From positions 128,001-152,425 of IMG/VR virus record IMGVR_UViG_3300010396_000003: a stretch of 24,425 bases of DNA. One strand, written 5' to 3'. The notes beneath the pieces are model-generated. The model worked only from the letters and a program-made list of their open reading frames with translations, made no database searches and had not been told where the DNA came from. Shown one piece after another: positions 1 to 24,425 of this stretch (positions are counted from its first letter, which is position 1; the number at the start of each line of letters is the position of its first letter). The stretch comes from a virus (taxonomy: Duplodnaviria > Heunggongvirae > Uroviricota > Caudoviricetes). Position numbers and translations under genes: made by a program.

Positions 1-671
1 CATCCGGTACACGCCCCGGCAGCCGGTAGTAATTCTGCATCCTTGATGTCGAATGGTGCGTCCTTTAGTCGTCGGTGAAATTGTTCTTGGATTTGGTATG
101 CCAATTGATGTGGCGAGCCAAATGTATCTCCGCGATCTTCCTTGAGCCAGGTAAGAATTTCCTTTTGGTGTTCTGGTTGTTGCCGCGCGATCAGAATCGC
201 ATGGGATAGCGTGAACTTATTAGTCCGAAACATTTTTTGTGCTTCGGAAATAAGGTTCACAAGGACCAAGCGCATACGAATGTAGGATTCCGACTTCCCG
301 ACGCGCAGACTGATGTTCTTTGGGTCTCCTTGAATACGTTGATATCCAAGTGCTTCATCTAGGGGATGAAGGTCCGCGCGTTGAAGATTCTCGATGTTCT
401 GAATTTCTGCAATTTCTGCCTCGTTCAGATCATCGCGGTTTAGACACGGTACAGTCTTGAGACCAGCTAAACCGGCCGCGCGCCAACGCCGCTCACCAGC
501 GATAATGCGGAAAGTTCCAGAGCCATTCTGTGGAATGACCAGAATCGGCTGGAGGATTCCGTGCGTTTTGATTGTGTCCGCGAGTTCGCCCATCTGCTCT
601 TTATCGAACTGCTTTCGCGGATTGTTTGGATCAACCGAAAGATTACCTATCGGAACTTCAATTAGATTCAT
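1..671 (-). CDS. parB: ParB/RepB/Spo0J family protein (3' end runs off the window)
   Basis: Manual translation from ATG 671 (RBS AAGGGAG) gives MNLIEVPIGNLSVDPNNPRKQFD...GILQPILV...IIAGERRWRAA...ENLQRADLHPLDEA, the classic ParB CTPase motifs followed by an HTH. Absent from the ORF track because its stop is outside the window. Confidence 0.93.
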   Translation of the reverse strand, partial: MNLIEVPIGNLSVDPNNPRKQFDKEQMGELADTIKTHGILQPILVIPQNGSGTFRIIAGERRWRAAGLAGLKTVPCLNRDDLNEAEIAEIQNIENLQRADLHPLDEALGYQRIQGDPKNISLRVGKSESYIRMRLVLVNLISEAQKMFRTNKFTLSHAILIARQQPEHQKEILTWLKEDRGDTFGSPHQLAYQIQEQFHRRLKDAPFDIKDAELLPAAGACTG

Positions 672-834
672 TGTTCTCCCTTTCGAGAATTTGACCGATA
701 TTCATTAATGCGGTGCTTCCACAAACCGGACAGTGTCCGTTCTTGGCAGACGTGATCATATGGCAGTCCTGACAAAGGGTCGCAGATTGCAATGGAATAG
801 CGTCCACATGAACGGACACCTGTTTCTTCGCCAT
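658..834 (-). CDS. small zinc-ribbon protein (58 aa)
   Basis: Manual translation: MAKKQVSVHVDAIPLQSATLCQDCHMITSAKNGHCPVCGSTALMNIGQILERENNESN. Two CxxC pairs and RBS GGAGG. Below the ORF-track length cutoff. Confidence 0.75.
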   Translation of the reverse strand: MAKKQVSVHVDAIPLQSATLCQDCHMITSAKNGHCPVCGSTALMNIGQILERENNESN

Positions 835-857
835 GCTACCTCCGGGCTGGATTTGGT

Positions 858-1232
858 TTAGGCGGCTTTGATCTTGCGCATCATGCCAGACGCGACATGA
901 AGTAAAAGCTTCCGGTCGCGCTCTCCAAGCTTTGGAATAATACGAAGGAATGGGGCAAGGCTCTTGGATTTGACCGTCGAACCGTTGGCCGTTGTTGCTG
1001 CTGTGATACTGCCAAGGTTCGCCGGTGCCTTGATGCTTGGATCGACAAAAATCTGATAGAGCGGGATTTCCATGGCGCGCGCCATCTTCTCCAAAGTCTC
1101 AACTGACGGCACGGTATGACCGTTCTCCACGCGGCTAATATAGCAGCGCAAGAGTCCGGTGCGTTTCTCGATGTCACCCTGCGACATCTTCTTTTCTTCA
1201 CGTAACTGTTGCAGCCTTTCTCCGATAATCAT
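858..1232 (-). CDS. XRE/Cro-CI family helix-turn-helix transcriptional regulator
   Basis: IGERLQQLREEKKMSQGDIEKRTGLLRCYISRVENGHTVPSVETLEKMA is a typical HTH_3 domain. RBS AAGGGAG. Confidence 0.92.
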   Translation of the reverse strand: MIIGERLQQLREEKKMSQGDIEKRTGLLRCYISRVENGHTVPSVETLEKMARAMEIPLYQIFVDPSIKAPANLGSITAATTANGSTVKSKSLAPFLRIIPKLGERDRKLLLHVASGMMRKIKAA

Positions 1233-1273
1233 TGTTTCTCCCTTGTTTTTGGATTTGTAATTCTGAAAACGTT

Positions 1274-1453
1274 TTAATCAACTTCCTTAACGGTGGTTCT
1301 GACGACGATTGGCGACTTCTTTTGCCGATCGGCGAATTGGATGGCACGTTCTTTATTAATATAGACCCGAGCAAACTTCTCGCCATCCTTGTAAAACACT
1401 GTTGTTTGCCAGTGCTGATGCTTCCGGCGTCTATCGGTGAACGTTCGTTTCAT
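1274..1453 (-). CDS. small basic hypothetical protein (59 aa)
   Basis: Manual translation: MKRTFTDRRRKHQHWQTTVFYKDGEKFARVYINKERAIQFADRQKKSPIVVRTTVKEVD. Strong RBS AAAGGAGGT. Confidence 0.75.
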   Translation of the reverse strand: MKRTFTDRRRKHQHWQTTVFYKDGEKFARVYINKERAIQFADRQKKSPIVVRTTVKEVD

Positions 1454-1754
1454 CGTGACCTCCTTTCAGAAGATTTAAATCAAGCGGGATTCGTTCTATC
1501 AGGTGGCCGCAGACGATTACATCTTTGCGTCCCATCATCTTGGGCCGCGAATCCAATTCAAACGGGTCGGAAACAATCTCAAAATATTCTCTTGCCATAC
1601 AGCGGTTTGTTGGTTCAACGCGGCTAAGGGAAACGCGCCGCGCAAAGAATGTCTTGCCCTGGGCGGCTAGCCAGCGGTCTTTTATTTTGGGGTTACGCAA
1701 ATCCTGACAGCGTAATGCCATTATGGGGTTGTCAGTAATGCGAAGGTGAATCAC
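1431..1754 (-). CDS. hypothetical protein
   Basis: 107-aa ORF whose start overlaps the upstream stop (GTGA coupling at 1751-1754). Confidence 0.55.
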   Translation of the reverse strand: MIHLRITDNPIMALRCQDLRNPKIKDRWLAAQGKTFFARRVSLSRVEPTNRCMAREYFEIVSDPFELDSRPKMMGRKDVIVCGHLIERIPLDLNLLKGGHDETNVHR

Positions 1755-2365
1755 CGGCGAAGACTCGCCATCTGCGCCGACACTTCTAGGCGCTTAACCC
1801 TGGCAGCGTGTTCGATAATGGTGAACGTAGTGAAAAATCCGGCAGCGAGTGCCAGTAATACCAATAGAAATACCAGCGTATTTGAATCGCGATTATCATC
1901 GTCAAATACGCTCGTGACGTCCCGCAAAATCTCTGGCATCGCGCGTATCGCATCGATAGTGTTATAGACCTGCGCAAACGTGTTATAGGCCGCAATGCCG
2001 CCGCTTGCAAAGTCGCGGTTACGCCAAAAGGATTGCCAGCTTGAAATGGTTATGCCAATACCCGAGCCGATGATTGGGAGAATAATCACCAAGTACCCGA
2101 GCTCGATCATGGCGTTGACATAACGAGGTGCCAATAGAACATGGCCGTGATAATGAATGGTACCAGCCAGATATCCAAGTACGAATAGATAGCACCAAGT
2201 GAATCCGCAGCCGGACATAATTGCGGCGCACCAAGTAACGAAATGCGTGAATCCGCCCTGTGCTTTCGACTCAATCCACGTGCGCCCGACGCCCCAAGCA
2301 TTGAGCCAGCTAATACCAAAGTTCAGAATCCAGATGAAAAAGAAACCGATTCCAAGTCCGCTCAT
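1751..2365 (-). CDS. integral membrane hypothetical protein (about 4-5 TM helices)
   Basis: Several hydrophobic segments. Start moved to ATG 2365 (MSGLGIGFFF) after RBS AGGAGAG. Confidence 0.75.
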   Translation of the reverse strand: MSGLGIGFFFIWILNFGISWLNAWGVGRTWIESKAQGGFTHFVTWCAAIMSGCGFTWCYLFVLGYLAGTIHYHGHVLLAPRYVNAMIELGYLVIILPIIGSGIGITISSWQSFWRNRDFASGGIAAYNTFAQVYNTIDAIRAMPEILRDVTSVFDDDNRDSNTLVFLLVLLALAAGFFTTFTIIEHAARVKRLEVSAQMASLRR

Positions 2366-2366
2366 T

Positions 2367-2846
2367 CTATTTCTCTCCTGAGACAGGTTCCATGCACCGT
2401 CCATTTGTTTCGCAAACCAACCTCAAAAGACTTGCAGCAACTTCTGCAACATCTTCGGGACAATTCGCATCATCAAACCTCAACCTATAAGCGGTCGGCC
2501 ATAGGTATTCACATAATGAATTACTTGTATTCCATCCCATAAATAACCCGTAAGCTATTTCAGGATCCAAGCCGAGAACTCTTTTGGAATGTCTTTCGCA
2601 AAACCTGCGGATACTTGCCGGACCGGTTATATAGTCGTCGTCGATTTTCTTGAGAACGGCTATGGATCCGCCAATACAGCACAACGTTCCACACGGCGGA
2701 ACCTTTCGCGCTATTCCGTCCATACTACTGTAATAACCAGGCGTGTCTGTTTTTCTCCAGGAAGACATTCCAAAGCCGCGTCCATGCTCTCGTTGGATGA
2801 ATGGGATTAGCTTTTCCAGAACGAATTTCTTTTGCCTCGCATTCAC
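2367..2846 (-). CDS. phage-type hypothetical protein with CGTxCCxGG motif
   Basis: 159-aa ORF packed in the operon, RBS AAAGGA, Cys motif CGTLCCIGG. Confidence 0.65.
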   Translation of the reverse strand: MNARQKKFVLEKLIPFIQREHGRGFGMSSWRKTDTPGYYSSMDGIARKVPPCGTLCCIGGSIAVLKKIDDDYITGPASIRRFCERHSKRVLGLDPEIAYGLFMGWNTSNSLCEYLWPTAYRLRFDDANCPEDVAEVAASLLRLVCETNGRCMEPVSGEK

Positions 2847-2866
2847 AGTGATTATCCTTTCTTATC

Positions 2867-3010
2867 TTATGGAACGGTGAAGGTGGATTTGCAGCGATTA
2901 CACCTATAGCCGTGGTCGCCGTTTACTAAATCAATGTCGCGTGATTCGCAATCTGGACAAATTGGGTCGCCATTGTCGTCGTAATCGCATTCCACGTCAA
3001 AATCTTCCAC
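2867..3010 (-). CDS. small zinc-ribbon protein (47 aa)
   Basis: Manual translation from GTG 3010 (RBS AGGAG): MEDFDVECDYDDNGDPICPDCESRDIDLVNGDHGYRCNRCKSTFTVP, with CPDC and CNRC pairs. Confidence 0.65.
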   Translation of the reverse strand: MEDFDVECDYDDNGDPICPDCESRDIDLVNGDHGYRCNRCKSTFTVP

Positions 3011-3011
3011 G

Positions 3012-3794
3012 TTATGCTCCTGTAAAAAGATTTTTGTTCTTCATTTGTTTGCAATACGTCGCATACTGTTTCGGATATTCGTGGTAGGTCTTGCCATCGA
3101 GCTCTGTTCCCATTTCAGTTCTGACAGCGGCAGATTGCTTAAAAAAGAAGGCCATATCGCGCGCGCGGCAAATCGTCAAAATCTTACGCGCCCAGTCATG
3201 TTCCATTGGTCGAAAGTTGTGGGAGTTATTGCCACTTTCGCCTCCCACAATAAGTTGATGAAATCCGTCAACATGTTCTTCCAGTTCAGGACAAATGTCT
3301 TCAAGTAACGGTTCGAGCGATGCAAACCTGACTGCGGCAGGAATGTTACGCAAAACATCCATACGTTTCAAGTGCTTCTTAAGTCCAACACTTGTTCCCA
3401 ACCACACATTTGGATAGCCACTTCCCCAATCCGCCGGCAATCGCTTTTCGATTAACTGTGGCCGCTTGGTCAGAATCTGATAGATCAGGTTTGGCGTGTC
3501 ATGAATAATCTGCCAAGCCTCCGGACGCCACGCATCGGCTTGCTGAATAAAAAAGTCGGAGAGAGAACAAGTAAAAACCAAATCGCAGCGGTTTGCGCTG
3601 GCTGCCTCTCTCTGCCAACGCTTTGGATCGTTCCATGTCTTTGTGCGCGTTATAGTATCGAATGATCCTTTTCCGCGTGTGCGCTCAATCAAAACTTTTG
3701 CGTAACACTTGTCACATTCCTCGCTTACAACGCGACAACCAATCCAGAAATTCAACGTGCGGTTAGCCCATGAAATACGGGTGCTATCTCCCAC
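3012..3794 (-). CDS. DUF5131 (phage Gp37/Gp68) family protein
   Basis: Family-diagnostic motifs: ISWANRTLNFWIGCRVVSEECDKCYA three-Cys motif, FTCSLSDFF, YQILTKRP, NVWLGTSV, SLEPLL, IVGGESG, FFFKQ. Confidence 0.93.
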   Translation of the reverse strand: MGDSTRISWANRTLNFWIGCRVVSEECDKCYAKVLIERTRGKGSFDTITRTKTWNDPKRWQREAASANRCDLVFTCSLSDFFIQQADAWRPEAWQIIHDTPNLIYQILTKRPQLIEKRLPADWGSGYPNVWLGTSVGLKKHLKRMDVLRNIPAAVRFASLEPLLEDICPELEEHVDGFHQLIVGGESGNNSHNFRPMEHDWARKILTICRARDMAFFFKQSAAVRTEMGTELDGKTYHEYPKQYATYCKQMKNKNLFTGA

Positions 3795-3831
3795 TTTGAT
3801 GCTCCTGTACTTATATAGTTGTGAAAGTGTG

Positions 3832-3860
3832 ATTATATACTTGGAGTCTAACTTCTACAA
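3832..3860 (-). promoter_or_regulatory. sigma70-type promoter TTGTAG-N17-TATAAT with palindromic site in the spacer
   Basis: Minus strand reads TTGTAG aagttagactccaagta TATAAT in an AT-rich intergenic gap upstream of the DUF5131 gene. Confidence 0.7.
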
Positions 3861-3897
3861 CAGGAATTTATAACGGTTTTTATTGCGGAATTAGTGC

Positions 3898-4275
3898 CTA
3901 TTCTGCAAGAGAAAAGATGCGGGTCGGTGGTGTCTTTTCTTCTGCCTTTAAGAGACGGTCTGCTATTTCCAGATGCGCAAGATAAATGCAATTACAATCG
4001 CGTCCTGTCGTATCAAGTATTCCCTGACGGAAATTCTCTACGTGTCGCGGTCCGCGACGGTCATGAATTTCGAATGCCAGCATCATGATTTCTTTGTTTA
4101 CGAGTTCCGTTGGCTGTATTTCCTGTTCTCGTAGTTTCTTTTCGAGTTTACGGATACGGTTTTCGAGTTTATAGATATGGTTCTCTGCATAACGCAGCAG
4201 GTACGAAGCACACTGAATCGTGTGCCAATCTATCTCGTGGGGTGAAAACTTCTTTGCACAGAATGGGCATAGCAT
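3898..4275 (-). CDS. hypothetical protein (N-terminal CxxC...H...C zinc finger, coiled coil)
   Basis: MLCPFC...WHTIQC, heptad-rich middle, ends PTRIFSLAE. Confidence 0.65.
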   Translation of the reverse strand: MLCPFCAKKFSPHEIDWHTIQCASYLLRYAENHIYKLENRIRKLEKKLREQEIQPTELVNKEIMMLAFEIHDRRGPRHVENFRQGILDTTGRDCNCIYLAHLEIADRLLKAEEKTPPTRIFSLAE

Positions 4276-4276
4276 G

Positions 4277-4918
4277 TCATTGATCCAATGTTAGGATTCT
4301 GCTTGGCTGTTGTTCATTCTTAGGAGAAATGATTTCACCGTTTTCATTGGTCGGTTCCACGATCATTCCATAATAATCGACTCTAAGAAGTCTGATTACG
4401 TAGCCAGATGTAATTTTGGCTGTTGGGCATTGCTGCGTTAATTGGCACCGATCGCCGTACTCCATGAGATCAACCTTACCTGGCACATCCCAGTGTTCGG
4501 GAATACCCATGGCGCGCTTCATTGCTTTACTGATCGGCATCTTGCCGGCGCCGTAGGTTACTTTGCCGCGAGTTAAAAATACGGCCGTCTTGTACCGAAT
4601 GAGCGGTAAGAGCTCACTCCATAATTCCCAAGGGTCGCCATAAGTATCGATGTCAATAGCGTTGTAACGGCTTATGTCAAGTGCCTTAATAATGCGCGGA
4701 GTTATCTTGACGCGGATCGTGCCAGGTTGCCGATCGTCTTTATCGACAGGCGTATAACTTAAAACATTTAATTGCTGGCGCAGTCCCTTCCAGATATGAC
4801 CTTCACCGGCAAATAGATCCAAGACCCGCAGTGGTTCAAGCTGCGCTTCTTTGATCACCTTGTACCGGAGGTTCTGCTTGTCCATCAGGCTTCTGTTGTC
4901 TGTCTTTTTTGTGCCCAT
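4277..4918 (-). CDS. class I SAM-dependent methyltransferase-like protein
   Basis: Motif I RVLDLFAGEG and a downstream IDIDTYGDPW (DxDxYG, Trm1/TcmP-like). Ends PSRILTLDQ. Confidence 0.65.
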   Translation of the reverse strand: MGTKKTDNRSLMDKQNLRYKVIKEAQLEPLRVLDLFAGEGHIWKGLRQQLNVLSYTPVDKDDRQPGTIRVKITPRIIKALDISRYNAIDIDTYGDPWELWSELLPLIRYKTAVFLTRGKVTYGAGKMPISKAMKRAMGIPEHWDVPGKVDLMEYGDRCQLTQQCPTAKITSGYVIRLLRVDYYGMIVEPTNENGEIISPKNEQQPSRILTLDQ

Positions 4919-5186
4919 TATTTCGCTTCTTCTTTTTTTGCCGATTCCAAATCAAACAAACAGTCGATGCGGAGACACTATACATCTTCGCAACTTCCGC
5001 CTGAGAGGTGCCGGCCTTGAGTTTTACTACGATTTCTGCAACCTGTTCGTCGGTCAGCAGTTTTTGCCTGCCGCCCATACGTCCCCACTCGCGGATTTTT
5101 TTGCGCGAATACTTCTTTGCGCGAGCCTTCCCGCCAGCTTTACCGATTTTATAAAAGAATTCCTGTAGTTCCTTACTCTTTTCCAT
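4836..5186 (-). CDS. basic helix-turn-helix DNA-binding protein
   Basis: LTDEQVAEIVVKLKAGTSQAEVAKMYSVSASTVCLIW is an HTH. The N-terminus carries GKAGG/GRMGG repeats. Confidence 0.75.
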   Translation of the reverse strand: MEKSKELQEFFYKIGKAGGKARAKKYSRKKIREWGRMGGRQKLLTDEQVAEIVVKLKAGTSQAEVAKMYSVSASTVCLIWNRQKKKKRNNGHKKDRQQKPDGQAEPPVQGDQRSAA

Positions 5187-5192
5187 AAGACC

Positions 5193-5477
5193 TCACTTCG
5201 TGTCCATAACGCTGTGTCCGGTAAAGATACACTCCAGCTTCTCATTGATGTAATTGACCATATGCGATTCAAGCGGTAGAGATTGTCCGGTATGGGCGTT
5301 GCATTCCGAAAAGTCGATGCCCTTCTTGTGCGCTTCTTCACACGCCTTAATATATTCGTTCATTAAGCCACAAAACTCAATGAACGGATGGTTGCCGATT
5401 TGGACTGCGGCTGAATAAAAAGCGGCCGAAGCCATTTTCATTTTATTGATGGCAACTTTTCTTTCAGTGGCGTTCAT
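5193..5477 (-). CDS. hypothetical protein
   Basis: 94-aa ORF, ATGA-coupled to the upstream gene. Confidence 0.7.
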   Translation of the reverse strand: MNATERKVAINKMKMASAAFYSAAVQIGNHPFIEFCGLMNEYIKACEEAHKKGIDFSECNAHTGQSLPLESHMVNYINEKLECIFTGHSVMDTK

Positions 5478-5782
5478 GTAGACTTCCTTTCAAGGATGGC
5501 AACCATAAGACCGGTACTGTCGAATACATGCCAGTGTTTATCTTTTCTGGTGCATGTACCATAGAAGCAGCGACCTGTATCTATCGGTACGACCGCAATC
5601 ATGTTCTGTAGATTTAATTCGCGGAAGTCGGCTTCGGTTGTCTCGGTTTCCTTAATCGCTTCTCCAACTTCCTGAAGTAAAGTTTCAGTATGTTTTGTCG
5701 GTTTAAAACGTCCATTCTGTACAGATACATGGAATGCTAACTCATCCATAAGTTTACGAGCGGCATTGGATAAACGATTCAT
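5474..5782 (-). CDS. hypothetical protein
   Basis: 102-aa ORF, ATGA-coupled on both sides. Confidence 0.65.
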   Translation of the reverse strand: MNRLSNAARKLMDELAFHVSVQNGRFKPTKHTETLLQEVGEAIKETETTEADFRELNLQNMIAVVPIDTGRCFYGTCTRKDKHWHVFDSTGLMVAILERKST

Positions 5783-6234
5783 GCAGCATCCTCTGAAATT
5801 TCGTTTAGTGCTCTATGGAAAATATCCGCTATTTCCTGGTTGGATAGATTCAAAATCTTCAAGCGGATAATTGCGGTAGTAAGTGCCTTCTCGGCTTTTT
5901 CCCGTATATTTTCAAGTTGTTTGGTCGTGAGCGACGGCATAGCCATATCTACCATCCGATGCTCTCCAGCGCTCCTAGAGAGTCTTATGGCGGCTATGTG
6001 AATCTTCCTTGCTTCATACTTTACGGTAATCATTGAATACCGGTTAAATATTGTGGAATAAACTTGGTCCTTGCCAAGCTCTAACAGTTCAGCTTGTGAC
6101 CATCCGGCGATAAGTAAGCCGCGATTGTGTTTTTCATCCCACAGGCGCAGCATCTTTGAAGATGGTTCTTGTTTTGTTCGTTCGCACCATTTCCGAAATC
6201 GATCAAATGCTTTCTGTTCTGATTTATTGCTCAT
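5779..6234 (-). CDS. hypothetical protein immediately downstream of the mini-array
   Basis: 151-aa ORF with RBS GGAGGA and ATGA overlap with the next gene. Confidence 0.7.
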   Translation of the reverse strand: MSNKSEQKAFDRFRKWCERTKQEPSSKMLRLWDEKHNRGLLIAGWSQAELLELGKDQVYSTIFNRYSMITVKYEARKIHIAAIRLSRSAGEHRMVDMAMPSLTTKQLENIREKAEKALTTAIIRLKILNLSNQEIADIFHRALNEISEDAA

Positions 6235-6264
6235 GTTTTAGTCCTCCGACTGTAACATTTCGAT

Positions 6265-6499
6265 GTTCCAACACCCATTCTGTAACAACTGATGCCTGTG
6301 CTTGCCGGTATATCTTCATTAGTTTTGCGTTTGCGGCAGGTATTTGCGCTTTTCGGTTCCAACATCCCTTCTGCTGGACTTTGGTCCACTCTCGAAGAAG
6401 TTCCAACACCCTTTCCGTTGGACACAGTTCTGCATACGCGAATGATGGTGGTAAAGGTAGTCGTTCCAACACCCTTTCCGTTGGACACAGTTCTGCAAC
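6265..6499 (-). CRISPR. degenerate mini CRISPR array; repeat GTTGCAGAACTGTGTCCAACGGAAAGGGTGTTGGAAC (37 nt, minus strand)
   Basis: R1 6463-6499 is full length. R2 6400-6437 is identical apart from one extra base near its 5' end. R3 6356-6379 keeps only the 3' 24 nt (hairpin retained). R4 6265-6286 has an internal deletion. Unique spacers are about 25 nt (6438-6462), 20 nt (6380-6399) and 69 nt (6287-6355). The array starts 30 nt after the effector stop codon. Confidence 0.88.
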
Positions 6500-6529
6500 C
6501 GCTCTGGTAAGGCACGAATATACAGCACT

Positions 6530-8104
6530 TTACGCATGGGCCGCCATGCTCTTTTTTCGCAAACCTTCCGATTGCACATTATTTCCACGGGTTTGCGAAA
6601 AAATCCACCTTACAATATTATGGTCGCCGTCAGACAAATGTCCCTTGGCGCAGCCTACCTGCGAATCGGAACCGGTCAGATCAACGATTTGACCGCCGCA
6701 TACGAAGCAACGGACTTCTTCGTTGTTTTCGATGATTTTACCGTCGCGCTTATGTGCTGCATTGGAAATCGCTATCTTCAGTTTTCCCAATGCGATCCAG
6801 TCGCGCCGCTCAGCCCCTTTGTTTGAGTCTTTCTCTTTTAGTTTTGGAAGATCAATCATCCGCAAAACTACATTAGAATCTGTCACAATCTCTTTGGCCA
6901 CATTCCCATAGACCCAATCGCGCCGGCGATTCCACCAATTGCGTAGCATTCTTTCCTTAACTAGATATTGGATATACTGCCGATTCCAGGTCTGTAGACC
7001 AGTTTTAATATCGACGTGCTCGCCGTTGGATTCCAACTCAAAAAGTAACTGGCGTAGACCACGCGCCCCCAATTTATCAAAAGCACCACCCTGGATACCA
7101 CGTTCGGCCAACCATCCTTGCATTGACTTTTTACACGACTGCACGATCTCTGAACGCAATGCGCGGAGATTTGAAATTGCTTCCGGTGAAACGATGGAGT
7201 TATTCCTTACAAAAGCGCGAGGAAAGAAATATTCTTTGATCCGATGACCATTATAAACAACAGCAAAACGGATGCGATCATCGATTAACCGCCAATTTAG
7301 ATCGACAACCTTAGTCTTATTGTAGACTGGCGGCTCTTTCTGTTCAGTTGCGGGATTCCGTTCCGCCGTGAAGGATAGATAGTACTCCCATGGATCAACA
7401 AACGACTCCCGCCGACCACAAAAGTACACACGCTTATATATTGAATCAACAGGAACCTCGGAATGGAATATGACGTCCAATCCAATTTCGCTTGTTCCAA
7501 GCGAAAACCACGCCGTTCCCTGTCGACTACGACGGTTATCCCTGCTGTTTGTAAAATATGCTGATGCATCCGGTGGAACCATTCGGAAGCGTTTTGAGTT
7601 ACCGATCAAGGCTCTATAAGTCGCCCCGCCGCCAGTGTATCGAACCAGAAGGATGGAGAAATGTGTTATACCGCGCTTCGGTTTTGGAAATCCACCGCCA
7701 TGTTTTAGTCTCTTGAACACAGACTTAAAACGATTCACTATATCGGCATTTCTCTCGCGCTCCATACCGTTGCCGGTGGCAGCAACAGAATTTAAATATT
7801 CTTCCCACTGTTTCCAGTATTCGGTATCACCAAACTTAGGTTTCGGATGTTTTTTCTCCCACTTCTTAATTTCAACGCCGGCCGCTTTACGGTCTGCACG
7901 CAGTTGATTCCACGCCTCGCGTTCCGTAGTCCAGTTAGGATGCGCAGCTAACCAAGCATCGCTGCGTCTCTGCCTTTCATCACAGAGTTGGTTCCAAATC
8001 TGCTGTTCACGCATTGCTTCGTTAAAAATAGGGTCGGGCAATCGAAATGCGTTTGAATGTTCCTTTAAATACGCACGGAATTGTGGGGGATTGTCGATCT
8101 TCAT
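6530..8104 (-). CDS. cas12m: compact type V CRISPR effector, Cas12m (V-U1)-like TnpB derivative, probably nuclease-inactive
   Basis: RuvC-I VVDLNWR (D268; Cas12m-type DLGWR), WED-like IFHSEVPVDSIYKRV...WEYYLSFT, bridge helix RRRDWVYGNVAKEI, RuvC-II VVLRMIDL (R415 at the catalytic Glu position), Zn finger CFVC...CAKGH, RuvC-III DGDHN (D494). Adjacent to the CRISPR repeats. Confidence 0.78.
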   Translation of the reverse strand: MKIDNPPQFRAYLKEHSNAFRLPDPIFNEAMREQQIWNQLCDERQRRSDAWLAAHPNWTTEREAWNQLRADRKAAGVEIKKWEKKHPKPKFGDTEYWKQWEEYLNSVAATGNGMERERNADIVNRFKSVFKRLKHGGGFPKPKRGITHFSILLVRYTGGGATYRALIGNSKRFRMVPPDASAYFTNSRDNRRSRQGTAWFSLGTSEIGLDVIFHSEVPVDSIYKRVYFCGRRESFVDPWEYYLSFTAERNPATEQKEPPVYNKTKVVDLNWRLIDDRIRFAVVYNGHRIKEYFFPRAFVRNNSIVSPEAISNLRALRSEIVQSCKKSMQGWLAERGIQGGAFDKLGARGLRQLLFELESNGEHVDIKTGLQTWNRQYIQYLVKERMLRNWWNRRRDWVYGNVAKEIVTDSNVVLRMIDLPKLKEKDSNKGAERRDWIALGKLKIAISNAAHKRDGKIIENNEEVRCFVCGGQIVDLTGSDSQVGCAKGHLSDGDHNIVRWIFSQTRGNNVQSEGLRKKSMAAHA

Positions 8105-9039
8105 GCGGCCCTACCTTTCTTTCTTTTTTTGACAGCCTCTGCTACCCGTTTCTGGATTTCTTCTTCGCGTTTCTGTCTCATGGTTTGGTGCGCTTTCTTG
8201 GCGCGAAGCGAGCCGGCGGTCATGGCGCCCCCACAGGCTTGACATTCAGTCCGAAAAGGCAGTTCGCAATTCGGATCTTCATGTTTCCAGGTCTTGTGAC
8301 ATCCGTCATTCGGACAGTTGTGTATGTGTGCTTCAACGGGCGACAGTTCCTTTGCTTTTGGGATGCCGGAACGATCGGTTCCCATAAGTAGTTCGACTTC
8401 CAACTTCATAAGGGCTGCACGGGCATTATACCCGCTCTGCTTCGCAATGTCATAAAAACTTAGAGGGTAACTTCCTCCCTCTTTGCGATAGATGCGGCGC
8501 AGGAAGTGTTCCATTTCGCCCTCGAGAGTCTCGTTTTTAAATTCCATGACCCGCGAGCGAGATACGAACCTATCTTCAAATTCCGTGATTTTATTGCAGG
8601 TAAAAACCCAAACGGTTAGTGGCGGCGATGCCGTCCTGTCAAGTTTCGAGAATAAAGCCGTGCGCGCCGCTGATGACATGGAATCCGCTTCATCGATCAA
8701 GACCAGGTGGTGCGTCCTGGCTGTACCAGCGTTTTTTCCGAAAAAGTTAAACGCACCACGATGACACATTCGTGTCACGGTATCGATAGCTTCGGCATCG
8801 CATTTTTGCGATGGAATGTGATGGAGTTCTGCATCGATTTCTTCGGCGAGAACCTGTGCCATTGTCGTCTTGCCGGTTCCAGACTCGCCAAAGAAAATAA
8901 ATGATGACGGTGTGATCGGTTTTTTGACGAAGTTTCTAAAATATTGCTTTACGGCATGGAGACCGATAAAATCATCGATCTCCCGTGGAGCGTACTTCTC
9001 GATCAGCGGCGAATCAAGGTTTAACTTAGCCTGGCTCAC
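8101..9039 (-). CDS. clamp-loader clade AAA+ ATPase (RFC/DnaX-like) with C-terminal Cys/His zinc module
   Basis: EKYAPREIDDFIG, Walker A GESGTGKT, Walker B VLIDEAD, VFTCN, SRS (SRC-like). C-terminus HNCPNDGC...CQAC followed by a basic tail. Confidence 0.85.
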   Translation of the reverse strand: MSQAKLNLDSPLIEKYAPREIDDFIGLHAVKQYFRNFVKKPITPSSFIFFGESGTGKTTMAQVLAEEIDAELHHIPSQKCDAEAIDTVTRMCHRGAFNFFGKNAGTARTHHLVLIDEADSMSSAARTALFSKLDRTASPPLTVWVFTCNKITEFEDRFVSRSRVMEFKNETLEGEMEHFLRRIYRKEGGSYPLSFYDIAKQSGYNARAALMKLEVELLMGTDRSGIPKAKELSPVEAHIHNCPNDGCHKTWKHEDPNCELPFRTECQACGGAMTAGSLRAKKAHQTMRQKREEEIQKRVAEAVKKRKKGRAA

Positions 9040-9419
9040 TCTGAATCTCCTCTATACCAGAAATTTACAAATACCGGCGTGCCTTCTTCATCTTTTGTTA
9101 CGTTGGGATGGTTTCTGTCGTCAACATCGTAATCGTAGACCTCGATCACGGTATCAACTGGAACGTTTGTGACGTTTTGAATTAGTCCGCCTTCCATAGT
9201 GATGCGGATGCGGACCGGAAACTTCTCAGCCGCGCGCCTTTCTTTGGCGCGGATTTTTTTGAGATGCTTGGTTTGTTCTACTTCCTTTCGTTCCTCTTTT
9301 TTGAGGACCGCGAGACAACGCTTGCAGGTGATTTCTCTTGTGCTGTATGTCGATCTTTTGCCCGATACTCCGCAACGAGCCGTGTGACTGCTGTTCCTGC
9401 CCACCATATGGATTGGCAT
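9036..9419 (-). CDS. hypothetical protein (H...CG...TCxxC zinc motif)
   Basis: Start taken at ATG 9419 (MPIHMVG) after GGAGGGGG. Contains TARCG...ITCKRC. Confidence 0.65.
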   Translation of the reverse strand: MPIHMVGRNSSHTARCGVSGKRSTYSTREITCKRCLAVLKKEERKEVEQTKHLKKIRAKERRAAEKFPVRIRITMEGGLIQNVTNVPVDTVIEVYDYDVDDRNHPNVTKDEEGTPVFVNFWYRGDSE

Positions 9420-10263
9420 TACCCCCTCCGTGTAATTCAAAATCAAAAGCGCTTTGTGTTGGAACTTTAACAATCGTTGCAGTATTCGGTATCTTCGGCT
9501 GCTCCGAAAAATATTCTTTGAGCGTTTCTGGTTTTTGTTCAGAGTAAAGGCGATTCAGTTTTAGCGTCCACAACCCAAGTTGATGTGCTGGCGTTTCCCA
9601 AGTCGACCAGACTTCGCCGCTAAGCGTGTTGCCGTGGATTACGACAGCCGGAATATGGAGCAAGGAAAATTGAATGTATGCCATATGCGCAAAGATAGAA
9701 CGAACATCAGTTGCGGTAATGTGCATACATTTCTGGAAATTCACATCGTGATTTTTAAGTACGGCAGCCGCAGCAATTCCCATGACGCCAGTTCCGCAGG
9801 CTGGTTCTGCGAGTGTGATAAAACCACGATGGTGTATTGGGTTATCGCCTAAGGCTATTTCAGCCATCATCTCAGCCACGTTCCACGGCGTAAACGCTAC
9901 ATCTTTGTCCATCCGAGAGCGGCCGGCGATTTCATCTGTCATATAGATTTCGCCAAGCGTGTCGTGGAAATTAAAGCAATCGCCGCGACACTCTTTATCG
10001 CTATGAATGTGCGGGCTAGTACAAGATAGCGAGTTGACCACACACGCCAGCATTTCGGCGAGTAAAGAATGTTCCTCTTTCGAGTAACGGTTAATTATTT
10101 CCAGATATCGATCCTCTCTCTCTTGCCACGGTTTATCTTTGAACTGGAGAGAATTGGCAAGTGTAATAGCTGTAATTTCAGCCCAATCCAAGAGTGCGTT
10201 GGAATGCCTGTGAGACATTTCGTGAACGATCTTTACGAATCTTTTTTGGTGGGCATCGAACAT
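9226..10263 (-). CDS. N6-adenine DNA methyltransferase-like protein (SAM-binding half; no NPPY/F motif seen)
   Basis: LGEIYM...FTPWNVAEMMA, EPACGTG (motif I), ATDV, VIHGNTLS. Probable start ATG 10263 after GGAG. The C-terminal ~64 codons overlap the next gene. Confidence 0.75.
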   Translation of the reverse strand: MFDAHQKRFVKIVHEMSHRHSNALLDWAEITAITLANSLQFKDKPWQEREDRYLEIINRYSKEEHSLLAEMLACVVNSLSCTSPHIHSDKECRGDCFNFHDTLGEIYMTDEIAGRSRMDKDVAFTPWNVAEMMAEIALGDNPIHHRGFITLAEPACGTGVMGIAAAAVLKNHDVNFQKCMHITATDVRSIFAHMAYIQFSLLHIPAVVIHGNTLSGEVWSTWETPAHQLGLWTLKLNRLYSEQKPETLKEYFSEQPKIPNTATIVKVPTQSAFDFELHGGGNANPYGGQEQQSHGSLRSIGQKIDIQHKRNHLQALSRGPQKRGTKGSRTNQASQKNPRQRKARG

Positions 10264-10462
10264 TTTTTTTGTCTCCAGGGCACATTTTAAGTTTTCCGAC
10301 AGCCATTGCCGCGCGGTCACGATCGCCATGTTGGTACATTGCCTTATGGCCGCTCGGCCTGACACACCAACTCCCGATTGGCGCATGGCAGGTTGGACAT
10401 GGAACTTCCAGTGCGGGATCGCGCGGCCAGGTCTCGCCGCAACGCGAGCAAGTTACTGTCAT
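10178..10462 (-). CDS. phage zinc-finger protein
   Basis: CSRC, CPTCHAPIGSWC...HGDR. ATGA overlap with the upstream gene. Confidence 0.7.
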   Translation of the reverse strand: MTVTCSRCGETWPRDPALEVPCPTCHAPIGSWCVRPSGHKAMYQHGDRDRAAMAVGKLKMCPGDKKNVRCPPKKIRKDRSRNVSQAFQRTLGLG

Positions 10463-10683
10463 TTGGAATTGATAAGAAGCTCGACCAGCTTACGATCTGG
10501 CATTAGCCGAATTATGGAAGCTATTTTCGCTTCCACTTGCTTGACAATTTTGAGACTGTCGATGAACTCCGGTGCTTGTTTTGCTCTATAGCTGCGCTGC
10601 TTTTTCGCCAAGCTCGCCTTGATGATTTTGGACTGTTTTTCTCGCTGTTCTTTCGTCCAGACAGACCTCTGCTGCTTCTTCAT
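10459..10683 (-). CDS. small basic protein, paralog of 10822-11001
   Basis: WTKEQREKQS...ASIIRLMPDRKLVELL. RBS GAAAGGA. Confidence 0.75.
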   Translation of the reverse strand: MKKQQRSVWTKEQREKQSKIIKASLAKKQRSYRAKQAPEFIDSLKIVKQVEAKIASIIRLMPDRKLVELLINSK

Positions 10684-10738
10684 GAGGGGTTTCCTTTCAT
10701 GTTTTTGGATTTATACCAGAGCAACTACAAAATTAAGT

Positions 10739-10814
10739 TTTTGCGCGGACGTATGGAAATTTCATCGTGTGGTGTTTCGCCGGTTGCGCTTGTTCCGCAC
10801 GCGTCCGCGCAAAA
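10739..10814. repeat. 13-bp perfect inverted repeat enclosing 50 nt
   Basis: TTTTGCGCGGACG (10739-10751) and CGTCCGCGCAAAA (10802-10814), in the intergenic gap. Confidence 0.8.
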
Positions 10815-10821
10815 TTGTGGT

Positions 10822-11001
10822 TTAGCTGACCATCTTGATAAGCTGCTTGTCCGGTAGAGCGCGAAGAAGAGAAGCCGTTAAGTGCACCAGCTTACGCTTT
10901 GGCGTGGCGATCGATACGACCGTGGCCTTACGACCACGCTTACGCCCTTTCATTAATTCGGATTGACGTTTCTTTTGTTCTTCGGTCCATGTACGTGGCA
11001 T
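10822..11001 (-). CDS. small basic protein (59 aa), paralog of 10459-10683
   Basis: Manual translation: MPRTWTEEQKKRQSELMKGRKRGRKATVVSIATPKRKLVHLTASLLRALPDKQLIKMVS. RBS AAGGGAG. Confidence 0.8.
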   Translation of the reverse strand: MPRTWTEEQKKRQSELMKGRKRGRKATVVSIATPKRKLVHLTASLLRALPDKQLIKMVS

Positions 11002-11070
11002 ACGTTAATTCTCCCTTAGTTTGTTTGCACGCCTAGCCCCAAAAAATCGCGTGCTTTTATTCTGGGCGCG

Positions 11071-11100
11071 ATTATATCAATTCCCGAATAAAATTCCCAA
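11071..11100 (-). promoter_or_regulatory. probable extended -10 promoter (TGA-TATAAT) with GGGAATT direct repeats
   Basis: Minus strand reads TTGGGAATTTTATTCGGGAATTGATATAAT in an AT-rich gap upstream of the ATG at 11001. Confidence 0.55.
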
Positions 11101-11150
11101 TTAAATTGAGCCTGTTGGTCATTTGCATAATTTTGTTGGATGATATAAAT

Positions 11151-11654
11151 CTAGGTAACTCCTCCCGTCCTGTAATGTTCAAGCGTAATATGCTTGAGAT
11201 CGGATGGTTTGCTGTCTGGTTCCCATGGGCGTTGTTTTGAACCAATATTGTCACCCGATTCGCTAACAAGACGTTCTGCAAATCCGAACGGCCAACGAAA
11301 ACCGATAATGCAGAATAAATGGTATTCGTTGCTCGTATCGACAAGACGTGATTCGGCAGGATAGAGCTCGACCGCTTCAGCTTCCGCTCCACAAATTTCG
11401 TTCTTGATCCTCTGGAAATCGCGCCAATCATGCCGCGCATTTCGTTCATGATTGTGGATAGACATGTGGATTAATTTCAGAGTGGAGTTTTCCTCTGCCT
11501 CATAGCGCCGCACGGTGACCGTATAGCGACTATTGCCCCATACCTCGAGCGGTCCCAGCTTTTCCAGTAATTCTTTTGTGGCATCAAGCGCGGCGCCGGT
11601 TGCCCTAGTTGCTGCTCCATTAGAACGGACCAATGGCGTCCAATTCGGTTTCAT
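11151..11654 (-). CDS. conserved phage hypothetical protein (DUF7694-like)
   Basis: HMSI...WRDFQRIKNEICG.E.EAVELYPAESRLVDTSNEYHLF, a motif I recognise from many phage proteins. Confidence 0.7.
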   Translation of the reverse strand: MKPNWTPLVRSNGAATRATGAALDATKELLEKLGPLEVWGNSRYTVTVRRYEAEENSTLKLIHMSIHNHERNARHDWRDFQRIKNEICGAEAEAVELYPAESRLVDTSNEYHLFCIIGFRWPFGFAERLVSESGDNIGSKQRPWEPDSKPSDLKHITLEHYRTGGVT

Positions 11655-11953
11655 TTCTGCTCACAATCGCCGCCACACATCAGTAATTGATGGTGGCAGC
11701 CTGGGCATTCTTCAATATCGCAGCCAGGGTGGTGAAACTGTCCGGGTTTTGCATTGCAATCTGGACAGCGCTTTTCTCCAAACGGCTTACTGTGTCCATA
11801 GCGCGTTTCGTCGCCATACTTCACCGGTGGCAGCGTCTTTATGACTTTTGGCGGTTTATCGCGCGAATCGGTCGCCTCATAAAACTCTACCGGCACCTCT
11901 ACGCAACCATCGGTTTTCAGCATATCCCCCTTGCATGTTGAACACGTTGACAT
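11651..11953 (-). CDS. Cys/His-rich zinc-binding hypothetical protein
   Basis: CSTC...RCPDC...HHPGCDIEECPGCHHQLLMCG. RBS AGGAG. Confidence 0.75.
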   Translation of the reverse strand: MSTCSTCKGDMLKTDGCVEVPVEFYEATDSRDKPPKVIKTLPPVKYGDETRYGHSKPFGEKRCPDCNAKPGQFHHPGCDIEECPGCHHQLLMCGGDCEQK

Positions 11954-11961
11954 GGTTTCTC

Positions 11962-12390
11962 CTAATCGATGAATCGAACCACGATGCCTTGCTTGGCAAA
12001 TAATTCGATGATTTTTGCTTCGCGTTCTGCTTCGGTGATCCGAACACCGAATTTATCGTTCCAATTATTACCCTTGCGAAAGATGGCGTCGTTAGCTTCC
12101 ATGAGAAGGCGAGCGATTTTGGAATTGGCGTCAAAATGATTTGTTGTATTTTCGCGACTAAAATCCAGGAGCCACATAACCTCGTTCGGTATCATGGCTT
12201 CATGGAAATTTTGCTGAACATCGTATAGTGATGGCTGGTCTTCAAGGAGTTCGTCCGATATACCGTGGTTCTTGCAGTAAAAACCAAGACAGCAACGTTT
12301 GCCATCTTCCCGGTAGAGTCGGCTAATGGCTCCGCCTGTTCCGCGGAGCCAGGTCTGGCGATTAATAACAAGTTCTTCTTGTTTCTTCAT
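11962..12390 (-). CDS. phage hypothetical protein (W.RG...CCLG motif)
   Basis: Start taken at ATG 12390, ATGA-coupled to the upstream gene. Contains WLRG, RCCLG and EAND. Confidence 0.7.
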   Translation of the reverse strand: MKKQEELVINRQTWLRGTGGAISRLYREDGKRCCLGFYCKNHGISDELLEDQPSLYDVQQNFHEAMIPNEVMWLLDFSRENTTNHFDANSKIARLLMEANDAIFRKGNNWNDKFGVRITEAEREAKIIELFAKQGIVVRFID

Positions 12391-12854
12391 GTCGTTACTT
12401 TCTGGAAATGATGTGATGCCGCAGCCGCGCGCTTTGCACGCGCAACCTTGACATCTTCGTGCATGTCGAACAGGTCTTTCTCGATCTGACTGGTATCCAC
12501 CTTCTTCCACTTGCGCCTCGGACCATAGAGACGCAGGATTTCTTCTCGCTGGTCAAGTTCGTAAAGATCATAGACGGCGCGGTGGCCAAGATAAGCTGCT
12601 GCCCAAAAGTCGATAATAAAGCGATCTTCGATCAAGAGAAAATCGTGACCGCCGCAGCCTTTGGCGAGTTCTCCGGGACATTCCTCTTCCCAAAAGCCAT
12701 AGATGACGCCGCCAAGAACCTTGTACGATTCCCAAGCGGCATCCGTACAAACAAAACCTTCGGGAAGTTTTAGGAGACGTTCCCATACTTCGGCAAGGTG
12801 TTTTCCGATTGGAGTATCAGATGGCGCTAACAACGTGAGTTCCTTTCTTGGCAA
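12387..12854 (-). CDS. hypothetical protein
   Basis: 155-aa ORF in the operon, with GHDFLLIEDRFIIDFW. Start uncertain. Confidence 0.6.
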   Translation of the reverse strand: MPRKELTLLAPSDTPIGKHLAEVWERLLKLPEGFVCTDAAWESYKVLGGVIYGFWEEECPGELAKGCGGHDFLLIEDRFIIDFWAAAYLGHRAVYDLYELDQREEILRLYGPRRKWKKVDTSQIEKDLFDMHEDVKVARAKRAAAASHHFQKVTT

Positions 12855-13107
12855 AACTAGCCGTAAAGGCAGTCAGTGGTCGATTGGGCTTACCATCATC
12901 CCGGACTGGACAAACCTTGCTCTGTTGACGATAGAAATGTAACGCGGCGACACCATCGTTAAACTGCATCGCCAAATCCTCATTGTTCGTGACGGTGAGG
13001 ATTCCGATTCCACGTTCATCGGTATCCGGCTGGAAAGAAACGACGAAATTTCCTATTTCTGGGCGGTTAAAACCGCCAGCGTCTACGATTAGGATTGTGT
13101 AGCTCAT
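12817..13107 (-). CDS. hypothetical protein
   Basis: Start taken at ATG 13107 (ATGA overlap with the ligase stop). Contains RDDGKPNRPLTAF. Confidence 0.65.
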   Translation of the reverse strand: MSYTILIVDAGGFNRPEIGNFVVSFQPDTDERGIGILTVTNNEDLAMQFNDGVAALHFYRQQSKVCPVRDDGKPNRPLTAFTASFAKKGTHVVSAI

Positions 13108-14204
13108 GCGGCAATCCCGGCCTTGTAGATAATTTGGTCCACGGTACAATCTTCGGCCAAGACATCAGAACGAATCGACTTCATGCGCGCCTGAACAAGG
13201 TGTCGGCCGGCGCCGCCGTAAAGATAATGCACTTCAATGACTGAGTTGATAGAGACGGTCGGCTTTCCGTTTAGCGAAACGTGTCCCACTTCCACCATCT
13301 TGCCTTGCGCGTCGTAGAGCCCGATCGCGGCGGAATTATGTCCCTTGTCGCCAATTCGAACGACAATTGCCGAAAGAGACTTGATGAATTTGAACTTCTT
13401 ATGGTTGCCACTGTTGCCGGGACGGTATGCAGCGTCGCGTCGCGCAAACACACCTCCCTCGTAGCGATGTTTTTCAAGCGCCGCAAACCCTTCTCGTTTA
13501 GCTTCGGGGGTTTCCCAGGTTGGAATGAGTGTGACGTGGCGACCGCTTGGCGGAATTAACTTTTCCAGTGCCCTGTAGCGTTTTTCGTAGGTAAGAGTGG
13601 AGAGATTCTTGCCGTTAAGACGGAGAAGATTGTAGGCAATGAAAATATTGCCGACGTGCTCGCCGCAGACAAAAAAAGTCTTCGCTTTGATCCTGTCCAG
13701 TTCGTAGACGATTTCCGAGTTTAAGGCTCCGGAGAGCGTTCCGAGTTTGTTGAAGCCAGCATACGTTCCATCGGCTCGCTTTTCGATTTGCCGAAACTGC
13801 CCGTCAGCTTTGAGTTGGAGCCAGTAGTTGGAATTATTCATATACGGTTCAATGCTGGCTACCGGAATCTCGTCCAGATCCTCAATGGGAAAAGGCGTGC
13901 GAAAGTTATCCGTCTTGTTAGAGGGAACAAGCCCGGCGCGCGCCTCAATAACAGTAGCCATTTTGCCCTTCGGCGGCTCATATCCTTCAATGGTTTTACG
14001 ATGAACAAGAGAATCGAAGACTTTCCTGGCTTGTTCGGCCGAAACGCCGCTGATTTTTGTGCCTGTTTGCAGTTTGGAGCCGCGGCGCCCGAATTGGAAG
14101 TTCACCGCAAAACCAGTTGCAACTGGCACAATTTGGATGTGATATTCCTTGTCGCTATTCTTGGCGGAGTTCTGGTAGTAAAGACTAATCGAAGTCGCGC
14201 TCAT
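13104..14204 (-). CDS. WGR-domain ATP-dependent DNA ligase
   Basis: N-terminal WGR domain (SDKEY...VNFQFGRRG...K..EGY). Ligase motifs I LKADG, III CGE, IV YEGGVF..R.AAYRPG and V KKFK, then a C-terminal OB fold (VEVGHV...IEVHYL...R....RSD). Confidence 0.85.
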   Translation of the reverse strand: MSATSISLYYQNSAKNSDKEYHIQIVPVATGFAVNFQFGRRGSKLQTGTKISGVSAEQARKVFDSLVHRKTIEGYEPPKGKMATVIEARAGLVPSNKTDNFRTPFPIEDLDEIPVASIEPYMNNSNYWLQLKADGQFRQIEKRADGTYAGFNKLGTLSGALNSEIVYELDRIKAKTFFVCGEHVGNIFIAYNLLRLNGKNLSTLTYEKRYRALEKLIPPSGRHVTLIPTWETPEAKREGFAALEKHRYEGGVFARRDAAYRPGNSGNHKKFKFIKSLSAIVVRIGDKGHNSAAIGLYDAQGKMVEVGHVSLNGKPTVSINSVIEVHYLYGGAGRHLVQARMKSIRSDVLAEDCTVDQIIYKAGIAA

Positions 14205-14261
14205 TGTTTTTTAATTCTCCTCGATGTTACTTCCACTACATGACATGGATCTCCAAACTGA

Positions 14262-14286
14262 AAGGGGAGTCTTATCGACTCCCCTT
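14262..14286 (-). terminator. intrinsic terminator-like hairpin
   Basis: 10-bp stem AAGGGGAGTC / GACTCCCCTT with a 5-nt loop, followed on the minus strand by a T-rich tail (TTTCAGTTT). Confidence 0.6.
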
Positions 14287-14392
14287 GACCGCAATATTGC
14301 CGGCGTCGCCGGTGCTTACCTTTTAGTTTTGTTTGCCGTAAATGTTGTGTTCGGTGGCATGTTTCTCCTTTCTATTTCGGCGATGGCTCTCG

Positions 14393-14716
14393 CTAACTTC
14401 TATCGCCAAGGTCGTTCAACTCGCTATATTTATCGTTAAGCAGTCCGAAAATGCGTTGTAGTTCGATATTTGCAGGTGTCGGTACGTCCTGCAAAATTTT
14501 CATGACCAAGTCGATATCGACAGCATTTAGGCGTAGGGTTGCGGTTTCAGAATCCACGAGTCGATTGAGAAGTCCCCAAACGATTCCACCGGGCTTTGCC
14601 TGTTCACGACATTTGGCGTCGTAATGTGCGCCAGCCGCCGACATTAGCATGTTGCATTCGGCGCGCGTGAATTCGATCTCTGCCAACGGAATGAGAATAA
14701 CGTTTTGAAGTTTCAT
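14393..14716 (-). CDS. hypothetical protein
   Basis: 107-aa ORF, TAATG-coupled to ku. Confidence 0.7.
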   Translation of the reverse strand: MKLQNVILIPLAEIEFTRAECNMLMSAAGAHYDAKCREQAKPGGIVWGLLNRLVDSETATLRLNAVDIDLVMKILQDVPTPANIELQRIFGLLNDKYSELNDLGDRS

Positions 14717-15555
14717 TACGCCGCAGCCTTTTTCTTCTTGGCTGGCTTTGTGGCTGGAATCGGTGTCGGCTTTACCTCTGGCTTTTTCTTGTTAACAGCC
14801 AACGATGCCCTGAGTGCTTCCATGAGATCGACAGTCGTACTGCTCTGTGTGAACTGAACCGGAGGCGGAGGCGTCACCGATTCATCCATCTTCGACGCGA
14901 TCAGTTGCGTCACCCGCTCTTGAAATTCGTTCGTAAATGTTTTCGGCTGGAAAGCCGAGGACAGGCTTTCGACCAACTGTGCGCCCATCTTGATTTCTCC
15001 CTGACTGAGCGGCGCAGCATTCAGATTGTCAAACTCAGGTACTTCCGCCACCTCGCTTGCGTACCAGAGGAAATGCAGCATGAGACCGTTTCCCTTGGGG
15101 CGAATGAGCACCAGGTTCTCGCGGTTGGATTTCGTCAGTTTGGCAAGTGCCACACGCCCGGTTGCTTCGAGAGCCTTGGCCAACAGGCTATACGGCTTGC
15201 GGCCAGCGTCTTCTGGCAGCATGTAAAACGATTCTGCCAGGTAGAGCGGGTCCACATCTTCGGCAAGCACGCAATCGGTGATTTCCATGACTTTTTCGCT
15301 CGCCGGAGCCATCGAATTGATTTCGTCGTTCGTGAGGATCACGTACTTGCCGCCAGTTTCGTAACCCTTAACCGTATTCTTACTGTCCACCTTCTCATTG
15401 CAATGCGAACAGAAGTACGGTTTGTTCAGTGGCGTGTGACATTTATCGTGAAGACTCTTGAAGTCAATCCGATCGTCGCGAGCCCCGACGTTGAGATAGA
15501 TGGGAATCGACAAAAGACCAAATTGCAGGGCACCCTTCCAGACTTTAGTTGCCAC
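14716..15555 (-). CDS. ku: Ku (non-homologous end-joining DNA-end-binding protein)
   Basis: VWKGALQFGLLSIPIYL, TVKGYE, YLAESFYMLPE, KPYSLL, TVDLMEALRASL and a Lys/Ala-rich tail are hallmarks of prokaryotic Ku. Confidence 0.95.
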   Translation of the reverse strand: MATKVWKGALQFGLLSIPIYLNVGARDDRIDFKSLHDKCHTPLNKPYFCSHCNEKVDSKNTVKGYETGGKYVILTNDEINSMAPASEKVMEITDCVLAEDVDPLYLAESFYMLPEDAGRKPYSLLAKALEATGRVALAKLTKSNRENLVLIRPKGNGLMLHFLWYASEVAEVPEFDNLNAAPLSQGEIKMGAQLVESLSSAFQPKTFTNEFQERVTQLIASKMDESVTPPPPVQFTQSSTTVDLMEALRASLAVNKKKPEVKPTPIPATKPAKKKKAAA

Positions 15556-15573
15556 GATTGTTCTCCCTTCGAA

Positions 15574-15798
15574 TTAAAATACGATGTGTTGTTGTAAAAC
15601 GGTTTGCCGTTGCCAGTCAACTAAGTAGAAATTGGTATCGGTCAGCCCCCATTTCGAATATTGACGCTCGAAGTATCCTTGTGCGACACCGGCTTCAAGG
15701 AATGAGGATTCCAATTCCGCTATCTCTGAGCCCTTATGGACTGACAAGACAGCGAAATTAAATTTCGGCGGCTTGTTGATTCGCTTTGCCGGGATCAT
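15574..15798 (-). CDS. hypothetical protein
   Basis: Start taken at ATG 15798 after GAGGA. Confidence 0.5.
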   Translation of the reverse strand: MIPAKRINKPPKFNFAVLSVHKGSEIAELESSFLEAGVAQGYFERQYSKWGLTDTNFYLVDWQRQTVLQQHIVF

Positions 15799-16054
15799 TC
15801 GGTTCCTCGATCTGAAATGAAAACGGTTCAACTTTCTTATCACCGTCGAACATCGATACGAAGTTCCTTGCTACACTGGGAAGCACGATACGAGTGTCTT
15901 GTTCGTTGACACCCACACCCTCAATAAGAATAAAACATGGACCAACCAACGCGGTCGTGAGAATACGTCTAACCGCTAAGGCTATCGGGCATTCGCGGCT
16001 GTTGCATGTCTTACCGTTTGCAATGTCTTCGGCTGTGACGGTGATGGTTATCAC
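15758..16054 (-). CDS. phage hypothetical protein (CPIALA motif)
   Basis: ITVTAEDIANG...CPIALA...FD...VEPFSF. RBS GAGGA. Confidence 0.7.
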   Translation of the reverse strand: MITITVTAEDIANGKTCNSRECPIALAVRRILTTALVGPCFILIEGVGVNEQDTRIVLPSVARNFVSMFDGDKKVEPFSFQIEEPNDPGKANQQAAEI

Positions 16055-16179
16055 TTCTGTTTCCTCGCTTTCCGCTGCCGTTTGGCATCATCTTTGGCTT
16101 GGCGTTCTTTTTTGGTCAGATGACCGTCCAGTTCTTCGCGCGGAACGTTGCGCCAGTGGCGTTCAGGATGGCGTTTCAT
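16011..16179 (-). CDS. possible small basic protein directly downstream of the solitary repeat
   Basis: ATG 16179 preceded by AAGGAAAAGGA; MKRHPERHWRNVPREELDGHLTKKN... Its 3' end overlaps the next gene and the exact stop is uncertain. Confidence 0.4.
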
Positions 16180-16216
16180 CGTATTTCCTTTTCCTTTTTA
16201 GTTTGGTTTAATTCTA

Positions 16217-16253
16217 GTTCCAACACCCTTTCTGCTGGACATGGTTCTGTAAC
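16217..16253 (-). CRISPR. solitary CRISPR repeat GTTACAGAACCATGTCCAGCAGAAAGGGTGTTGGAAC
   Basis: 37 nt, 32/37 identical to array repeat R1, same strand, intergenic, hairpin preserved. Confidence 0.88.
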
Positions 16254-16349
16254 GGAGTGACGTAATTTATTTGCGCTATGGTATCTATCCCATAAAATAA
16301 AATGCAGCCTCTTCCGGCGTGATGGCTCTGATAATTTCTTTTTCGTCCG

Positions 16350-16790
16350 TCATGCCGCATTCTCGCGTTGGTGTTCAAAGGCAAGCTGGTTATCGTGCTT
16401 TGTCCAGTGACCCTTCTTGGCGCACTCAGGGCCAAGACCGCGGTGGAGACTGGCTGGAACCGTAAGGGTGCGCCCACAACGAGCGCACTTGCTTTCTTTC
16501 ATGGCGAAAGCCATTTGTGCCTGCTCCGGCTCTCTGGCTACTACATCCAGAGCATAGCGAATGCGAGTCAGTCGCTTTGGTTCATTCGCCTGTTCGAACT
16601 TGTGCCAAAACCTGATCTGGTTATCGTCGGTTAAAAAGCCAACACCTTGAAAACGAAAATTATTTTGACGATCACGCTTCGGCGTGGAGATACCAACTAC
16701 GGCTTTCCCGTTCCAATCGCTAATACGGATTGTGCGATATTGCCCGTCCGAATACACGATGGAGTAGTGACCAAACGCTAGACGCGGCAT
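16350..16790 (-). CDS. DUF6011 domain protein
   Basis: C-terminal CARCGRTLTVPASLHRGLGPECAKK signature. Confidence 0.85.
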   Translation of the reverse strand: MPRLAFGHYSIVYSDGQYRTIRISDWNGKAVVGISTPKRDRQNNFRFQGVGFLTDDNQIRFWHKFEQANEPKRLTRIRYALDVVAREPEQAQMAFAMKESKCARCGRTLTVPASLHRGLGPECAKKGHWTKHDNQLAFEHQRENAA

Positions 16791-16877
16791 CTGGAATCCT
16801 TTCTGCGAATCGCCACCTTCTAAACATGGACGGCACTATAGACCCACGTAAAGATAAGTGGCGACTCGCGTACTACG

Positions 16878-16906
16878 ATTATAAAGTTAGAGTCTAAGAT
16901 TGTCAA
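16878..16906 (-). promoter_or_regulatory. consensus sigma70 promoter TTGACA-N17-TATAAT with palindrome TTAGACTCTAA in the spacer
   Basis: Minus strand reads TTGACA atcttagactctaactt TATAAT, intergenic. Confidence 0.88.
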
Positions 16907-16947
16907 TACTGTAATACAAAGCGAAAGATACTGGAGAATAGTGTTAT

Positions 16948-18027
16948 TTATTCATCCAGCGTGAGAATGCGTGACGGTTTGGACGTAATAAGCGAAGACA
17001 ATGCGCTGTCGATTGTGTCGAATCCGTACTTCACGTAGGCGCGTACATCTTCGTCGGAACGCAATAGGTCTGCGTTCGTGTCTTTCAAGAGAGACTTCGC
17101 CTTGTCGACCAAGACTTTCAGTTGCCGATCCTCCGTGATGTTGCGCACGTCGAACGTCTCCAGAAATTCGTTGATCTTCTTAAACGAATTCTCTTTAAAA
17201 ATTTTCGTTTTGCCGTCTTCCCCAGGAGTAAGACGCTCGCGCAGATGCTCAATCATTTCAGCCATGTTCTGGCGAAGCATTTGCTGAATGACCCCGCGTG
17301 CCTTTTCCCATGATGCGGCTGTTTTCTGGATTTCTTGTTTCCGGAGTTTTTCGCTCAACTTTTGCCGGCTTGGTGGCATGATTTCCATGAAGCGCCACGT
17401 TAACCGGAAGGATTGGCGAATGACGTCCGGTGGCGGATATTGCGACTTGTCAAATAGGTTCTTGAGACGATGCCGTGCCTCTTTGATCAAATCGTCATAG
17501 TTATCGACAAGTTTTTTAACCAAGGCATCGCGCTTCTTGGCATATTCGGTCAGCTTGGCATCGACTTCATCAGCCAATGCTTTTGGAAGCAGGTAGATGC
17601 CCTTCTTGATCGTGAACGGCAAAGCCAGGCTGTCGATATACCGCCGTACTTCGCCGTCCAGAGAGGTGATGGCTGTCAATTCTTCGGCGTCCCACAGTTT
17701 CTTCGAGACTGCTAGCCATTCCTTGTCGGACGTTTTGTTGTCTTCGGTCAATTCAATGTTCTCGGTATCAACCTTGCGGTGATTGCCGATCGCGGAAAAG
17801 GTGAGAACGAAGATGACTGTCTTTTCCTCCATTTCCTCGATGCTGGCAATGTGCGCCGGCGGCAGCTTGATTTTCTTGTCCTGCTTCGGCAGTGCTTTTT
17901 TGGGTAGTTCTGGTTTCTGGCTCAGCCTCGCTTCGCCTCGCGGCGGACCGGCCGGACCATACTTAGAGCGGATCGTATCCCAGGCACGTTTTGCATTAGC
18001 AGAACGCTCTGCATGTGAAAGCGCCAT
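16948..18027 (-). CDS. DUF3150-like helical phage/ICE protein
   Basis: VSKKL...LPF...GIYLLP...F...YP....IRQSFRLTW...IEHLRERL pattern. RBS GAAAGGA. Ends PSRILTLDE. Confidence 0.6.
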   Translation of the reverse strand: MALSHAERSANAKRAWDTIRSKYGPAGPPRGEARLSQKPELPKKALPKQDKKIKLPPAHIASIEEMEEKTVIFVLTFSAIGNHRKVDTENIELTEDNKTSDKEWLAVSKKLWDAEELTAITSLDGEVRRYIDSLALPFTIKKGIYLLPKALADEVDAKLTEYAKKRDALVKKLVDNYDDLIKEARHRLKNLFDKSQYPPPDVIRQSFRLTWRFMEIMPPSRQKLSEKLRKQEIQKTAASWEKARGVIQQMLRQNMAEMIEHLRERLTPGEDGKTKIFKENSFKKINEFLETFDVRNITEDRQLKVLVDKAKSLLKDTNADLLRSDEDVRAYVKYGFDTIDSALSSLITSKPSRILTLDE

Positions 18028-18083
18028 TTTGTTTCCTTTCGTCTTGGATTTTATAACTCGAAATACTTGCGTTGGATTGTCTG

Positions 18084-18559
18084 CTACCGCGATTCTTGGA
18101 CGAGTTTTGGTAAAAACTTGAAAGAATTGTCGATTTCCATGAGTGTATCGTTTACGAAGCGTCGCGTCTTACCGTGTAATCGAATGGTGTAATAATTTTC
18201 CTTGTACCATGTGTGGATGTCCCAATTCCCATGAGTCGCGCGTCTCGCACCCATCCAATCGGCGATCATTTCGAGTGCGTAACGCTCTGGCATCTGTCTT
18301 AAAAAACTTGATTCATGTTCGTAAGTGCACCAATATTCCCAGTGATGAGGATTCAGTTGTTTGTGACGGCGCTGGGCGCGGGCTAACTCTGCGCCATGGA
18401 TGCCTACGATTTGGCGTAGGCTTTCCATTTAAAGGGATGTAGTTTATCCAAATCGTGAAGAACAAGCTGCAACAAGGGAACGCCGAGGTAAAGACCGACT
18501 CGCAGCACAAAAAACTTATGCCGAATCATGTAACTTAAAAATCGATAGTGCTTGCCCAT
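18084..18559 (-). pseudogene. DUF5662-like HD-superfamily protein split by a single-base frameshift
   Basis: ATG 18559 (RBS GGGAG) gives MGKHYRFLSYMIRHKFFV...LHDLDKL...AYAKS* with stop at 18404. A shifted frame continues ...RHKQLNPHHWEYW...MPERYALEMIADWMGA. Confidence 0.65.
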
Positions 18560-18594
18560 CTAAAATCTCCCGCTTTGGATTTTACTCCGTGGTC

Positions 18595-19626
18595 CTAGAC
18601 TAAAACATAATCCGTTTCGATGGTTACTTCGGCGAGAGTTATCGAATCCTTGATGAGGCGCAGGTCGTTGCCAAACGCAATCTTTGGCGTGACATTGTTC
18701 TGTTCATCGATCTGGAGGTATCCTTTTCCCATCCACGGTGAACGATGATTATTGCTATAGCGTTCAGGAAGCGTGCGGTAATGTACCCGCGCGCGCAGAA
18801 GCGGATCACCCGGAATCGGATGGGCAAAGGCAATATCGATCACCGGTCCGTCCGGCTTGGCGGTTGCCTTGGTATTCACCCGAGCAAGTGTTGATGCAAA
18901 ATAGCGTGATAATTCGACGATCAATTCATCGTCGGATTTTGTCGGCCAGAGCTGATGATAGTGCGCCAGATAGTAATCGCGCTGTTCTTGTGGAATATCT
19001 CCGCGCCAACCCATGTCGACTAAGAGTTTTGATTCACGAATCATCCCGCTTGTTAGATAGCGATAGAACGTTGGCTGGTAGGCTTTTGCCAATTCGCTAA
19101 ACCTGGTCCAGTTTGTGAACATCGTTTCGGTGGAGGGATCGGCGCTGTCTCCCAAAACAGCACGCGAAAGTTTAATAAAGGAAGCGACATAATGCTCAAT
19201 TTGCAAGAGACCGCGATTTTCAAAGAGCCAGCGGTCACCGAGATCCTCGAGCCGGAAGCGAAAGAGGGATTCAATGCCCTGCATTTCGAGTTCTTTTTTC
19301 AGGCAAAGTAATTGCCGAAGCGCCATAAACTCCAAGATGTCGATTCCCTGATTATCATCTTGCTTTCTGGCGCCCCAGGGAAGATAGAAGGTAATCTTAT
19401 TGTTGGAACCAGACATTGTGGCGTCAGATTTGTATATTGAACCGGTGGCATTGCGAACCACATCGCGGATTTTTACTTGCGTCTCCGGGGCTGGCAGTGG
19501 ACCATAGCGGCGTTGCTTTGTGCCGAGGATTGCCGCGACGATCGCTTCAAACCGCACCCGTTGGTTTGTACTGAGTGGAATCTGCGTCTGACAAAAGGTT
19601 TCGATTAACCGCGTATACGGCGTCAT
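18595..19626 (-). CDS. hypothetical enzyme, possibly PvcA/Dit1 (isocyanide synthase)-like fold
   Basis: Start at ATG 19626 (RBS AGGAGAG). ITFYLPWGARK...DILEFMALRQL...FRLED and C-terminal SPW resemble PvcA/Dit1 motif spacing. The ORF is solid; the function call is weak. Confidence 0.45.
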   Translation of the reverse strand: MTPYTRLIETFCQTQIPLSTNQRVRFEAIVAAILGTKQRRYGPLPAPETQVKIRDVVRNATGSIYKSDATMSGSNNKITFYLPWGARKQDDNQGIDILEFMALRQLLCLKKELEMQGIESLFRFRLEDLGDRWLFENRGLLQIEHYVASFIKLSRAVLGDSADPSTETMFTNWTRFSELAKAYQPTFYRYLTSGMIRESKLLVDMGWRGDIPQEQRDYYLAHYHQLWPTKSDDELIVELSRYFASTLARVNTKATAKPDGPVIDIAFAHPIPGDPLLRARVHYRTLPERYSNNHRSPWMGKGYLQIDEQNNVTPKIAFGNDLRLIKDSITLAEVTIETDYVLV

Positions 19627-19683
19627 AGTGCGCTCTCCTAGAATTGGATTGGCTACCATGTTCTGTGGTCCCCTTTGTTTGGA

Positions 19684-19869
19684 TTAAACTATTACTCGCT
19701 CGATCAGTGCATCGGCCGTCGCATCAATGATGCGAGAGACCAATAGCGTCGCGGTTATTTGTTGTCCGGCGTGAAAATAGAGCGCAATTCCCATGGCGGC
19801 GATTGCCGACAGGAGAAATAACAATTTTGTTTTACGAGACAGCATTTCTTTCTTTTTGTGCTTCGACAC
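19684..19869 (-). CDS. small membrane protein
   Basis: Basic N-terminus followed by the hydrophobic LLFLLSAIAAMGIALYF segment. Confidence 0.6.
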   Translation of the reverse strand: MSKHKKKEMLSRKTKLLFLLSAIAAMGIALYFHAGQQITATLLVSRIIDATADALIERVIV

Positions 19870-19923
19870 GTCTCCGTCCCTCCATTATGTGGAAGTGGTT
19901 AGTATCGGGTTGTTGCTTTGGAT

Positions 19924-20079
19924 TTAACGACCAGAGGTTGATTCGAGGCGTTCTAATTCTGCCAATTGTTTCTTGGCGTCGTTTCTGCGTTTCGTGACAA
20001 AGTCGATTTCCCGGTCTATTTCGTCGTAAAAGAACTGCCCAACGAAGTACCAGAGCAGTTTTCCGACAAGGTGGCGCAT
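19924..20079 (-). CDS. small hypothetical protein (51 aa)
   Basis: Manual translation: MRHLVGKLLWYFVGQFFYDEIDREIDFVTKRRNDAKKQLAELERLESTSGR. RBS GAAAGGG. Confidence 0.5.
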   Translation of the reverse strand: MRHLVGKLLWYFVGQFFYDEIDREIDFVTKRRNDAKKQLAELERLESTSGR

Positions 20080-20339
20080 GGTTGACCCTTTCCGAGTAGA
20101 TTCTTCTTAATCCACCCAACTTCCGCGTTTAAAGCATCGCCCCTGAGCCGGAAACCGGTCATTACGGGTCCGGAAACCGGTGTTAGGTCTACGGTCCAAG
20201 TCCCATTGTCCGCAGGCTCTACATGACTCGCACGGCGGGTTTTGGTGTTGCCCTCTTCAAACAATGGTATAAGGGCGTCGTCGTAGATGGTTGTAATGGT
20301 GCCGTCTGGCGCGATATCCACGATTAGTTCATCGTTCAT
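20016..20339 (-). CDS. small conserved protein typical of AAA/DUF1257/DUF2997 clusters
   Basis: MNDELIVDIAPDGTITTIYDD...RRASHVEP...WTVDL.PV.GP...F..R..AL.AEV.W. RBS GAAAGGA. Confidence 0.7.
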   Translation of the reverse strand: MNDELIVDIAPDGTITTIYDDALIPLFEEGNTKTRRASHVEPADNGTWTVDLTPVSGPVMTGFRLRGDALNAEVGWIKKNLLGKGQPCATLSENCSGTSLGSSFTTK

Positions 20340-20517
20340 TTTGAATCCTTTCGATCGGAGCGACACCGACTTGAGCGATTAATCGGCACGTCCAACAGAT
20401 GTAGAAAGACGGCGCGGTGCGAACTGGAAATTCCTTAGTCAGAAGATCCAGTTCGCAATTACAAGTCGGGCAGTGACTTTTGGGTGCGGATTGAACGATG
20501 TAGGTGCTTTTAGCCAC
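20329..20517 (-). CDS. small zinc-ribbon protein
   Basis: HCPTC...FYICWTC. Confidence 0.65.
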   Translation of the reverse strand: MAKSTYIVQSAPKSHCPTCNCELDLLTKEFPVRTAPSFYICWTCRLIAQVGVAPIERIQNER

Positions 20518-20695
20518 GCGCCTTTACCTGTGCTGGTTGGGCGAGATGCATTTCTGGTGTAGCTGTTTCTTGGAGTTTCTTGCCCAAAGCTTCTTCCAGA
20601 TCCTTCGTGGCAGCTAAACACGCTTTGCCGCGGAAGCCTTTGGTCGTCACTTGCGCCTGTCCATCCGGCGCGATATCCACGATTATTTCTAACAC
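20510..20695 (-). CDS. DUF2997 family protein
   Basis: EIIVDIAPDGQAQVTTKGFRGKACLAATKDLEEALG...TPEM signature. RBS GAGGTG. Confidence 0.85.
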   Translation of the reverse strand: MLEIIVDIAPDGQAQVTTKGFRGKACLAATKDLEEALGKKLQETATPEMHLAQPAQVKARG

Positions 20696-20733
20696 GATTC
20701 ACCTCGAGTTTTTTGATTCGGCTTGTGCCGGGC

Positions 20734-21192
20734 TCAGCTTGCTTTCGTATATTTGAGTTGAACGTGACCATTTGGCAGGCGAGATTGAACCAAGCGATAT
20801 CCCGGTGGCGATTTCTTTTTGGCGATATTCACTTGGTATCCCTGTTTAAGCAGGTCTCCATTCTTCCCGACTGCGGCTTCCAGACCATAGCCGCCTGAAT
20901 AGAAATCCCACAGCAATTGAAAGCCGGCGCGACCGTCGCGGCGCTTAACGACTCCCACTTCGTAAGAGCCGCGCTGATAAGCGGGATGGGTTTGAGGCAC
21001 GCGAATAGCGTGATCGCACTTACCGAGGTCTTCTTCCTTAAATCCGTCCGGCAACGGATAATCGCCGACAGAATGGCCCCACCACTTATACGTCTTTTGA
21101 CCCTGGACGAGCTCTAGTCCAAGCTCTTGACAAGTCTTAGTAAGCGCGTCCAGGTCTTTTACTTCAATTTCCATAGTAGCTACATGGCTCAT
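20734..21192 (-). CDS. DUF1257 (Ycf35-like) family protein
   Basis: MSHVATMEIEVKDLDAL...LGL...YEVGV...FQLLWD...LKQGY, lying between the AAA ATPase and DUF2997. Confidence 0.75.
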   Translation of the reverse strand: MSHVATMEIEVKDLDALTKTCQELGLELVQGQKTYKWWGHSVGDYPLPDGFKEEDLGKCDHAIRVPQTHPAYQRGSYEVGVVKRRDGRAGFQLLWDFYSGGYGLEAAVGKNGDLLKQGYQVNIAKKKSPPGYRLVQSRLPNGHVQLKYTKAS

Positions 21193-21193
21193 T

Positions 21194-21565
21194 TCATTCC
21201 TCCAAACTGAAAATGCGTTTCGATATTATCGTGATTGTAGTTTCCGAAATTTTAACCTGTTCCGGTTGTAATTTCTTTTCGTGTTCTATCCTCTCCCGCT
21301 CAGCACGATGTTCCATTTCTTCCTTATGCTGTTGTTGGAGAAGACGCATGCGTTCCTGTTCCTTGATCCGCAAACGTGCTTCCTTTAATTTTAACTCCTT
21401 TACATAAGCGATGTGTTCGCAATTTCGTCCGCGCGCTGATTCTGGCGGTAATCCAATCTGTCCACAATCGCACGCCCACGTCCCATCTTCGAATTGCGAA
21501 ACGTTGGCAATGCGAATTGGCGGATAGCCGATAGGTACTTGCCAGGTCTGGACGCCTATAGCCAT
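21194..21565 (-). CDS. SWIM zinc-finger protein with coiled coil
   Basis: Start taken at ATG 21565. WACDC...CEHI matches CxC-xn-CxH. Ends KRIFSLEE. Confidence 0.7.
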   Translation of the reverse strand: MAIGVQTWQVPIGYPPIRIANVSQFEDGTWACDCGQIGLPPESARGRNCEHIAYVKELKLKEARLRIKEQERMRLLQQQHKEEMEHRAERERIEHEKKLQPEQVKISETTITIISKRIFSLEE

Positions 21566-21572
21566 GTTGAGG

Positions 21573-21902
21573 TTAGTCCATAATGATAATGCGGGTCTTT
21601 TTCTGTGTAAACGGTGTAATGACCGATGCCGATACGGTGACCGGTTCGGATGTTGGTTGCTGTTTTGAACGCCCTGTCTGCTTAACTGTCGGTTGTGGCG
21701 TCTGTGTATGTGCAAACACTTCCGGTTCTTCGTTTTGGACACCAAGGATGTGTTTGCATGGACCGCGAGGTCTTGCTTTCTGAAAGATCCAGCCGCCACA
21801 AGCGCAGGCCCAGGAATGATCATCGTACAATGTCACCTTGTACGATTTAGACGAGTCTGTGTGGCTGGCTACATCCCATTGCATTAATTTGTTTTTTGCC
21901 AT
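21573..21902 (-). CDS. SWIM zinc-finger protein
   Basis: VASHTDSSKSYKV...WACACGGWIF...PCKHI. Ends TRIIIMD. Confidence 0.8.
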   Translation of the reverse strand: MAKNKLMQWDVASHTDSSKSYKVTLYDDHSWACACGGWIFQKARPRGPCKHILGVQNEEPEVFAHTQTPQPTVKQTGRSKQQPTSEPVTVSASVITPFTQKKTRIIIMD

Positions 21903-21903
21903 T

Positions 21904-23529
21904 TCAGTTCACGTCTTCCTTGCTGAATTTACGGGTTGATTTGCCGGGGATGATCGCACCAACGACGACAATGCCTTCCTGCTTTTCTTCTTCGATTGTC
22001 TTTGGCGCTTCATAGTTACCGGAAGTGGAAGCAGAAATGTAATTACCATCCGCTTCTCGACGCAACGCTTCCAATTGCTTTGCCTTGCTTTTGGCAATCG
22101 GAACAATGTACTTCGCCGCTTCGATCAGTGTGCGATTGAAATCGTGTGCCATTTCACAGCACGCTTGGATTTCTGAACCGGTCCAGAGACGATCATCGGG
22201 TTTCTTCTGCTTGGGCAAATTAAATTTGCCCATGTGGATTCCCCAAATCACATCGCGCTCTTTACTGCTTGGCAAATCGAAAAAGAATTTGCCAAACTTG
22301 AACCGCCGTAACAGTTCCGGTGGAAGGTTGTCGATATTGTTGCAGGTCGCAATAAAGAAAGCACGTTCCTGCGAGACCGCTTCGACAACTTTAAGGGCAA
22401 GCCGGATATTCGCGTTACTTTCGCCAACGAGCGATCCTTTCATATCGCCCAAGTTCATCTGAATAACAGGAATGCCGGCTTCATTCCCGACAGCTTTTGC
22501 AATTTCGGTTTTGCCGACGCCACCAGGACCCAATAGCAAGATGCCTTTGGCTTTCTTGTCCTGCATGAAGGTTAACTGCGCTTTGAGCATTTCTTGTGTA
22601 ACACCGCTTAGGTCGGAACCCGATCCGGCCATATCCTTGTCGATTTCGTCTTGAAAGACGAATGCTGCCGGACGGTTTGGGTTAGTATCCTTGATAACTT
22701 CATTCAAAAATGATTTGATGTTTTCCAAACCACCGATATCCGAAAATCTTTCTCCGCCGCGCCAAACCGCAAGACCTGGTGTTTGTTCGATTTGCTTGCG
22801 CTTGCGCTCATACATTGAATCAATATCGAGGCCGTTGCGCGTAATCGACATTGCCGTTACTTGATCCGCCGGAAACGCCGACAAACCAGCAAGTGCATCG
22901 ACGGCACGTTTCAGGACTTCCTCTGTCGGTTCATTGGCACCGGCATCTTTATGCATCTGTGTAACGATTGCCGCCAACTGGTCACGATTCGGAAGCGGTT
23001 CATCTAAAACCAGGACGTCATTAGCCAGTTCTGGTGGAAGTGTAATGTCGGGGCAGAGAAACACTACCGTTGCCCCGCGCTCCTTGACCGCATCACGTAA
23101 ATTCCAGATCGCCTGAATGAATGTTGGGTCGGCCGTATTACCGCCGAGGAATCGCTGAGGATTAATCATATAAAGGACGCCAAACTTGGCAAGTCTGCGC
23201 CATGCCCGGATCAAAACTTCAGTCGGGTTGCAAAGGATGTTCGGTTCTTCTCCCTTATTCCGGTCGATCCACGTCTGCACGTTCAACTCACCTGGCGACG
23301 GCTGAGTCTTATCGTTTACAATCTTTGGAAAAAGATTCAGTCCAACAGCACCGTTGACGACATCCCATACGATTAACGGCGTCTCGTTTCGTTTGTTCTT
23401 TTTATCGATATCCAAAACAATCAGAGCCGTCTGTTTGATTGTGGATGATGGGTCTGGCGTTCGAATCACGATCAGCGGAGTACTAACCTTACGTGCCGCT
23501 GCGAATTGCTCGATAAATGATTTTGCCAT
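21904..23529 (-). CDS. Ycf46-like AAA+ ATPase with permuted Walker B / Walker A order
   Basis: Degenerate N-terminal AAA-like domain (LPPELA), then FSDIGGLENIK, FVFQDEIDK, KGILLLGPGGVGKT, GSLVGES, FIATCN, LPPELLRR, FFFDLP, WTGSEI. Confidence 0.9.
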   Translation of the reverse strand: MAKSFIEQFAAARKVSTPLIVIRTPDPSSTIKQTALIVLDIDKKNKRNETPLIVWDVVNGAVGLNLFPKIVNDKTQPSPGELNVQTWIDRNKGEEPNILCNPTEVLIRAWRRLAKFGVLYMINPQRFLGGNTADPTFIQAIWNLRDAVKERGATVVFLCPDITLPPELANDVLVLDEPLPNRDQLAAIVTQMHKDAGANEPTEEVLKRAVDALAGLSAFPADQVTAMSITRNGLDIDSMYERKRKQIEQTPGLAVWRGGERFSDIGGLENIKSFLNEVIKDTNPNRPAAFVFQDEIDKDMAGSGSDLSGVTQEMLKAQLTFMQDKKAKGILLLGPGGVGKTEIAKAVGNEAGIPVIQMNLGDMKGSLVGESNANIRLALKVVEAVSQERAFFIATCNNIDNLPPELLRRFKFGKFFFDLPSSKERDVIWGIHMGKFNLPKQKKPDDRLWTGSEIQACCEMAHDFNRTLIEAAKYIVPIAKSKAKQLEALRREADGNYISASTSGNYEAPKTIEEEKQEGIVVVGAIIPGKSTRKFSKEDVN

Positions 23530-23556
23530 TTCCAGCTTCTCCTTCGTTTTTGGATT

Positions 23557-23859
23557 TCAAACTGGTTTTATATGCGATGCATGTACGCGCCAAAGTTCTG
23601 GCTCGCTGCCAAACAACGGTTTTACGGAGACTGTTACTGTCGTTTGGTTGATTTTTGTTATCGTGCCTCCAATTTTTGCGCCGCGGCGGCCGGTAAAATA
23701 CACATTTTGGCCGATAGAAAGTTTGGTGATTGCATGAGCGTTTTGTTCATTGCTCTTTAATAGAAATCTCTCATGGAGCAAACCACTCATTTCCTTCAAA
23801 TCTTCTTTGGTGGCCGAAGCAATGAGTCGTTCAAATATGCTTCTGGTCTTGCCGTCCAC
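23557..23859 (-). CDS. hypothetical protein with C-terminal SH3/KOW-like barrel
   Basis: LSIGQNVYF...GTITKINQTTVTV...WRV. RBS AAGGAGG. Confidence 0.75.
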   Translation of the reverse strand: MDGKTRSIFERLIASATKEDLKEMSGLLHERFLLKSNEQNAHAITKLSIGQNVYFTGRRGAKIGGTITKINQTTVTVSVKPLFGSEPELWRVHASHIKPV

Positions 23860-23878
23860 AATGCCTCCTTAAAAGTAT

Positions 23879-23914
23879 CGGCGGGTGAGAACCAGCCAGA
23901 TTGCTCACCCGCCG
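23879..23914 (-). terminator. GC-rich hairpin, possible terminator
   Basis: 11-bp stem CGGCGGGTGAG / CTCACCCGCCG with a 14-nt loop, followed on the minus strand by ATACTTTT. Confidence 0.5.
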
Positions 23915-24004
23915 TTGTCCTATTTGATTAAGCGTAATTTTCCGCAGGGAACTGTCTTCAAGTACGCCCTTTACCGGTGACCGGTACGATCCGGGCGCAT
24001 AGGC

Positions 24005-24425
24005 TCAACCTCCTTTCTGTAAAACTTCCATATTAAACTGTTTCCAAAACTCCAATTGCGTTGTGGCAATCTGTTTTTCTTCGAGGCTCAACTTCATATC
24101 ACGCAACACGCCCTCGAGTCTATTGATTTCATGCTGGCGCTGTTCGGTCGTCCATGCTGTCCAGCGAGCATAGCCACGAATAAATGCCAGCGCCTGTTCA
24201 ACGAGTTTATCTGCTTCATGTGTCCCCAAAACGCCCGGTTCCTTTCCGTCCCAACCAAGCTGTCGCGCCTTGTTTAAGATGAAACGCTGGGTTGAAAAAT
24301 CACCGTTTAAATCTTTAAGAGCTCCGTCCAACGTCATTGACCAGATCGGTGTCAAGAGCACCTTCGCTTTGTCGTAAACATTTTTGAGAATAGCTTTCTC
24401 GTTGTCGCCCTGTAGAGCGATTGCC
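24005..24425 (-). CDS. hypothetical protein (5' part outside the window)
   Basis: The frame of ORF 24005-24361 stays open to the window edge (AIALQGDNEKAILKNVYDKAKVLL...). Confidence 0.6.
   Translation of the reverse strand, partial: AIALQGDNEKAILKNVYDKAKVLLTPIWSMTLDGALKDLNGDFSTQRFILNKARQLGWDGKEPGVLGTHEADKLVEQALAFIRGYARWTAWTTEQRQHEINRLEGVLRDMKLSLEEKQIATTQLEFWKQFNMEVLQKGG

Follow-up and report, generated by a model that had tools for sequence, protein, structure and literature searches.

Results

A repeat inside an operon

The window analysed here (24,425 nt) forms the end of a complete phage record that is 152,425 nt long and carries terminal repeats. It contains, at 16217..16253 on the minus strand, a full 37-nt Cas12m-type repeat (hereafter copy O), recognized by sequence comparison and folding. 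A sigma70-type promoter at 16906-16878 on the same strand, matching TTGACA-17-TATAAT at 12/12 positions, likely drives the operon that holds copy O. The original prediction had placed a perfect promoter about 620 nt upstream, and we measure 625 nt. The promoter is followed by a DUF6011 gene (16350..16790, minus), the first behind it, and by a 22-codon open reading frame read from the sequence (16285..16353, minus), which overlaps the stop of the DUF6011 gene and ends 31 nt ahead of copy O. Because two reading frames separate it from copy O, the promoter is not dedicated to the repeat. Directly behind copy O lie a predicted 20-nt guide (16197..16216, minus), which opens with a −10-like TAGAAT, and then, in the sequence, the Shine-Dalgarno-like AAGGA motifs of the next reading frame (16186..16196, minus). 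The latter (16051..16179, minus) starts 37 nt behind copy O and encodes a basic 42-aa protein with no Pfam family; it is followed on the same strand by a 98-aa frame (15758..16054; phrog_19191, function not assigned) and by a Ku gene (14716-15555). Together with a WGR-ATP-dependent ligase gene, Ku forms an end-joining pair (13104-15555) downstream of copy O, on the same strand. No promoter or terminator was called adjoining copy O. Judged from this arrangement, copy O lies inside an operon and is not a small-RNA gene of its own.

Copy O consists of a 13-nt 5′ part and a 24-nt core (G, 7-bp stem, 7-nt loop, AC). It is identical at 32/37 positions to R1, a repeat 9.7 kb away, and at 30/37 to R2, all on the minus strand. 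The minus-strand RNA folds into a 7-bp stem with a 7-nt loop at −8.4 kcal/mol, a structure identical to that of R1, versus −3.6 and an open centroid for the plus strand. The identity, strand, stem and 3′ end described in the original prediction are thus reproduced, and so is the minus-strand orientation, which is fixed independently by the arrays of related Cas12m loci. The hairpin by itself is ordinary (z −1.0; equal folding in 34/200 shuffles), so that its weight rests on conservation. The substitutions had been read as preserving the structure. The stem is indeed kept, but its two changes are one-sided wobble changes and are not private to copy O: the same variant recurs in R3 and in the genome copy A2, which makes it a variant of the repeat family.

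Contigs from two runs, X1 (a possible source sample) and X2 (a second sample), cross copy O with zero differing letters, and an assembly artefact is rejected as its origin. In a third run, X3, a 251-nt contig of depth 2 stops exactly at the 3′ edge of copy O (window 16216), without a loose end. An A/T-rich X1 contig with 31/37 identity to 16173-16209 missed the seed and was taken as chance. We dropped an integron attC, considered from end motifs that we take to be similar, as the identity of the repeat because the core is only 24 nt.

The effector and its array

A 524-aa Cas12m-like effector is encoded at 6530..8104 (minus), as identified by PADLOC, Foldseek and alignment. PADLOC assigns it to Cas12u1 (E 1e-18), and among the 28 Foldseek matches with E<=0.001 the best four belong to Cas12m structures (E 6e-18 to 9e-16); the structure model (pLDDT 83) was built on database copy P0001, which differs by two residues from the window translation. 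Pfam and PDB sequence searches with the effector found nothing, and the closest relative in a protein search, P0002, is 49% identical. A 13-sequence alignment shows that D268 and D494 of the RuvC site are retained and that the middle Glu is replaced by Arg (triad D-R-D); C466, C469, C485 and H489, aligned as a zinc-finger check, are also retained. In the WED domain, His214 is invariant and the Arg after it has become Ser, residues whose equivalence to His269/Arg270 is drawn from the motif. Taken together, sequence and model identify the 524-aa protein as a Cas12m with one RuvC acid lost, which likely binds DNA without cutting. No cas1 was found in the complete phage record by a search whose control was positive in 7/14 genomes.

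Cas12m orthologs are described as processing pre-crRNA within the repeat, needing no tracrRNA, and binding DNA without cutting (PMC11013384), and Cas12m2 as reading the G-A closure and the final C of the repeat and needing only 17 bp (PMC10442227). An effector-adjacent array of 36-37-nt repeats with a 3′ hairpin, G-A closure and final C is present in this phage, and copy O retains the bases read by Cas12m2. Related Cas12m loci, several of them in Acidobacteria genomes, carry 37-nt repeat arrays of the same layout, with different stems that are still paired, and the stem shows covariation across these systems. The host is presumably an acidobacterium, judging solely by the relatives of the effector. 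It is worth noting that in four related loci (L085, L086, L087, L130) the match of the Cas12m relative covers some 1,780 nt for 520 aa, which implies that the gene carries an insertion of roughly 220 nt; the repeat downstream appears decayed. One Acidobacteria genome (G013 C11 235446-243298; L157, L161) has two Cas12m relatives 5 kb apart, with one or a few repeats behind each.

The array beside the phage effector is a remnant of 3-4 units with spacers of 20-26 nt, all on the minus strand. R1 (6463..6499) starts 30 nt behind the effector stop and precedes a 26-nt spacer. R2 (6400..6436) is identical to R1 at 35/37 positions and ends 20 nt before the core of R3 (6356..6379); R3 is core only, carries the stem variant of copy O, and is a paralog of A2 including the trailer. 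R4 (6265..6288) is degenerate, with a broken stem, and lies 30 nt ahead of the next start codon. R2-R4 (window 6224-6472) and A1-A2 (genome 105368-105676) each fall within a single open frame, the repeat being free of stop codons in all sense frames; the frame of the A copies runs on into a plausible small protein.

Handles scattered through phage genomes

Copy O had been described as solitary, which holds for the window; a scan of the whole contig, however, finds five more copies outside it. This 152-kb phage has ten units at six sites: R1-R4, O, A1 and A2 (genome 105402-105492, plus), B (genome 106107-106130, plus; 14 nt ahead of a start), C (genome 79767-79790, minus; in frame within a gene) and a probable D (genome 3721-3744, minus; in frame at the start of an HTH gene and ending in AT). 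Strict cores number 9 in this genome versus 2 in 60 shuffles combined, and all seven pairs are kept in 9/10 units while loops and 5′ parts drift. Five loose hairpin matches were dropped, since shuffles yield 3-6. The gene holding copy C (L005 3377-3930, genome 79377-79930) matches a profile weakly (87 residues aligned to 93 positions, E 0.024) and no homologs were found for it; its frame appears to continue upstream of its ATG as far as an in-frame TAG, which lies four codons after an ATG close to a promoter.

Scattered copies recur in 3/7 other distinct Cas12m phages scanned whole (range 13 to 68 copies): 68 in G001, 31 in G002, and 7 in the array plus at least 6 outside it in G007. The remainder (G003, G004-G006, G008, G009) have arrays only. 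In this count G004-G006 are one phage, G015 is not counted separately as it repeats the copy pattern of G002, and the whole-record scan left out L031, L041, L054, L138, L149 and the metagenome loci. Three freely scanned stem positions in G001 are paired in 63/64, 64/64 and 64/64 copies, each position showing two or three types of pair, although these pairings are not independent events, the copies being related to one another; two-sided stem changes also occur in G001.

The scattered clusters are mostly intergenic, with some copies in frame within genes, including one inside the cas12 gene of G001. Counted with our own, unvalidated gene caller, clusters are sense to local genes in 5/5 cases in this phage (G000; D left out), 33/38 in G001 and 21/22 in G002; a few copies are antisense or convergent. 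A called start lies within 45 nt of 16/38 clusters in G001 and 10/22 in G002, by the same caller, versus 6% and 9% of random sites; against intergenic controls this proximity is modest (p 0.013 in G001, 0.17 in G002). Lone repeats 17-29 nt before the likely cas12m start (G001 9971-9996, L116 688-711, L125 379-402) suggest, by their position, autoregulation. A rule that copies precede −10 boxes is unsupported (1/10 in this phage, 1/68 and 2/31 in G001 and G002).

Several other arrangements were observed. G001 has two compact arrays of core-only handles (L069 2958-3446 and 11432-12003) with periods of 34-75 nt, four stem variants, and many spacers of just 10-20 nt. Convergent repeat pairs flank one short stretch in G002 (62498-62585) and G001 (55983-56105), where both strands could yield complementary guides. 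A 15-kb metagenome contig (L123 4035-8301) carries an 18-unit array and, on the other strand, five repeats that are lone or paired, and a gene of G003 contains a 27-nt tandem repeat (L022 5558-5800). No close relative of this phage was found by searching viral, metagenome and genome collections with the exact repeat pattern, or by protein and repeat-guide junction searches; 14 loose-pattern matches, examined for array or effector context as far as their flanks, were palindromes.

The predicted guide of copy O and a candidate flagellar promoter

Among 391 genomes of the likely host class, the guide of copy O matches one homologous locus, at 19/20 in G281 and G340; control searches at up to two mismatches gave 3. 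A match at 18/20 is present in G407. The matched site is intergenic, in a divergent promoter between a sigma54 activator gene and flgM-flgK (encoding FlgM and FlgK) of an Acidobacteria lineage, and it overlaps a predicted sigma28 −35 box. The 5′ flank CTT and the first three guide bases form the reverse complement of CTAAAG in a CTAAAG-14-GCCGAT site, which we take to be a sigma28 promoter and which is present in 5 of the host loci compared. A second promoter of this type lies just downstream, facing flgM. Some Cas12m proteins use a TTN PAM, from which the CTT flank differs. The end of the match coincides with the beginning of the phage ribosome site at +21, which is beyond the 17-20-nt guide footprint. 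Thirteen homologous promoters match the guide at 10-19/20, none of them perfectly.

A Markov estimate gives 0.002 expected matches at one mismatch or fewer, from a model that under-predicts the search control about eightfold (0.37 vs 3). In host DNA, TAGAATT occurs about twice as often as its reverse (14 vs 6). With a 17-mer at one mismatch or fewer, 4 loci are found in 401 genomes versus 2 controls, and two of them are unrelated, gene-proximal −10-like sites. The flgM locus emerged after a class-wide search with two guides (S1 and that of copy O), and we estimate the probability that the 19/20 match arose by chance at roughly 3-15%.

S1 gave 1 match at two mismatches versus 14 controls in the 391 genomes; within the lineage of the 19/20 match, guides S1, S2, R3, A1, A2 and B gave control-level matches or none, and guide C gave 10 matches versus 2 controls, with no perfect 17-mer and the best one inside a coding sequence. 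By these searches the 19/20 match appears to be confined to one locus that no other guide corroborates. No notable DNA is shared between the window and 21 relatives of G281, and no flagellin was found in the phage. Within the phages themselves, the guides of G000, G001 and G002 show no PAM consensus for self-targeting; self seed matches do not exceed control in G000 or G001, and reach 10/30 versus 12.5% at a seed of at least 11 in G002, where three of the ten stem from a terminal duplication or from repeat tails. The search of the downstream 20 nt suggested in the original prediction leads to a candidate in the host class and to no phage self target.

Discussion

Based on the above data, we regard copy O as a real feature with a putative function, under selection and part of a recurring arrangement that seems to be undescribed. 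Our leading proposal, to which we assign a probability of about 45%, is that copy O serves as a dispersed crRNA unit which programs Cas12m to repress a promoter. The Cas12m of the phage would cut the operon message at copy O, within the repeat and without a tracrRNA, and the excised handle would carry the next ~20 nt as a guide into the protein. The loaded complex would then sit on a host promoter in a PAM-dependent manner and block it without cutting. Processing in the repeat, PAM-dependent binding and silencing are taken over here from known Cas12m biochemistry. The best candidate target is the divergent flagellar promoter ahead of flgM; that this flgM/sigma54 activator promoter is the target of the guide is a tentative assignment, doubtful at present. 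Placement in the operon would time the guide with operon expression. The original prediction had named a second, dispersed guide locus for the cognate effector. The dispersed unit is favored by the Cas12m-like protein, the retained G-A closure and final C, and the one promoter candidate, but it is not a "second" locus, being one of six sites.

Since excision of the guide would also cut the message, placement within an operon is compatible with an effect in cis, and the two models can both hold. As a purely cis element, the hairpin would let Cas12m bind messages of the phage itself or cleave them, so that operons are split or ribosome sites covered, and the downstream bases would be no more than the leader of the next gene. 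This possibility, which we rate below the guide model and on the unlikely side, suits the copies in other phages better than the guide model does: clusters are sense to genes and lie near starts, copies occur in frame within genes (the cas12 gene of G001; C and D here), lone copies precede likely cas12 starts, self targets were not found, and the "guide" of many copies would be a ribosome site or coding sequence of the phage itself. It is weakened by the modest start proximity against intergenic controls, by the few antisense or convergent copies, and, for copy O, by a ribosome site outside the guide footprint and a 19/20 match that would be left to chance. Targeting of kin is less probable still: a repeat written before the phage's own DNA would make a guide against related phages that keep a PAM there, leaving the carrier immune. 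It would account for copies that lie in frame or close to starts without invoking a host match. The gene of copy C does not exceed its weak profile match in length, which would fit overwriting over insertion, and the low-depth X3 contig ends exactly at the edge of copy O; that contig, without a loose end, may nevertheless be a coverage break, and none of the searches for close relatives revealed an empty site.

That the copies are neutral scars, left by array-genome recombination and tolerated since none of the sense frames of the repeat contains a stop, is improbable. Duplication does happen, as R3 and A2 share repeat and trailer, R4 has decayed, and 4/7 other Cas12m phages lack scattered copies; on the other hand, 9/10 units keep seven pairs while the rest drifts, the strand bias is strong, and the covariation of the stem through two-sided changes in G001 makes a neutral scar unlikely. 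We consider least probable of all, and very improbable, the decoy function raised in the original prediction, in which Racr-like hairpins would load a host Cas12m with useless guides. Solitary repeats are reported to inhibit type V-A systems (PMC10651486), and Acidobacteria genomes contain related Cas12m systems whose repeats share this architecture. Copy O, however, matches six repeats of related soil Cas12m loci at 22-25/37 versus 32/37 for its own R1, such effectors were found in 4/391 genomes of the likely host class, and the cognate effector encoded by the phage would be the first to be titrated.

CRISPR guides usually reside in arrays or in small-RNA genes, whereas here handles are spread through protein-coding operons. 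The dozens of handles in some phages, with clear structural selection, suggest that a Cas12 effector is put to a use not yet described, possibly in the timing of guides, the processing of mRNA or the exclusion of kin. The contribution of this window is a candidate host target, and with a named candidate copy O is a concrete and cheap test case. More speculatively, and with the odds against it, Cas12m might act as a genome-wide regulator through handles written into operons, delivering guides on schedule, and the buried guide of this phage might shut the host flagellar switch (flgM and its divergent activator) in a CRISPR-derived parallel to TldR. If this were true, a soil phage would control the motility of its host, and possibly a phage receptor, by a buried CRISPR guide.

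Comparison with known systems

The type V-M (V-U1) proteins MmCas12m2, GoCas12m and MsCas12m (PMC10442227, PMC11013384) and the phage protein MvCas12m (10.64898/2026.09.14.751636), called by its authors the first phage Cas12m reported, are described with the same fold, size, and repeat with G-A closure and final C; an array behind the effector, the absence of cas1 and the expected binding without cutting are likewise shared. This phage differs by its array remnant of 3-4 units, by six further handles at five other sites and by the D-R-D RuvC site, and the descriptions in PMC10442227 and PMC11013384 concern arrays only. Our literature search, which did not extend to subscription journals and supplements, found no paper describing genome-wide scattered Cas12m repeats, and Rfam gave zero matches in the window.

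A lone repeat on a phage, downstream of a promoter, is shared with the viral SRUs and Racrs of PMC10651486. Those SRUs are presented as not cas-associated and often directly behind a promoter, whereas copy O lies 625 nt into an operon of a genome that carries the cognate cas12m and nine other units, and is thus not solitary in the Racr/SRU sense. The crlRNAs, standalone repeats and phage Cracrs (10.1101/2023.03.03.530964; 10.1101/2024.10.29.618823) have in common with copy O a single repeat and a guide which, for copy O by prediction, is aimed at a promoter, and the copies ahead of cas12m in G001, L116 and L125 are similar to the standalone repeats that precede cas12a. Cracrs, as described there, hijack a host effector, have their own promoter and terminator, and aim at cas or toxin promoters; no such signal was called beside copy O, this phage supplies its own effector, and the candidate target is flagellar. 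A precedent is the prophage fliC-TldR, which represses a sigma28 flagellar promoter (PMC10705468): in both cases, here by prediction, a phage encodes a nuclease-dead protein of the TnpB/Cas12 family whose guide lies over a sigma28 flagellar promoter element. TldR is described as using one long omega-type RNA beside its gene, targeting fliC and being partnered by a phage flagellin (PMC10705468), as opposed to a CRISPR repeat 9.7 kb from the effector, an flgM/activator candidate and no flagellin here. We propose that copy O acts like a crlRNA or a TldR guide while standing apart from Racrs, Cracrs and TldR on the features compared, with Cas12m as its effector.
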